NCBI GenBank assembly: GCA_963777505.1
Contig: CAVZQN010000003.1
Coordinates: 96,001 to 160,000, forward strand
DNA: 64,000 bases
Source: an uncultured bacterium
GTDB taxonomy: Bacteria > Acidobacteriota > HRBIN11 > JAKEFK01
Reading direction: 5' to 3'
In this document: positions 1 to 64,000 of the stretch, in pieces
How the letters are laid out: each line of letters starts with the position of its first letter
Position numbering within the stretch: position 1 is the stretch's first letter
The notes under the pieces: generated by a model
Seen by the model: the letters and a program-made list of their open reading frames with translations, nothing else
The model's database searches: none
Told to the model about the DNA's origin: nothing
Translations under genes and position numbers: made by a program

Positions 1-77
1 AGGATTGCGATCACGAACGCTAGAATCCCGATTAAAGAAACCGCAAACACTAAAAAGGAAATAACCTCGCTAAACAT
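1..77 (-). CDS. N-terminal fragment of a membrane or secreted protein (runs off the window)
   Basis: ATG at 77 with SD AGGAGGA upstream; reads MFSEVISFLVFAVSLIGILAFVIAI (hydrophobic). Confidence 0.6.
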   Translation of the reverse strand, partial: MFSEVISFLVFAVSLIGILAFVIAI

Positions 78-171
78 GGCCAATCCTCCTTTCTGATACT
101 CGAAGTATCAGAAATTTCTGTCAATAAAGAAATTACTGTAAATCATGGCCAAAGTCAAGTTTGTGCTCGTA

Positions 172-262
172 GTAGGGAGCGGCCGGCTTGTGAGGCCGCA
201 GCTTGAGCATCGGTGCATCCGAAGGTTTGAATGGGCCGCACACAAGGGCGACCGGCCCCTAC
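172..262. repeat. GTAG-type REP doublet
   Basis: GTAGGGAGCGGCCGGCTTGTG... paired with ...CACAAGGGCGACCGGCCCCTAC; related units at 6367, 57411 and 63778. Confidence 0.65.
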
Positions 263-265
263 AAA

Positions 266-1711
266 TTATTTCGTGGCGAAGGGTGGCCGGGTAATTTTTG
301 AAGCGCAGGAAAAATCTAGTGATTCGACAGAACCTTTCGAAATGAAATCTGCAATCACCACATCAACACAGCCAGCCATTCTGTTAAATGAATGACCACC
401 TTGTTCAACGACAAAGTGTTTGCTGTTCGGCAATTTCTTCGCAGCTTCCTCTCCCCAGCGCGGAGGCGTTACAGGATCCAAACCTCCTGAAATCAAAAGA
501 ACGGCTGCTTTCGATTCAAACTTTTTGTTTTGAACAGGAGGTTTCCCTTTTGGCCAAACAGTGCATGCGTTGGCGATCTGCCTTACCCAATAGTCACCAT
601 GGAATGTGTTTGCAGTTTCCTTGCGGATCATATCTTCTGAAACCAAAGGAATATCCTCTGTGCAATACACAGTAAGAAACATGCCGAAAGAAAGTTCGGT
701 CTGAAATTGTTTGCGCATCATGAGTGTCATCTGTGCAAGCGGAGTGAAATTTCCAGTTGCAGCTTGATGAATCATCAAAGGAAGTTTTGAAGCGGAATCC
801 GGGGCATGCAGCAACGCACGCAGAGTTAGACCAATTTGCTCCCATTTGAGTTTGACAGTCGATGCTTCTTTTGTTTGCGGATCGACTAGCTGCACTTCTG
901 CAGGTTCCTTTCGAAGACGCTCCGCTAGAGCTTGATATTCAGCTTTTAGATTTGGGAAAGCTTGATTGCAGCTTTCCTCTTTAGCGCAATCTTCAAAAAC
1001 GCGATCTAACGCGCGCTGAGCATCTGCGGCTGTTGTTACGCTGACTCTCATTGAATTCAGTGGTGCAACTGCTTTGAGTACCGCGCTTCGAACTCGATCC
1101 GGGAATTCCTGCAGATAAACAAGCGCCGCGGCTGTTCCATATGAGGTTCCGTAAAAATTGAGCTTCTCATATCCCAGTACTTCACGAATTTCATCGAGAT
1201 CGCGCATTCCATTTAAAGTTGTGTACTGAGACAAATCGGCAACTTGCTGCAAATTATTTTTGCATTCCTTTACTTTTTCCAGTGGAAGAAAGTCCACAAA
1301 ATGTTCCGCTGTTGATGCAGAAGGATCGATCAACTCGCATTTCAAGCCATTTGATTTTCCTGTTCCGCGTTGATCGAACAGAACGATGTCACGATTTTTT
1401 CTAACTTCAGCGAAAGTTTTTGAATAAAAATCCGCAAGTTTAGTTCCAGCCTGGCCCGGACCGCCCTGAATTACCCAAAGGGGATCAGGAGCAGGGTTGG
1501 CGTTGAATGCCGGTAGTACAACAACATAAATACCAATTTTTCTTCCATCACGAACTTCTCGATTTTCGGGTACCTGAATGTATCCACATTTTGCTTCGCC
1601 TTCAACTTCGGGGATAGTACAGGGCTCCAATTTTGAAGTTGCGGCTTCGGCTGATTGAAGTGCCAGGATCAAAAAGAGACAAAAAATCCATCGTATATGC
1701 ATTGTCATCAC
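266..1711 (-). CDS. Secreted alpha/beta hydrolase, TAP-like (tripeptidyl aminopeptidase, S33) peptidase
   Basis: Signal peptide; GGPG oxyanion motif, DQRGTG, GTSYG nucleophile, DPVTP and GGH motifs. Confidence 0.85.
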   Translation of the reverse strand: MMTMHIRWIFCLFLILALQSAEAATSKLEPCTIPEVEGEAKCGYIQVPENREVRDGRKIGIYVVVLPAFNANPAPDPLWVIQGGPGQAGTKLADFYSKTFAEVRKNRDIVLFDQRGTGKSNGLKCELIDPSASTAEHFVDFLPLEKVKECKNNLQQVADLSQYTTLNGMRDLDEIREVLGYEKLNFYGTSYGTAAALVYLQEFPDRVRSAVLKAVAPLNSMRVSVTTAADAQRALDRVFEDCAKEESCNQAFPNLKAEYQALAERLRKEPAEVQLVDPQTKEASTVKLKWEQIGLTLRALLHAPDSASKLPLMIHQAATGNFTPLAQMTLMMRKQFQTELSFGMFLTVYCTEDIPLVSEDMIRKETANTFHGDYWVRQIANACTVWPKGKPPVQNKKFESKAAVLLISGGLDPVTPPRWGEEAAKKLPNSKHFVVEQGGHSFNRMAGCVDVVIADFISKGSVESLDFSCASKITRPPFATK

Positions 1712-1723
1712 TCCAAAATGAGT

Positions 1724-2455
1724 TTAGTAGTCGGTTTTTTTGAAACGGAAAACTGCGGCAGTAAAACTGAATACTGTCAAAAGTACGATTGTTACGATTG
1801 GGCGCCAGGGAATTCCCGTTGCGGCGATTTGAGTCACCAAAGTTTCAGGCATCCATGGATCGATTTTCACAAAGTAATCCAATCGGTTTGAAAAAATTAG
1901 AAAGGCGAAGGTATATAGAAATGCTCTGATACTGTCGCCTGTGATTGAACTAAAGAAAAACGTAACAGCTATATAAGGTGCAGCCGTCAGTGTGAGCAGG
2001 ATGGTATTTACCAGTGCATATCCAATATGTATTGGCTGGTGATAAATCAAACCTCCTGCGATCAAAATTGGAAGAGCGATCAAATTGAGAACAAATAAAA
2101 GACCTAAGACAACAATAAATTGAACCTGAAGCCACTTTTCGCGGCTCACAGGCAAACTCAAGCTCAATAAAATTGTGCGCTGTCTTGCTTCTGTTAGGAT
2201 TCCTCCGAGCGCAAGAATAATTCCAAACAATACATTCCTTTCAATTTCATGAAACCAGCGCCAATCTGTATATTTTGCAAAGTCCTCTACGATGTTCTTC
2301 ACATCTGATAACTGTGAAGTGTCAAGATCCACCCAGTTGAATAAGCCTTTCATGAGCGGGAAAAGTGAAACATGCATGATGGCAATCGCCAGAATAAAGA
2401 ACAGAGTTCCATAGAAGCGTTTATGAAGGTCATGCCAAACTTTCCATGCAATCAT
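1724..2455 (-). CDS. ABC-2 type transporter permease
   Basis: About 6 TM helices; overlaps the stop of the upstream ABC ATPase (ATGA). Confidence 0.75.
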   Translation of the reverse strand: MIAWKVWHDLHKRFYGTLFFILAIAIMHVSLFPLMKGLFNWVDLDTSQLSDVKNIVEDFAKYTDWRWFHEIERNVLFGIILALGGILTEARQRTILLSLSLPVSREKWLQVQFIVVLGLLFVLNLIALPILIAGGLIYHQPIHIGYALVNTILLTLTAAPYIAVTFFFSSITGDSIRAFLYTFAFLIFSNRLDYFVKIDPWMPETLVTQIAATGIPWRPIVTIVLLTVFSFTAAVFRFKKTDY

Positions 2456-3354
2456 CGGACGGCTCCTCCTTTATAATCTGTAGCTGCCAAATAAATTTCG
2501 CGAAGATTCATGTCTTGAATTTCAAGATTTGAAACGTGATATCGCTCGCGGAGTTGTTGCGCAATCGACTCAGCATTTTTTCGAATAATAATTTGAACTC
2601 GCATTCCTTCTTTCATGACCTTCTGTATGTTTTCCATGTTGCGGATTTCTTCAGCAGGCAAATCGCCAATTGCATGAAGCATCTTCCACTGACTTCGCAA
2701 ATCATCAAGATCATCTGAAAGGAGAGCTTTCCCGTTGTCGATGATCGTGACACGGTCACAGATCCTTTCAACTTCATCGAGGCGATGAGTTGCAATCAAT
2801 GCTGTGTTGTTGCCTTCCGCTGCCCAGGCGGCGATCAAGGAAAGCACCTCTTCGATTGCTGCAGGATCGAGTCCATCAGTTGGTTCATCAAAAATGAGCA
2901 GTTCTGGTTTTCTCGCGAGTGTTGCTGCAAGAAGCAGCTTTGCGCGATTTCCTTTTGACAAGGCTCCTGTTTTTTTGTCGTTTGGAATATTCCAATTGTT
3001 GATAAGCCGTTCCGCATCAGCTGCTGACCATGATGGATAAAAAGAGCCATAGAATTGCAAAAACTGTTCTGCGTTCATGTTTTCGTACAGGATCTTGTCT
3101 TCGGGTATAAAGGCGGCAAGGTTTCGAATTTCAACCGATTGAGTTATCGCATTCAGCTTTCGGACATGTGCAGATCCTGATGTAGGTGCTGTCATCCCAA
3201 GCAAAATTTTCAAAGTAGTCGTCTTGCCTGCGCCATTAGGACCTAGCATTCCGCAGATTGATCCGGCAGGAACGCTCCAATTAAGACGATCTATTGCCCG
3301 CGTATCACCATACAGTTTTGTAAGCTGGTTTGTTTCAATCATCTGTTCAGTCAT
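2452..3354 (-). CDS. ABC transporter ATP-binding protein (YtrB-like)
   Basis: Walker A GPNGAGKTT, LSKG signature, Walker B LIFDEPT, H-loop. Confidence 0.93.
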   Translation of the reverse strand: MTEQMIETNQLTKLYGDTRAIDRLNWSVPAGSICGMLGPNGAGKTTTLKILLGMTAPTSGSAHVRKLNAITQSVEIRNLAAFIPEDKILYENMNAEQFLQFYGSFYPSWSAADAERLINNWNIPNDKKTGALSKGNRAKLLLAATLARKPELLIFDEPTDGLDPAAIEEVLSLIAAWAAEGNNTALIATHRLDEVERICDRVTIIDNGKALLSDDLDDLRSQWKMLHAIGDLPAEEIRNMENIQKVMKEGMRVQIIIRKNAESIAQQLRERYHVSNLEIQDMNLREIYLAATDYKGGAVR

Positions 3355-3369
3355 AACAACTCCGTTGCT

Positions 3370-3753
3370 TCAGGAACTCGGAAATTTTTTTATTGCTTCG
3401 CGTAAAAGTTCCATCAGCTCTTCATCCGTAAAATTCAAAACTCGCGCTTCTGCAACTAATTGCTGCAAGAATGGCTGCAATCGTTTCTTGCGTTCTTCGC
3501 GGAACAGTTTGGGCGGCGCGATTTTCACAAATGAACCGCGGCCGGCAGTCGTTTCAACGAGGCCTTCCCGTTCCAATTCGCGATAGGCACGTGAGACTGT
3601 GTTCGGATTAATCACCAACTTAGCAGCAAGTTCACGAACCGTAGGAAGCTGATCGCCTTGTTTGACGGCTCCTGTGACAATCGCGTGTTTGATCTGCCTG
3701 ATTAATTGCTCATAAATTGGCTCACCTGACTGTGGCGTTACCCGAAACAACAA
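3370..3753 (-). CDS. GntR family, YtrA-subfamily transcriptional regulator
   Basis: PIYEQL...LPTVRELA...INPNTVSRAYRELE...GRGSFV; short C-terminus; heads an ABC operon. Confidence 0.92.
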   Translation of the reverse strand: MLFRVTPQSGEPIYEQLIRQIKHAIVTGAVKQGDQLPTVRELAAKLVINPNTVSRAYRELEREGLVETTAGRGSFVKIAPPKLFREERKKRLQPFLQQLVAEARVLNFTDEELMELLREAIKKFPSS

Positions 3754-3768
3754 TCACCTCACTTGTAC

Positions 3769-3871
3769 GGAGCGCGGACATCTTGTCCGCATTAAGGACC
3801 GCTGGCATCCTGCCAGCAAAATGCGGACTGGAAGTCCGCGGCCCGAAATGCAGGCTGGAAGCCTGCGCTCC
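3769..3871. repeat. Composite four-hairpin REP element (GGAGCGC...GCGCTCC)
   Basis: Hairpins GCGGAC/GTCCGC, GCTGGC/GCCAGC, GCGGAC/GTCCGC, GCAGGC/GCCTGC; near-identical reverse-complement copy at 43568-43676. Confidence 0.85.
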
Positions 3872-3874
3872 AAC

Positions 3875-3896
3875 TTGTATTAATGTCTTAATACAA
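3875..3896. promoter_or_regulatory. Putative YtrA operator palindrome
   Basis: TTGTATTAA-tgtc-TTAATACAA perfect 9-bp inverted repeat upstream of the YtrA-like gene; TTGACA on the minus strand at 3908-3913. Confidence 0.7.
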
Positions 3897-4040
3897 TACG
3901 CGAGCCGTGTCAAGTTTGTTCTGAGGGCGTTGTACGGCCGAGAGCGCAGAGATAAATGTGTAAAGAACTCGGCGGCCTCTGCGGTAAAAAGGGCCTACCA
4001 ACAACTCTGACTTTATGGTTTTATTGAGACGGAGGATCGG

Positions 4041-5375
4041 ATGCGAAAAATTCTTCTCTCTCTTTTGCTTTTGTTTCTTACTTGTATAGCGGCCGAAGCA
4101 GCTTCAAAAAAAGCGCTTGTGGGTGGAACTCTCATTGATGGATTTGGCGGAAAACCGATCCGCAACAGCGTGATTCTAATTGAAGGTGACCGGGTTGTAT
4201 CTATTGGCCAGGTTGGAACGCTGGCTGTGCCTTCTGATGCCGAAGTCATTTCAACCGAAGGGATGAGTGTTTTGCCAGGTCTGTGGGATATGCATGTTCA
4301 TTTGATGATTAATGGACATTCGGATTATGAACACTGGGATAAAACCTACATCAATCGTTTTGGAAAAGAAATCATGCCGGCCTCAGCGAAGCAGTTGTTG
4401 CTTGCAGGAGTGACAAGCGCAAGAGATCTTGGAGCACCACTTGAAGATAGTATCTCCGTTCGCGATGCAATTAATTCCGGAAAAATTCCGGGCCCAACGA
4501 TGTACATGTCGGGTCCTTTTATTCAACATGAACCCTATCCAGGAACGGAGCTTTTTCGATGGGGTGTCAAAGGCGCGGAAGATGCGCGAGCGAAAATTCA
4601 GAAGCTTGCAAAAGCTGGAGTCGATGTCATCAAATTAATCGATCAAGATCAAATGACAATGGAGGAAGTTCAAGCGGTTGTCGATGAAGCGCACAAAAAC
4701 AAATTGCCTGTTGTTGCACACTCTCACCGGCCGGAAGAAATTCGCCGCGGTTTAAAAGCCGGCGTAGATTGTTTCGAACATACCGGACTTGCAACTGCGC
4801 CTGAGTATCCTGAAGATGTTCTTCAAATGCTTCGTGAACGAACAGCGCAAATGAGTTTAGGTCCACTGTACTGGACTCCCACAATCGAAGGTTTGTTTAA
4901 TTACGAATACCTCCGGGATAATCCCGAACAACTGGATGATCCTGCATGGCATGAAGGAATGCCCCAGGACATTGTTGAAGATATCCAGAAGTCCATTCAA
5001 CATCCTGGAAGACTTCCATATTTTCAAATCACTCCAAGCAGGCGTCCAACACTTGAACGAAAGTTCAATCAACTTCGCGAATCGGGTGTGGTTCTTTTAG
5101 TTGGAACTGACAGCGGAATCCCAATGAAATTTCACAGCTCTTCAACATGGCGTGAGCTGGATATCTGGGTCAATCGTCTTGGTGTTGATCCGATTATGGC
5201 AATCAAAGCTGCAACATACTGGCCTGCTACGGCAATGAAAGTTGATAAGGATTATGGAACCATCAGCGAAGGGAAGTTTGCTGATATTATTGCGGTTCGT
5301 GGTGATGTGCTACGATACATCACCTTATTGCAAAATGTTGATTTTGTTATGAAACATGGCGTTCGGTATAAGTAA
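4041..5375 (+). CDS. Secreted metal-dependent amidohydrolase (Xaa-Pro dipeptidase-like)
   Basis: Signal peptide; PGLWDMHVH, AHS, EH, GTDSG and GKFADII motifs. Confidence 0.9.
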   Translation: MRKILLSLLLLFLTCIAAEAASKKALVGGTLIDGFGGKPIRNSVILIEGDRVVSIGQVGTLAVPSDAEVISTEGMSVLPGLWDMHVHLMINGHSDYEHWDKTYINRFGKEIMPASAKQLLLAGVTSARDLGAPLEDSISVRDAINSGKIPGPTMYMSGPFIQHEPYPGTELFRWGVKGAEDARAKIQKLAKAGVDVIKLIDQDQMTMEEVQAVVDEAHKNKLPVVAHSHRPEEIRRGLKAGVDCFEHTGLATAPEYPEDVLQMLRERTAQMSLGPLYWTPTIEGLFNYEYLRDNPEQLDDPAWHEGMPQDIVEDIQKSIQHPGRLPYFQITPSRRPTLERKFNQLRESGVVLLVGTDSGIPMKFHSSSTWRELDIWVNRLGVDPIMAIKAATYWPATAMKVDKDYGTISEGKFADIIAVRGDVLRYITLLQNVDFVMKHGVRYK

Positions 5376-5528
5376 TCAACTCAACCGCCAAGGCGTCAAG
5401 ACGCCACGGAAAAAAAAGAAGTAGCATTTTCATCAATTGGCGCGAATTAAAGTCCCGCTCAACTCTGTAAGGTTTCAATTTGATATTGAAGCTATAGAAT
5501 TGATAAATTCCAAGATCGGAGTAGAGCT

Positions 5529-6365
5529 GTGAAATCCATATTTTTCATCCTTTTGATGTGTGTTGCGCCATTGATTTTTGCGGAAGATATTGCATCTCTT
5601 GTGCAGGCAGAAAAAGATTTTTCCAACCTGAGTATAAAGAAAGGTGTGAATGAATCTTTTGTAACTTTCTTTGCAGATGATGCTGTCGTCCTTCGTCCAG
5701 GGCCTGTGAATGGAAAGAAATGGTATCAAGATCGCAAACCGTCTTCCGGACAACTTTCCTGGGAACCAACGTTGTCAGAGCTTTCAGCGGCGGGTGATTT
5801 GGGTTACAACACTGGTCCATGGGAATTTAGAGCAAAACCAGAAGATCAGGATCCGGCAGGGCATGGTCAATTCTTTTCTTTCTGGAAAAAACAGCCGGAT
5901 GGAAAATGGAAAGTCGTCATCGATCATGGTCATGACAATCCGAAACCAAATCAGAAGCCGACACCAGTGACGATTCCTTCGCAGAAAATTAAAGCTTCAG
6001 TAAACACGATAGAAGAACTAAAAGTGCTGCTAACAAGCGATCGTGAATTTTCAAAAATCAGCAATGTCAAAGGCACATCAGAAGCGTATAAACAATTTCT
6101 CGCTAAAAAGATACGAGTGATGAGAACAAATCATTTTCCGGAATCAGATCGTGAAAAAGCTCTCGCAATCGTTTTCCAGGAGAAGGGATCAATTAAATGG
6201 GAACCTGCGGGTGGAGATGTTGCCGCTTCAGGTGATCTTGGATACACGTACGGCATGAGCGAACGGACGGTCGATGGGAAAGTAGAGAAAGGAAATTATG
6301 TTCGCGCATGGAGAAAGGAAGACGGTCAATGGAAAGTGGCCGTTGAAGTAATGACACCTTACTAA
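5529..6365 (+). CDS. Secreted protein with two NTF2/SnoaL-like (DUF4440) domains
   Basis: Repeated WEP...S(A)xGDLGYxxG...W(K)KxxDGxWKV unit; GTG start; signal peptide. Confidence 0.8.
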   Translation: MKSIFFILLMCVAPLIFAEDIASLVQAEKDFSNLSIKKGVNESFVTFFADDAVVLRPGPVNGKKWYQDRKPSSGQLSWEPTLSELSAAGDLGYNTGPWEFRAKPEDQDPAGHGQFFSFWKKQPDGKWKVVIDHGHDNPKPNQKPTPVTIPSQKIKASVNTIEELKVLLTSDREFSKISNVKGTSEAYKQFLAKKIRVMRTNHFPESDREKALAIVFQEKGSIKWEPAGGDVAASGDLGYTYGMSERTVDGKVEKGNYVRAWRKEDGQWKVAVEVMTPY

Positions 6366-6412
6366 CCGGGCGGATCTTAGACGCGCCCCTACTTCTGCGT
6401 ATTTTGCCGTGA

Positions 6413-8284
6413 ATGAGCTATCTTTATTGGATGGCACATCCGGACGAATCTACATGGAAAGAGCGCCGCGAAGCGCTTCGCTATATTCCGCCATTCGTAA
6501 GAATGGTTTGGCAAACCAATCGACTTTCAACTGCTTCCATGGTCGTGCTCCGTCTGATACGCGCGTGGATCCCTGTAGGCGCACTCTGGGTTGGCAAGTT
6601 AATTATCGATACAGTTGTCGCCTCTCTTTCCGGTAAGCAAGATTTAACGCGCCTTTGGAAATTGGTTGTGCTGGAATTTGCAATTGTATTTGTAGGTGAA
6701 ATTTTAGCGCGTGTTTCCAACGTGATCGAGAGCTTACTTGCGGATCGCTTTTCAAATATTACCAGTCTGAAATTAATGGAACATGCCGCGAAGCTTGATT
6801 TGTATCACTTTGAAGATCCGGCATTTTATGATCGTTTGGAACGCGCACGCAGGCAAACAACAGGACGTCTCGGTCTACTCGCTCAACTCCTTACGATCGG
6901 GCAGGACTTGCTCACACTTTTTGGCCTGGCTGTAGCTTTGTTGTTTTACAATCCATGGTTATTGCTGCTTCTTGTAGTTGCAGTGGTGCCATCCTTCCTG
7001 GGTGAAACTCATTTTGCCTCGTTGCAGTATTCGCTGTTTTATCGATGGACCCCTCAGCGCAGACAGCTAGACTACATCCGATATATTGGAGCGAGTGACG
7101 AAACTGCAAAGGAATTGCAGCTGTTCGGGCTGGCACGATGGCTCATGCGCCGCTTTGAAACTCTAGCTAACAAGTTTTATCAGGAAAACAAACGCCTGTC
7201 GATCCGAAAAAGTGTCATCTCAACTTTGCTTTCAGTGATCGGGACACTCGGTTATTACGGTGCGTATATTTCAATTTTGTTGCGCGCTGTTAGCGGAGCA
7301 ATATCGCTGGGAACTCTTACATTTCTCGCAGGCTCGTTTATGCGCGCTCGTGATTTGATTCAGCGTTTACTCATGGGAGCGAGTGATATTTTTTATCAAG
7401 CACTTTATCTGAAAGACTTGTTTGAATTTTTTGAAGTGAAACCCTCCATCATTTCTAAAGTGGGTGCTCCTACGGTTCCAAATCCAATCCGCGAAGGCTT
7501 CGTCTTTCAAAATATAGGATTCCGCTATCCCGGCAGCGAGGAATGGGCGGTTCGTGGCCTTAATTTTCACTTGAAGCCAGGTGAGCGCATCGCACTTGTC
7601 GGTGAAAATGGCGCTGGAAAGACAACCATTACAAAACTGATGACAAGACTTTATGATCCGACTGAAGGAAGCATTTTGTTGGATGGAGTTGATTTGCGTG
7701 ATTACGATCTGCAATCTGTTCGTAATGCGATTGGGGTCTTGTTCCAGGATTACGTTCGATATGATCTACGTTTTGATGAAAACATCGGCCTGGGTGAAAT
7801 TGCTGAAGTAGAAAAATATTTAGATCATTCGCGGAACGGTAATCGCGATGAGCAGATTCCCGAAACGATCAAAATTGCAGCAGAGAAGTCTCTAGCATCC
7901 TCATTAATTCCAAAATTCAAAGATGGTTATGCGCAGATGCTGGGACGCCGATTTGATGGTGGTGTGGATTTATCAGGAGGCGAATGGCAAAAAGTTGCAC
8001 TAGGCCGCGCATATATGACAAATGCGCAGGTAATAATTTTGGATGAACCAACTGCCTCATTGGACGCACGTGCAGAATACGAAGTGTTTCGAAGATTTTC
8101 TGAACTTTTCCACGGAAGAATGGCTGTGATTATTTCACACCGGTTTTCAACCGTACGTGTTGCTGATCGAATTCTCGTTCTAACGATGGGTCATGTTGTG
8201 GAATCAGGAACTCATGACGAACTACTTGCCAAAAAAGGCCTTTATGCCGATCTGTTTGAACTCCAGGCTGAAGGCTATAGGTAG
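6413..8284 (+). CDS. ABC exporter, fused permease and ATP-binding domains
   Basis: N-terminal TM domain; GENGAGKTT, LSGGEWQ, ILDEPT, SHR. Confidence 0.93.
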   Translation: MSYLYWMAHPDESTWKERREALRYIPPFVRMVWQTNRLSTASMVVLRLIRAWIPVGALWVGKLIIDTVVASLSGKQDLTRLWKLVVLEFAIVFVGEILARVSNVIESLLADRFSNITSLKLMEHAAKLDLYHFEDPAFYDRLERARRQTTGRLGLLAQLLTIGQDLLTLFGLAVALLFYNPWLLLLLVVAVVPSFLGETHFASLQYSLFYRWTPQRRQLDYIRYIGASDETAKELQLFGLARWLMRRFETLANKFYQENKRLSIRKSVISTLLSVIGTLGYYGAYISILLRAVSGAISLGTLTFLAGSFMRARDLIQRLLMGASDIFYQALYLKDLFEFFEVKPSIISKVGAPTVPNPIREGFVFQNIGFRYPGSEEWAVRGLNFHLKPGERIALVGENGAGKTTITKLMTRLYDPTEGSILLDGVDLRDYDLQSVRNAIGVLFQDYVRYDLRFDENIGLGEIAEVEKYLDHSRNGNRDEQIPETIKIAAEKSLASSLIPKFKDGYAQMLGRRFDGGVDLSGGEWQKVALGRAYMTNAQVIILDEPTASLDARAEYEVFRRFSELFHGRMAVIISHRFSTVRVADRILVLTMGHVVESGTHDELLAKKGLYADLFELQAEGYR

Positions 8285-8332
8285 GATTCTCAGCGACTCT
8301 GCGGTTAAAATAATCCATCCAAGGAGAAAGGA

Positions 8333-8839
8333 ATGACCAGAAAAATCCTGATTATTTTGACTGCCTATCTTTTTGTACTCAGTTTTGTATTTGCAGAAAC
8401 AGAAAATTCATTTACCACCATCATTCTCGTTCGTCATGCTGAAAAGACTACGACACCGAAGGACGATCCGGTCCTGACGGATGCTGGCAAGGTCCGTTCA
8501 GAGAATCTCGCAAAATTGTTACGTGCTGCAGATGTAAAAGCGATTTATACAACCCATTTTCAGCGCACACGTTTAACAGCGGAACCGCTTGCGAAACAAC
8601 TTTCTATTACTCCAACTGTCTTTGATGCAAAAGACAGCACAGTATTTTCTAAAGCAATTCGCGATAAAAACGCAGGTCAAACAGTCCTCGTTGTTGGTCA
8701 TAGCAACACTGTGCCGGAGATTATTCATGGGTTGGGTGGTCCAGCAATGGAAGAAATTGATGAAACGGAATTCGACAATTTATTTATCGTTACGATGCCG
8801 AAAGAAGGCAAATCGTCGATTTTGAAACTAAAATACTAA
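8333..8839 (+). CDS. Secreted histidine phosphatase (phosphoglycerate mutase family)
   Basis: LVRHAE, RTRLTA and VVGHSNT motifs; signal peptide; SD AAGGAG. Confidence 0.85.
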   Translation: MTRKILIILTAYLFVLSFVFAETENSFTTIILVRHAEKTTTPKDDPVLTDAGKVRSENLAKLLRAADVKAIYTTHFQRTRLTAEPLAKQLSITPTVFDAKDSTVFSKAIRDKNAGQTVLVVGHSNTVPEIIHGLGGPAMEEIDETEFDNLFIVTMPKEGKSSILKLKY

Positions 8840-8842
8840 TAT

Positions 8843-9308
8843 ATGGAAGAAAAAAGCCTTCAAGAAACGTATGCTCCACAAAACGCATGCTTTGGATGCG
8901 GCCCTTCAAATGAAAAAGGATTGAAGATCCGAAGTTTTGTTCAGGGCGATGAAGTTGTATGCTGAATGGACTCCTCAAAAACATCATGAAGCATTTCCAG
9001 GCGTGTTGAATGGTGGAATTATTGGCGCACTGTTGGATTGTCATTCGAACTGGACAGCCACCTGGCATTTGATGAACAAGGCAGGTGAGAGCCATCCGCC
9101 TTGTACGGTGACTGCCGATTTTGCGGTGAAGTTGTTTCGTCCAACTCCAACGGATGGACCGGTTCAACTCAGCGCAGTTGTCACCGAATCAACTGATGAT
9201 CGCGCAATTGTTGAATCGAAATTAACGGCAGGTGGTAAAGTTTGCGCAACTTGTCGTGGAACTTTCGTTGCAGTAAAACCGGGACATCCGGCGTATCATC
9301 GCTGGTAA
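8843..9308 (+). CDS. PaaI family thioesterase, split by a +1 frameshift near 8960
   Basis: MEEKSLQETYAPQNACFGCGPSNEKGL...GDEVV joins AEWTPQKHHEAFPGVLNGGIIGALLDCH if one base is removed. Confidence 0.8.
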
Positions 9309-9404
9309 AAATGAATTCACCACAAAGACACAAAGAACACAAGCTATAAGCAAAACTTGTTAATAGTTTTTGTATACTTTGTGCCTTTGTGGTGAATTCA
9401 TTTT
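9308..9404. repeat. Short-period REP-like inverted repeat (CACCACAAAGACACAAAG family)
   Basis: 28-bp arms at 9308-9335 and 9377-9404 with one mismatch. Confidence 0.85.
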
Positions 9405-9427
9405 CTTATTCATCTCGCCCATCATTC

Positions 9428-9455
9428 TTGCAAAATTTAACGAAATCAATATAGT
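9428..9455 (+). promoter_or_regulatory. Putative sigma70 promoter of the RRM gene
   Basis: TTGCAA-16 nt-TATAGT. Confidence 0.5.
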
Positions 9456-9624
9456 AAGAAATTGTCAAAGGGATTTTTCTTTGACGTAGGTAAACGTTAA
9501 ATCGATGCTGAAAAGCCTTCTGCTATCAGCTTTCCGCGATTCGCAATCCTGCCCTCGTTCGAAAGGGTCACGATTCGTGTGCGGGAGTTTGAAAAGGCCC
9601 TTCAGTTTTTAAAGAGGAGTAACT

Positions 9625-9924
9625 TTGCAAAAGAAACTTTTTGTGGGTGGATTGCCCTACACAACCCAGGAAGATGAAATTCGCGATCTCTTTGCCCAGG
9701 CTGGCGAAGTAGTATCAGCAAATATCATCCGCGATCGTTTCACAAACCAGTCGCGTGGTTTTGGTTTTGTGGAAATGGCCACAGAAGATCAGGCGGCAGA
9801 TGCAATAAAACGTTTTAACGGGGTCGAGTTTGGTGGCCGTAGCATGGTTGTAAATGAATCGCGACCGCAGGAACGTAAGAATACCGGCGGCGGTGGATTC
9901 AGAGGAAAGCGCGACCGATATTAG
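9625..9924 (+). CDS. RRM RNA-binding protein (Rbp family)
   Basis: RNP2 LFVGGL, RNP1 RGFGFVEM, Gly-rich tail; SD GAGGAG; TTG start. Confidence 0.93.
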   Translation: MQKKLFVGGLPYTTQEDEIRDLFAQAGEVVSANIIRDRFTNQSRGFGFVEMATEDQAADAIKRFNGVEFGGRSMVVNESRPQERKNTGGGGFRGKRDRY

Positions 9925-9938
9925 CTTTCATTTGTTTT

Positions 9939-9975
9939 AGACCCTCCGGGCCCAAACTGGAGGGTCTTTCGTTTT
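9939..9975 (+). terminator. Rho-independent terminator
   Basis: AGACCCTCCGG/CTGGAGGGTCT stem followed by a T-rich tract. Confidence 0.75.
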
Positions 9976-9988
9976 AAGGTGTGTTTAT

Positions 9989-11671
9989 TTGAAGCTTTTA
10001 CATTATTGCTTAGCTATACTCCTCGTACTCCTTTTTGGAACTCATTTCACATCTCTTTCTAAAGAACCATCCGGTAAAGTTTGGATCTTCTTCAAAGAAA
10101 AACCGGATTGGAAGCTGAAGACCGCGAAGTCTTCTTCGGTTTTGCAATATACAGATGCTGCATTGAAGCGACGGCTGTCGCGAGGGATTCCTACTCTGGA
10201 AGAATCAGATTTTCCAGTGGACGCTTCTTACATCAATTTGGTTCGAAGTTCAGGCGCGGCAATACGAATGGAATCACGATGGCTGAACGCAGTCAGCGCA
10301 TTTTGCAACGCAGATTGTATTTCAAGAGTACGCTCACTTTCATTTGTTCGATCGATTGAACCCGTCCGGACTTACTATCGTCCAATCGAAACAGTAGAAC
10401 GAGTTTCGATAACGCCTCAACTGACACCTCAGTCGCCTGATGCACTTTCGTATGGATCTTCGCGCGATCAGCTTGTTCAAATCAAAGTTCCACTTGCTCA
10501 CAATCGCGGCTTTACTGGTAAAGGTGAAATTGTTGCTGTATTTGATACCGGCTTTCGTAAGGATCATGTAGTCTTCAGAAATCATAGAGTTATCGCGGAA
10601 CGTGATTTTGTTTTTGGTGACAATAATGTGACGAATGGCGGCGAATTCGATTCGCATGGAACGTCAACGTGGTCTTGTGTCGGCGGCGAATTAACAGGAA
10701 GTTATTATGGCCCCGCATATCAAGCGGATGTTTTGCTCGCGGCTACAGAAGATATCAGATCGGAAACTCAGGTTGAGGAAGATAACTGGGTTGCTGCTAT
10801 GGAATGGGCCGATCGGAACGGCGCAAGTGTCATTAGCAGTTCGCTTGGTTACAGCGATTGGTATTCATCTTCGGATTATGATGGCCAAACGCCGGTTACT
10901 TCACGCGCAGCGAGTACAGCATTCAGAAAGGGAATTGTTGTTGTCACGTCTGCTGGAAATGCAGGACCATTTTCGCCGAGTTTAGGTGCGCCTGCTGATG
11001 CATTTAATATTCTTGCTGTCGGTTCTGTAACTGCGCAAGGAGACATTTCAAGTTTCAGTTCACGCGGACCAACTGCAGATGGACGGATCAAACCGGAAGT
11101 TGTTGCACGCGGATCTTTAACATATGTAGCCAGCAGTTTTGGAAGCAGAACATTCGGTCGCTCGAGCGGTACATCATTCGCATGTCCGTTAGTTGCAGGA
11201 AGCGCTGCAGTTTTACTTTCGGCGCGTCCTGATTGGACTCCTTTGCAAGTCAGAGAAGCTTTGATGATGACTGCAAATCATGCATCGAATCCCGATAATA
11301 CTTTCGGCTGGGGAATCTTGAATCTCAACAAGGCAATCGATTTCCTTCCTGCAAAATCTGTTGTCATCGATCACAAGCCATTGAAAGATATGAACCAAAC
11401 TCCTGCGCCATACAGGGTTCTTGCAAAAATTCGCGCTCAACGCGGCCTGAATCCCACGCAGTCAGTACTATTTTGGAGAATTCAGGGAGGCTCTTTCACA
11501 AAAGTTGTTTTTCAGCCAGCTTCTGGAACAACAGATCGATTTCAAGCCTTGATTCCACCTCAACAAGTAGGAACGACAATCGAATATTTTCTTGCCGCAA
11601 AAGATACTGCTGGTAAACAAACACGTTTTCCTTTTCCTGCGCCAAACGTAGTCCGGTTCACAATACGCTGA
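9989..11671 (+). CDS. Secreted S8 subtilisin-family serine peptidase
   Basis: FDTG, HGT, SAGN and GTSF catalytic motifs; prodomain; C-terminal beta domain. Confidence 0.92.
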   Translation: MKLLHYCLAILLVLLFGTHFTSLSKEPSGKVWIFFKEKPDWKLKTAKSSSVLQYTDAALKRRLSRGIPTLEESDFPVDASYINLVRSSGAAIRMESRWLNAVSAFCNADCISRVRSLSFVRSIEPVRTYYRPIETVERVSITPQLTPQSPDALSYGSSRDQLVQIKVPLAHNRGFTGKGEIVAVFDTGFRKDHVVFRNHRVIAERDFVFGDNNVTNGGEFDSHGTSTWSCVGGELTGSYYGPAYQADVLLAATEDIRSETQVEEDNWVAAMEWADRNGASVISSSLGYSDWYSSSDYDGQTPVTSRAASTAFRKGIVVVTSAGNAGPFSPSLGAPADAFNILAVGSVTAQGDISSFSSRGPTADGRIKPEVVARGSLTYVASSFGSRTFGRSSGTSFACPLVAGSAAVLLSARPDWTPLQVREALMMTANHASNPDNTFGWGILNLNKAIDFLPAKSVVIDHKPLKDMNQTPAPYRVLAKIRAQRGLNPTQSVLFWRIQGGSFTKVVFQPASGTTDRFQALIPPQQVGTTIEYFLAAKDTAGKQTRFPFPAPNVVRFTIR

Positions 11672-11682
11672 CAGTCTGGCGC

Positions 11683-12945
11683 ATGCCCTTCAGAAAATTT
11701 CTAATCCTCTTTCTCGTTCTGACAATCACAACTTGCAAGCAGCCATCGGTGTCGCCAGTTCTGCCACGAGCCAACGCTCAAGATGTTGGTTTGTCTTCTG
11801 AGCGTCTCAACAGAGTTCAGCGGTATGTGAACCGTCATATCAATGAAAGAAAGCTTCCAGGTGCCGTAACCCTGATAATGCGAAAAGGGAAGATTGCTCA
11901 TTTTCAGGCCGTTGGCAAGATGGATGAAAGCAAGCCGATGCGTGAAGATACTATTTTCCGGATTGCTTCTATGACAAAACCGATCACGAGTGTAGCCATC
12001 ATGATGCTTTCAGAACAAGGAAAACTTTCGATTGAGGAGCCGGTTTCAAAATATATTTCGGAATTCAAAGATATTCAGGTCGGCGTGCGTGGAAATGACA
12101 ATTCATTGAAATTTGTTCCAACAAAAAGTCCGATCACCATTCGTCATTTGCTCACTCATACTTCAGGAATTACTTATCGTTTTGCAGATATGGAACCCTG
12201 GTCAACGTTGTACAAGGCCGCCGGCATTTCCGATGGATTGTCGCAAACAGACGGCACGATTCGTGATGAAGTGATGAAGCTGGCGAAGTTGCCATTGATG
12301 CATCAACCGGGAGAAACGTTCACGTATGGTCTTTCAACGGATGTTCTTGGGTATTTAGTTGAGGTTGTTTCAAAAATGACTCTTGATGAATTCTTTCGAC
12401 AGTCTATTTTTGAACCCCTAAAGATGAACGATACATATTTTTATTTGCCTACTGAAAAACGATCACGCGTTGCAGCTGTTTACAGTCAGTCTCCTGACGG
12501 AAACATTCAAAAGATGGGTGACGATCCTGTGGAAGAAGGGAATCTTGAATATTCGGCATCGTATCAATACAAAGGACCTAAAACTTACTATTCCGGTGGT
12601 GTAGGGCTCGTATCGACAGCAACTGATTATGCACGGTTTCTTCAGATGATGCTTAATGGAGGCGAACTCGATGGAGTCCGAATCTTAAGTCAAAAAACGA
12701 TTGAACAGATGACCGCAAACCAAGTATCTGCATTGCAGGGTACTCGATATGGTTTCGGTTTAGGTTTTGGCTTATTTCATGATCATTCCTCGACCCAATA
12801 TAGTTGGTCAGGATTTTTTCATACTACATTTTTTGTTGATCCTCAGGAAAAATTGATCGGGATATTTCTCTCTCAAATGTTTCCATCTGACGAACGGCTT
12901 CATGACAGGTTTCGAGTTCTGGTATTGGAATCCATCAGCGATTGA
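11683..12945 (+). CDS. Serine hydrolase (beta-lactamase class C / AmpC-like), probable lipoprotein
   Basis: FRIASMTK (SxxK), LLTHTSG, PGETFTYG. Confidence 0.9.
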   Translation: MPFRKFLILFLVLTITTCKQPSVSPVLPRANAQDVGLSSERLNRVQRYVNRHINERKLPGAVTLIMRKGKIAHFQAVGKMDESKPMREDTIFRIASMTKPITSVAIMMLSEQGKLSIEEPVSKYISEFKDIQVGVRGNDNSLKFVPTKSPITIRHLLTHTSGITYRFADMEPWSTLYKAAGISDGLSQTDGTIRDEVMKLAKLPLMHQPGETFTYGLSTDVLGYLVEVVSKMTLDEFFRQSIFEPLKMNDTYFYLPTEKRSRVAAVYSQSPDGNIQKMGDDPVEEGNLEYSASYQYKGPKTYYSGGVGLVSTATDYARFLQMMLNGGELDGVRILSQKTIEQMTANQVSALQGTRYGFGLGFGLFHDHSSTQYSWSGFFHTTFFVDPQEKLIGIFLSQMFPSDERLHDRFRVLVLESISD

Positions 12946-13824
12946 TTAAGAAGGCTTCAAGAATTCTTCAACCTCAACAAGCTGGAATTGAGGCGAACAT
13001 TGCGCAGCATGACGCAAAATAGGCAAGTGCCCCGCTCCAATTAAGACCAGAATTCGATCGTTTGGTGATTGAGCCATTCTTGCTAAGTTCGCAAAAATTC
13101 GAAGATTCCGGTTATACCACCACCCGGTCACAGAATCGACACCCGGATACTGATCTTCTTTTCCGACTTCAAATTCTCCAATGAGATAGTGACCATGACC
13201 GATTCGGATCCGTTCTTCGGAGTTTATATAATGAAGATGTTCCCAGAGCTTCTGTTTTGTTTTTAGTTCATCATCGTGTTGATAGAGAGCTTCAAATCGT
13301 TTATTCCACGGACTTTCAAGTAGTTGTTGTTGACTATTTTGTTCTGCAAATGTTTTAACATCTGGCTCAGGATCGTAGGCACGACCTTTTACATCGATCG
13401 CCTCCACACTTTTCAAGCCGTTCGACTTTGCGAGTCTGAATCCGAGTTGATAAATTTCATTGGATGGAAGCGTATATTCGCCTTTCAAATAATTTGAATA
13501 TCGTTCGTTGATCAAGTCTTTCTTTTCTTTTGGGACTTCGAGTCCAATTTTTGTTGGACGGAATTTTGAGAGTCTTGAAACAACCTCTTCAACTTCACGT
13601 TGTCTTTCAGGTGAAAGGATATCGATGTCGAATTTTGGCTTGTATCCATCCAGTCCCGCATCTTTGAAATGAAATGAACCAAGCAAAAGGAGTTTTGTCC
13701 TTGTCTGTGGATCTCCTAAAAAAGTCTTTTCGGGATCGAGTTTATTCGTCTGAGTACTGGACATTCCAGCTACGAAAAATGCGAGACAACAGACCAGGGT
13801 TACGTATATCCATGAAATTCGCAT
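12946..13824 (-). CDS. Secreted DUF5694-like protein
   Basis: LLGSFHF, NEIYQLGFRLA, WYNRNLRIF and GAGH motifs; SD AGGAGG. Confidence 0.7.
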   Translation of the reverse strand: MRISWIYVTLVCCLAFFVAGMSSTQTNKLDPEKTFLGDPQTRTKLLLLGSFHFKDAGLDGYKPKFDIDILSPERQREVEEVVSRLSKFRPTKIGLEVPKEKKDLINERYSNYLKGEYTLPSNEIYQLGFRLAKSNGLKSVEAIDVKGRAYDPEPDVKTFAEQNSQQQLLESPWNKRFEALYQHDDELKTKQKLWEHLHYINSEERIRIGHGHYLIGEFEVGKEDQYPGVDSVTGWWYNRNLRIFANLARMAQSPNDRILVLIGAGHLPILRHAAQCSPQFQLVEVEEFLKPS

Positions 13825-13887
13825 GAGTCCTCCTTTTCTCTTCTGTTTGACCCTGATTGTGTGAAGCCAGTTGGGGCAGTGTTATAC

Positions 13888-13916
13888 TTGACAACCTTTG
13901 ACGGAATTAATACATT
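13888..13916 (+). promoter_or_regulatory. sigma70 promoter of the tRNA-Ile/tRNA-Ala unit
   Basis: TTGACA-17 nt-TACATT, ending 30 nt before tRNA-Ile. Confidence 0.8.
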
Positions 13917-13946
13917 GGTTACTCGCCAAAACAGCAATTTTCCGAT

Positions 13947-14020
13947 GGGCCTATAGCTCAGTTGGCTAGAGCGCACGCCTGATAAGCGTGAGGTCAATGG
14001 TTCAACTCCATTTAGGCCCA
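13947..14020 (+). tRNA. tRNA-Ile (GAT), CCA not encoded
   Basis: GGGCCTA/TAGGCCC acceptor stem, D-arm AGCTCAGTTGG, anticodon GAT at 13981-13983, TTCAA T-loop. Confidence 0.97.
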
Positions 14021-14033
14021 CTCTTTGGATTTC

Positions 14034-14105
14034 AGATTTCAGATGTGAGATTTCAGATTGAAAGCGCTCTTCAATCTAAAATCTGAAATCTCACATCTGA
14101 AATCT
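14034..14105. repeat. Heptamer-periodic inverted repeat in the tRNA spacer
   Basis: 26-bp perfect arms AGATTTCAGATGTGAGATTTCAGATT at 14034-14059 and 14080-14105. Confidence 0.9.
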
Positions 14106-14109
14106 CGAT

Positions 14110-14182
14110 GGGGATATAGCTCAGTTGGGAGAGCGCCTGCTTTGCACGCAGGAGGTCAGGGGTTCGAATCCCCTTATCTCCA
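14110..14182 (+). tRNA. tRNA-Ala (TGC), CCA not encoded
   Basis: GGGGATA/TATCTCC stem with G3:U70, anticodon TGC at 14143-14145, GGTTCGAATCC. Confidence 0.97.
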
Positions 14183-14189
14183 CTTCAAC

Positions 14190-14222
14190 TCAACCGCCAA
14201 GACGCCAAGGCGGTTGATCTTT
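14190..14222 (+). terminator. REP-derived hairpin, likely terminator of the tRNA unit
   Basis: TCAACCGCC...GGCGGTTGA followed by TCTTT. Confidence 0.55.
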
Positions 14223-14225
14223 AGC

Positions 14226-15226
14226 TTAAGTTTCCTTCCACAAGCCGCGTTTTTTCATAGCTTCTTTATACTGAAGAACTGTTTTTGCTTGTTCGCTATT
14301 CGGATGCTTTTGCAAAAATTCTTTAATGATAGGCGTCGCTTTTTGGTATTCCCCCAAACGTATATAGGCTTGAGCTAGACCTTTCAGAACCGAGGCGCGG
14401 TAAAAAGCTTGGGAAATTTCTGTACAAGGGTTCCCACCTTTCAACTATCATCAAGAGCTCATCACGAAAAGACTCTGTTGAACCCAATTCACCAGATTCC
14501 ATCCTTTTAAGATAATCTTTGTATAAGAAATCCTCTTCAATTGTTGAATTATTCATTCCCAAAAATGAGGACCATACGTTTCCAGATTTCCATAACACCC
14601 AGGCAGCATACGTCGATTTCGGATAATCTCTGAGAATCTCATCCGCTCTTAGTTTGAGGAACCAGGATAACTTCTCCGCTGAAGTAGCCTCTTGAGGTGT
14701 TGGATTCAGGTTCAGCATTACATTCTGATCAACTCCTTCAGGATTCTTTACAACAACCACTACCTCATTGGATTGAATTTCGCCAAGCCAAATTCCGTCG
14801 ACAGGGCGAATATCGTCTTCTGAATAACGATCAAGATAAGGGCCTGTAGAATGATATTCTGCAACAATACGAAATCGACCGGCTGGAAGGTAGATTTCAT
14901 CGCCAGTTACAGCAACGCCTTCGTATACTGTCTTTGCTTCAGAATCCAATGGATTTTCCTGAACCTGAAAATTTCGGCACATTTCTTGTTCGATATCTAT
15001 TGTGGTTTCAGATTCGTCTTTTGCCAAAATCGTAGTATGTTCACTGCAAAACCCAAATTGTTTATGCAAGACAAAAGGTCCCTCGGATTCTAATTTCATC
15101 GTTAATTTAAGTGGCACTCCCAAGATGACTTCTGTAGGTTCCACTTCCAAGGTGTAATGAAATGTTCTGTGCAATACAAAGCGCAGGAATCAACAATAAA
15201 AGCAAAAACCCAAGTGTGATTCTCAA
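14226..15226 (-). CDS. Secreted protein with TPR-like C-terminus, split by two +1 frameshifts (near 15166 and 14403)
   Basis: TTG start with SD gives signal peptide MRITLGFLLLLLIPALCIAQ; joins ORF 14323..15174, then FYRASVLKGLAQAYIRLGEYQKA (TPR-like). Confidence 0.65.
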
Positions 15227-15263
15227 AATCCTTCCTTGGCGACATGGCGTCTTGGCGGTTGAG

Positions 15264-16994
15264 CTAATCGCATGACTTCAATTTCAATCTGCATTGGAAG
15301 GCTTTTTCCCGTTGCGGGTCTTTTTGTTGGTGAAAATAAAAACGTTTCAACAGTCTGTAATCCTTCCTGACTCTTTCATCCGAAAAGTCATTCATATTCT
15401 GAATGTATTGATCTAACACGGGCAGAAAATCAACGAAGTTCGCGCCACGCTTTTTCAATTCTTCCATCAACGCGGTATCCCAAAAAAGAATTCGACCACG
15501 AACTCCATCGAATCCGATCGGATAAGGGGGAATATTTTGATTTAAGTTCAGCGCTTTTTCAGCGAGTTCTCCAAACATGAAATGTACTCTTCTCTGGTTG
15601 ACCAGATAATCAAACGGCGGCTTTTTTTCGTGCCCGATTCGGGTGCGCACATAAATCGGCTGACGAGCAATAAAGTAATCGGTTAATCCTGTTTCAGATT
15701 CAATGGCTGTTATGTCAGCCATGTAATACATTGTCCGGGCTTCACCACCCAGATATCCCACCTTTACTGGTAACCCGTTGAAATATTTGTTAAGAACCTG
15801 TGCATCGGACGAAGATTTCTTTTTGTAATTCGGCAGCAAAAACTCATAATAAAACCACTCATTCATAATTCCATTAACTGCGAGAATTCCGATTGGACGA
15901 TTCGCCTGATATACATAACCGATTGTCATGATTCCGATGAGTATATGAGCGAGCCTTACACGTTTTATCAAAAGAGGTAGAAACGCCATTTCCAGTGCAA
16001 TTGCAAGAAATGGTGTGAGTGGAATCAAAAGCCGGGCATACATAAAATCCCCGCCAACGCGCATCACATAAAAAATGTAAATCAAACAGAAGGCCGTACA
16101 GATCAATGTCTCGGCAAAGACCCGTTTTTTCGAGAGTTCTGCGGGAAATATTTTTCGTGTGATTAAAACAACAAAGAAGGGAAGTATCAAAGCGGCTGCT
16201 AAAACCCAATACTTCTGAAAATAAAGCGAAACATACAAAAATCCTTGAGAATACCAGGTCAAATTCCCTGATTTTGCATAAAAAGTATTCGGAAAAATAT
16301 CACCATAATAGTTAAGGCGCCAGAGCAGAAAAAGACCGCAAGGAATAGAATAAGCAGCTCCGTAATAGATTAAACGGCGAAAATTATATCTTCGTAACAC
16401 GAGCATTGTTAAAAAACATACCCCAAAGAAAAGGACTGCATCCTGTCTTGTTAGTGTTGCCATTGCAGCAAATAAGCCGGCAAGTACCGGCGAATCATTT
16501 TTTCGAAACAGCAATAAGAATGAACAAATCAACAAAAATGTAAGAATTGAGTTTTCTAATCCGCTTGTTGCATAGATTTGCCAGTCCGGATGAAGTGCGC
16601 CAATCGTCACAGCGATTGGTACAAATTTCGTGCCTATCTCTTTTTGAATTTCTAGATCGTGAAGGAGAAGTAGGATTAAGCTTCCGGCATAAAAAACAAT
16701 CCCCCAGACAAGTGCCCACGTTTCAGCTTTAATATTTAACCAGAGCCCTAAAGCTGACCAGATGGTCCAGAGAAAATTTGTGTAGCCTTCTACTCTTTCT
16801 CCAACATTAAAGACAAGCCCATTTCCCTGAACGAGATTATGGGCATATCGAAAGGTTATGAATGCGTCATCACAGAGCCAGGAGTAGGCAATGGCGCTAA
16901 AAATGCCAAAGAGGATCGCACCAGCAGGAATTAGAATGAACAGGTTTATCTTCTTTCGTGAATCCAAATTGTTCGAACCCAAAGCTCCCATCAA
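15264..16994 (-). CDS. GT-C fold membrane glycosyltransferase-like protein
   Basis: DDAFITFRYAHNL...GERVEGYTNFLW, SGLE, FPNTFYAK and GGDFM motifs; many TM helices. Confidence 0.75.
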   Translation of the reverse strand: MMGALGSNNLDSRKKINLFILIPAGAILFGIFSAIAYSWLCDDAFITFRYAHNLVQGNGLVFNVGERVEGYTNFLWTIWSALGLWLNIKAETWALVWGIVFYAGSLILLLLHDLEIQKEIGTKFVPIAVTIGALHPDWQIYATSGLENSILTFLLICSFLLLFRKNDSPVLAGLFAAMATLTRQDAVLFFGVCFLTMLVLRRYNFRRLIYYGAAYSIPCGLFLLWRLNYYGDIFPNTFYAKSGNLTWYSQGFLYVSLYFQKYWVLAAALILPFFVVLITRKIFPAELSKKRVFAETLICTAFCLIYIFYVMRVGGDFMYARLLIPLTPFLAIALEMAFLPLLIKRVRLAHILIGIMTIGYVYQANRPIGILAVNGIMNEWFYYEFLLPNYKKKSSSDAQVLNKYFNGLPVKVGYLGGEARTMYYMADITAIESETGLTDYFIARQPIYVRTRIGHEKKPPFDYLVNQRRVHFMFGELAEKALNLNQNIPPYPIGFDGVRGRILFWDTALMEELKKRGANFVDFLPVLDQYIQNMNDFSDERVRKDYRLLKRFYFHQQKDPQREKAFQCRLKLKSCD

Positions 16995-17032
16995 GGTGCA
17001 GCCAATATTCTATAACAGTGGGTCGCGGTTTC

Positions 17033-17212
17033 TCATCGGGTAAGGGCTTCGCTGAGTTGCCGGGCTTCGTTTGGATCCAGAAAATATTCGACCGCAGTAA
17101 CTGCACCTAATTTTTTTACTGTGATCACCAGGCGATAGCGCCCATCTTCCGTTTTCTCTAACTGTAGAGCTTTTGGTTCACGGAAAGTTTCATAGATCAT
17201 TTCTGTTTTCAT
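17033..17212 (-). CDS. Small 59-aa hypothetical protein (below the ORF-track cutoff)
   Basis: MKTEMIYETFREPKALQLEKTEDGRYRLVITVKKLGAVTAVEYFLDPNEARQLSEALTR; fills the gap; -10-like TATGAT 6 nt before ATG. Confidence 0.65.
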   Translation of the reverse strand: MKTEMIYETFREPKALQLEKTEDGRYRLVITVKKLGAVTAVEYFLDPNEARQLSEALTR

Positions 17213-17230
17213 TTCTTTATCATATATAGC

Positions 17231-17749
17231 ATGTGGAGTTCTGTAACCATTCCAGGCATCCCACGAATATTATTGGCGGATCTTACCGAAGATTCTCAAG
17301 GATGGGAGTTCACTTTCACAAATCGACTCTGTTTAGCTTTAAGAAAGAGTGGGTTGGATATTGAAAGGCTAGAAAAGGTTGGAGAGCTTCAACAGTCCGA
17401 TTTCAACTGTCTGCTTGTATTGGCTCATTCACATTCAAATTTTCTGGATACGCTTCGTTCGCAACAGTTGCCTCCATATTTACTTGCGATTTGTGGCACT
17501 GATGACTTCTCTCCACAACTAAGCGAATCTGTTTTGAAATCGACTCCAGCAATTACACCTCTTGCGATTGCACCGTTGTCCCCGGTGACTCCGCGTGAAG
17601 CAGGACTCTTCTATCTCAAGTTTTTTACTGAACTAAAATTGCATTCTAAAGATGACATCAGCGGCAAAATGGTTTGGTTTTCTTTCTCAAAAGCTAAAGA
17701 ACTTTTGAAAAGACGGAGGTACACTGGGAAATATGGAGCGCGCTGTTAA
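17231..17749 (+). CDS. Hypothetical protein (alpha/beta)
   Basis: 172-aa ORF with no better overlapping ORF; no recognisable motif. Confidence 0.65.
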   Translation: MWSSVTIPGIPRILLADLTEDSQGWEFTFTNRLCLALRKSGLDIERLEKVGELQQSDFNCLLVLAHSHSNFLDTLRSQQLPPYLLAICGTDDFSPQLSESVLKSTPAITPLAIAPLSPVTPREAGLFYLKFFTELKLHSKDDISGKMVWFSFSKAKELLKRRRYTGKYGARC

Positions 17750-17759
17750 TTCAAACTGA

Positions 17760-17808
17760 TGCGGAGGAAGTCCGCGGTCCCCTATGCAGGCTGGAAGCCT
17801 GCGGTCCC
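17760..17808. repeat. Partial composite REP (GCGGA/TCCGC and GCAGGC/GCCTGC hairpins)
   Basis: Same hairpins as 3769-3871, between convergent genes. Confidence 0.7.
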
Positions 17809-17929
17809 TTAGGTGGATTTTTTAACGGCATCGAGTGCCATTTGGGCTTCTTTCAACGATGGATCCATTTGAATGGCTCGTTCCAGGTCTTTTTAGCCTT
17901 TTGTATTGCCCCATAGTAGTCTCCTTTTC

Positions 17930-19576
17930 TTAAACGAGAAAAGCTTTTACTTTTGGCGCGTTCGAACCGTTGTTGGCGATCTTAACACTCGGAAGGAATT
18001 CCGGAGGACGGCGAACTTTCGTCGCCTGCTCAAAAGCATACGCAAGCTTGATCAAAGTTGGTTCACTGTAGGCTTGAGCAAAAAAGGAAATTCCGATCGG
18101 CAATCCTGAAACATAACCTGCAGGAACTGTGATGTGCGGATAGCCGGATACTGCAGATGCTGATGAATATCCGCCAATAAAGTGATCGCCATTTACATAA
18201 TCTGTAAGCCAGGCCGGACTTCCAGTTGGAGCAATCAGCGCATCGAGTTTATGCGTTTGGATCGTTAGATCGATTCCTTTCTCGCGCGCAAGCTCTTTGT
18301 TCTTCTTGACTGCATCCAGATATTCTTTGCTTGTGAGTGGCCCTTTCGCTTCGGATTTAATAAAAATATCTTGACCAAAGAAAGGCATTTCCTTGTCTCG
18401 ATTTTTTTCGTTGAAATCTATAGCTTCTTTCAGCGAATGAATCAGCGCTTCCGGGCCAAGATTTCCTAAATATGCATTCAGATTCGCTTTGAACTCGTAC
18501 AAAAGTACTTCAAGTTCTGTTTCATAAAAGTCACCAGGAATGTTCATATCCGCGGGGTCAACAATCACTGCGCCACGTTCTTTCATGACTTTGATCATGT
18601 CAGTCATCAGTTGATCGACATGTTCATTGAAGCCGAATGTTTTTCTGTTTACGCCAATTCGTGCGCCACGCAATCCGTCTTTATCTAGAAATTTCGTATA
18701 GTCCGAATGCATTTTGCCCTGGCTTTCATTCGTGATTTTATCGCGCGGATCGATTCCGGTTAGAGCCCCCAGAAGTATTGCAGCATCTGTGACGTTTCGT
18801 GTCATTGGGCCTGCGGTGTCTTGAGTATGCGCAATCGGAATGATTCCGGCGCGGCTCACTAAACCGAGTGTGGGTTTGATTCCAACAAGTGAGCAGTGCG
18901 TTGAAGGACAAACGATAGAGCCATCTGTTTCAGTTCCAATTGATCCGGCACACAGATTCGCTGCAGTAGCTGCTCCCGAACCGGAACTCGAACCGCAAGG
19001 ATTCCGATCCAAAGCATATGGATTTTTCGTTTGACCACCGCGTCCACTCCAGCCGCTGGTGGAACGGCTTGATCGAAAGTTGGCCCATTCACTCAAGTTC
19101 GTTTTGCCAAGAATGATGGCTCCAGCTTTTCGCAATCTTTCCGCAACAAATGCATCCTGCGCAGGTTTGGATCCAACTAACGCAAGTGAACCAGCAGTTG
19201 TCATCATCCGGTCTGCGGTGTCGATGTTGTCTTTGATCAAAATCGGAATGCCGTGAAGCGGACTTCGTGGTCCTTTTTCTTTCAGTTCGCGATCAAGAGC
19301 TTCAGCAATGTCCATCGCTTCCGGATTGATTTCAATAACAGAATTGATTGTGGGACCATGTTTATCAACCTGATCAATTCTTTTGATATACGCTTCAGTA
19401 AGCAATCGTGATGTGATCTTTCCGGATTTGAAACTACTTTGCAATTCAAGAATCGTTGCGTTTTCAAATTCAGATAAATCCAGTTCCGCAGTGAATGAAA
19501 AACTATTGAAGATGGGATGTGCAATTGATACGGCGCAAGCTGTTGCAGCCGTTTTCAAGAAATCTCTGCGCTTCAT
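17930..19576 (-). CDS. Tat-exported amidase (amidase signature family)
   Basis: MKRRDFLK Tat motif after SD GGAGG; KDN, GSSSGS and GTETDGSI motifs. Confidence 0.92.
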   Translation of the reverse strand: MKRRDFLKTAATACAVSIAHPIFNSFSFTAELDLSEFENATILELQSSFKSGKITSRLLTEAYIKRIDQVDKHGPTINSVIEINPEAMDIAEALDRELKEKGPRSPLHGIPILIKDNIDTADRMMTTAGSLALVGSKPAQDAFVAERLRKAGAIILGKTNLSEWANFRSSRSTSGWSGRGGQTKNPYALDRNPCGSSSGSGAATAANLCAGSIGTETDGSIVCPSTHCSLVGIKPTLGLVSRAGIIPIAHTQDTAGPMTRNVTDAAILLGALTGIDPRDKITNESQGKMHSDYTKFLDKDGLRGARIGVNRKTFGFNEHVDQLMTDMIKVMKERGAVIVDPADMNIPGDFYETELEVLLYEFKANLNAYLGNLGPEALIHSLKEAIDFNEKNRDKEMPFFGQDIFIKSEAKGPLTSKEYLDAVKKNKELAREKGIDLTIQTHKLDALIAPTGSPAWLTDYVNGDHFIGGYSSASAVSGYPHITVPAGYVSGLPIGISFFAQAYSEPTLIKLAYAFEQATKVRRPPEFLPSVKIANNGSNAPKVKAFLV

Positions 19577-19600
19577 CAAAGACCTCCTGTCTGTTTTTAG

Positions 19601-19685
19601 TAGCTCAACCGCCAAGACGCAAAGACGCCAAGAATTAAATCAAAAAAATATAACTTGGCGCCTTGGCGTCTTGGCGGTTGAGCTA
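19601..19685. repeat. Short-period REP-like inverted repeat (TCAACCGCCAAGACGC family)
   Basis: 32-bp arms at 19601-19632 and 19654-19685 with 2 mismatches; single arms at 5381, 14190 and 15236. Confidence 0.88.
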
Positions 19686-19776
19686 AAACAGGATGCTACT
19701 TTGCAAATGCGCAGAAGTCAAAGGATTACCACAAAGGCACAAAGATAACTTCGTGCCTTTGCGGTTAAAGACAGTC

Positions 19777-20262
19777 TTAGGATTTTTGACTGAAGAATTC
19801 TTCAGCCCGTTTTTTTATTTCCTCATCTGTGACATCTTCTTTATGGGTAGCAATTGACCAATGATGACCGAATGGGTCAACAAGTTGACCATAACGATCA
19901 CCCCAAAAAGCATCCATTAAAGGCATCTTCACTGTTGCTCCGGCATCAACAGCCCTTTTAAAGGCCGCATCAGCGTCCTCAACATACACATGAACAACGA
20001 CAGGACTGGAAGCGCCAATCGACAATGGAGAAAGAGAATTCCATTGAGGATTTTCATCAACGAGCATTAACATCGAATCTCCGATCTTCATTTCAGCATG
20101 CATGACGCTCTTTCCATCCGGTCCATAATTGATGCGTCCACTCTCGGCGCCAAATGCTTTTTGATAGAAATCCATTGCTTTTTTCCCATCTCTAACAATC
20201 AGATGAGGCGTGAGCGTATTAAATCCTTTTGGTTTCGCTTGTACGTTTTTATTTGGCATCAA
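19777..20262 (-). CDS. VOC/glyoxalase family protein (PhnB-like)
   Basis: AMDFYQKAFGA, MHAEMKIGDS, FWGDRYGQLVDPFGHHW. Confidence 0.92.
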   Translation of the reverse strand: MMPNKNVQAKPKGFNTLTPHLIVRDGKKAMDFYQKAFGAESGRINYGPDGKSVMHAEMKIGDSMLMLVDENPQWNSLSPLSIGASSPVVVHVYVEDADAAFKRAVDAGATVKMPLMDAFWGDRYGQLVDPFGHHWSIATHKEDVTDEEIKKRAEEFFSQKS

Positions 20263-20306
20263 TGTTCTCCTTATTGATTAATAGTGCTTTGAAATACTAA
20301 TAATTC

Positions 20307-21095
20307 TCACAGAGCTTTGCCAAGGAGTTCATCAACTTTTTCGCGATATCTCCGGCTGATTGTGAGTTCTGTTGAGTTACGTAGAATGACGCGGAAATCT
20401 CCGTGAAACAGAGGTTGAAGCTCTTTGATTTGATCAATGTTAACGATGGCAGATTTGTGAATGCGAACAAACTTTTTCGGATCCAATTCGGATTCGAGAT
20501 TGTTCATCGCATCCCGTATCAAGTGTGACTCTTGTCCGGCATGAATCATGACGTATTTGCCCTGTGCTTCAATCCAATCGATTTCATCTGTTTTAAGAAA
20601 CGAAACTCTTCCTTTACTTTTGATGATCAATCGATCCAAATAATGTTGATGTACTTTTAGCTCTTTCAACAAAGCTACAAGTTCGCGATTACTTGAGCCT
20701 TCATGATCCTGGGAGACTTGAGCTTTTCCACGTTCGAGAGCTTCCTGAAATCGTTTTTTGTCGAAGGGTTTCAAAAGATAATCAAGAGCATGGACTTCAA
20801 AAGCCTGAATCGCATAGCGATCGAATGCAGTAACAAAAATTACGCGAGGCATGTTGGACGAATCCAATGATTGCAGCACCTCAAATCCATCCATTTCTGG
20901 CATTTGAATATCAAGAAATATCAAATCCGGATGAAGTGTCCGGATGCTTTCGACAGCATCTTCACCATCGTTACACACTTTTATTATTTCAATTTCAGGA
21001 TCCTCTTTTAGAAGACGTTCAATCCTGCGGCAGGCAATCGGTTCATCATCGATGATGCAAACCCGAATCAGTTGTTTTGTTTCAGTCATTTTCAA
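20307..21095 (-). CDS. LytTR-family response regulator (canonical)
   Basis: IIDDE, FLDIQMP, FVTAF, LKPF; LytTR FVRIHKSAIVN. Confidence 0.95.
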   Translation of the reverse strand: MKMTETKQLIRVCIIDDEPIACRRIERLLKEDPEIEIIKVCNDGEDAVESIRTLHPDLIFLDIQMPEMDGFEVLQSLDSSNMPRVIFVTAFDRYAIQAFEVHALDYLLKPFDKKRFQEALERGKAQVSQDHEGSSNRELVALLKELKVHQHYLDRLIIKSKGRVSFLKTDEIDWIEAQGKYVMIHAGQESHLIRDAMNNLESELDPKKFVRIHKSAIVNIDQIKELQPLFHGDFRVILRNSTELTISRRYREKVDELLGKAL

Positions 21096-23344
21096 GTTAC
21101 CTCATTGATGCAGGCGAGACGTGCATCCTTCGTCTGTGGTCCCTTGTGAACCGGAATTTCGAGTGTAACGCGTAGGCCACCTTCGGGCGCATTTACCATT
21201 TCGAATCGATAGTCATTTCCATACAACTGCATCAATCGTTCTCGCGTATTTGAAAGTCCTAAACCTGCACGTTCAGGGTTCATTCCTCTTTTCAATTTAG
21301 GCAATCCAGGGCCATTATCCTGAATACTGACTGTCAACATCCCATTATTTCTCCTGGCACTGATATCAATTTGGCCCGGTGTTTTTCGTGGCGCAATCCC
21401 ATGTCTGATTGCATTTTCAACAATAGGCTGTAAAACCAGGTTCGGAACAGATACTTTCATTGCCTGCGCATCTATATCCATTGTGACGCTAAGTCGATTC
21501 TGAAAACGCACACGTTCAATGGCAAGATAACAGTTCAAAAATTCAAGTTCCTTTTCAAATGGGATTTCATGCACTTGATTGCTGTTGACCGTCAGATGCA
21601 GAAAATGTTGAAGATTCTCAATCATTTCCTTGGCCGCGCTGGGATTCTCTTGCATCAATTCGGAAATTGAATTCAATGAATTGAACAAGAAATGTGGATG
21701 GAGTTGCATTTTTAACGCTTGCAGTCGCGCACGGCTCAGTTGAGCATTTAGCTTGGTGGTTCGTATTTTCTCTGCTTCAATTCGGCGGTGATATCGGAGA
21801 GAGTTTTCAACAGCAACGATTGTTAGATAACAAAGAATGTCGAATGCAAAAGGTGTCCGGGCAACATACACGGGCAATATTTCTAGAAAATCATAGTGTC
21901 CAAACTGGGCAGCTGAGAGTACCACGGCATAAGTGCCGGCTGCCAGGAATAAAACACAAATGAACCCAAGTAGATGGACCATCATATGTTTCCAGCGATG
22001 CTCTTGCTGAAGAGGGAATCTGGCAGAGAGTTTCAAAACAAGTGGAGTGAATAATGCCCAGATGTACCATCCGGTTGAAGCAACCATTTGTCCGGCCCAG
22101 TCGAAAGTCTTTCCTGCGCTGGCATCCCTGATTATGGCTTGAATCGCGAAATAAACAGCAAGGATTGTAAAAATTCCTGTAATCACAAGCCATCTTCGAA
22201 CGGTATTCGATGGTTCTGAATTAAACTCAACCGGCCGGATGCTTTCTTCTTGAGCTTGGTGTTGAACAACTTCATCAGATTTTCTTTTTTCAAGGACAAG
22301 AGGGATTTCGATCCGTGTCGTACTTTTTTCGGAAAGATTCGAGATACGAACAGCAATCGAAGTTTGATATAAGGCGTTAAGCCTTTCTAATAATTGATGG
22401 AGGCGAGGACTTTCAGAATCCGTGTAAAGGTCTGTAATTGTCAGCACAAGAGACGTTTCGGTTTTCGAACTTACGATAACCAAATGGAGCGGATCATTAT
22501 CACGTCTGCGGCGGATGGCATCTTCGATCGGTGCGTGCAAAATTAAGCTAGGTACGGTGCATTCCAGCGAATCGCGATCAAGATCAAATTTGATTTCAAC
22601 ACGGTTCGACAATCTGATGTTTTCAATTTCCAAATAGCATTTGAGAAGATCAACTTCTTCTCGTAGAGTTACTTCAGAATTTCCCGAATTTTCAAGCGTC
22701 ATCCGAAGATAATCACCCAGGCGGGCCACCATATCATCCGCTTCGTCAAGATTGCGGTTCATCAGGTTTGGAAGTTGATTCAAGTTTTTGAAAAGAAAAT
22801 CAGGATCGATTTGCATCTTCAACGATTCGATTTGCGATCGAATAATGCTGTCTTCAATTCGCGAAGAGTGAATTTCTGTTTCAACTGCGGTCCGATGATA
22901 GTTCAAGGCCAGGCAAACCGACAAAATCATTTGGTAGATCAGGAAGCGCCACATGAAGGAATTGACAAAGGACGCAGTCAGCATTTCGCTAACAGTTTTC
23001 AAATCACGTTCAGGATGAAATGCCCATTCAGTGAACAGGACGTAAATAATTCCATGGACTGATGCCAGCAATAATCCTGCGAGAAAATGAGCCAGCAGGC
23101 TTTTCAATCTTGATCCGGTATCGAATCGAAACCTAGCTGCGAGAGCCGCAATGATCGGAAACAATGCCGCCCATAGATACCACGTCGTAATTTGACGCAG
23201 AAGTTGATCCTTCCATTGAAACGTTACATTGGCAAAAGTCGAGGCAATGTAATACTGGACTACGAAGGCCAACGCGATGATCGTGGCCATTCCAACAACA
23301 CTCAACGCGTGTTTTTGTCGCATTTTTTGAACCTGGACATTCAT
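21092..23344 (-). CDS. Tandem LytS-type sensor: degenerate kinase module fused to an intact kinase module
   Basis: Two TM-plus-kinase units; second has LHPHFLFN, ENAIRHG, DNGPG and GLGL; first has IDPDFLFK and EDAIRRR with no G boxes. Confidence 0.88.
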   Translation of the reverse strand: MNVQVQKMRQKHALSVVGMATIIALAFVVQYYIASTFANVTFQWKDQLLRQITTWYLWAALFPIIAALAARFRFDTGSRLKSLLAHFLAGLLLASVHGIIYVLFTEWAFHPERDLKTVSEMLTASFVNSFMWRFLIYQMILSVCLALNYHRTAVETEIHSSRIEDSIIRSQIESLKMQIDPDFLFKNLNQLPNLMNRNLDEADDMVARLGDYLRMTLENSGNSEVTLREEVDLLKCYLEIENIRLSNRVEIKFDLDRDSLECTVPSLILHAPIEDAIRRRRDNDPLHLVIVSSKTETSLVLTITDLYTDSESPRLHQLLERLNALYQTSIAVRISNLSEKSTTRIEIPLVLEKRKSDEVVQHQAQEESIRPVEFNSEPSNTVRRWLVITGIFTILAVYFAIQAIIRDASAGKTFDWAGQMVASTGWYIWALFTPLVLKLSARFPLQQEHRWKHMMVHLLGFICVLFLAAGTYAVVLSAAQFGHYDFLEILPVYVARTPFAFDILCYLTIVAVENSLRYHRRIEAEKIRTTKLNAQLSRARLQALKMQLHPHFLFNSLNSISELMQENPSAAKEMIENLQHFLHLTVNSNQVHEIPFEKELEFLNCYLAIERVRFQNRLSVTMDIDAQAMKVSVPNLVLQPIVENAIRHGIAPRKTPGQIDISARRNNGMLTVSIQDNGPGLPKLKRGMNPERAGLGLSNTRERLMQLYGNDYRFEMVNAPEGGLRVTLEIPVHKGPQTKDARLACINEVT

Positions 23345-23433
23345 GCTGTAATTTTATATTCGCTATAAACGCACCCAATTACAAACGGAATAAGGCGGAT
23401 ATTATCTGGCTTAATGTGGAGATTTTTGTGCAG

Positions 23434-23505
23434 AAAATCAGGGGCGGTGATCAGGCCGCCCCACCATGGAGGAGCAATGCAGGGGCACAAGACTCTGTGC
23501 CCCTG
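23434..23505 (-). terminator. Two hairpins / terminator downstream of TonB-dependent receptor 1
   Basis: CAGGGGCACA/TGTGCCCCTG and GGGGCGG/CCGCCCC, followed on the minus strand by TGATTTT. Confidence 0.6.
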
Positions 23506-23514
23506 TATGTACTC

Positions 23515-26442
23515 TTAAAAACTGTATCGAACTCCCAAGCGCAAAGCCCTGGGTGAAATCAATTCATCGATTCGATTGAACGAAGCGGAGGATACGTTTC
23601 GGAGTCGTCGAACAACCGCATTCGTATTCGTTACATTAAACAGATTTGCGGACACGGCAAGACGACCATAATTCGCGAAATCGAAGCCTTTTTCAAACTG
23701 TAGATCCAGTGTAAAAATGTCATCGAATCGCCGGTCGCCAAATGGCTCAACAAGGATCAGGTGATTTGTAGTGCCCAAAGAGGAAGCCAGTGAATCATCA
23801 CGGATCGTTGCAAGCAGAACGTAAGGATAGCCCTGCTGATAACGGCCAAAAGCGCCAACAGAAAAATCCCATGGCAACTGATAAACACCGCTCATCTTGA
23901 ATTGCCATTCTGAATAAGGATAAACACCCGCTTTTCCGCTTCCACCGGGAGCAAAAGCATAGGGATGACCATCAAGAAATGGCAAGTTTGTTGGATCGAA
24001 TGGAAATACCTGACCGCTCAAGCCGCCATCACCAATGTAGAACGAAAGTGAATCACCACCATCATAGTTAGCTTTTTGTTTCTGCAGGGTTAAGCCAGCA
24101 TTCACCATGAAGTTGTTGCTCATCCGTTTGCGAGCGGTGATATCAATCCCGTCATATTTAGTTTTGTAATCATTCGCATTCGTCAAGATCTGATCGCCAT
24201 CATCAACACCGCCGTAAACGAAATACGGAACGTTGAAATTTCCCAGAGCTGTATTTGCAGTAAACGTACCACCAGGGACAAAGTCAGCTTCTGATATTCC
24301 GAAAGGTACGATCACAGTGTTATCACGGTAGTCGCGATGAGTGTAAGTGGCACTGACTGATAGATCTTGCATGAGTTGGCGTTCGAACCCAACGATGTAT
24401 TCCCAGGAACTTGAATTCCTGAGATCCTCATCGATCTTCCTGCTATCTTCAAATGCAGCCAGATCAAATGTTGGCCCATTCAATCCGCCAAAATAAGAAG
24501 GTGGTCCGGTAATTTCATCCGGAGTAATAACACGATCACCGTTGCTGTTTTCGAATGGCAGAATCGCACCGTTGTAAACGAAGGTGGGATTCTGATACGA
24601 AATGAATGCGTTATTCAACGCATCGTAATATCGTGCGAAATTTCCACGAACGATGGTCTTTCCATCTCCGGTGAAATCGTACGTCACGCCAAGACGCGGC
24701 GAAATGTCATTGAATGAAATTCCGGGATCATTGCCCGGATATTCCAGCTGACCAACAAGCGATTCGAAACCCGGTACTCCCGGAATTGATGAAGCTAGAT
24801 TTTTTCCGGTTTGATGATCAAAGCGGAATCCAAGATTTAGAGTCAGCCTGTTTCGGCGATATGTATCTGTCGCGTAAAAACTAGCACGATCTAAATCAAC
24901 TCTTCCATCAATCCAATGCTGGGCATAAAGGATCCCTGAAGTCAGTGGCCCTTGTGGCGTAGTTTGGTTGTAGTCAACAATGAACACACCATTTCCATAC
25001 GAACTGAAGGTGTGAAGATTTGCTGATTTGTATTCGAATCCGAACTTAAATTCATGATCGCCACCCATTACGTTTTCGCTGAAGTAATTTCCATCAACAA
25101 CGAAATCATGCGCAGGGCGATCAATGGGGGCCGTGTAAAACAGAGTGTCTTCGTAGCGTGGAATGGCGGCCAGGTAGATCATCGGTATATCTTTTCCACC
25201 ATTCGGTTTTAATGTGAATCCGAGACCGACGTATCCGTAACGTCCGGTGACAATCATTTGATCGCTGGGGATCCAGGTATGTTGTGCTGTCCAGATGCCT
25301 GGAAGGATCGTATCGGTACCGGCTTGTTCCCAAAGTGTTTCCGGAGCTTGCAGCGCAATCGAAATTCCTGCTCTTCCGGATTTCGTTTTTTCGCCTTGGA
25401 AGTATCCGAATTGCGATTCATGAGCAGGAGACCAACTCGCGTTTGCTTTAAAGTTGAAATCTTCGAGTTCAGTGAGATCAGCAGTATTCGCTGTTGTAAT
25501 CAAACCAATATCGTTTTTGCGATACGCACCCCAAACAAAGAATTTGTCTTTTATGATCGGTCCGCCGATATCAAAACCATAGTCTTTAACTTCATCGAGC
25601 CGGTTTGATTGAGCTCCGATCGATGCGAGTTCATCAGGTGTGTTATCGCCTTGAAGACTATCACCGGCGTAAAAATAGGAAGCACTTCCTTCCCATCGAT
25701 TACCACCACGTTTTGTGACAATGTTAACGATCACACCACCGGTCGGTGCGGACGCATCATTTCCACCGGTAGAAATTTGCAGTTCTTCAAATGCATCGAA
25801 ATCAAAATAGGTTGGTGATGCACCCATAGCTCCTGGGTCGGTTGCATTCACACCATCGTAATTGAAGATTGTATTGTCATCGTTTCCGCCTCGCGCAATA
25901 AACGATGCTTGCTGTCCAGACTCAGAACCTGCGACATTGTAACGATCTGAATCAACACCAGTAGTTTGATCGATGATGGTCCATGGGTCGCGAGCACTGG
26001 GAACATCTTCCAAATAATCACGACTGTACGTATCGGATGTGCCTGTTTTTTTGGTATCGACAACAGGTGTTTCGCCGATTACTGTAAATTCCTCAGCGAG
26101 CGACGGCCGCAATGTAATTTCAAGCTGAACCTGCGAGCCAGTGCTGATGCGTACTTCTTCCTGACGTACTTCCGTAAATCCTTCGATTGAAAAATTCACA
26201 GAATAAACTCCAGGAGGCAGATTCGCAAAGCGGAAACCGCCAGAAGCACCAGACGTTGCAGTCTGTGTAGGAATTTCATTTGATTCAAGCGTAATCAGTA
26301 CGCCAGGTAGTGGACTGCCTTTATCATCTACAGCTTTACCGTAGACGGAACCCGTCTTCATTGAAACTTGTGCGAAGAGGGGATAGGCAATTGCAGAAGC
26401 AAAGAGAACCACTACCATTAGTATGAACGATTTAGTTTTCAT
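23515..26442 (-). CDS. TonB-dependent receptor-like outer-membrane protein (Oar-like, N-terminal carboxypeptidase-regulatory-like domain)
   Basis: Signal peptide; G.PLPGV...FRFANLPPG.Y; plug GGVIVNIVTKRG; beta-barrel pattern; C-terminal F. Confidence 0.88.
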   Translation of the reverse strand: MKTKSFILMVVVLFASAIAYPLFAQVSMKTGSVYGKAVDDKGSPLPGVLITLESNEIPTQTATSGASGGFRFANLPPGVYSVNFSIEGFTEVRQEEVRISTGSQVQLEITLRPSLAEEFTVIGETPVVDTKKTGTSDTYSRDYLEDVPSARDPWTIIDQTTGVDSDRYNVAGSESGQQASFIARGGNDDNTIFNYDGVNATDPGAMGASPTYFDFDAFEELQISTGGNDASAPTGGVIVNIVTKRGGNRWEGSASYFYAGDSLQGDNTPDELASIGAQSNRLDEVKDYGFDIGGPIIKDKFFVWGAYRKNDIGLITTANTADLTELEDFNFKANASWSPAHESQFGYFQGEKTKSGRAGISIALQAPETLWEQAGTDTILPGIWTAQHTWIPSDQMIVTGRYGYVGLGFTLKPNGGKDIPMIYLAAIPRYEDTLFYTAPIDRPAHDFVVDGNYFSENVMGGDHEFKFGFEYKSANLHTFSSYGNGVFIVDYNQTTPQGPLTSGILYAQHWIDGRVDLDRASFYATDTYRRNRLTLNLGFRFDHQTGKNLASSIPGVPGFESLVGQLEYPGNDPGISFNDISPRLGVTYDFTGDGKTIVRGNFARYYDALNNAFISYQNPTFVYNGAILPFENSNGDRVITPDEITGPPSYFGGLNGPTFDLAAFEDSRKIDEDLRNSSSWEYIVGFERQLMQDLSVSATYTHRDYRDNTVIVPFGISEADFVPGGTFTANTALGNFNVPYFVYGGVDDGDQILTNANDYKTKYDGIDITARKRMSNNFMVNAGLTLQKQKANYDGGDSLSFYIGDGGLSGQVFPFDPTNLPFLDGHPYAFAPGGSGKAGVYPYSEWQFKMSGVYQLPWDFSVGAFGRYQQGYPYVLLATIRDDSLASSLGTTNHLILVEPFGDRRFDDIFTLDLQFEKGFDFANYGRLAVSANLFNVTNTNAVVRRLRNVSSASFNRIDELISPRALRLGVRYSF

Positions 26443-26482
26443 AGCTTCTCCATTTGGTTAGGTTATTGTTCAAAGAACCTTG

Positions 26483-26498
26483 AGCAAGCCCCATGCCA
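26483..26498 (-). promoter_or_regulatory. sigma54 (-24/-12) promoter of receptor 1
   Basis: TGGCATGGGGCTTGCT, GG-N10-GC, 40 nt upstream of the ATG. Confidence 0.75.
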
Positions 26499-26706
26499 GT
26501 GAATCAATCGACGGAGAAATGAATCAGCCACGCGATGAAAATCAAACTTTTGTTCCGTGTAAGTGCGCTTGCCTTTCTTGATAACGAACAATTCGTTCCT
26601 CGAAATGCATCAATCGTGGAATTTTCCGAATCGCACAGGCCAAGAACTGAAAGTTGAATGGCGATTAGCTTTTTTGTGTTTCTTTGTGGCTGTGTGGTAA
26701 AAGGAT

Positions 26707-27486
26707 TTACCGCAGAGTCGCCGAGGGTGCTGATTTGAGTGCGGGCAGTTTCGATTTGCGGCTTAAAACAAGAAGAGTTCCATCTTGAAGCACGACTTGA
26801 TAGGTTCTGCGGTAATTCCAGGGTTGAACACGTCTCACGCGCTCAATGTTAACAATTGTAGATCGATGAATTCGAACGAATTGCACCGGATCTAATTCCG
26901 CTTCAAGCGCTGAAATGCTGATCCTTAAAACAAGAGATTCTTTTCCAATATGGAGACGGACATATTTTCCATCCGCTTCAATCCAATCAAGTTCATCGCA
27001 TTTGATAAAATTTACAGTCCGTCCGGTTCGTATTGTTAAATGTTGTTGGCCGCGCCTAATCCCAATTGAAGGGACTTGACTCTTGATGCGTTCGGCTTCA
27101 CTGCGAGCGCGGTCTAACGCTTTCAAGAAGCGGCTTTCGCTCAAGGGTTTCACAAGATAGTCAACTGCTGAAACTTCAAAAGCGCGTGCAGCAAAATGAT
27201 CAAGACTACTAACAAAAATTGTAACCGGGCGATATTTTTCTGGAAGCGAATCCAATAGCGCAAATCCATCAATGCCCGGTGATTCGATTTCGCAAATTAA
27301 AATATCAGGTTTGAAGTCTCGCACCATTGAAATCGCTTCCATTCCATTTGCACATACTTCAATCTCTCGCGTGGAAGGTTCATTTGTTAAAGTTTCAATC
27401 ATTGTTTGCCGTAACACTGGATCGCTCTCAACGATAAGGAACCGAAGTTTCATATCTAAAGATTTATCTGTCATTGCGGCTCTCAT
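26707..27486 (-). CDS. Atypical LytTR response regulator (phospho-Asp replaced by Glu)
   Basis: IVESD and LICEIESP replace IIDDE and FLDIQMP; LytTR FVRIHRSTIVN intact; start at 27486 avoids overlap with msrA. Confidence 0.85.
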   Translation of the reverse strand: MRAAMTDKSLDMKLRFLIVESDPVLRQTMIETLTNEPSTREIEVCANGMEAISMVRDFKPDILICEIESPGIDGFALLDSLPEKYRPVTIFVSSLDHFAARAFEVSAVDYLVKPLSESRFLKALDRARSEAERIKSQVPSIGIRRGQQHLTIRTGRTVNFIKCDELDWIEADGKYVRLHIGKESLVLRISISALEAELDPVQFVRIHRSTIVNIERVRRVQPWNYRRTYQVVLQDGTLLVLSRKSKLPALKSAPSATLR

Positions 27487-27487
27487 A

Positions 27488-28039
27488 TTAATTTCCCCAC
27501 AATTCACGCAATTGACGATCCCGGCCGCATTGAATCTTATACTGTTTATAACGGCGAGCATTCTTTTTATAAAAATCCTGCTCGCTTTCTGCAACCGCAG
27601 AAAATTGCATTGCCGGGAAAATTGGCGTAACAATCTGCTTATTCAGGATTTTTTCAATTTTGAGTTTCGATTCTTCAGCCAGTATTTTTTGGCGGTCATC
27701 ATGATAGAAAATTGCGGAACGATATTTTGGGCCGCGATCGCAGAATTGACCATCCGGATTTGTTGGATCGATATTTTTCCAAAAGACTTCTAGTAATTTC
27801 TCGTACGAAATTGTTTCAGGATCATATACGATTTCCACAGCCTCGACACTTACTGTTTGTCCGGATGAACCAACCACTGAAAAACCCGTTGTCGTTGAGA
27901 GAACCCCATCCAACGTGTCAAAAGGTTCTTCCATGCACCAATAGCAACCTCCGGCAAAAGTTGCCTTCGCAGTTGTGGCCTGTGCCGAAACAATTTGAAA
28001 AGCAAGTAAAAAAACAACTAAGAATCTCAGGATCATAAA
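27488..28039 (-). CDS. msrA: Secreted peptide-methionine (S)-S-oxide reductase-like protein with atypical active site
   Basis: GGCYWCME, DPT...GQFCDRGPKYRSAIF; signal peptide; lacks the NPTY...GH segment and the His of HQ.Y. Confidence 0.8.
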   Translation of the reverse strand, partial: FMILRFLVVFLLAFQIVSAQATTAKATFAGGCYWCMEEPFDTLDGVLSTTTGFSVVGSSGQTVSVEAVEIVYDPETISYEKLLEVFWKNIDPTNPDGQFCDRGPKYRSAIFYHDDRQKILAEESKLKIEKILNKQIVTPIFPAMQFSAVAESEQDFYKKNARRYKQYKIQCGRDRQLRELWGN

Positions 28040-28149
28040 GCGAACTCCTTCATCCATTACAAATTAATTGGCATTGAACAGCGGAACAATGGTTTTGCCG
28101 CGACCGGTTCGTTGCGTGGCGCAAGTTAGAGAAACACGCCGCATATGGG

Positions 28150-28623
28150 CTAAGAATATTTTCGTGTTGCAAGGGAGATGGGAAGTCCGACACAAAATAT
28201 ATGTATGGTCAAACCTACAAGAAGCCACGCAAAAGCGAATGAAGTTTTGTGGGGAAAAGCAGAAAGAGGTAACACGATCAATTGCATAAAGAAGTAAACA
28301 GCAATTCCGTAAAGGATGCCGCAAACAACGGCATGTTGCACAAGGAAATGTAACCTGCGACTTAAAATAAAAAAGACTGTAGCCGCACTGAACGCAATGA
28401 AGAAATGTAAAAAGACTCCCAGCGCCGCAGTAGCCAGATCGCCTTCATACGATTTCGCACCGAGAAGTCCACTTGCTATGGATTGCATGATCAGGACAGG
28501 ACTTCTACCTCGCAGCAATCCATAAACAATGATTGCCGCAGTCAAGTCCATCGCCCCGCACATCAAGCCGCCGATCAGAATTGCACGATTTGTTTTTGAA
28601 GCGATTGCTATATTCATTGCCAT
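28150..28623 (-). CDS. Four-TM membrane protein of unknown function
   Basis: Hydrophobic helices; QSIASGLLG, LHFFIA, YGIAVY and HIFCVGLPI motifs. Confidence 0.75.
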   Translation of the reverse strand: MAMNIAIASKTNRAILIGGLMCGAMDLTAAIIVYGLLRGRSPVLIMQSIASGLLGAKSYEGDLATAALGVFLHFFIAFSAATVFFILSRRLHFLVQHAVVCGILYGIAVYFFMQLIVLPLSAFPHKTSFAFAWLLVGLTIHIFCVGLPISLATRKYS

Positions 28624-28728
28624 TGCCGAAAGATACGTTACGCTTCTTCAACGAGCAATTGTTTTGGTGCAAGCGGTTTCTTTGCGTGCCCAAGTGCGAG
28701 AAAAATCGGGGAGAAAGGGAGGTGTCTG

Positions 28729-29532
28729 CTAACCCGACTCAGTGCGAACTTTTCGGACAGCACTCATCAGTTGTTGAACGCGTTCAAAGACTATCTGTTC
28801 GTGAGCGGCTTTACTATTTTTGAGGGAGGTTCCAACGATCGCGCCATCAGCATAACGGAATAAAGTGCCAACATTTTCCGGAGTTGTTCCGCTGCCAATC
28901 AAAATAGGAAAATCACCAGCCGCGTTACGGACTTCCGATAAACTAACCGGTGTAGGAGCTTCACCGGTTATATTGCCGCTCACGATCAAAGCATCGGATT
29001 CATGTGCAATCGCTTGATTTGCGGAAGTGCTCAAGCTTTTACCCGATTCCAGCAATTCACTGTGTTTCACCTGAATATCCGTTAATAAAGCAACATTTTG
29101 TGCGGAAATCTTTTTGCGATAAGCGGTAACAGCATCCGGTTCAGGATTGATAATGCCTGCAGCGATGCGAACCGTATCTACGAAAAAATCAAGACGGACA
29201 AATTGGCAGTCAGTTTCTTTTGCAATCGTAAGAGAAGCGCGCCAATCGTTTAAAAGCACTTGCACACCGACTGGAACTTTTGTTCGTTTGACTACTTCTC
29301 GCGCAATGTGTGTGATCACATCAACCATCTCATTTCCAACTGTTAACTGTTGAGGTTGATCGTAGTCATTCTCAATACAAACGCCATCCACTCCGCCATG
29401 TTGTAGAGTATCCAGATCATTGAGTGCACGCCGAGTCGCAGCATTAAGAAATTCTGGAGTTAATTCCAATGGAGGCAGTGCAATCATACCGATCACCGGT
29501 TTTGGATTGGGGAAAATTTTGCGAAACATCAT
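28729..29532 (-). CDS. BtpA/SgcQ family protein
   Basis: GMIALPP, IENDYDQP, GVQVLLND, DIQVKH, IVSG..TG, ADGAIVGT. Confidence 0.88.
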   Translation of the reverse strand: MMFRKIFPNPKPVIGMIALPPLELTPEFLNAATRRALNDLDTLQHGGVDGVCIENDYDQPQQLTVGNEMVDVITHIAREVVKRTKVPVGVQVLLNDWRASLTIAKETDCQFVRLDFFVDTVRIAAGIINPEPDAVTAYRKKISAQNVALLTDIQVKHSELLESGKSLSTSANQAIAHESDALIVSGNITGEAPTPVSLSEVRNAAGDFPILIGSGTTPENVGTLFRYADGAIVGTSLKNSKAAHEQIVFERVQQLMSAVRKVRTESG

Positions 29533-29539
29533 TTATAGA

Positions 29540-30361
29540 TTATCCAATAGCACCATAGTGTTGAAGTACATTCGCTGCATGTTGTGCACCCTTTTGCAAT
29601 GCATGTGCGACGTTGCGCTCATTCCAGTATGAAACTGTAAAGGCTGCTTGAAATGCATCGCCGCATCCAGTGGAATCAACAACATTGGCTACCGTTAGCG
29701 ATGATTGATATAACGATTCACCTTGATAAAGGGCCATACTTCCTTCAGCGCCAAAAGTAACAACGATCAAACACTGGCTTGCTCGCGAAAGCGGACGCAA
29801 ACGTTCTGCCGTTGTAGGATCGCCACTAACAAATGCAATCGTTAATCGATCGATGACCTCTTCCAAAATCCGAGTATCCTTGTTGTAGTCAGATAGATCT
29901 AGAAAATCTGCAACTCTCCATCCATTGAATTCAGTAAAGTTTAACAATTGGAAAAAGAGCGGTTCCATTTGCTTGAACAAAGGTGACGCTAACAGATTGT
30001 GTTGTTGGAGAAAATCTAGATCATCGTTCTGAAGTTGATACCCTTCAAGTACACCTGACTGATAGCCACCGGACGGAAAGATCCTCTCGCCTCCTGCGCC
30101 AAGGGTTATGTTTTGTCGCGCAGTAGCGCCAGCTGCAGTCTTGACGTGAGTAGAATCGACGCCTTCTTTCGCGAGTGCATTCAGGATTCGCTGACTATGA
30201 TCGTTGCCGATGCGACTGACAAGCGATACATTTTCGGCTCCATTGCGTTTGCAATGAACGGCGAAGTTTAGAGAAATGCCGCCGACAAAATCCTGGTTCA
30301 GATCAAGATAGTCGTCAATCGTACATTCGCCAACAGAAACAATACGGAGTGACCCTTTCAC
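29540..30361 (-). CDS. PfkB family carbohydrate kinase (fructoselysine 6-kinase-like)
   Basis: VGECTIDDY, GGISLNFA, VTFGAEGS, DSTGCGDAF. Confidence 0.88.
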   Translation of the reverse strand: MKGSLRIVSVGECTIDDYLDLNQDFVGGISLNFAVHCKRNGAENVSLVSRIGNDHSQRILNALAKEGVDSTHVKTAAGATARQNITLGAGGERIFPSGGYQSGVLEGYQLQNDDLDFLQQHNLLASPLFKQMEPLFFQLLNFTEFNGWRVADFLDLSDYNKDTRILEEVIDRLTIAFVSGDPTTAERLRPLSRASQCLIVVTFGAEGSMALYQGESLYQSSLTVANVVDSTGCGDAFQAAFTVSYWNERNVAHALQKGAQHAANVLQHYGAIG

Positions 30362-30412
30362 TGTCGCGCATTATACCGTATAACATTTCTAGATCTCACG
30401 CAGGAGACATCT

Positions 30413-31093
30413 GTGGACTACACATTAAAAGACATAGCCCATTTAATCGATCACTCACTTTTAAATCCCATCCTTACCGCAGAACAACTTGAACAGGGAA
30501 TTCAAACGGCACTCAAGTATGAGGTCGCGAGTGTTTGTATTCTTCCTTATTACTTGAAACGTTGTGCACAGCTTTTAAAAGGAAGCACTGTAAAAAGCAG
30601 TACCACAATCGGCTTTCCACATGGCGGACAGACAATCGCGGTGAAAGTAGCTGAAGCACACCAGGCATTGGATGACGGCTGTGAAGAACTCGACTTTGTA
30701 GTAAACATCAGTCAGGTTCTCAGCGGAAATTGGGATTATGTACGCTCCGATATCAATGCTGTCATTGATGCAGCTCATGTTCGACAGCAAAAAGTAAAAA
30801 TTATTTTCGAGAATTGTTACTTAAATTACACGCAGAAAATGAGATTGTGCGAAATCTCCGGTGGATTAGAAGCTGATTGGGTAAAAACATCTACAGGTTT
30901 TGGCAGCGGAGGCGCAACCATCGAAGATGTAATACTCATGCGGAAGCACTCACCGCCCCATGTTCAAGTGAAAGCTGCCGGCGGAATTCGTGATCTCGAT
31001 ACAGTGCTTGCGTTTCGAGACCTCGGAGTGACCCGAATCGGCACTTCGCATACGCTAGAGATTTTAGAGGAATGCAAACGCAGACGTGGCTAA
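30413..31093 (+). CDS. deoC: Deoxyribose-phosphate aldolase
   Basis: IDHSLL, IGFPHG, KIIFE, VKTSTGF, VKAAGGIR, RIGTS. Confidence 0.95.
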   Translation: MDYTLKDIAHLIDHSLLNPILTAEQLEQGIQTALKYEVASVCILPYYLKRCAQLLKGSTVKSSTTIGFPHGGQTIAVKVAEAHQALDDGCEELDFVVNISQVLSGNWDYVRSDINAVIDAAHVRQQKVKIIFENCYLNYTQKMRLCEISGGLEADWVKTSTGFGSGGATIEDVILMRKHSPPHVQVKAAGGIRDLDTVLAFRDLGVTRIGTSHTLEILEECKRRRG

Positions 31094-31131
31094 TCCTTCT
31101 CCGTTCTCTATATTAATTTGTGGAGAACATT

Positions 31132-32193
31132 ATGATTTATCGCACTTTTCTGATTTGTATTCTTATTTTTCTTTTTAATGGAATTGCTGAATCTGCGCCG
31201 CTTCAAAAGATAACAGTTCCGAATGCTGCCTCCAGACAAGCTGTTTGCAATGATGGAACTCCTGCAGTGTATTACTTCCGACAGGGATCAGGATCTGGCG
31301 CAAACAACTGGGTAATTTTTATGTCAGGGGGCGGATTGTGCTTTTCCGTAGAAAGCTGCAATGAACGCAATGTGCAATTTCCAGAGCTGATGACATCGCG
31401 TGGCAAACCTTCGACTTTTGTCGGAAACGGGATACTGTCCGATGTATCTTCGCAGAATCCGGATTTTTTTAACGCGAATCATGTTGCTATTCCTTATTGC
31501 AGCTCGGATTTGTGGAGCGGGGATCGTGAGCAAAGTGGAGCAACTGGCGGATTTGAATTTCGCGGAATGAAAATTGTTCGCGCGATCGTCAATGATCTAC
31601 GAAATAAGTCAGGCAATAATCTTACTTCCGCCAACCGAATCCTTTTAACCGGAACTTCCGCGGGAGGGATCGGCGCAATGGTGCATCTTGATTGGCTGGC
31701 CGCACAGTTTCCATCGAAGGAAGTGAAAGGTTCCAACGATGCAGGCTGGACCCCAGCACAAGCGCTTTCGTTACCAATTCCAGGATCCGTATTTCCAGTA
31801 CAACAAGCTTTGCAATTATGGAACGGAAAACCAGATGCTAGCTGCGCTCAAGCAAACTCCAATGCTAAACATTTATGTTACTCCTCAGGCGTCTATCCAT
31901 TTTTGAATGCGCCGTTAATGGTTCAAATGTCGCAGTATGATCCGATATTTCTTTCTGGACTCGGAGTGAGATTTCCATTCAATCCTGCCGAAAAAGCGAT
32001 TGCCGATCTCTTTGCATCTGCAGTCCGCGAATCATTAACAGATGTGGATGCAGCTTTCAGCCCTCGAACAAATACGCATGGTGTTCTTCCATATAAGCGA
32101 TTTACAGGATTAAAAATAAATGGTTCTTCACTTCAGCAGTTGTTGGGAAACTGGTTTTTCGAAAGACCGGGACCGGTGAAGGAGGTTAGGTAA
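31132..32193 (+). CDS. Secreted pectin acetylesterase / Notum-family hydrolase
   Basis: CNDGTPAVYY, GGGLC, PYCSSDLWSG, GTSAGG. Confidence 0.85.
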   Translation: MIYRTFLICILIFLFNGIAESAPLQKITVPNAASRQAVCNDGTPAVYYFRQGSGSGANNWVIFMSGGGLCFSVESCNERNVQFPELMTSRGKPSTFVGNGILSDVSSQNPDFFNANHVAIPYCSSDLWSGDREQSGATGGFEFRGMKIVRAIVNDLRNKSGNNLTSANRILLTGTSAGGIGAMVHLDWLAAQFPSKEVKGSNDAGWTPAQALSLPIPGSVFPVQQALQLWNGKPDASCAQANSNAKHLCYSSGVYPFLNAPLMVQMSQYDPIFLSGLGVRFPFNPAEKAIADLFASAVRESLTDVDAAFSPRTNTHGVLPYKRFTGLKINGSSLQQLLGNWFFERPGPVKEVR

Positions 32194-32248
32194 GGGGTTC
32201 GCTGGAGGAGTTATCTGAAAGGGCGAAATTGTGGTCACGTGAAAATGC

Positions 32249-32296
32249 AGGGGAGAAAGGGAGCAGGGGAGCAGGGGAGAAGGGGAGCAGGGGAGA
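32249..32296 (+). repeat. Six tandem purine-rich octamers (consensus AGGGGAGM)
   Basis: aggggaga aagggagc aggggagc aggggaga aggggagc aggggaga. Confidence 0.85.
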
Positions 32297-32302
32297 AAAA
32301 TG

Positions 32303-32866
32303 CTACTCGTAGTTATCAAGAAGGGTGCGGAACGTGATTGAGTAACGCAGCGTTTTCACCGGCGGAATCGAGTGTTCCCAATTCGCGCGCACATCACCTT
32401 CCATCACGTAAAGTGATCGCGGCTCCAAAGTGATTTTGAACGTTCTTTCTGGATCTATCTTCGGCCGAAATCTAAAAATACAGGATGAGGCAAGCGACAC
32501 ACCAAAGACTAAGGGACCAAATTGAGTCATGTCACTGTGCCAGCCGATCGTCGCTCCTGGTGGATAACAAGTCACTACACATGCCACAAAATCTTCTGCC
32601 AATACATTCGCTTTTTCTGCCGCAATCGCCCGAAGCTTTTTCAATTCCGGTGAAAGTGGTTGAACTCTATGATGTGTCCCTCCGATCGGTCCATAATCAT
32701 GACCAAAACGTACGATCCCTCTCCTTGATGCCTGACCCCGCATTACATAAGGTTGAAAATCCAGTTTCCTGACGAAGGTTAGAAGTTCATTTTCTTGTTC
32801 TTCGGTGATCGCATCCTCATAGTATCGAAATCCGGTGGTGGGTGGTGACTGAGTCATTGGTTCCAT
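32303..32866 (-). CDS. AlkB-family 2OG-Fe(II) dioxygenase
   Basis: YPPGATIGWHSD (HxD), GVSL, WEHSIP, RYSITFR. Confidence 0.9.
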   Translation of the reverse strand: MEPMTQSPPTTGFRYYEDAITEEQENELLTFVRKLDFQPYVMRGQASRRGIVRFGHDYGPIGGTHHRVQPLSPELKKLRAIAAEKANVLAEDFVACVVTCYPPGATIGWHSDMTQFGPLVFGVSLASSCIFRFRPKIDPERTFKITLEPRSLYVMEGDVRANWEHSIPPVKTLRYSITFRTLLDNYE

Positions 32867-32900
32867 ATCTAATATAAGATTAAAGAAAGGGGGATTCTGA

Positions 32901-33476
32901 GTGTTCTTGAAGTTTAGCAAAGAGCGGGGAGCGCTTCGATGTCCTTTTTGCCGAGATCCAATTTATCCCGCGCCAAGTGTTATCCGTTGCTTAAAATGTA
33001 AGACTGTTCATCACGAAAAATGCTGGGAAGATCGTGGGAGTTGCAGCATTTATGGATGCAAAGGAACTCCGCAACTAGAGTTAACAGATCTTTTTTTTGT
33101 GGAGTTGTTTCAAAAACGCCGGAAAAAATTACGTAATTCAAAGTTTGTTGCTGCAATAACAGCTCTGATTGTATCGACCATTTTGTTTTTCGTGTTGAAG
33201 CCTGTTTTGCCAGTAGAAGGTCGACTTATTTTTTCGTTCGCCGTTATAATTTTTTTGAGTATCTTAACTGTCCTCGCTGGTTATGCTCAGTATTTATGTC
33301 CAGCATGTGGTCACCAACCTAGAGCAAGCCACAGTAGTCCGCTGCCGCAATCCCAATTTTCATTGTGGTGGTCTCTTTTTTGGGTGATGGGCAAAAAAAT
33401 GTCGGAAGGCGTTCCAGAACTACAATTAGATCCAAGCGAATGTCCGAATTGTCATATCCGTTTACGTGCGGCTTAA
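32901..33476 (+). CDS. Prokaryotic RING-like zinc-finger membrane protein
   Basis: CPFC...CLKCKTVHHEKCWEDRGSCSIYGC, two TM helices, then CPAC...CPNC. Confidence 0.7.
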   Translation: MFLKFSKERGALRCPFCRDPIYPAPSVIRCLKCKTVHHEKCWEDRGSCSIYGCKGTPQLELTDLFFVELFQKRRKKLRNSKFVAAITALIVSTILFFVLKPVLPVEGRLIFSFAVIIFLSILTVLAGYAQYLCPACGHQPRASHSSPLPQSQFSLWWSLFWVMGKKMSEGVPELQLDPSECPNCHIRLRAA

Positions 33477-35594
33477 TATTCGCTGAGTTGTTTTCGCACG
33501 GCTTGAATGGAACGAATCCTTTGCTTCAATGCCTCTATATATATGGATGCTGTGGTAGTCGTGTTATCAGACTGTAAAGCAATCCCGGTGAAAAGGTTTC
33601 GATCGGTAATTTGTCCATTCAGTCCAGAGGGATGATAGAAATCCCGAGCAATGCGATAGATCATTTGATTCATTTTTACGAGCTGCCCTTTGTTGGTTTT
33701 CTTTCTTGCCGGTCTTCCTAAAGCTTCTTTCTCATCATTAAGAAGATTTTTTGCCTCTTGTTCCCATTGATCTATCAGAGCGAGAGCTTCTTGAATTTTC
33801 AGGCTTTCATGATCGGTTTCTTTTGTACTTTGCTGTAAATCTCGATATGCCAGACGCCAATAACGAGCTTCTGTTGCGTAGTCCAATGGAACCAGATCCG
33901 CATTTGCAAGCCGCAATCCAACGATTCCCTGCAATTCGGTCATCAACTTGTGATACTCAAATGTTGGATCAACAACGGTCTTCATCCAATGAAAATTTTC
34001 GTAGATTGAATGATACATTCCATAGTCTGCGCCGTAATACATATCGGACGCCGGAAGCGCGAGGAAATTAAAAAACGGTGCGGCATCATCATAAGGCGTT
34101 TCGAAAAGATAAGGTTCTGTTAGTGGTTTTTCTGGATCGAAATAATCACCCCAACCATCAACGCCGGGGACTTTTCGATATGCATTTTGCATATCGGTCC
34201 AACTTTCAAAAAGGCTTCGTTTGCTTTTCGGATCTTGTATATCGCGGCTTGCTGCGCGGAACAGACTGTGCAACACGGGATGAGCGCTAACACTCAGCGG
34301 ACGATCGTGTGTTGAAGACTGCAGAATCCATATTGATATACGCGACGGCTTTTTCTAATAAATCCTTCGTACGATCCTCAACGAATTCTGTGCTGCCACC
34401 GTAAAGCATTTCTTCGGCATCCCAAAAAGTTAGAATCACAGTTCGTTTTGGCCGCGATCCTTCTTTTGCTAACTTGCCAAGCGCTTCAGCAAATGTAAGT
34501 AAAGCTGCAGTTCCACTGGATGGATCCCCAGCGCCAAAAATCCACGCATCATGATGATTGCCAAGGATTACCCATTGATCCGGATCTTTATTCCCCTTTA
34601 ATCGCGCGATCACATTCCACATCGGCCGATCGCGATTATCCATGACTGTTTTTAAATAAACTTCGGCGGGTCCTGGACCTACTTTGTACGTTAAACCAAG
34701 AGCACCTTGCCAATCATAAGGTGCGACAGTTCCACTTAAATGACTGAGGATGCGTTCGGCTGTGCGATACGAAATTGGAAGCACTGGTATTTTTGGCAAT
34801 GCAACATCTTCAGGACGCTTTCGCTTTGCTCCTTTAACGGAAGCAATTCCAGGACTCAGTGGATCACCCGAATAAGGTAATGAGATAATTGAACGCCGCA
34901 TGATACTTCCGGGCGGTCTCCAATTTCCTTTTGGATACACATCACCAAACTTGAATCCATCTTCTGCGGGATCTGAATAAAGAACGACTGCCGCTGCTCC
35001 CGCTTCCTCGGCATTTCGAACTTTTTGCCCTTCCCCGGTGCCGAAATAACGCATCAATAAAATTTTGCCTTTCAGATCGATGCCGAGTTTTTGAAGGGTT
35101 TGAATATCTGAATTTGAGCCGTGATGCGCATAAACAATCTGTCCTTTTGCTTCGCCGGAGGGAGAAAATCCATTCCAGCCAGGATGATCATTCACAAATT
35201 CAGTAAAAGGATCTCCATCGATTTTTTCTTCGACTACTGGCAATTTTTCTTCAACAGGCTTGATCAAACGAATTTCGGTAGAAACTGGCGCAGGTAGAAA
35301 GCCTTCATAACGAACCATTTCCACATCGAAGCCATATGCTTTTAGATTCCGCAATATGTAATCAGCCGTTTTCTTGGCGCCTTCGCTGCCAGCACGGTGA
35401 GGAAAGCTGGTGAGCCATTCCAAATGTTTTTCAATTTGTGCGGGAGATATCTTGTCCTTAAGTCGTTTTTCAAACTGCAACTGGATTCGTGAATTCTCTG
35501 GCGAAAAACCATCCAGCGTCTTTGAGTCTTCTCCAAAGGCAGGAGTTAAATAGAACAATATGGAAAGAGTGATCCATACGTAGTTGTATTTCAT
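33473..35594 (-). CDS. M28 glutamate carboxypeptidase II-like peptidase with PA and TfR-dimer domains, split by a +1 frameshift near 34307
   Basis: GNHHDAW, GDPSSG, WDAEE and YINMD in the upstream ORF; DRPLSVSAHPVLH continues into ORF 33473..34276 (YHSIYE). Confidence 0.85.
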
Positions 35595-36307
35595 TTAATG
35601 GTGGCTTGGAAGAGTTTTTCATAGCCATCTGCCAGATCCAACAGAGCTTGTTTGCCATTTCCTTGAAATGCAGGACCGTGCATCAATGCCAGAGTTGTTG
35701 GTGCAAATTCTGCCAATCGTCGCATCGTTGGTGCAGTGTTACTTGAAAGTACACTTGCGCGATACAGTTCTTCTGTTTTAAATGCTGGACCAATTAAATC
35801 TGCGTCTGTGATTGCGACCGTGTCGCCTGTTTGAGTAAAAAGATCACCACATAAAAGAGTTTGTGTGGTTTCTTCGAAAAGAAGACCTGCATCCCAGCCA
35901 TGTGGAACATGCGGAGTATAAATATATCGAACTTTTTTTCCGCCTAAATCAATCACATCTCCATCCTGCAAGGGTCGAGGTTCTCTTAGTGCAAGATCTG
36001 CAACAGACACCATACATCCGATTTCACCAAAAGCGACACGAGATTGTGGAGCAGCTTCAAGCCAGTTATTCATAGCGCCGCATTCATCGGCTTCTACATG
36101 TCCAAAAGAGATCCAGCGCAGCCGGTCAACAGGCATAACCTGCGTAACAGCGGCAGATACTAAAGGGAACAACTTGAGCAACCCGCAATGAAATAAAAGC
36201 GGCTCTTCCGCATCAATTAAATATTGATTGAATCGAAGATCTGCCGGCTCAATATATGTGGATAAGCGATAAATTTTGTTCGCAATTTCAGTGACTGTAG
36301 TATTCAA
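35591..36307 (-). CDS. MBL-fold metallohydrolase (FprA-like di-iron domain)
   Basis: FNQYLI, GHVEADECG, PHVPHGW, GDLF, MHG. Confidence 0.85.
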   Translation of the reverse strand: MNTTVTEIANKIYRLSTYIEPADLRFNQYLIDAEEPLLFHCGLLKLFPLVSAAVTQVMPVDRLRWISFGHVEADECGAMNNWLEAAPQSRVAFGEIGCMVSVADLALREPRPLQDGDVIDLGGKKVRYIYTPHVPHGWDAGLLFEETTQTLLCGDLFTQTGDTVAITDADLIGPAFKTEELYRASVLSSNTAPTMRRLAEFAPTTLALMHGPAFQGNGKQALLDLADGYEKLFQATIK

Positions 36308-36334
36308 ATAACCTCCAGAAGAGAATATTCAGTG

Positions 36335-36937
36335 CTATTCCAATTCCGATAAAATGACAACGGCTCTACGGATCGCCATCTTACTTGCATCTTCATACAA
36401 ACGATCGAAATTGGCCATATCAACTGAGGCTGATCCTTCCATTGGGCCTGGGCCGGGAGCCATAAGCCCGTCTCCTTCGGTCTGAAAACTTTTTATCGAT
36501 TTTCCTTTTTCGAGGTCAACAAGCTCAAAGTAGAATGCAACGAATACACCTGAAGCCGCTTTGGTCGTCTTACGTTGAGTAATCTCTCCCCCTGTTACAG
36601 TATTTACAGTGGATTGCCATTTCATAAGCGATCCATAAAGCCCATATTTTGCAGGGATTTCTCGAAGTTGCGATTCAGCCTCTTCGTTTAATCGTTCATC
36701 CTGCCATTCAGCATTTTTTACTATTTTTTGTACTGCCTTCCGATCTACAGGTTCAAATCGATCGTACTTTTTCAGATCGGTTGACATCCATGCAGCTAGA
36801 TCAGTTCCATTAAAATGAAGAGCTGATTCACTTCTATTCTTAAACTCAATAACAGCAATCGTTTCTTTTTCTGCTGCACTAAGATTGAAAGCGAACACTA
36901 GCAAAAATAGAACACAGAGTATTTTTGTAAATTGCAT
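36335..36937 (-). CDS. Secreted CsgG/HfaB-like protein
   Basis: IAVIEFKN...RFEPVDRK pattern; signal peptide. Confidence 0.6.
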   Translation of the reverse strand: MQFTKILCVLFLLVFAFNLSAAEKETIAVIEFKNRSESALHFNGTDLAAWMSTDLKKYDRFEPVDRKAVQKIVKNAEWQDERLNEEAESQLREIPAKYGLYGSLMKWQSTVNTVTGGEITQRKTTKAASGVFVAFYFELVDLEKGKSIKSFQTEGDGLMAPGPGPMEGSASVDMANFDRLYEDASKMAIRRAVVILSELE

Positions 36938-36989
36938 AGATTTCTCTCGTCTCAAATGGTACTAATGAATTCTATTTTTCGCAATCGGA

Positions 36990-37649
36990 TCAAAGCGATG
37001 ATTTCTTAATTTCTGGAACATCGACGGCTTTGATTCCTGTGTATGGATTTTCAATGCTTATCACTAATGAAGCAATCATCTGTTTCAGTGTGACCAGTCC
37101 TAGCCGTCGCGCGGATTCTTTTGTAGAGGGCACTCGTTCAAGAATCCAATAGAAGGGGATAAGCATATATGCCCAGCGATGACCTGGGCCGAGAACATAC
37201 CATGGACGTAAAAATGTTGCGTTCAATCCGGAGTCACGAATGTGTTGCTCGGCTTCCATTCGCGTTTGCACATAAACTTTCATAACAGAAGCCGGATGTG
37301 CAACACTCAGATAAACAAAATGCTGAATTCCGGAAGCTGTCGCAGCCGCAACCGAAGCCTTCGCTGCAGGTAAATCGATAGTCCGGAAAAGCTCTGCTTT
37401 AGATGGACTCGGATGTGCGACACCTACTAAATGAACAAAAGTGTCTGCCGGTTGAATCGCTTCTTTATAAGTTGATTCGTTTAAGGCATCACCAGAAACA
37501 ATTCTGCATCCGGGATAAACTTTTGCTTCAGAGCCTTTGCGAACGAGCACTGCAACTTCATGCCCTCTCTCCAAAAGAATCGGAATCAGATGGCTTCCAA
37601 GATAGCCGGTACCGCCGGCAATGAAGACTTTTCTGACTTTTGTAGTCAT
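36990..37649 (-). CDS. NAD(P)H-binding atypical SDR protein
   Basis: GGTGYLG Rossmann motif; FVYLS; LRPWYVLG. Confidence 0.88.
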   Translation of the reverse strand: MTTKVRKVFIAGGTGYLGSHLIPILLERGHEVAVLVRKGSEAKVYPGCRIVSGDALNESTYKEAIQPADTFVHLVGVAHPSPSKAELFRTIDLPAAKASVAAATASGIQHFVYLSVAHPASVMKVYVQTRMEAEQHIRDSGLNATFLRPWYVLGPGHRWAYMLIPFYWILERVPSTKESARRLGLVTLKQMIASLVISIENPYTGIKAVDVPEIKKSSL

Positions 37650-37846
37650 ATCAGTCTTCGGAATATTATCATGCAGAGGAGCGGAGGAGCCGAGGGGCTG
37701 GGGAGCAAAGGGACAGTGTTCGTTTGCGGGACGTTATTGTCGCGGGTGCGAACACAAATTTTCATAAGGGAAATACTCATCGTCGAAAAGATTAGGAGCA
37801 TACTCGGCACGAACATTGCTTTATACGACGGAACTGGAGTTTTTGG

Positions 37847-40273
37847 ATGAAGACTTTTTTGAATGATCTCCGTTATGCTTTCCGGCTTTTGTTGAAGAGT
37901 CGCGCGTTTACGATTGGAGCTTTGCTTGCGTTGGCGCTTGGAATCGGCGCAAATACCGCTATTTTTAGCGTCCTATATGCAACTTTAATTAAGCCTTTGC
38001 CTTATCAGAATCCGGACAGAATTGTATTGGTTTGGGAAAGTAGTCCGAACGACGCAGATGATGAAAATGTAGCGAATCCCGCGAATTACGCCGACTGGCG
38101 CGAGCAGAACAAAGTATTTACAGATATTGCTGCAACTGTAGATAATTGGGGCCACATAACTTCACATGGAGATCCTGAAGAAGTACCCATCCAATTTGCA
38201 ACTCCAAATCTCTTTTCGGTTCTAGGCGCAAAAGCATTTCTCGGACGAACGTTTACTACACAGGATGAAAAAGCTGGCGAGCCTTTAGCCGTTTTAAGTT
38301 ACGGACTTTGGCTTCGCAGGTTTGGCGGCAATCGTGAAATCATTGGCGACACGATTATGCTTCGTGCAAGAAAAACAAAAGTAATTGGCGTGATGCCTCC
38401 CGATTTCAAATGGTTTATTAAGAAAGGTTCATTTACAGCAAAAGCAGCCGAGATCTGGATTCCATATCCAATTACATCTGAATTGAGAGTCAGACAAGGA
38501 CGTTACCTCACTCCTGTCGCGCGATTGAAAGATGGAGTTACTGTAGAACAAGCTCAATCGGAAATGAAAGTTATTGCGGCAAGGCTCGCACAGCAATATC
38601 CAGACTTCAATGCAAAGTGGGGAGCGAGCGTTACTCCGGTTCGTGAGCAGATTGCAGGATCAATCCGCAAGGCGCTTTATGTTTTGATGGCTGCAGTCGG
38701 ATTTGTATTGCTGATTGCCTGCGGAAATGTTGCAAATCTAATTATGGTCCGCGCTGTTTCGCGAAGTCGCGAGATTGCAGTCCGTTCAGCGTTAGGTGCA
38801 GGACGTTGGCACATCATCAGACAGTTGCTGATTGAAAGTGGGTTGCTTGCTTTTCTTGGCGGGGCTGCGGGTTTACTTCTTGCGTATTGGGCTCTTCAAG
38901 CGATGCAATCGTTTCGCCCTGTGTATGGAATCGAATTTGGAGCGGTCAAGATTAATTCTGTAGTTTTGTTGTATACGCTTGCAGTTTCGGTGCTGACCGC
39001 GTTTATTTTTGGGCTTTTACCAGCACTGCAAGCAACACGTTGGAATCTTCAGGAACAATTAAAAGAATCGTCACGTGGAGTTCACCTTGGCTCTTCTACA
39101 ACACGCAACTCATTTGTTGTCGCTGAAGTAGCTCTCGCATTAATTCTTTTAATTGGTGCTGGCTTGCTCATCCGAAGTTTTGTAAATCTTCTTAATGTAA
39201 ATCCGGGGTTCAATCCAAAAAATGTTTTAACTGTGAGGGTTCTTTTGCCCCGCTTGAGATATCCGGAAGAGCATCAAATCATTCAGTATTTTGATCAAGC
39301 AATTCAGCGCGTTCAATCTTTGCCCAATGTGCAGTCAGCTGGTGCGACTACTTTTCTCCCTTTTGCGGGGCCAGCCTCAGGCACAAACTTTTTTATTGAA
39401 GGAAGACCAGACCCGCCACCAGGCCAGGACAACGTTACGGAAGTGCACATCACGGACGCCAATTTTTTTAAGACCATGCAAATTCCTTTAAAACGCGGCC
39501 GGTTTTATACGCATTCCGAAGTTTTGGAATCCAGAAAAGTCGTGCTTGTCAATGAGGCTCTGGTGCGGAAATATTTTCCAAATGAAGATCCAATTGGACG
39601 GCGGCTAACAATTAATATGAAGGATCCGAATGTACCTACGGAAATTATCGGAATTATTGCCGATGTGAAACACGATAATCTTGAAAACGAAATCGGCCCG
39701 GCTATTTATTGGCCTCTTTCAGAACTTCCAATGGGTTTTATGACCCTGGTCATTCGCATGAAGGGAAATGCGCTTTCAGCCGTTCCCGATGTGTACAAAA
39801 CACTTCGCCCGATCGATCCACAACTGGCATTCAGTGAATTTCGTACATTGGAAGAAGCAATGGGTGATACCTATGCCAAAAATCAGTTCAACATGGTTTT
39901 GCTATTTATCCTGGCGTTTGTAGCTGTTGCGCTTGCCATCATTGGAATTTATGGAGTCATGTCCCATTCAGTTGCTCAACGAACACAAGAAATGGGAATT
40001 AGAATGGCACTCGGCGCGCGTGCGGAAGATGTATTGAAATTGATACTCAAACAAGGTGGGAAACTGATTTTCATTGGAACCCTGATTGGACTTGCTGGTG
40101 GACTTGCTGTAACTACTTTGATGGAAAGCTTGTTGTTTGGAACCAGTACAACGGATCCAAAAACGTTCCTTTTTGTGTCTCTGACTATTGTGCTCGTGGC
40201 ACTTGCTGCTTGTTGGATTCCAGCCAGACGCGCATCCAAAGTCGATCCTATGACCGCTCTTCACTACGAGTGA
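37847..40273 (+). CDS. ADOP-type duplicated MacB/FtsX ABC permease (orphan)
   Basis: [61 protein letters not shown]. Confidence 0.93.
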
Positions 40274-40299
40274 ATCTTTTTCACCGCAAAGACACGAAA

Positions 40300-40443
40300 T
40301 TATTTGCCCGTACGTTGCGCCAAAAAAATCACCGGGTTCCAGGATGGTGGATTATCCGCGTTTGCAGTACGCAATCCTGCTAAAAAATTTGCACGAATCA
40401 ATTTGATTCCTGAATACCATTCCAAGACTGTTGCTATTTTCAT
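40300..40443 (-). CDS. Possible 47-aa small protein
   Basis: SD GAGGA 8 nt before ATG and TATAAT upstream; MKIATVLEWYSGIKLIRANFLAGLRTANADNPPSWNPVIFLAQRTGK. Confidence 0.3.
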   Translation of the reverse strand: MKIATVLEWYSGIKLIRANFLAGLRTANADNPPSWNPVIFLAQRTGK

Positions 40444-40498
40444 TATCATTTTCCTCAATGCAGTCTTCATCATTATAATGAGTCCTGCAGGAGATTAA

Positions 40499-40969
40499 AT
40501 GTCCGAACCCGGTACCGGTATGTCCAGTTTTTTAAAGGCAGCGATCGTGGTCATGATTGGATTCACTTTTTTTGGAACCATTCTATTGATTGCTGGATGG
40601 TACTGGTGGCGAAGTAATCAGAAAGGGATTATGCAAACTTCAACAAAGGCGAGACAAGAGGGAATGAAAATTGGGGAGAATCTTAATGAGCAGCAGTGTT
40701 TTGATACGTCAATTAAACGGACATCGGAAGGAGTTGGATTTACAGATATGATTTCGAATGGAGTTTTTCTCGGTGCTTGTTTGGAAAGCAGCAAACCCGT
40801 TGAAGGCTTTTGCAAGGATGTTCCAACTGAAACGGAATTTGTCCGCAGTATTCAGTGGCGCAAAAACAGGTGCAAAGAAATAAAACTTGAGCAAAATCAA
40901 TGTTCTGCATTGCTCAGCGTTGTTCAACGTTATTGTCATGAAGACCGGAAACGTCTCGGTAAGACATAA
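40499..40969 (+). CDS. Membrane-anchored Cys-rich hypothetical protein
   Basis: SD AGGAG; one TM helix; six Cys in the soluble part. Confidence 0.75.
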   Translation: MSEPGTGMSSFLKAAIVVMIGFTFFGTILLIAGWYWWRSNQKGIMQTSTKARQEGMKIGENLNEQQCFDTSIKRTSEGVGFTDMISNGVFLGACLESSKPVEGFCKDVPTETEFVRSIQWRKNRCKEIKLEQNQCSALLSVVQRYCHEDRKRLGKT

Positions 40970-41051
40970 TTGGGCCCAAGTCTGACAGGGCAAGCCCAAG
41001 TTTCTGATATATATTACGAGAAAGTATGGAAGTGCGTGGAGGAAATCGACT

Positions 41052-41930
41052 ATGAGATGGGAACGCGGTAGGCGCAGTGAGAATGTTGAAGACCGAAGGG
41101 GAATGGGTGGAATGGGCGGTGGAGGTTTCAAGCTTGGAGGATGTGGCCTCATATTACTAATAGCAATTGCTTTATTAACCAAGACAAATCCACTGCAGTT
41201 ATTAAGTCAAATCTTAAATCAGCAACCAGCGCCGCCCCAAAGTGGTCCCCAACAGATACCCGCAAACCCCGGAGAACCCCAGGCTTACGATGAGGAAAAG
41301 GAATTTGTCGCAAGCGTTTTAGGGGATCTGGAAGATACGTGGAGTAAGGTTTTTGCGCAAATGAATCGTACCTACGAGCCGGCAACTCTTGTTCTTTTTG
41401 AGCAAGCAACTCAATCAGGATGCGGATTTGGTTCCGCAGCAGTTGGGCCTTTTTACTGTCCTTTAGATAGAAAAGTTTATATCGATCTCGTTTTCTTCCG
41501 ACAGTTACATGAACGATTTGGAGCGCCAGGAGACTTTGCGCGAGCCTATGTTATTGCACATGAAGTAGGTCATCATGTTCAAAACCTGCTAGGAATTTCC
41601 AGTCAGGTTCAGGACTTGCAGCAGCGGGGCCCACAAGAGGATGCTAATTCGCTTTCGGTGCGATTAGAGTTACAAGCCGATTGTTTCGCAGGCGTTTGGG
41701 GCTTTCATTATGACAAATCAAAGAATCTACTGGAACCCGGTGATTTTGAGGAAGGACTTTCAGCAGCCGCAGCGGTCGGGGATGATAGAATCCAACAGGA
41801 CGCAGGTGGGTCCGTATCTCCTGAATCATGGACTCATGGATCTTCTGAAATGCGGAAACGATGGTTTGTTCAAGGATTTCAATCCGGACAGGTGAACAAC
41901 TGCAATACGTTCGAGACAAACCGGCTTTAG
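41052..41930 (+). CDS. Neutral zinc metallopeptidase (YpfJ family)
   Basis: SENVEDRRG, GPFYCP, AHEVGHHVQ, ELQADC, THGS. Confidence 0.93.
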   Translation: MRWERGRRSENVEDRRGMGGMGGGGFKLGGCGLILLIAIALLTKTNPLQLLSQILNQQPAPPQSGPQQIPANPGEPQAYDEEKEFVASVLGDLEDTWSKVFAQMNRTYEPATLVLFEQATQSGCGFGSAAVGPFYCPLDRKVYIDLVFFRQLHERFGAPGDFARAYVIAHEVGHHVQNLLGISSQVQDLQQRGPQEDANSLSVRLELQADCFAGVWGFHYDKSKNLLEPGDFEEGLSAAAAVGDDRIQQDAGGSVSPESWTHGSSEMRKRWFVQGFQSGQVNNCNTFETNRL

Positions 41931-41950
41931 TTAACCGCAAAGACTCAGAG

Positions 41951-42328
41951 TTATTCCTGAATTCTTCGATCCATCCTACGAAGGCGCTTTGCAAGGATCC
42001 GCATCATTTTTAATGCAAAAAACGGTGTCTGCTCAACCAGAAAACTAAACCGGTTTTCATCAATAATCGCTAATTTACAATCCGTGCGTGCAATGGCTGT
42101 TGCTGTACGCACATCCTTTTCAATCAATGCCATTTCACCAAACATTCCACAGGCTTCAACCGTTTCAACATGATCCCCATTTATATACAAGTCTACCTGG
42201 CCTTCAACAACTACATACATATAATCGCGAGGTTGACCGCTTTTAAACAATACAGTTCCTGCAGGATAAGACACACAACTATCATCTTTATCAAAAAGGT
42301 GAATCGTTGCATCGATTTCTTTTTCCAT
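41951..42328 (-). CDS. Stand-alone cyclic-nucleotide-binding domain protein
   Basis: MYVVVEGQV, FGEMALI, RTATA; no HTH. Confidence 0.88.
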   Translation of the reverse strand: MEKEIDATIHLFDKDDSCVSYPAGTVLFKSGQPRDYMYVVVEGQVDLYINGDHVETVEACGMFGEMALIEKDVRTATAIARTDCKLAIIDENRFSFLVEQTPFFALKMMRILAKRLRRMDRRIQE

Positions 42329-42471
42329 CCGTTTTCTCCTGAGGGAATTCGAGCACTATGATATTCAAAATATATTTCGTGATTGTTACAGGCAGGTTAA
42401 TTTATTTATGTATGTAAAAACTAATAGGCAGCGCGGACACTCGGCGTACTCGGGTTTTAAAAAATGGTTTT

Positions 42472-43542
42472 CTATCGGGACTTCACTTCAGTCCAGTATC
42501 GGTCTCGCAATTGTGCTGTTTCACCAGAGGGTGTGACCACGATTTCGAATCGTTTCATGAGTTCTGAATCAGGATAAATTGCGGGATTCCTTAACAACTC
42601 AAGCGGGATAAAAGCCTTTGCAGCTTCGTTCGCGGTTGGAAAATGATTAAAAGTTGTAACAGCTGCGCCGATTTTTGCACTCAAAAAGTAATTGATAAAT
42701 ATATGTGCTTCCCGTTTATGTGGAGCATTCCGTGGTATCGCTAGATAATCTATAGAAACGGCGCTTCCTTCTTTTGGAATAGCAAAAGCAATGTTCGGAT
42801 TACGCTCAATAATTTTTGCAATGTCGCCATTCCAACCATGAGCAATCCAAACATCTCCAGCAGCCAGAATTTCATCATAACTGGTGCTGTTATAAACCTT
42901 TACTAAAGGCTTTTGGCGGAGCAAAGCATCTCGCGCGGCCTGTAACTCTTCGCGCTTTTGAGTATTTAACGAATAGCCCATCCATTTTAGAGCCACAGCA
43001 AAGCAATCCATCGGATCGTCCAGCATCAGGATTTTGTCTTTATATTTTGGATTCCAAAGAATTCCCCAGGAATCAACAGTCTCCTTCACTTTTGTCCGGT
43101 CATATCCGATGCCTGCAAAGGACCACAAAAAAGGCGCGGAATATCGTGATTCAGGATCGAACTCCGATTTGCGAAAACGTTCAGCTGTATTGGAAAGATT
43201 ATGCAGTTGGGAATGATCAAGTGAGTCCAGCAATTTGGAACTGATCAATGCTTTCAAAATGTAATCACTCGGATTTACTACATCGTAATCGGATACCCCT
43301 GCCATTAGCTTTTCCATCAATTCTTCATTGGATGCGTAGGTATCAAGTTGGACTTCAATTCCAGTATCTTTTGTAAATTGAAGCAGCTTATCTGGCGGAA
43401 AATAATTTACCCAGCCATAGAGATTGACACGTCTGGATGATTCACTGGTTGCTCCCCCGCATGAAATTATCAGAGCTGACAAAAGGAGCGTCAGAAAAAT
43501 GGAGGCTACTTTTCGCAAAATGAAACGTAAAAGTACGTCCAT
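42472..43542 (-). CDS. potD: Spermidine/putrescine ABC substrate-binding lipoprotein (PotD/PotF-like), orphan
   Basis: Lipobox IISC; YGWVNY, SNEEL, YDVVNPSDY, WNGD, PKEG. Confidence 0.8.
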   Translation of the reverse strand: MDVLLRFILRKVASIFLTLLLSALIISCGGATSESSRRVNLYGWVNYFPPDKLLQFTKDTGIEVQLDTYASNEELMEKLMAGVSDYDVVNPSDYILKALISSKLLDSLDHSQLHNLSNTAERFRKSEFDPESRYSAPFLWSFAGIGYDRTKVKETVDSWGILWNPKYKDKILMLDDPMDCFAVALKWMGYSLNTQKREELQAARDALLRQKPLVKVYNSTSYDEILAAGDVWIAHGWNGDIAKIIERNPNIAFAIPKEGSAVSIDYLAIPRNAPHKREAHIFINYFLSAKIGAAVTTFNHFPTANEAAKAFIPLELLRNPAIYPDSELMKRFEIVVTPSGETAQLRDRYWTEVKSR

Positions 43543-43567
43543 GAAATTGAATAAATCCTAACAGATC

Positions 43568-43676
43568 GGAGCGCAGGCTTCCAGCCTGCATTTCGGGCCG
43601 CGGACTTCTAGTCCGCAATTTTTTTCGCAGGCAAGATGCCTGCGGTCCTTAATGCGGACAAAGATGTCCGCGCCCC
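43568..43676. repeat. Composite four-hairpin REP element, inverse copy of 3769-3871
   Basis: GGAGCGCAGGCTTCCAGCCTGCATTTCGGGCCGCGGACTTC... matches the reverse complement of the first copy. Confidence 0.85.
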
Positions 43677-43680
43677 TAAT

Positions 43681-44331
43681 CTAACTGCGGCTGTAATTTG
43701 TAACACAGTCAGGAATCGGAGCATTTTCCGCAACACGATCGTCTTTTATTGGAGTGCCAGGAACGAGACGCAACGGCAGCACACCTGCCCAAATTGGAAG
43801 AGCATAATCTGGTTCATCATCGATTGGCGGACCGGTACGCACTTTAGCCGATACTTCTTCCAAAGCTAACTTCAACACAAGAGTAGCTTTCATTTCTTGC
43901 TCATCTGGTAATCGCACTTCATCCCAGCGGCCGGGAATAATGTGTTCGCTCAAAGCGCGAAGTGCTTCGATTTTTTCTGCGGGATCTTCAACGGGAAATG
44001 CTTTTCCTAAAACGACAACAGATCGATAGTTCATTGAGTGATGAAAGGCAGAGCGTGCGAGTACGAGTCCATCCACAAGAGTCACTGTCAAACAAACGTC
44101 GACACCGGAAGAGAGTGTTCGAAGCATTCTACTTGCCGATGATCCATGAATGTACAGAGTTTGATCGACTCGTGCATACCCTGTAGGAATTACGAGTGGA
44201 CGTCCCTCGACTGTGAATCCAACGTGGCAAACAAATCCTTCATCCAGAATTGCATGCACAGTCTCGTGACTGTAATCACCGCGTTTTGGCAGCCGCTTTA
44301 ATGTGGTTCGATCCGTTATGGTGTATTGCAT
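43681..44331 (-). CDS. Pyridoxamine 5'-phosphate oxidase-like flavin-binding protein (NimA-like)
   Basis: ILDEGFVCHVGF, YIHGS, DGLVLARSAFHHSMNYRS, SAKVRTGPP. Confidence 0.9.
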   Translation of the reverse strand: MQYTITDRTTLKRLPKRGDYSHETVHAILDEGFVCHVGFTVEGRPLVIPTGYARVDQTLYIHGSSASRMLRTLSSGVDVCLTVTLVDGLVLARSAFHHSMNYRSVVVLGKAFPVEDPAEKIEALRALSEHIIPGRWDEVRLPDEQEMKATLVLKLALEEVSAKVRTGPPIDDEPDYALPIWAGVLPLRLVPGTPIKDDRVAENAPIPDCVTNYSRS

Positions 44332-44359
44332 AGTCATTTCCTCAACATAAAAGTACCGC

Positions 44360-44411
44360 CAAAAGTGGACTTGTACAATATCCACTTTTGATCTAAAATG
44401 ACAGTCCACTT
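44360..44411. promoter_or_regulatory. MocR/PdxR-type operator (inverted pair plus third direct motif)
   Basis: CAAAAGTGGA-N11-TCCACTTTTG and a third TCCACTT abutting the regulator ATG. Confidence 0.7.
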
Positions 44412-45866
44412 ATGGAGCTAGCAATTCGGCTCAATTCAAAATCTGCTGAGGCGATGTATTCCCAATTGTATGACGCCTTACGGCAGAAAATTCTCTCAGG
44501 ACTGCTATCGCCTGGGCAAAAGCTTCCTTCAACCCGGGCCCTTGCTGAAAGCCTAGGAATATCAAGAACGACAGTTTCACTTTCCTATGAACAACTGATT
44601 AGCGAAGGATATATAGAACCCACTGCAGGCTCCGGTACATATGTCAGCAAGCATTTGCCTGAAGACATGCTGCAGACAACGAAACGCAATCCAGCGTTTT
44701 CGAATAGGCTTCATTCAAATCTCAGCAAGTTAGGAAACATGCTTGCAGAAGAAGGCCCATATGAAACTCGGATTGACCCTGCACTTTTTTTATTTCGTCA
44801 TGGAAGGCCTGATTACAGCGTTTTTCCATTAAGAAGATGGCGCAGAATTCTATTTCGTCATTGCCGTTCGCTTCAGCCGGAAATGCTGGATTACAGTTCG
44901 GACTCGCGTGGATATTTACCTTTGCGCGAGGCGATCGCGCGTTATCTTGGACGCTCGCGTGATGTACGTTGTCATCCGGATCAGATTGTAATCGTAAATG
45001 GATCTCAACAAGGTCTTGATCTAATTGCGCGAGTAACATTGAATGCAGGAGATCGAGTTGCAGTTGAAGATCCAGGGTACCTCGGTGCACGCCGGGCATT
45101 TCAGGCATCCGGTGCATTGTTACAACCTGTACCTCTTGATCATTCCGGTATTAAAGTTGTCCGGCTTTTACGATTCAAAAATATCCGCCTCGTTTATGTA
45201 ACCCCATCTCATCAATTTCCCGCCGGTCAAGTTTTATCTTTAACCAGACGGCTGGAGTTGTTGCAATGGGCAAAGCGGAATGATGCATGGATTATTGAAG
45301 ACGATTATGACAGTGAATATCGCTATGAAGGGAAGCCGATTCCTGCGCTTCAAGGACTTGATGAATCTTCTTCTGTCATTTATGTTGGAACCTTCTCGAA
45401 AGTTCTTTATCCTGCATTGCGCGTTGGTTACGTTGTGATTCCAGAGAAATTAGGACCTGTATTTGCGAGAGCAAAATGGTTAACAGATCGTCAAACACCC
45501 TTGCTCGAACAGTTTGCGCTTGCTGATTTCATCAATGAAGGATATTTGGATCGACATATCAGAAAAACGCGCAAACTTTATAATCGCCGGCGGCAAGTCC
45601 TGGCGGAAGCATTACAAAAAGAATTCGGCAAAAAGGTAAAGATTCATGGCGGAAATGCCGGAATGCATGTCTTAATCCGTTTTAATTTGAAGTTATCTGA
45701 CAATGAAATTGTCAGGCGCGCTGCTGAAAATCAAGTAAATCTTGTGAGTGCGCGTCCATACTATTTAAGGAATGCACCTTCCGGTGAATTCATTTTTGGT
45801 TATGCAAATCTGCTGGAATCCAAAATCCGTGAAGGCGTTCAACGGCTGGCGAAGGCCATTTTGTAA
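44412..45866 (+). CDS. pdxR: MocR/PdxR family PLP-dependent GntR regulator
   Basis: wHTH LPSTRALA...SRTTV; aminotransferase-like YVTPSHQFP, IIEDDYD, GTFSK. Confidence 0.88.
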   Translation: MELAIRLNSKSAEAMYSQLYDALRQKILSGLLSPGQKLPSTRALAESLGISRTTVSLSYEQLISEGYIEPTAGSGTYVSKHLPEDMLQTTKRNPAFSNRLHSNLSKLGNMLAEEGPYETRIDPALFLFRHGRPDYSVFPLRRWRRILFRHCRSLQPEMLDYSSDSRGYLPLREAIARYLGRSRDVRCHPDQIVIVNGSQQGLDLIARVTLNAGDRVAVEDPGYLGARRAFQASGALLQPVPLDHSGIKVVRLLRFKNIRLVYVTPSHQFPAGQVLSLTRRLELLQWAKRNDAWIIEDDYDSEYRYEGKPIPALQGLDESSSVIYVGTFSKVLYPALRVGYVVIPEKLGPVFARAKWLTDRQTPLLEQFALADFINEGYLDRHIRKTRKLYNRRRQVLAEALQKEFGKKVKIHGGNAGMHVLIRFNLKLSDNEIVRRAAENQVNLVSARPYYLRNAPSGEFIFGYANLLESKIREGVQRLAKAIL

Positions 45867-45880
45867 CGCCGGTATCCTTA

Positions 45881-48130
45881 CTACAAACGGGAAAGGACTC
45901 TTTGCAATTCCACAATTTCAGCGCGGATCGCCGGCGATTGGCTTTTCTCCTGCGCCATCCTTTGAATCTCCAGCGCTTCTATATAGTGTCCATACTGCCT
46001 CAGAACAAAACCGTACATATATAAACCCTCCGGATCATCCGGATTTCTTTCTGATAAAGTCCGGAATAATGTAAGAATTTCTTGTTCCATCAGCGCAGGA
46101 TCAAGTGATTTCCGGAGCGCTTCGCGATAAATTTCCGCCGCCATATGAAATTGTTCCGTTCTAGACATTCCTGCTGCAAGCATGACCCTTATTCTGCGCG
46201 ATTCGGGGAGTTTTCCAACAAGGTAAGATAAGGAATGCATTGCTGTGTTCGTTTTCCCAAAATCCAATGCAGCCTGACCAAGAAAAAATTGCGCATCAAT
46301 ATCATCAAAATAGCGGAACAGTTGGTTCCGCCTCGATTTTTCTCCGGTAATTATAGCGAGAGCCGATAAACACCATGGATCACCCGGTGCACGTACTAAA
46401 GCATCACGTAGTCTTTTTTCGGCTTCTTTCTGATTTCCTCTGAGCCAGGAAGATCGTGCCAAAAAGTACAACGGCTGGGAAGATTGATATTGATCAAGTT
46501 TGAAAGAAACTCCGGATTTCAGAACTTCTCTCAGTGAGATTTCAGCCTCACCAGGTCGATTTGCATAAATACAAACCACTCCTCTTCCAAATAAACCTTG
46601 TGGAGTATCGACCGGAATGTAAGCTAACGCGGAAGAAAAATAATCAACATCGATGAAAGGCAGATATGCAGGACGACGTAAATCCAACAGGAAAGGTGCA
46701 GCTGCGAGAGATCGTGATGCATTTTCTGAAGCTTCCTCCCACTGCTCTGCGGTTCGGTTCCGATAAGCATTTGCGATGTGTTGATTTGATATCCGGATAC
46801 TGCGTTTCAGCCACGTTTCTTCATTCATCAATTCTGTTTTTGCAAAAAATACCCAGGCTAGCGGAAAAACGATTAAAATCCAGATTAGTTTTTTATACGA
46901 ACTATAAAAGGCAGAAACTGCAGCACACATAAAAATGAAGAAAAGAGGAAGAATCGCAATACGTTGTTGTGCTGAAATATTAACAATAATCATGAATAAC
47001 AGTTGCCAGATAAAAGCGACATAGATCAACAGCCATTTTCGCCATTGCCTCCATCCCAGAAACATCCCCGTTAAACCCAGGGCTGATACGATCGCGAATG
47101 GTACTGCGGGTATACCGAATTCACGGAGATAATTTTCAGTTCCGAATGCAACCGGCGACTCATGCCATTGATATTCATGGAAAAAATAACGAATCTTGTT
47201 GCTCATCATTTTCATCAAGTAGTTCGGATGATCCTTTCCAAAGTGAACAGCTTTCGTCAGCCAATATCGATTTACTTCCGAAAAAGTAAGATCCAACCCG
47301 GTTATGGAGCGAGCAAAATTCCGATAGACGTCCGTTGTATAACCAGCCTCTCCCGGTTTTAGTGTTAGTGCTTCATCTACCATTGGAAGTGGAACGGCAA
47401 CAGCTCCCTGAGTCAAAGGATTGTTTGCTTCATAAATAGCGATACCTGGATTCATCCAAACGAATGAGAAATAGCCCGTGATGAATGCAGTATGGATTAT
47501 CAGAAAAGTGATTGCAGCCATTGCGGGCAATCCACAAAACAAAATCGACTTTGAGACTGAACGTCCTTCAATGCGATTGAAAAAAGAGTACACGGGGATA
47601 ATTGCAACTAAAGGTGCGAAGTTCGGACGAGTGAGTATTGCGAGCGCAAGAAATACTCCTGCGAGAAGATGGCTCTTTTGAGATGATGCTCCGGCAAAAT
47701 AAAGAAACATTAGAAGAAAGAAGAGTAAAAAGGGTTCAGGTTCGAGCAGTTGCGTATAAACTATTAAACTTCGCTGCAGCAGCAGTGCGATAGTCGCCGT
47801 CACTGAGAGCCATAGTGGAAAAAAACGCAAAACAAAGTGAAAAAATACGAAGATTGCTCCGGCTGTTAAAGCAATTTGAAACCATTGCACAGGCACATCA
47901 GGATGCTTGAAAAAGCGCAAGGCGTTTACATGTACTTGTAAGTAAAGGGGACTTAAATCTAATATGCGTTCATCTGCAAGTCTGCCATTTTTGTAATCTT
48001 CCGCTGCTTTCATGTACTTTTGTGACTGTGTCGGCGGAAGTAATCCAAAGATAATGATTGAATAAAAAGAAAATGCAGCGGCAAGAAGTATGATTGAAAC
48101 AATCCCGATAATATTTCGCTGAGCTGACAT
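45881..48130 (-). CDS. GT-C (ArnT/PMT-like) membrane glycosyltransferase with C-terminal TPR-like region
   Basis: SPLY, LLEPE, LAILTRPN, TM block followed by helical repeats. Confidence 0.65.
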   Translation of the reverse strand: MSAQRNIIGIVSIILLAAAFSFYSIIIFGLLPPTQSQKYMKAAEDYKNGRLADERILDLSPLYLQVHVNALRFFKHPDVPVQWFQIALTAGAIFVFFHFVLRFFPLWLSVTATIALLLQRSLIVYTQLLEPEPFLLFFLLMFLYFAGASSQKSHLLAGVFLALAILTRPNFAPLVAIIPVYSFFNRIEGRSVSKSILFCGLPAMAAITFLIIHTAFITGYFSFVWMNPGIAIYEANNPLTQGAVAVPLPMVDEALTLKPGEAGYTTDVYRNFARSITGLDLTFSEVNRYWLTKAVHFGKDHPNYLMKMMSNKIRYFFHEYQWHESPVAFGTENYLREFGIPAVPFAIVSALGLTGMFLGWRQWRKWLLIYVAFIWQLLFMIIVNISAQQRIAILPLFFIFMCAAVSAFYSSYKKLIWILIVFPLAWVFFAKTELMNEETWLKRSIRISNQHIANAYRNRTAEQWEEASENASRSLAAAPFLLDLRRPAYLPFIDVDYFSSALAYIPVDTPQGLFGRGVVCIYANRPGEAEISLREVLKSGVSFKLDQYQSSQPLYFLARSSWLRGNQKEAEKRLRDALVRAPGDPWCLSALAIITGEKSRRNQLFRYFDDIDAQFFLGQAALDFGKTNTAMHSLSYLVGKLPESRRIRVMLAAGMSRTEQFHMAAEIYREALRKSLDPALMEQEILTLFRTLSERNPDDPEGLYMYGFVLRQYGHYIEALEIQRMAQEKSQSPAIRAEIVELQRVLSRL

Positions 48131-48135
48131 AAAAG

Positions 48136-48180
48136 ATCAAAAATGAAAGATCAAAAATCAAAAATGAAAAAGCAAAAAAT
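48136..48180. repeat. Degenerate heptamer tandem repeat (ATCAAAA-like)
   Basis: gatcaaaaatgaaagatcaaaaatcaaaaatgaaaaagcaaaaaat. Confidence 0.55.
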
Positions 48181-48243
48181 GGTTCAATACACACAAGCTA
48201 GTATAATTGCTACTTCGCCAGGGAGCGACACATCTAAGAATTA

Positions 48244-49978
48244 ATGAAAGTATTTTTGAGGCAGCAGACATTATTTGAGTTATTGTCCGTTATTATCGCA
48301 AGTCTTCTTCTAACGACTTATTTCTTGGAACTCTGGAACGTTGATTGGCGTATCCCTTTCCAATATTCCGGCGGAGATGCGTTCCAATCGCATGCCGTAT
48401 TCAAAAGTATCATTGATACTGGAACGTATTTAGAGAACCCGTTTCTTGGTGCACCCGGCAAGCTTGAATATTATGATTTTCCTCGCACAGACCACATTCA
48501 AGTTATCATCGCGCGCGATTCTTTCCTGGTTCTCGTCGGATTTCGCTTTAAACATAAACATCTTTTTCGTCCTTACATTTCCATTAACGGCTGCAATTGC
48601 CTTTCAGGTTCTTCGGTATTTCGGAATTTCATTTTTATCAGCATTCGTTTGTAGCCTGCTTTATACGATGCTTCCTTTTCATTTTATTCGCGGGCAGAGC
48701 CATCTTTTCTTGAATTTCTATTCTTTTATTCCACTAGGCATAGCGCTTGCGTTATGGGTGGGACGTGATGAGTTATTTCTCAAAAAAAATTCAAGAGACA
48801 AATTGCGGCCGACTAAGGTCGGATTGGTAGCGATTCTATTTTGCTTTCTTATCGCATCGGCAGGCACTTATTACACGTTTTTTTCATGCTTCGCTGTTTT
48901 TATCGCGGCATTATATGCGTTTTTCAAAAATCGAAATCGGTCACATCTTTATAAGGCAGGATTTACTGTTTTGCTTTTGGTCGGTTTTGCGCTGATCAAC
49001 CTGATTCCTGTGCTGCAATACTGGCAGCGTGAAGGGAAAAATCCTACTGTAGCAACACGGCCTGTTTTTGAAGCTGAGCTGTATTCGTTGAAGCTGGTTG
49101 GATTGCTGCTTCCAGCAAATGGTCATCGCGTCGCGCAGCTAAATAAGATGATGAGGCAATATCCGTCGTCATTGATAAAAGAGAATTACGCCGCGTATTT
49201 GGGTCTTGTTGGAGTTGCTGGATTTCTGATTCTTTTGAAGTGGTTATTTTTTGCACCCGCAAGCCCAGGCATAAATGAATTACAAGAACGCCTCGCAGTT
49301 CTGAATGGTAGTTTTGTTTTGCTTGGACTCTCTGGTGGAATCGGTCCATTGTTTGCATTTGTTTTTTTCAGCCAGATACGTGCCTATACCAGAGTCAGTA
49401 TTTTTATCGGATTTATCGCCCTCTTTGCGGTTGGAATCGTTCTTGATCAGTTGCGGACTCATTTCTCGAAATCAAAACGCAGCAGTCTGATCGCTGCCTT
49501 TGGTTTGTTCGCAATTCTTGCGATCGGATTGTGGGATCAAACAATTCCGGCGTATGCGGTAAAAAAGCCAAAACAGATCGATGACTTTAAAAGTGATGCA
49601 TCGTTCGTAAAACAAATTGAATCAATGCTGCCTCACGGAGAAAGCATTTTTCAACTTCCGTATCATTCATTTCCAGAAGCTGCAGGAAAGCATCGCATGA
49701 AGGACTATGATCATTTTCGCGGCTACCTTCATTCGTCTGAGTTACGATGGAGTTATGGAGCAATCAGAGGGAGAAAATGGGATACATGGCAGCATCAAAT
49801 AGAAATGCTCCCAATGCCGGAGTTTCTGCAATCTCTAAGGGCGGCTGGTTTTCGCGGACTGTACTTTGACCGTTTTGGATATCAACGAAGATCGAATAAG
49901 GAAAATGAGTTGAAGTTGCAGCTTGGAGAACCGGTTCTTGAAAGCAAGGATCGCCGTCTGATCTTTTTTTTACTCTAA
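48244..49978 (+). CDS. Multi-TM glycan-modifying membrane protein (GT-C-like), split by a +1 frameshift near 48518
   Basis: YSGGD...NPFLGAP...DFP in frame 1 joins ILSWFSSDF...PFHFIRGQSH...IRAYTR...WSYGAIRGR. Confidence 0.7.
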
Positions 49979-49988
49979 TATTATACAA

Positions 49989-50393
49989 TCAATGTTGTCT
50001 ATTAATCCCACTTAAGAATTCTTCAATCGATTTTGGAAGGCTATTCATATCGCAAGGTTTGTTGAGAAATCGTATCGATTCTGATGGTAGCCTGGAAAGG
50101 TGCGGGAACTGATCTTGTGAATATGCCGTCAGAAAAATAATCGGAACTTGCTTAAAATTACTATAAATTGATAGAGCCGCATGGATACCATCCGTTTTTC
50201 CCGCGAGTTTGACATCCATGATAATGAGATCAGGATTGATCAGGGAACATCTGGAGACTGCTTCCTCTCCGGATGAAATAATGTCCGGGACAACGTAACC
50301 GGCGTCTTGAATTATTTCTCTCATATTTTCTGCAACAAGCACTTCATCTTCTACAATCAACACTTTTAGTTTTCTACTCGCTTTCGTTTTCAA
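49989..50393 (-). CDS. Single-domain response regulator
   Basis: IVEDE, IMDVKL, FLTAY, NKP. Confidence 0.92.
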   Translation of the reverse strand: MKTKASRKLKVLIVEDEVLVAENMREIIQDAGYVVPDIISSGEEAVSRCSLINPDLIIMDVKLAGKTDGIHAALSIYSNFKQVPIIFLTAYSQDQFPHLSRLPSESIRFLNKPCDMNSLPKSIEEFLSGINRQH

Positions 50394-50482
50394 ATCAACG
50401 GAATCTTCCTTTCTGATATTCTGCTTAGATGAACCAGCAGATAAATTCCGTTTCGAGCGGTGTCAGTTCCCTGGTTGGCAAA

Positions 50483-51982
50483 TCAAAATTCATTTTGTTC
50501 TCCGGTGCCAAGAAAGATCTTGAGTTCAAATGCTGTTCCTTCGGACTCCGTTAGGTGAACCATCGTTGCGTTGATTTGTTTTGCGAGGAGTTTCACAATT
50601 TTGAATCCAAAACTGCTTGCGCTGGCGAAATCAAAACCGGGAGGCAAACCCATGCCATTGTCAGACATTCGAATGACTCTTTTTTGATTTTCCGTAAAGA
50701 AATCAATCTCTATCACACCTTCATTTGCACCATTAAACGCATACTTCAATGAATTTGTAATCAACTCATTAAAGATCAACCCCAGCGAAACTGCCTTATC
50801 AAGACTGTAAGACTGGTCATTACCTGTGATATTAATCCTTACTGATTTTTCAGGAGCATATGAATTCAGGAGCTGTTTACTCAATGTACGCAAATAAATC
50901 AAAAAATCCACTTTGTCGAGGTTTTCGGTTTTGTATAGGCTCTCGTGAATCATGGCCATAGCACGAATGCGGCTGATGCTTTCAGAAAAGGCAGCCTGAA
51001 GCTTTTTTGCGTCCGGATCAAGATGACGAGATCTCAGCTCAAGCAGGCTTCCAACTACCTGAAGATTGTTTTTGACGCGATGATAGACTTCTTGTAAAAG
51101 TACATTTTTGTCTTGCACTGTACGTGCAAGTTCCTCAACCAAACGAACGCGTTCTTCTTCAGCTTTCTTTCTAACAGTAATATCTCTGGCAATAACTGAG
51201 ATAGCTATGAGTTTGCCTTTTGAATCTAGAACCGGGGACGCTGTTAACGAAACGTACACTTCTTTATCATCTTTTGTAGTCCGAATTGTTTCGTAATGGT
51301 CAATTCGTTCTCCACGTTTTAAGGTTTCTATGATTATGTCGACTTCGTGTTTCCGATTTACTGGCACTAAAAATGAAATATGTTTTCCAACGGTTTCGTC
51401 CGCGCTGTAGCCATAAAGTGTTTCAGCGCTTTTATTCCAACTCAAAATCAAACCATCAAGGTTTTTGGAAATGATTGCGTCATCAGATGAATCAACAATG
51501 GATGCAAGGAAATTTCGGATTTCACGGGACCGTTTTTCTTCGGTAATATCATAAGCGACTACAGAAGCACCGATTGTACCTCCCGAATCGTCAGTTACAG
51601 GTGAGACTGAAAGAGAAATATCGATAAGAACGCCGTCCTTTCGTTTGCGAACGGTTTCATAACGATCAATCATTTCTCCGTTTCTAATTTTTTGAAGTAT
51701 TTCAGGAATTTCATTTTCTCTGTCTGGAGGAGTGAGAATTGATACTGATTTGCCAATGATTTCTTGTTTTGTGTAGCCATAAATCCGTTGTGCGCCTTGA
51801 TTCCAGGTGAGTACAATACCACTCAGGTCTTTAGAGAAAATTGCATCATGGGCGGTCTCGACGATGTTCGCTAACGCTTTTTGAAGGATTTCCTGGCCAG
51901 ATATTTCCAAACTGGTGCGGTCTTTTGTTAAATTGGGCTTTTTCTTTAGCTTCAACCCTGATTGTTTCTCCAAATTTTTCAT
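50483..51982 (-). CDS. PAS-PAS histidine kinase (HisKA_2 type)
   Basis: Two PAS domains; EVYHRVKNNLQ, NELITNSLKYA, DNGMG. Confidence 0.92.
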   Translation of the reverse strand: MKNLEKQSGLKLKKKPNLTKDRTSLEISGQEILQKALANIVETAHDAIFSKDLSGIVLTWNQGAQRIYGYTKQEIIGKSVSILTPPDRENEIPEILQKIRNGEMIDRYETVRKRKDGVLIDISLSVSPVTDDSGGTIGASVVAYDITEEKRSREIRNFLASIVDSSDDAIISKNLDGLILSWNKSAETLYGYSADETVGKHISFLVPVNRKHEVDIIIETLKRGERIDHYETIRTTKDDKEVYVSLTASPVLDSKGKLIAISVIARDITVRKKAEEERVRLVEELARTVQDKNVLLQEVYHRVKNNLQVVGSLLELRSRHLDPDAKKLQAAFSESISRIRAMAMIHESLYKTENLDKVDFLIYLRTLSKQLLNSYAPEKSVRINITGNDQSYSLDKAVSLGLIFNELITNSLKYAFNGANEGVIEIDFFTENQKRVIRMSDNGMGLPPGFDFASASSFGFKIVKLLAKQINATMVHLTESEGTAFELKIFLGTGEQNEF

Positions 51983-52037
51983 TCCTTGACCTATTGTATA
52001 CTGATCCTACTAAGATTCTTTTAGTTAAGAAAAATCC

Positions 52038-53597
52038 ATGTACAGCTTATCGTCTTTTTTTCGGCGTAAGTCTGTTTTAGGACTCACACTTCAAGTTATT
52101 CTTGTTGCGTTCATATACTACTTTGCCGCTCGATTTGGTTTAACGCTGGCATTTCGTGAAACAAATGCTTCACCAGTCTGGCCTCCAACGGGTATCGCCT
52201 TCGCTGCTGTAATGCTATTAGGCTATCGGATTTGGCCTGCGATTTTTGTCGGTGCATTCTGCGCCAATTACATTACAAACCTGAATCCATGGGTTTGTTT
52301 TGCGATAGCTATTGGAAACACTCTGGAAGCTGCTGCAGGTGTATTCCTGTTTCAAAGATTTACTGGCGGCAAATCCATTGTTGATAATGTTAGGAACACT
52401 CTGACATTTCTGGTCCCAGTTGCAATGGGCTCCACAATGATTAGTGCGACCATTGGTGCGGTTAGCATTGTAATAGGAGGGTACTCGAGCGGAGCCCCTT
52501 TTAATTATGTTTGGTGGACATGGTGGCTCGGAGATACTGTTGGAAATATTGTTTTTGCTCCATTAATCTTAAGCCTGGCAAACTTCAAAACCATCCAATG
52601 GAATCCAAAATCATTTGGGGTTTTTGTCATCTTACTTTTGAGCTCGATCTGTCTTAGCTTTTTTGCTTTTGGTTCCTGGTTTGAACAAGGACGAATGTTT
52701 CTTTACTTTACTCTGGCTATAGTCATCATTTCACCTTTTCATCTTTCGGTTCTGGCGACCACAATTCTCTCAACTTTAGTTTCAATGATTGCCGTATGGG
52801 GAACAACTTCGGGATATGGTCCATTTATTCTTGAGAATATGAATGAATCGCTGCTTTTTTTGCAACTCTATGTTGGAACTATTGCTGCAACTGGCCTCAT
52901 CCTCTGTGCCGTATTAAACGAAAGAGAAAAAGCACTTAATGATTTGCTTACAACACAGAAGAAGGCTACATCAGTCGCCGCTGAGAAAACAGTTTTATTG
53001 AAAGAACTCAATCATAGGGTTAAGAATAATCTTCAAATCATCATTAGCTTGCTCAATATGCATGAACAAAGAATTGTAACTGCGGAAGCAAAGCCCATTT
53101 TCAAGGAATGCATAGACAGGATCATGGGGATTAATAGTATCCATCAATCTCTTTTTCAATCGACGCAGCCAGATTTTGTGGATCTTTCGGAATATCTACC
53201 TTTTCTTGCGAAGAATCTTGTCGGTACTCATCAATCGGATACATCCAAAATAAGAATCGAAATTACCGGAGAACGGATATCGATCCATAATGAGAAAGCA
53301 ATGCCTATAGGGATGATTTTGAATGAATTAGTAGTTAACTCGATTAAGCATGCTTTCTTGTCTGAGCAGGAGGGGTTGATCTCTTTAAATCTGAAGAGCA
53401 ATGGTGGGAAAATTGTTTTGTCTTATTCAGATAACGGGCTGGGGATTCGGACGGCCATCAGGCGCGGAGATTCTGGTTCCATAGGCATGCAGATTATTAA
53501 TCTGTTAGTGAAGCAACTAAATGGAAGCATTCATTTTGATACTTCCAGCTCAGGTTCGATCTATAAAATTGAATTGCCCACAGATGTACAGAATTGA
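52038..53597 (+). CDS. MASE1-domain histidine kinase (HisKA_2 type)
   Basis: SPVWPPTG, GNTLEA, WWLGD; ELNHRVKNNLQ, NELVVNSIKHA, DNGLG. Confidence 0.92.
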   Translation: MYSLSSFFRRKSVLGLTLQVILVAFIYYFAARFGLTLAFRETNASPVWPPTGIAFAAVMLLGYRIWPAIFVGAFCANYITNLNPWVCFAIAIGNTLEAAAGVFLFQRFTGGKSIVDNVRNTLTFLVPVAMGSTMISATIGAVSIVIGGYSSGAPFNYVWWTWWLGDTVGNIVFAPLILSLANFKTIQWNPKSFGVFVILLLSSICLSFFAFGSWFEQGRMFLYFTLAIVIISPFHLSVLATTILSTLVSMIAVWGTTSGYGPFILENMNESLLFLQLYVGTIAATGLILCAVLNEREKALNDLLTTQKKATSVAAEKTVLLKELNHRVKNNLQIIISLLNMHEQRIVTAEAKPIFKECIDRIMGINSIHQSLFQSTQPDFVDLSEYLPFLAKNLVGTHQSDTSKIRIEITGERISIHNEKAMPIGMILNELVVNSIKHAFLSEQEGLISLNLKSNGGKIVLSYSDNGLGIRTAIRRGDSGSIGMQIINLLVKQLNGSIHFDTSSSGSIYKIELPTDVQN

Positions 53598-53616
53598 AAT
53601 AGGTCGTTTATCTTAA

Positions 53617-53814
53617 TTACTCTTCAATCCGGATTTCTACAGTTGCAAGCTCAACTTTTAAGACATCGAATAAGAAAAATCTGATTGTCTGCTTAGACAA
53701 AAGTTGTGGCTTTTTGGCAACAAAGATGGCTGCGCGATTTCGAATCTGAAGCAAGAGTGTAGTTGGCAGCGCTTCAAAGAGTGATGAAAGTAAACGTTGT
53801 AAGGATTCCCTCAT
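53617..53814 (-). CDS. Small 65-aa hypothetical protein
   Basis: Strong SD GAGGAGG just upstream of ATG; fills the intergenic gap. Confidence 0.45.
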   Translation of the reverse strand: MRESLQRLLSSLFEALPTTLLLQIRNRAAIFVAKKPQLLSKQTIRFFLFDVLKVELATVEIRIEE

Positions 53815-53935
53815 TTTCCCTCCTCGTAAATCTTAATTATGCCTACCCTGATAGGCACATCGAGTGTTGAAAAGTCTAGCATATTCCATGAATTAGTCAA
53901 AACTCGAGACAGAGGATCCTGGAGGAGAGCTCCGA

Positions 53936-54057
53936 ACACGGATAAACACGGATAATCACTTCGGATAACCTGTTCTCGCTGCCAGCAGCTATCCGTGTTC
54001 ATCCGTGACATCCGTGGTTAAATCCGTGTTCTATGTTCTTTGCGTCTTTGCGGTTAA
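53936..54057. repeat. ACACGGAT/ATCCGTG short-period REP cluster; left copy of a 45-bp direct repeat (53990-54034)
   Basis: TATCCGTGTTCATCCGTGACATCCGTGGTTAAATCCGTGTTCTAT identical at 60075-60119. Confidence 0.88.
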
Positions 54058-54210
54058 TCTTCGTTCTTGGATTGGATTTCAAAGATTTGAATTAGTTGAT
54101 GTCCGCCGTTGTAGTAGTAACATTTCGGTTTTGCAATTCACTGGCAATCCCTTGCAACTCCCAACATCCTGATCGCACTTTGTGACAAACCTCCTAATTT
54201 CATTATCGTC

Positions 54211-54226
54211 TGGCATTACGCTTGCT
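54211..54226 (+). promoter_or_regulatory. sigma54 (-24/-12) promoter of receptor 2
   Basis: TGGCATTACGCTTGCT, GG-N10-GC, 74 nt upstream of the ATG. Confidence 0.72.
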
Positions 54227-54300
54227 CCATCGTTGGACGGAACAGATGCGATCTGTTACTACAAGGTTCGAATGAACAAATTCTAATTAATGGAGGAAGC

Positions 54301-57225
54301 ATGAGGAATCGGATTTTGCTGCTGTTTGCAATGTTTATTCTTGCGATTGCAGCACCCGTTATGGCACAGGTGGCAACGAAAACGGGCTCAATTTACGGCA
54401 AAGTTCTTGATGATAAGGAATCTCCGCTTCCAGGCGTTCAGATAACGCTTGAATCGGAAGTAATTCCCGCACAAACTGCGACCTCGGGTGGCTCTGGCAG
54501 TTTTCGATTTGCAAATTTACCTCCCGGTATTTATTCGGTGAATCTCTCAATTGAAGGATTTACTGAAGTTCGGCAGGAAGAAGTCCGCGTTAGTACCGGT
54601 TCACAGGTTCAACTTGAAATCACAATGAGACCTTCCCTTGCGGAAGAATTTACAGTCATTGGCGAAACACCGATTGTTGATTCAAAGAAAACAGGACAAG
54701 CAGATACATTCAATCGTGATTATCTTGAAGACGTTCCCAGTGGTCGTGATCCCTGGGTCATTATCGATCAAACAACAGCAATTGATGCAGATCGATACAA
54801 TGTTGCCGGCTCAGAATCAGGTCAACAAGCAGGTTTTGTTGCCAGAGGCGGCAGCGAAGACAACACCATCTGGAATTTTGACGGTGTAAATGTTACGGAT
54901 CCATCGGCATTAGGAGCATCACCCAGTTATTTCGATTTTGATGCGTTCGAAGAACTCCAAATTTCCACCGGCGGCAACGATGCTTCCATTCCAACCGGTG
55001 GAGTCGCAGTTAATATCGTTACCAAACGAGCAGGTAATAAGTGGGAAGGCGGCGGATCATTCTTTTTTGTGAATGAAAGTCTGCAAGGTACCAATACACC
55101 TGATGAGCTCCTGGCACTTGGAGTTGAAAAGTCTAACAGGATTGATGAAATCAAAGATTATGGCGTTGATATTGGCGGACCACTTCTGAAAGACAAACTA
55201 TTTGTTTGGGGTGCATACCGGAAAAATGAAATCGGCTTAGTAACAACCGCGAATCTTCCCGATTTTACTGAGCTTACAATTTTTAATTCAAAAGGAAACA
55301 TAAGCTGGAATTCTTCACACGAATCACAACTCGGCTACAACAACGATAATAAAAAGAAAACAGGACGTGCTGCCATCGGCGTGGCTGTGCAAGCTCCGGA
55401 GACGCTCTGGACACAAAGCGGCTCAGAAGAAATACTCCAGGGCATCTGGACTGCTCAGCATACCTGGATTCCAAACGATCGAACTATTCTCACTGCAAGA
55501 TACGGATATAACGGCAATGGATTTTCGCTCGTTCCTCAAGGCGGAAAAGACATCCCGATGATTTATCTTGCTGCGATTCCGCGATGGGAAGATACAATTT
55601 TTTATGTTTCTCCAATCGATCGTCCTGGGAAGGACTTCAGCGCAGATGTGAATTACTTTAAAGAAAACGTGATCGGCGGTGATCATGAATTCCGTTTTGG
55701 GTTTGAGTATAAGACCGATTCTCTTCATACGTTCAGCAGCTATGGAAACGGATTGTTCATCATTGATTACTATCAGGATGTTCCAAGTGGGGCGCTTACA
55801 TCGGGCGTACTACAGGCACAACATCTGATTGATGGAAGAAATCGTATTGATCGTACCAGCTTTTATGCGACCGATACTTTCAGACGCGATCGTCTCACTT
55901 TAAATCTTGGTTTCCGGTTCGATCACCAAACGGGTGAAAATGAAGCATCAACAATTCCAGCAGTACCTGGATTTGAAACTTTTGTTGGCGCATTTGAATT
56001 TCAAGGGAATGATCCTGGAATCGATTTTAATAATCTGTCACCACGTCTTGGCGCAACATTCGATGTTTCAGGTGACGGCAAAACATTGATTCGTGGAAAC
56101 TTTGCACGATACTACGACACTTTTAATCCAGCGTATCTCACACATGTAAATCCAACCTTTATAGTCAACGGAGCAAGCTTTGACTATGTCAACGCAAATG
56201 GTGATCGTGTCATTACGCCAGATGAGATCGTGTCAGCTCCTTCGTATTTTGGTGGCTTGAATGGACCCAACTTTGATTTGGATGCTTTTCTGCAAACCAG
56301 ATTAATTGATGAAGATTTTCGCAATTCAAATTCTTGGGAATATCTGATTGGTTTCGAAAGACAGCTCATGACAGATCTTTCCTTTGGCGTTACGTATACA
56401 CATCGCGATTATCGTGACACAACTGCGATTCTGCCTGTGGGTGTATCGGCAAATGATTTCGTTCAGTCAGGTGTGTTTGAACAAAATACTGTTTTAGGAT
56501 CGTTTTCTGTTCCGGTATACACACTTGGTTTTGAACATGATGGCCGTTCAATCCTGACGAACGTCAATGATTACAAAACCAGTTACAACGGTGTTGATAT
56601 TACTGTTCGTAAGAGGATGTCAGACAACTTCATGGTCAATGGAAGTTTGACTTTGCAAAAGCAGAAAGCAAATTTTGACGGCGGTGATTCGGCTGGTTTT
56701 TACATGAACGACGGCGGATTATCCGGTTCAACTTTTCCATATGATCCGGGACAGTTGAAATTTCTTGATGACCTTCCATATGCGTTTGCACCTGGCGGTA
56801 GTGGTAAATCAGGTGTGTATCCATATTCAGAATGGCAATTGAAGGTGAGTGGCGCGTATCAATTCGGATGGGACATCAGTGTTGGAGCTTTCGCACGTTA
56901 TCAACAAGGTTACCCATATGTGGTCTTCGGCGCAGTTACCGATTCTTCATTGCTTGGTGTTCTCGGCACAAGCACGCATCGAATTCTTGTTGAGCCTTTC
57001 GGAAGTAGGCGATTCGATAACACATTCACACTCGATCTTCAGTTTGAAAAAGGATTGGAGTTTGGAAGTTACGGAAGGCTCGCTTTAATGGCGAATTTGT
57101 TCAACGTAACGAATAGCAACGCGATTATCCGGCGCGTTCGAAGTGTGGCGGCCGCTAACTTCAATACGATTGAAGAAAATATTTCACCGCGCGCACTCCG
57201 TCTTGGGATCCGATACAGCTTTTAA
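54301..57225 (+). CDS. TonB-dependent receptor-like outer-membrane protein, paralog of 23515..26442
   Basis: Colinear with receptor 1; shared blocks RDYLEDVPS, YNVAGSESGQQA, NGDRVITPDEI, PYAFAPGGSGK, SPRALRLG; C-terminal F. Confidence 0.88.
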   Translation: MRNRILLLFAMFILAIAAPVMAQVATKTGSIYGKVLDDKESPLPGVQITLESEVIPAQTATSGGSGSFRFANLPPGIYSVNLSIEGFTEVRQEEVRVSTGSQVQLEITMRPSLAEEFTVIGETPIVDSKKTGQADTFNRDYLEDVPSGRDPWVIIDQTTAIDADRYNVAGSESGQQAGFVARGGSEDNTIWNFDGVNVTDPSALGASPSYFDFDAFEELQISTGGNDASIPTGGVAVNIVTKRAGNKWEGGGSFFFVNESLQGTNTPDELLALGVEKSNRIDEIKDYGVDIGGPLLKDKLFVWGAYRKNEIGLVTTANLPDFTELTIFNSKGNISWNSSHESQLGYNNDNKKKTGRAAIGVAVQAPETLWTQSGSEEILQGIWTAQHTWIPNDRTILTARYGYNGNGFSLVPQGGKDIPMIYLAAIPRWEDTIFYVSPIDRPGKDFSADVNYFKENVIGGDHEFRFGFEYKTDSLHTFSSYGNGLFIIDYYQDVPSGALTSGVLQAQHLIDGRNRIDRTSFYATDTFRRDRLTLNLGFRFDHQTGENEASTIPAVPGFETFVGAFEFQGNDPGIDFNNLSPRLGATFDVSGDGKTLIRGNFARYYDTFNPAYLTHVNPTFIVNGASFDYVNANGDRVITPDEIVSAPSYFGGLNGPNFDLDAFLQTRLIDEDFRNSNSWEYLIGFERQLMTDLSFGVTYTHRDYRDTTAILPVGVSANDFVQSGVFEQNTVLGSFSVPVYTLGFEHDGRSILTNVNDYKTSYNGVDITVRKRMSDNFMVNGSLTLQKQKANFDGGDSAGFYMNDGGLSGSTFPYDPGQLKFLDDLPYAFAPGGSGKSGVYPYSEWQLKVSGAYQFGWDISVGAFARYQQGYPYVVFGAVTDSSLLGVLGTSTHRILVEPFGSRRFDNTFTLDLQFEKGLEFGSYGRLALMANLFNVTNSNAIIRRVRSVAAANFNTIEENISPRALRLGIRYSF

Positions 57226-57234
57226 GTATGACTG

Positions 57235-57335
57235 GAGGCCGGGCTTCGCGGTGGTGGGGCGCGGAAGCCTGGCCTCAGACAGCAGATTATTATGAGGCCC
57301 GGGTTTCGTACCCCACCACCGCAAACCCGGGCCTC
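57235..57335. repeat. Inverted hairpin doublet with complementary loops
   Basis: Two GAGGCC...GGCCTC hairpins; loops GCGGTGGTGGGG and CCCCACCACCGC. Confidence 0.7.
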
Positions 57336-57374
57336 AATCAAGTAGTTCTCATGGCTCTCGCATAGAAGAGAGTT

Positions 57375-57407
57375 GGCGGTGCAGAATTGGCTGCACCGCC
57401 TTTTTTT
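57375..57407 (+). terminator. Rho-independent terminator after receptor 2
   Basis: GGCGGTGCAG/CTGCACCGCC perfect 10-bp stem followed by T7. Confidence 0.85.
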
Positions 57408-57462
57408 GTGTGGCCGGCACAAGACCGGCCCCTACTTTGTCTTAGGGTCTGGTTGTGATGAA

Positions 57463-58638
57463 ATGAAAATGAAAATGTTGATCTTGCAGTGGTTACAAAG
57501 ACGTTCGCCGCAATCACGTTTGTGGCTCATCAGCCTTGCATTCTGGACATTTTTTGGACTTACAAATTTCATCCTTTCATATTTCCGGCATCCGGAATCA
57601 TTTCCATGGTACAAAGATTTATCGCTTCAACTTCTTTTTTGGTACCTGCATGTTCCGGCCCTGCCAATCGTTAGCTGGCTTTGGAATCGATTTCCTGTTG
57701 TACCTCCGCATCGTGTCCGCGCTTTCCTGATGCATTGTCTTTTTAGCTTCGTGTTTGTCATTTCGTTTTGTGTACTTCGCGTGTACTACGATGCAATCCA
57801 TCCCTTTCATGTCTTGGGATCAGATCCATCTGCATCTTTCTTGAATCGCTATGCCACTGTTTTCAGAGGCTCTATCACGATTATGTTTTTTGATTATTGG
57901 GCTTTCCTGGGTGCAGTGCTGGCCATTGATTATTATCAGAAGTTTCGTGAAGGAAAAAAGGAAGCGGCAGCTCTACAGCTCCGGGCTTTTCAACTTGAAA
58001 GCCAATTGGCCAAAGCTCAGCTTCAAACGCTAAGAATGCAATTAAATCCACATTTCCTTTTTAATACATTACATAGTATTTCTGCACTCGTGCGCGAAGA
58101 TAACAAAATTCTGGCCATACGAATGATTACAGAGCTTGGCGATCTTCTTCGCCAAACGCTTCAACTTTCTGGATCTCAAGAAGTCACATTGCGTGAGGAA
58201 CTTGAATTTCTAAAAAAATATTTGAACCTTGAACAAATTCGATTTCAGGATCGCTTACAGATTCAAATGTTGATTGAACCAGAAACAGTTTCTGCAAATG
58301 TTCCTTATTTGATTCTTCAGCCTTTAGTTGAAAATGCGATTCGTCATGGAATTTCACAGAGTCGAAAGGCTTCGTTAATCGAAGTTCGGACTAGCAAACA
58401 GAATGGAAATCTTGTCATGCAGGTTCGCGATAATGGTCCAGGCCTTCCTATCGATTGGAAAGGCTGGAACGGAAAGAGTATCGGATTGCCGAATATCAAG
58501 GCGAGGTTGGAGAGCTTGTATCAAAACTCATATCACTTTGAACTGAAGAATTCTGAAGAGGGAGGTGCTTTAGCAACCATCTCTATTCCATTTGCAAGCC
58601 GGCCGGATTTGAGTTTAGACAAAAAGGATACAGTATGA
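57463..58638 (+). CDS. LytS/YehU-family sensor histidine kinase
   Basis: TM region; MQLNPHFLFNTLH, ENAIRHG, DNGPG, IGL; start moved downstream of the terminator and REP. Confidence 0.92.
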   Translation: MKMKMLILQWLQRRSPQSRLWLISLAFWTFFGLTNFILSYFRHPESFPWYKDLSLQLLFWYLHVPALPIVSWLWNRFPVVPPHRVRAFLMHCLFSFVFVISFCVLRVYYDAIHPFHVLGSDPSASFLNRYATVFRGSITIMFFDYWAFLGAVLAIDYYQKFREGKKEAAALQLRAFQLESQLAKAQLQTLRMQLNPHFLFNTLHSISALVREDNKILAIRMITELGDLLRQTLQLSGSQEVTLREELEFLKKYLNLEQIRFQDRLQIQMLIEPETVSANVPYLILQPLVENAIRHGISQSRKASLIEVRTSKQNGNLVMQVRDNGPGLPIDWKGWNGKSIGLPNIKARLESLYQNSYHFELKNSEEGGALATISIPFASRPDLSLDKKDTV

Positions 58639-59408
58639 CGCCTCTACGGGTTTTAATTGTTGATGATGAACCTCTTGCGAGAAGGACATTGCATTCCCTG
58701 TTGGAAAAAAAGGAAGATGTTGAAATCGTAGGAGAAACCTGTTGTGGTGAGGATGCGTTAGAAATAATCGAACGTGAAAAGCCTGACCTCATTTTTCTCG
58801 ATATTCAAATGCCCGAAATGAATGGATTTCAACTGCTGGAAAATATCCATCCTGATGAATTGCCTGAAATCATTTTTGTAACTGCATACGATGAATTTGC
58901 TCTAAAGGCATTTGAAGTTCATGCAGTTGATTATTTGTTAAAGCCATTTGATGATGATCGGTTTGAAAAGGCATTTGGTAGGGCGAGAGCCCAGGTCATG
59001 AAGCATCAAGCGAGTGGGGCAAAAGAGAAATTCATGTCTCTAATAAAAAGCTGGAGTGTTAATGAACAAATACGTCAGCCCGCTAAAAACAGAATATTCA
59101 TCAAAGAGCATGGCAGGATTTCATTTGTGCAAATCCAAGAAATTGATTGGATCGAGGCTTCGGATCAATATGTAACAGTGCATTCAGATTCCAGGACGTA
59201 TTTACTGAGAGAAAGTATGCAAGAGCTTGAAGCTCGCCTTCCGGCAGACCGGTTTTTTAGAATTCATCGTTCTTTTCTTGTGAACCTTGAAAGCGTAAAA
59301 GAGTTGCAAATAAACAAACAGGGTGATTACCACGCTGTCTTGCGGGATGGTAGTGTTTTGAAGGTTAGCCGCAGTCGTCGCACCGAGTTCGAGGAAGCCC
59401 TCCGTTAA
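58635..59408 (+). CDS. LytTR-family response regulator (canonical)
   Basis: IVDDE, FLDIQMP, FVTAY, LKPF, FFRIHRS; ATGA overlap with the kinase. Confidence 0.95.
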   Translation: MTPLRVLIVDDEPLARRTLHSLLEKKEDVEIVGETCCGEDALEIIEREKPDLIFLDIQMPEMNGFQLLENIHPDELPEIIFVTAYDEFALKAFEVHAVDYLLKPFDDDRFEKAFGRARAQVMKHQASGAKEKFMSLIKSWSVNEQIRQPAKNRIFIKEHGRISFVQIQEIDWIEASDQYVTVHSDSRTYLLRESMQELEARLPADRFFRIHRSFLVNLESVKELQINKQGDYHAVLRDGSVLKVSRSRRTEFEEALR

Positions 59409-59414
59409 ATTTTC

Positions 59415-59466
59415 GGAGCGCGGGCATCCCTGCCCGCATTATGGGCCGCAGGCATCTTTGCCTGCA
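59415..59466. repeat. GGAGCGC-type REP pair
   Basis: GCGGGCA/TGCCCGC and GCAGGCA/TGCCTGC hairpins; single unit also at 62947-62970. Confidence 0.75.
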
Positions 59467-59534
59467 TTTGCTCTTGCATACTTTTTTTCTGAATGTAAAA
59501 TTAGACATCTAATTTTGAATAGTAGAGGAGCGTA

Positions 59535-59810
59535 ATGGTTCGTGTTGATGTTCGTGATATGCGGGATGATTCATTCCAGCTCATCTTTCCCGTATATGCC
59601 CGTTCAATAGAAATTAGCGCAAATGAAATGTATGCCTTGCCTTGTTTGAACCTGGAAGAGTTTAAGAAGCTGATGGGCAATAAGCTTCGACCATTGCCTG
59701 ATGATGACTTCAAAACGTATCTGCAAGGTTTAACGGATCCACAGTGGGCGGAAGTTCGTTTCGCAATGGCACGAAACATCGCCCCTGGCAACGAACAAAT
59801 CTACCCCTGA
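59535..59810 (+). CDS. 91-aa hypothetical protein
   Basis: SD GAGGAG; candidate promoter TTGCAT-16 nt-TAAAAT at 59474-59501. Confidence 0.7.
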   Translation: MVRVDVRDMRDDSFQLIFPVYARSIEISANEMYALPCLNLEEFKKLMGNKLRPLPDDDFKTYLQGLTDPQWAEVRFAMARNIAPGNEQIYP

Positions 59811-59939
59811 ATAGAACTCAGAACACTGATTAACGCGGATTTAACGGATTCCCACGGATTTAATTGAACCACGGATACACACAGATCAACACGGATATAG
59901 CTCGCCAATAACTTCGACTTGCATTCTCCTGCTGCCGGC

Positions 59940-60065
59940 GGCCTTTCAGGCCTGAATTGAGCTAAAGCAAAAACAAAGACCGTTGATTTAAAGCTTCAAT
60001 GGACTTTCATAAGGGGGGACTTTGTTTTTGCTTTAGCTCAATTCAGCGCCCGCCGAAGGCGGGCC
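59940..60065. mobile_element. 126-bp MITE/REPIN-like element flanked by a GCCGGC duplication
   Basis: 27-bp perfect inverted repeat at 59952-59978 / 60020-60046; terminal hairpins; GCCGGC at 59934-59939 and 60066-60071; absent from the homologous site near 53980. Confidence 0.6.
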
Positions 60066-60074
60066 GCCGGCAGT

Positions 60075-60119
60075 TATCCGTGTTCATCCGTGACATCCGT
60101 GGTTAAATCCGTGTTCTAT
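60075..60119. repeat. Right copy of the 45-bp direct repeat
   Basis: Identical to 53990-54034. Confidence 0.9.
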
Positions 60120-60123
60120 TTCT

Positions 60124-60678
60124 TTAAGAGGCGGCACAATCAGGATTCACATCACTGTCTTGTTCGAAGATTTCTTCCAATGATCTTCCCGATTTTGCTG
60201 AATCCGGATTTTCTTCGACAAAGTCGATCTCGCGATCTGCAAATTCATCTCTGTCTTTCACAAGCAGCCATGCGTTTCCACGGCCTTTCATGTGAATCAA
60301 TCCCCAACGTCCTTTTGTTTTTTTTCCTTTTAAAACAAACTTTAAGGCTCCTAGTTTGAACGCTTGTTCCGGCGATTCAGGAGGCTTCTCTTTTTTTGAA
60401 CGCCCTTCAGGGATGAATTCATATTCGCCGTAATCCCACAACATCACTGGACCGGCGCCGTAATTTCCGGGAGGAATCACGCCTTCAAAAGGTCCATATT
60501 CCATTGCATGATCTGTTACAAGCATCGCTAATCGTTTATCGGCAGGATTGAGTGAAGGACCTTTTGGAATTGCCCAGGATTTTAATACGCCATCGATTTC
60601 TAATCGAAAGTCGTAGTGCAAATTGCGTCCTTTATGTTTTTGAATATAAAACTTTCGACGACGCTTTTTACTTTTCAA
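60124..60678 (-). CDS. Stand-alone LigD 3'-phosphoesterase domain protein
   Basis: QKH...LHYDFRLE..GVLKSWAIPKGPS...DH..EY..FEG.IP.GNYGAG.V..WD.G. Confidence 0.9.
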   Translation of the reverse strand: MKSKKRRRKFYIQKHKGRNLHYDFRLEIDGVLKSWAIPKGPSLNPADKRLAMLVTDHAMEYGPFEGVIPPGNYGAGPVMLWDYGEYEFIPEGRSKKEKPPESPEQAFKLGALKFVLKGKKTKGRWGLIHMKGRGNAWLLVKDRDEFADREIDFVEENPDSAKSGRSLEEIFEQDSDVNPDCAAS

Positions 60679-61633
60679 TTCTTTGCGTCTTTGTGGTTAC
60701 AAGTTCCGGTGGAAGAGCAAAGTGAACATCTTCTTCAACTGTTATGAGCGGCTGAATTTCAGTAAATCCAAAATCGTGCAAGTGATTCATTACTTTCGCA
60801 ACAAGTAATTCAGGAGAAGACGCCCCTGCAGTAATGCCAACACTCTGAACATTTTCCAGCCATTCAGGTTGAATTGCTTCCGCATCATCTACAAGATAGG
60901 CTCTGGTTCCCGATTTTTCAGAAACTTCAACCAGTCTGTTCGAATTGGAACTGTTCTTCGAACCGATGACAAGTACCAGATCAACATTTCCAGCAACCTG
61001 TTGAATTGCTACTTGACGATTTTGAGTTGCATAACAAATGTCATCAACTGCAGGCCCTTTGATTTTCGGAAATCGTTCGCGAAGACGATTTACGATTCCA
61101 CGTGTATCATCCAGACTCAAAGTTGTTTGGGTTAGAAATGCTAATTTTTCCGGATCCTTTGGTTCCAAACGATCGGCCTCTTCCACCGATCCGATCAATA
61201 CCATATTGTCTGGAGCTTCACCGAGTGTTCCAATTACTTCTTCGTGACCTTCATGTCCAATCAGAATAATTGTGTAACCCTCTTTCTTATATCGAATTGC
61301 TTCAAGATGCACTTTCGTAACCAGCGGACAAGTTGCATCAATTGCCATTAGTTGTCGTTTCGTCGCAATGTTTCGAATCTCAGGTGAGATGCCATGTGCG
61401 CTGAAAATTACACGCGAACCGGAAGGTACATCTTCTAAACTTTTTACAAACTTTACGCCCTTTGACCGGAGTTCATCTACCACGTAGCGGTTGTGAACGA
61501 TTTCATTGAGAACATAGATAGGACTACCGTACGCTTCGAGAGCCAGATTTACGATATCGATTGCCCGAACAACACCGGCGCAAAATCCACGTGGGGTTGC
61601 CAGAACGATACGCTTTCCCATTGTCTTTTCCAC
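60668..61633 (-). CDS. ispH: 4-hydroxy-3-methylbut-2-enyl diphosphate reductase
   Basis: PRGFCAGV, EIVHN, SAHG, DATCPLV, TQTT, DICYATQNRQ, SSNSNRL, TAGAS. Confidence 0.97.
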   Translation of the reverse strand: MEKTMGKRIVLATPRGFCAGVVRAIDIVNLALEAYGSPIYVLNEIVHNRYVVDELRSKGVKFVKSLEDVPSGSRVIFSAHGISPEIRNIATKRQLMAIDATCPLVTKVHLEAIRYKKEGYTIILIGHEGHEEVIGTLGEAPDNMVLIGSVEEADRLEPKDPEKLAFLTQTTLSLDDTRGIVNRLRERFPKIKGPAVDDICYATQNRQVAIQQVAGNVDLVLVIGSKNSSNSNRLVEVSEKSGTRAYLVDDAEAIQPEWLENVQSVGITAGASSPELLVAKVMNHLHDFGFTEIQPLITVEEDVHFALPPELVTTKTQRIEK

Positions 61634-61641
61634 GGAGCTAA

Positions 61642-62936
61642 TTATAGGTTGTTGCCTTCCTGTGTTCCAGTATAGGCTCTGGCTGCCTCGATCCCTTTTT
61701 TCTCGTTCACAAAAGAAATGCCGATGATGCCGGAAAGGAAAAAGAGTCCAGTGGAAATGATCGCTGTGCGCTGAGACCCGGTAGCACTCGAGATGTGTCC
61801 AAAAACAAAGGGGCCAATCGCCGTTGATAACTTCCAGAACAAGCCCCAGAACCCGAAAAATTCACCCGATTTTTGAACTGGCGAAAACATACCGACCATG
61901 GCTCTTGCAGCAGATTGACTCGAACCAAGGCCGAGGCCGGCTAAATTTCCAACAATATAAAACGAATTACGGCTCGTTGAAAAGTAAGCGCCGATCACAA
62001 CAACGAGCCAGATCATCAAGGTCATGTAAATTGTATTTTTTGCCCCAACCTTGTCTTGAATAAATCCGAAAATTAATGCTCCAAGTGATGAAGAAACTTG
62101 AGTGATGATAAAAAATTGAATTAACTCAAGCGGTGTCAGGCCGATTGTTTGATCCGCATAAATTGATGCGAAATAAACGACTGTTGTAACACCGCAGTTG
62201 TAAATTCCGAAAACAATCAGGAACTTAAAGAGTTCGCGAAATTTTCTGATCTGGATAAAAGTTTCACGGATTTGAGCAAAACCGGCGGTGAGATAGTTCA
62301 TTCCAGGCGGAAGGCTTGATTTCTTCTTGCGCTCATGAACCCATAAAAATGTAGGGATGCCAGCAAGAAGAAAAAGACTGCAACAATCAGGTTTACTCTT
62401 CGTAAATTTTCTGCATTCTCTAAAACGAAGCCACCTTTTAAAAATGGGAAACAACATAAGAGACAAAGTAATCCGCCAATATAACCAAAGCCCCAACCGA
62501 ACCCGGATATTTTTCCCATATCTTCTGGTTTTGCAATTTCAGGAAGGAAACTCGCAATCAAGTTTTCACCGGTTGAGTAAGCAAAATTTCCAATGATAAA
62601 AAGCATTAGCGCAAACCAGACAGCGCCAGGAACAGCAAAATAAAGAAGAGCCGTGAAGATTATGCAGGTGATGTAACTCAGAAAGAGGAACTGTTTCTTA
62701 CGAGAAGAATAATCGGCGATCGCTCCAACAAGTGGAGCAGTGAGCAACACAAGCGTTTGGCTGATTGCATTTCCAGTGCCCCAAAGTTTATCTCCAGCAC
62801 CACTTCCGCCTGCAACAATTTTTGTGAAATAAACACTGAACGCAATCGTAATAATCAGGGTTGTAAATGATGAATTCGCAAAATCAAAAAAACACCAGCC
62901 AAGAATCTCTCTTTTGTTGGGTAATCTTTTTAACAT
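61642..62936 (-). CDS. MFS transporter (UMF1/Atg22-like), split by a -1 frameshift in the T5 run at 62371-62375
   Basis: WCFFDFANSSF...ISGFGWGFGYIGG joins FLLAGIPTFLW...SQSAARAM...EFFGFW if one T is added. Confidence 0.85.
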
Positions 62937-62990
62937 AAGAATTTACGGAGCGCAGGCATTCCAGCCTGCATTTAGGCTCCGAATTTTTTA

Positions 62991-63764
62991 CTAATTCATA
63001 ATCGCAATGATTCTTACGGGTCCTCCTGTGCCATTTTCAATTTTCATTGGCAGTGCGACGATACTAGCACCTTTTTCAGGCAACTGATCCATGTTTGCAA
63101 CATTTTCCAAACCATAAATATTTGCAGCGTTTAATATTTGATGCGCAAGAAAATCTTTTGAATTTCCTGGATCCAGGCTTGCAGTATCAATTCCAACTCC
63201 TTTGACTTTTCTAGCTACTAACACTTCAGCAGCAGCTTTTGAAAAGCCTGGAAAATGCAAATTAGATGCATCGCCAGGTTTATCATCTCCCAAATATTTT
63301 TTTCGATCGGGCCAGAATTTTCCCCAGCCAGTCCGAATAAATACAATAGCTCCCTCAGTTAATCTACCGTTTTTCTTTTCCCATACTTCGATATCTTGAG
63401 CGGCAACCTGATAATCCGGATTTTTCGAACAGCTTGAACTGACATCAATTATAGAAACTGCACCGACGAATCGATTTGCAGGAATTTGATCGCTTGTCCA
63501 TGCTTTTTCAGCAAAATGGATCGGCGCATCCAGGTGAGTGCCACCATGTTCGCTAGCCGAATAATTTGCGCTTGTATACCAGAAACCTGCTTCCGATTTC
63601 CCCCAGGCTACTTTTTCATGTTGAAATCCCTTCGATGTTGGCCAGAAAATCGTTTTTTCACTGAATGCATAGGTAAGATCAAGAATTTTTTTCCCGCTGA
63701 ACAGATCATCAGCCGACAAAGCTGCTGCTGCAGCTATCAGGATAAAACAAATTGATATTCGCAT
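62991..63764 (-). CDS. Secreted cyclase-family (kynurenine formamidase-like) metallohydrolase
   Basis: EHGGTHLDAPIHF, RTGW, GIDTAS, LENV, GGPVR. Confidence 0.92.
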   Translation of the reverse strand: MRISICFILIAAAAALSADDLFSGKKILDLTYAFSEKTIFWPTSKGFQHEKVAWGKSEAGFWYTSANYSASEHGGTHLDAPIHFAEKAWTSDQIPANRFVGAVSIIDVSSSCSKNPDYQVAAQDIEVWEKKNGRLTEGAIVFIRTGWGKFWPDRKKYLGDDKPGDASNLHFPGFSKAAAEVLVARKVKGVGIDTASLDPGNSKDFLAHQILNAANIYGLENVANMDQLPEKGASIVALPMKIENGTGGPVRIIAIMN

Positions 63765-63777
63765 AGATTTCTCCGTA

Positions 63778-63803
63778 CGGGCGGGTCTAAGACCCGCCCC
63801 TAC
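63778..63803. repeat. GTAG-type REP
   Basis: GGGCGGGTCTAAGACCCGCCCCTAC; similar to 6367-6392. Confidence 0.75.
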
Positions 63804-64000
63804 TCAGTTTTTAATAATTTCTTAAGGTTTAGATTTCGGATCAAACGATGAAGATAATTCGGATGTACGCCAAGCTTTTTGGCTGCTTCTGTATAACTTC
63901 CACCGGCTTCTTGAAACGCTTTGAGGATGAGTTGTTTTTTGAGTTCGACAACAGCTTCCTGATATTTTCCTACAGCAATTCCCTGAGGGGGATCTTTTTC
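63800..64000 (-). CDS. C-terminus (Fis-type HTH) of a probable sigma54-dependent activator; 5' part lies outside the window
   Basis: Open frame EKDPPQG...[48 protein letters not shown]...TE*; the AAA+ domain is not visible. Confidence 0.7.

Follow-up and report, generated by a model that had tools for sequence, protein, structure and literature searches.

Organisation and recurrence of the locus

The window (i.e., the whole 64-kb stretch of DNA that was analysed) carries five minus-strand open reading frames in the same orientation, all with Pfam domain matches (PMSR; Response_reg and LytTR; CarboxypepD_reg, Plug and OMP_b-brl_4; two His_kinase stretches and one HATPase_c; Response_reg and LytTR). 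This agrees with a preliminary description of the same DNA, which had, however, missed a sixth gene. Genes and elements are given below in order of decreasing coordinates, with MsrA* denoting an exported MsrA paralogue.

28666..28698, minus strand: direct repeat of LytTR type, two 12-mers with a period of 21 bp, preceding the operon of membrane protein, MsrA* and pseudo-regulator
28150..28623, minus strand: four-helix DUF1440-like membrane protein (the sixth gene; four hydrophobic segments)
27488..28036, minus strand: MsrA* (PMSR match; signal peptide read by eye from the sequence)
26707..27486, minus strand: pseudo-receiver LytTR regulator, Asp→Glu66 (Response_reg and LytTR)
26643..26659, minus strand: box A of a three-box element before the receptor promoter motif, with its half-site in the opposite orientation to boxes B and C (locus comparison)
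26591..26604, minus strand: box B, 42–43 bp from box A (locus comparison)
26540..26556, minus strand: box C, 42–44 bp from box B (locus comparison)
26483..26498, minus strand: sigma54 –24/–12 promoter motif of the receptor gene (aligned loci)
23515..26442, minus strand: outer-membrane receptor of the TonB-dependent type, CarboxypepD_reg/plug/beta-barrel, 975 aa (Pfam)
23441..23462, minus strand: terminator-like G+C hairpin with T-rich tail, 3′ of the receptor gene (hairpin scan)
23387..23419, minus strand: direct repeat of LytTR type, weak, preceding the kinase operon (matrix scan)
21092..23344, minus strand: tandem PF06580 kinase, with sensor and dead DHp-CA (module 1) followed by sensor and intact DHp-CA (module 2)
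20307..21089, minus strand: canonical receiver-LytTR response regulator, Asp60 (Response_reg and LytTR)

The complete six-part layout was found at three further loci, and its parts are spread over a single family (three genera); the six-part loci all come from this family (seven genomes plus short metagenome contigs) and are not independent. The shadow branch of degenerate parts put forward in the preliminary description is partly supported: these parts occur together in other genomes, but they are not one inseparable unit, as the pseudo-receiver and MsrA* each occur without the other. The genome of the window (G000) holds a second copy of the module; the second copies in G000 and G001 comprise the tandem kinase and the pseudo-receiver without MsrA*, and MsrA* is found without the pseudo-receiver in G002, G005 and L075. 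Only the tandem kinase and the canonical regulator are constant across loci. The simpler paralogous module at 54.3–59.4 kb was found as described: it has a single kinase and a receiver, both intact, and lacks every degenerate part.

It is highly improbable that the degenerate genes are decaying duplicates or assembly errors that became neighbours by chance. Related assemblies do contain frameshifts, which affect the kinase of the second G000 copy, the receptor of G001 and several genes of G006, but identical substitutions recur in independent genomes and metagenomes, the clades of kinase modules 1 and 2 co-diverge, and the promoter elements are conserved. Moreover, dN/dS of the degenerate domains ranged from 0.03 to 0.24 in unsaturated pairs (most pairs containing the window's own sequence being saturated in dS), i.e., these domains are under purifying selection and therefore reflect neither decay nor sequencing error, the two outcomes by which the preliminary description would have fallen.

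An Rfam search over the 64-kb window returned two tRNAs only, and scans for sigma70 promoters and terminators gave chance-level results (seven terminators vs. 9.4 in shuffles). A sense 14-mer searched on both strands, with one mismatch allowed, matched the two receptor genes and one unrelated position and had no antisense copy. In a literature search, mostly outside subscription journals and confined to main texts, we found no description of tandem PF06580 kinases; nor, mostly outside subscription journals, of a Glu-receiver LytTR protein, a Tyr82-less MsrA or LytTR at sigma54 receptor promoters. The layout of the module looks undescribed.

A tandem kinase with one degenerate and one intact module

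Module 1 of the kinase has Asp182 where module 2 has His551, bearing out the His-to-Asp replacement reported earlier, as well as Asp275 in place of N-box Asn644 and no G1 or G2 box; the phospho-His is absent from module 1 in 29/29 aligned proteins. These are the sequence characteristics of a histidine pseudokinase, and the structure model retains the DHp-CA secondary structure. Module 2, in contrast, shows the H box (His then Phe), N box and G boxes of PF06580, with His551, Asn644, Asp676 and Gly678/680/694/696 invariant in all 29 proteins, and its closest solved chain is GanS (Z 16.3, rmsd 4.3, 187 aligned). The "intact LytS/LytTR pair" of the preliminary description was correct as to an intact kinase and a LytTR regulator, but there is no separate LytS, the kinase being the second half of the same protein. 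The LytS label itself had to be dropped: the 5TM-5TMR_LYT (PF07694) and GAF input domains gave no Pfam match up to E=5 in the tandem kinase, each module instead having a short sensor of three to four helices, so that on its domain content the protein is not LytS proper.

BtsS/BtsR and YpdA/YpdB, as far as the available text of the sources describes them, resemble the present system in having a PF06580 kinase (His then Phe) and a LytTR regulator that acts on direct repeats to control a transporter gene and in which D53E mimics activation, but their kinases are single-module homodimers with the 5TM-5TMR_LYT and GAF input that is missing here (PMC5552118, PMC10653868, PMC4847170).

Within module 1, the helices for dimerisation are the most constrained part: two unsaturated pairs gave dN/dS values of 0.054 and 0.033, compared with 0.013 and 0.021 in the active DHp. 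Of 50 solved single kinase chains, nine align from model residues 150–180 (module-1 DHp) to 731–735 (module-2 CA), as judged from the first and last aligned residues, which hints that both DHp hairpins are packed together in the model (pTM 0.55, built from 29 rows). Histidine kinases are taught as homodimers, and asymmetry or a role of heterodimers is hard to test in them because both halves come from the same gene. A natural chain of one dead and one live module fixes the asymmetry, can separate cis from trans phosphorylation and can show what the dead half contributes. Dimerisation is described, in the part of the source available, as a prerequisite for kinase autophosphorylation (PMC10653868). 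The two modules would pair within one chain, combining two different sensor halves with one ATP site and one phospho-His, and the dead half would serve as an obligatory dimer partner and as an allosteric or second-signal input.

Comparable arrangements are known from DivL, a ChrS variant and the RetS-GacS heterodimer, where an active kinase is modulated, via its partner's dimerisation domain, by another kinase that is catalytically dead or simply a second one, according to the accessible portions of the sources (PMC9491836, PMC4211667, PMC8498467). Those are separate proteins of other kinase families, as far as described there, whereas here the dead partner is fused and has its own membrane sensor. 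Among the best 150 representative clusters, 52 were two-module kinases (26 dead-active, 13 active-dead, 5 with both modules intact and 8 mixed), and active and degenerate modules were also seen as split gene pairs. Judged from these clusters, two-module kinases are a recurrent class, mostly with one dead and one active module in either order. Tandems with the dead module first and those with it last may share one origin, as a single clade of active modules was not rejected (p-AU 0.57).

MsrA* and its membrane partner

The preliminary description had listed MsrA* among the proteins stripped of catalytic residues, which turned out to be incorrect. Apart from positions 51, 82, 94 and 134, residue numbers are what we take to be those of E. 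coli MsrA. These four positions follow the literature (PMC6210582). MsrA* keeps the catalytic Cys51 in a GCFW-like motif, Glu94, Asp129, Tyr134 and the C-terminal (resolving) Cys, and passes the TIGR00401 cut-off (130.8 vs. 108.1 bits); the model of a fusion homologue shows the MsrA fold (Z 21.5, rmsd 1.6, 140 aligned). Differing from MsrA, it lacks the loop bearing Tyr82 as well as the Trp pocket held by His186, with Phe52→Tyr and His186→Glu replacements. Phe52→Tyr occurs in 65/72 loop-less proteins vs. 0/48 others, and His186 is retained in 9/72 loop-less proteins. MsrA* is thus predicted to be remodelled, not dead, and offers a natural active-site variant with a possibly changed sulfoxide specificity.

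The upstream membrane protein is fused to MsrA* in 17/120 homologues. Its match to DUF1440/YagU (PF07274; E=0.002, 18.4 bits) lies under the gathering score of 34.7 and its nearest named Atlas cluster is at 0.85, making it at best a distant DUF1440 relative; comparison with known folds found nothing that matched clearly (best Z 7.7, helical). Both His66 and Cys137 are invariant in 15 fusions. A bis-His haem site was rejected, as only one His is invariant across these fusions. A role as general accessory of such kinases was likewise rejected: none of 24 loci outside the family has a kinase or MsrA within 1.5 kb of the membrane protein, and one has a receiver.

MsrA*, together with this partner, could alternatively sense oxidised methionine or the redox state in the periplasm and pass the signal to the kinase, with the pseudokinase and pseudo-receiver as a phosphorylation-independent input branch. 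Such an MsrA-fold sensor, which the preliminary description had entertained, would agree with the presence of MsrA* at 9/11 loci of the window's kinase clade (the remaining two contigs stop short of its position), its location immediately before the kinase gene in G002, G005, L075 and L080, the lack of kinase or receptor neighbours at 6/6 loci of canonical exported MsrA paralogues, the altered pocket, and the short outer loops and conserved membrane residues of the kinase (His457 in 29/29, Cys144 in 90%). We nevertheless regard it as unlikely, given the MsrA*-less second copies and the absence of MsrA and kinase neighbours around the membrane protein outside the family. MsrA* is more readily seen as an output under regulation than as a sensor, because its catalytic Cys is kept and a LytTR-type direct repeat precedes its operon, as for a target.

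MsrP is a molybdoenzyme whose partner carries haem. MsrPQ under HprSR/YedVW provides an example of a periplasmic methionine sulfoxide reductase and membrane partner as two-component output, according to the accessible text (10.1101/2021.09.09.459708); here, unlike MsrPQ, a thiol MsrA fold is combined with a DUF1440-like partner.

LytTR regulators and their putative direct repeats

The reported Asp-to-Glu replacement in the receiver was confirmed as Glu66 at the phospho-site and extends further, with Glu20-Ser21 for the acidic pair and Ser for Thr, Lys113 being kept. Among eight homologues, seven have Glu and one keeps Asp at the phospho-site, and the acidic pair is broken in all eight; the window's own domain is an aspartate-less receiver. 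The pseudo-regulator start codon lies one base past the MsrA* stop; the gene is also found without the membrane gene, yet wherever the contig extends far enough a tandem kinase is nearby.

CmrRST and BldM/WhiI belong to what we presume to be the OmpR or NarL families, whereas the regulators here are LytTR proteins. In both, as in the present module, a canonical regulator is accompanied by a pseudo-receiver paralogue that shares its DNA-binding family, as far as the available text goes (PMC12632262, PMC12548384). The parts available of a 2025 review name Glu as the commonest Asp replacement in aspartate-less receivers, report that Glu was disproved as the source of activity for some pseudo-receivers and term the switching of bacterial pseudo-receivers a mystery; the word LytTR is absent from it (PMC12632262). 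A LytTR precedent is YpdB-D53E, described in the accessible text as constitutively active (PMC4847170). The module provides a LytTR pseudo-receiver for which there are both candidate DNA sites and a canonical regulator as cognate partner.

LytTR-type 21-bp direct repeats were found before two operons, those of the membrane protein/MsrA*/pseudo-regulator and of the kinase, and the repeat at 28666–28698 is conserved in seven loci. When a matrix trained on 11 non-G000 regions was run over the 10.45 million positions of the held-out G000 genome, this repeat ranked 9th and that at the kinase operon of the second G000 copy ranked 1st; the window's own kinase-operon repeat was weak (rank 1854). The high rank of the held-out repeats was specific to period 21, and most remaining top-25 tandem matches in G000 lie far from LytTR genes. 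The period fits the LytTR operator rule of 9–11 nt repeats with an 11–13 nt spacer, as given in the available part of the source (PMC4847170), if weakly at the window's kinase operon. When k-mer enrichment was tested downstream of canonical LytTR genes in other taxa (68 genes), the half-site was not recovered, related Ignavibacteria dominating the test.

A sigma54 promoter motif and three-box element before the receptor gene

The sigma54 promoter motif proposed for the receptor gene was confirmed: the –24/–12 sequence is present in 8/8 aligned loci, before the receptor of the paralogous module (54211–54226), and upstream of 6/6 close vs. 0/10 distant receptor paralogues in G000, where five further receptor paralogues have 70–82% identity. 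Three boxes upstream of this promoter are conserved (0.85–0.92 vs. 0.51–0.60 for the spacers), with fixed internal spacing and a variable gap of 29–77 bp to the promoter. Matrices built without G000 retrieved exactly both pseudo-regulator loci of that genome (scores 60.7 and 48.7; next 18.6). The element was seen only beside the pseudo-receiver gene, with 6/7 matches between pseudo-regulator and receptor, and is absent from the four remaining receptor paralogues with a sigma54 motif in G000. The half-site of the LytTR-type repeats is found in boxes B and C, whereas box A matches it poorly (p 0.01–0.07); the 42–44 bp spacing with one inverted box departs from usual LytTR operator spacing. The three-box element and the 21-bp repeats before two operons are, as candidate sites, new here, and the receptor looks like a regulated target rather than a signalling partner.

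Transcription from sigma54 promoters requires an AAA+ activator; rpoN and about 29 sigma54 activators are encoded in the genome, and none of the loci examined has an activator gene linked to the module. An activator without DNA-binding domain was considered and rejected, as three examined of the five without HTH_8 match have helix-turn-helix-like tails. Any of the approximately 29 activators could bind the boxes, which speaks against a role of LytTR there. The dead half might modulate the active half as above while the boxes are an ordinary sigma54 activator site plus an IHF site, the pseudo-regulator damping the canonical regulator (by heterodimerisation or competition at the 21-bp repeats) or docking on the dead DHp, cf. 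DivK on DivL. Box C does presumably fit the IHF consensus as well. Pseudo-receivers also act via heterodimers in WhiI/BldM, as proposed for CmrT too, in the available part of the source (PMC12632262). We consider this alternative rather improbable, in view of the half-site shared by boxes B and C, the confinement of the element to pseudo-regulator loci and the lack of a linked activator gene.

A proposed feed-forward cascade

Our preferred reading, to which we give even chances, is that a kinase/pseudokinase dimer formed within a single chain governs three transcription units as a LytTR regulon, with a feed-forward cascade and MsrA* as output. The kinase would phosphorylate the canonical LytTR regulator, which would bind the 21-bp repeats before its own operon and the membrane-protein/MsrA*/pseudo-regulator operon. 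Once induced, the Glu-receiver regulator would act independently of phosphorylation and would occupy the three-box element, either by itself or jointly with the phosphorylated regulator, as feed-forward step. As LytTR has no AAA+ domain, it would have to gate or shape the sigma54 promoter for an activator encoded elsewhere. MsrA* and its membrane partner would constitute a sulfoxide reductase of the envelope that is under regulation and has a changed specificity; this output may also feed back. A bolder version, possible yet doubtful, is that kinase/pseudokinase fusions are widespread covalent asymmetric dimers with two sensor halves, that a naturally phosphomimetic LytTR at a sigma54 enhancer recruits or licenses an AAA+ activator in trans, and that the remodelled MsrA and four-helix partner together make up a new unit of the periplasm, either reducing sulfoxides or sensing redox state, which feeds back on the kinase.

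The module is distinct from LytTR Regulatory Systems (LRS), i.e., two-gene units of LytTR regulator and membrane inhibitor with no kinase. As far as the available text describes them, LRS share with it a phosphorylation-independent LytTR and membrane protein operon behind direct repeats (PMC6193735), but here the receiver fold is kept, second copies do without the membrane protein and there is always a kinase. AlgZ(FimS)/AlgR of Pseudomonas aeruginosa likewise has a LytTR regulator, with a site (CCGTTCGTC) that the repeats resemble, and at the algD promoter AlgR sites lie far upstream in either orientation, together with IHF and an activator linked to sigma54; in the accessible portion of the source, however, it has no tandem kinase, pseudo-receiver paralogue or MsrA, and its AlgR sites are not placed at a fixed-spacing sigma54 enhancer, unlike the three-box element (PMC4064291). 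LytTR sites at such an enhancer, if true, would join two regulatory modes that have been held separate.

Composition of the module and its degenerate residues

The five genes of the preliminary description were confirmed by ORF and domain checks in the window as real, in the same orientation and carrying the domains named there. With the membrane gene at 28150-28623 they form a six-part module, i.e., a four-helix membrane protein, an exported MsrA paralogue without the Tyr82 loop (MsrA*), a pseudo-receiver LytTR regulator, a receptor, a tandem PF06580 kinase and a canonical LytTR regulator. The module is real; its degenerate residues are conserved and under selection, its tandem kinase belongs to a recurrent class, and conserved DNA elements accompany it.

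The 750-aa kinase combines a dead module 1, in which Asp indeed replaces the His (Asp182) and also the N-box Asn (Asp275) and the G boxes are missing, with an intact module 2 (His551, Asn644 and Asp676-Asn-Gly-Pro-Gly). The His before Phe was taken as the phospho-site because that of BtsS is His382 (PMC10653868). The reported Asp-to-Glu receiver likewise stood: Glu66 occupies the phospho-site, the acidic pair is broken and Ser replaces Thr, with the conserved Lys retained. The claimed catalytic loss of MsrA was borne out only in part: the Tyr82-bearing loop is missing, with Phe52-to-Tyr and His186-to-Glu changes, but Cys51, Glu94, Asp129, Tyr134 and the C-terminal Cys are retained (E. coli numbering). 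The catalytic trio is Cys51, Glu94 and Tyr82 or Tyr134 (figure legend, PMC6210582).

The Tyr82 motif is missing from 72 of the best 120 MsrA* homologues; Phe52 is Tyr in 65 of these (vs. 0/48 others), and nine of the 72 retain His186. Seventeen of the 120 carry a fused membrane-gene homologue, and one such fusion was modelled with four helices, a linker helix and an MsrA fold. MsrA* as a sensor feeding the kinase is considered rather improbable. Across 401 phylum genomes, the five best MsrA* profile matches were family genes of the module; of six outside-family matches inspected five were canonical and one was similarly substituted (unpublished genome G035 supplies one of these six, and one of the 24 membrane-gene loci outside the family). 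The substituted protein (L212, G356:C1:503165-503749) is an exported MsrA with Phe52-to-Tyr, Tyr82-to-Ile and His186-to-Gln changes, loop retained, and no module genes within 8 kb.

Occurrence among relatives

The order of the window's organism, which from the names of homologues is taken to be an uncultured acidobacterium, comprises seven genomes (one family, three genera). Five of the six other genomes carry a fused tandem kinase, whereas none turned up at the loci examined from 34 more distant relatives; G004 (93% complete) has a split kinase pair only. Eleven loci of the window's kinase clade were seen. Four of them have the complete six-part set, namely the window, G001 (L031), G006 (L035/L166, where frameshifts are numerous) and metagenome contig L076. 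G003 shows a membrane-MsrA* fusion, pseudo-receiver and receptor as far as the contig end; G002 and L075 show receptor, membrane gene, MsrA* and kinase; in G005 and L080 the kinase adjoins MsrA*; and the L074 and L077 contigs stop too early to show the rest. The co-occurrence that the preliminary description proposed to check was seen in three loci besides the window. In a second kinase clade (G000 and G001 copies, L078, L081 and L084), both loci seen whole lack MsrA*. The second copy in the window's own genome (G000) has a pseudo-receiver (Asp-to-Glu), a receptor (71%), a canonical regulator and a tandem kinase whose frame changes, and no MsrA; its counterpart in same-genus G001 is unbroken. 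A third G000 tandem kinase stands without a regulator.

Other features of the window are:

13947-14182: two tRNA genes
28729-31093: on the minus strand, genes for a BtpA-family protein and a PfkB kinase, transcribed divergently from a DeoC aldolase gene; a small locus for sugars or nucleosides that relatives do not keep beside the module
50483-53597, immediately upstream of the paralogous receptor module: divergent HisKA_2 kinase pair with two-PAS and MASE1 inputs

Tandem kinases as a class

In an alignment of the window protein, 22 of 38 database matches (after omission of its own cluster, of five truncated proteins and of ten with a single module) and six loci, module 1 lacked and module 2 carried the His in 29/29 rows each, with near-copies among the rows. 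When 1.84 billion representatives were searched with a profile, two-module proteins made up 52 of the best 150 clusters, which is not a frequency since the profile favours tandems. A simple motif test, in which single boxes can be misaligned, sorted these 52 into 26 dead-active, 13 active-dead, five both intact and eight mixed. Among the 10/52 looked up, a member of one active-first cluster bears the name Gemmatimonadota. Split pairs of one intact and one degenerate kinase occur in G002, G003, G004, G006 and L108.

The AlphaFold model (pLDDT 79, pTM 0.55) preserves the DHp-CA fold in both halves, and 9 of 50 solved chains aligned to it span module-1 DHp through module-2 CA, an indirect hint that the modules may pair inside one chain.

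Loci L107, L108 and L114 were noted beyond the family: in L108 a kinase and a separate pseudokinase (His-to-Pro) occur with a receptor and two canonical LytTR regulators, and L114 (Gemmatimonadaceae contig) has another active-first tandem, dead half last. In shorter tandems of 560-630 aa (G000:C4:24876-26687, G000:C9:4579-6342, L040, L041, L044 and L048), the dead half retains its membrane part and DHp and has entirely lost the CA domain. At L042:6397-8658 and L043:3061-5266, an intact kinase adjoins a paralogue with His and without N and G boxes, possibly a phospho-acceptor-only partner. Both halves are intact in P0169, P0177, P0187, P0197 and P0295; in three of these the halves are mutual closest relatives, and they are therefore recent duplications or assembly artefacts.

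Phylogeny and selection

In a tree of 57 kinase modules (five input proteins and some modules, missed by the motif search, were left out), active halves formed a starred clade (support 100/99); the clade of the dead halves was weaker (99/79), and its subgroups matched those of the active halves. This pattern fits a single old fusion of two paralogues, after which the halves diverged together. The reversed order suggests that dead-first and dead-last tandems may have arisen separately, which the tree does not show.

The degenerate domains, for which dN/dS had been proposed as a check, gave 0.033-0.238 in unsaturated or closest pairs. Two unsaturated kinase pairs yielded 0.054 and 0.033 (dead DHp), 0.074 and 0.238 (dead CA) and 0.013 and 0.021 (active DHp); at dS 1.0-1.6, the two closest pseudo-receiver pairs yielded 0.18 and 0.09 and the closest MsrA* pair 0.16. 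Most other pairs, including nearly all containing window sequence, were saturated. Decay of duplicated genes is regarded as highly improbable.

No pseudo-receiver turned up in G002 (84% complete) or G005 (83%), the two incomplete relatives searched for it. A GTDB scan with its alignment gave at least 556 confirmed matches; of the 80 kept, two were family loci already counted, and among the matches listed none of the other 78 (one truncated) had Glu at the phospho-site. The canonical-type protein most closely related to the pseudo-receivers (L002, G000:C3:366578-367375), a LytTR regulator with Asp retained and an Asp-Ala acidic pair, lies at a distance of 3.5 kb from a further close receptor paralogue and is possibly an intermediate.

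Conserved DNA elements and proposed mechanism

In G000, a LytTR gene is present within 4 kb of 5/6 close receptor paralogues and of 0/14 distant receptors, the figure for random intervals being 3.1%; a sigma54 motif precedes 6/6 close vs. 0/10 distant paralogues. Upstream of the module's receptor, boxes A, B and C and a -24/-12 motif were alignable in eight loci, with constant box spacing (42-43 and 42-44 bp) and a box-to-promoter gap of 29-77 bp. Matrices from six non-G000 loci picked both G000 copies far above background. A pattern built from these same loci, and hence circular for them, matched seven times in seven genomes (six between pseudo-regulator and receptor, one elsewhere), never in G002, G004 or G005 and never with a reversed control.

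Direct repeats of 21-bp period precede the membrane gene (seven loci) and the kinase (nine loci). Among 10.45 million positions, a matrix from 11 non-G000 regions placed the kinase site of the G000 second copy 1st; in the window, the membrane-gene site came 9th and the kinase site 1854th. With periods of 20 and 22, each of these three held-out sites scored much lower. The half-site recurs in boxes B and C (most loci) and weakly in A. The repeats have a geometry consistent with LytTR operators (PMC4847170), and their core is similar to AlgR sites (PMC4064291). G000 also carries rpoN and about 29 sigma54 activators, none within the module; a bEBP enhancer at the three boxes, or a damping role for the pseudo-regulator, is a minority reading, if a somewhat stronger one than MsrA* as sensor.

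We favour, at about an even chance, a scheme in which the two kinase modules would pair within one chain, phosphotransfer would operate in the kinase-regulator system, the LytTR regulators would bind the candidate sites and act in feed-forward order, and MsrA* would be the output. Its ingredients each have a precedent: DivL, ChrS and RetS (dead or second kinase), CmrT and WhiI (pseudo-receiver), AlgZR (LytTR regulator and site) and MsrPQ (sulfoxide reductase under two-component control). In keeping with the novelty first suggested for the layout, the literature searched yielded no description of the combination or of tandem PF06580 kinases, although survey supplementary tables may list such proteins.

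Elsewhere in G000 (L003, G000:C3:206832-210782), a receptor paralogue is preceded by a stand-alone LytTR-domain gene, with repeated AACGAA words (two of the gaps measuring 42 and 21 bp) and then a sigma54 motif upstream of the receptor.
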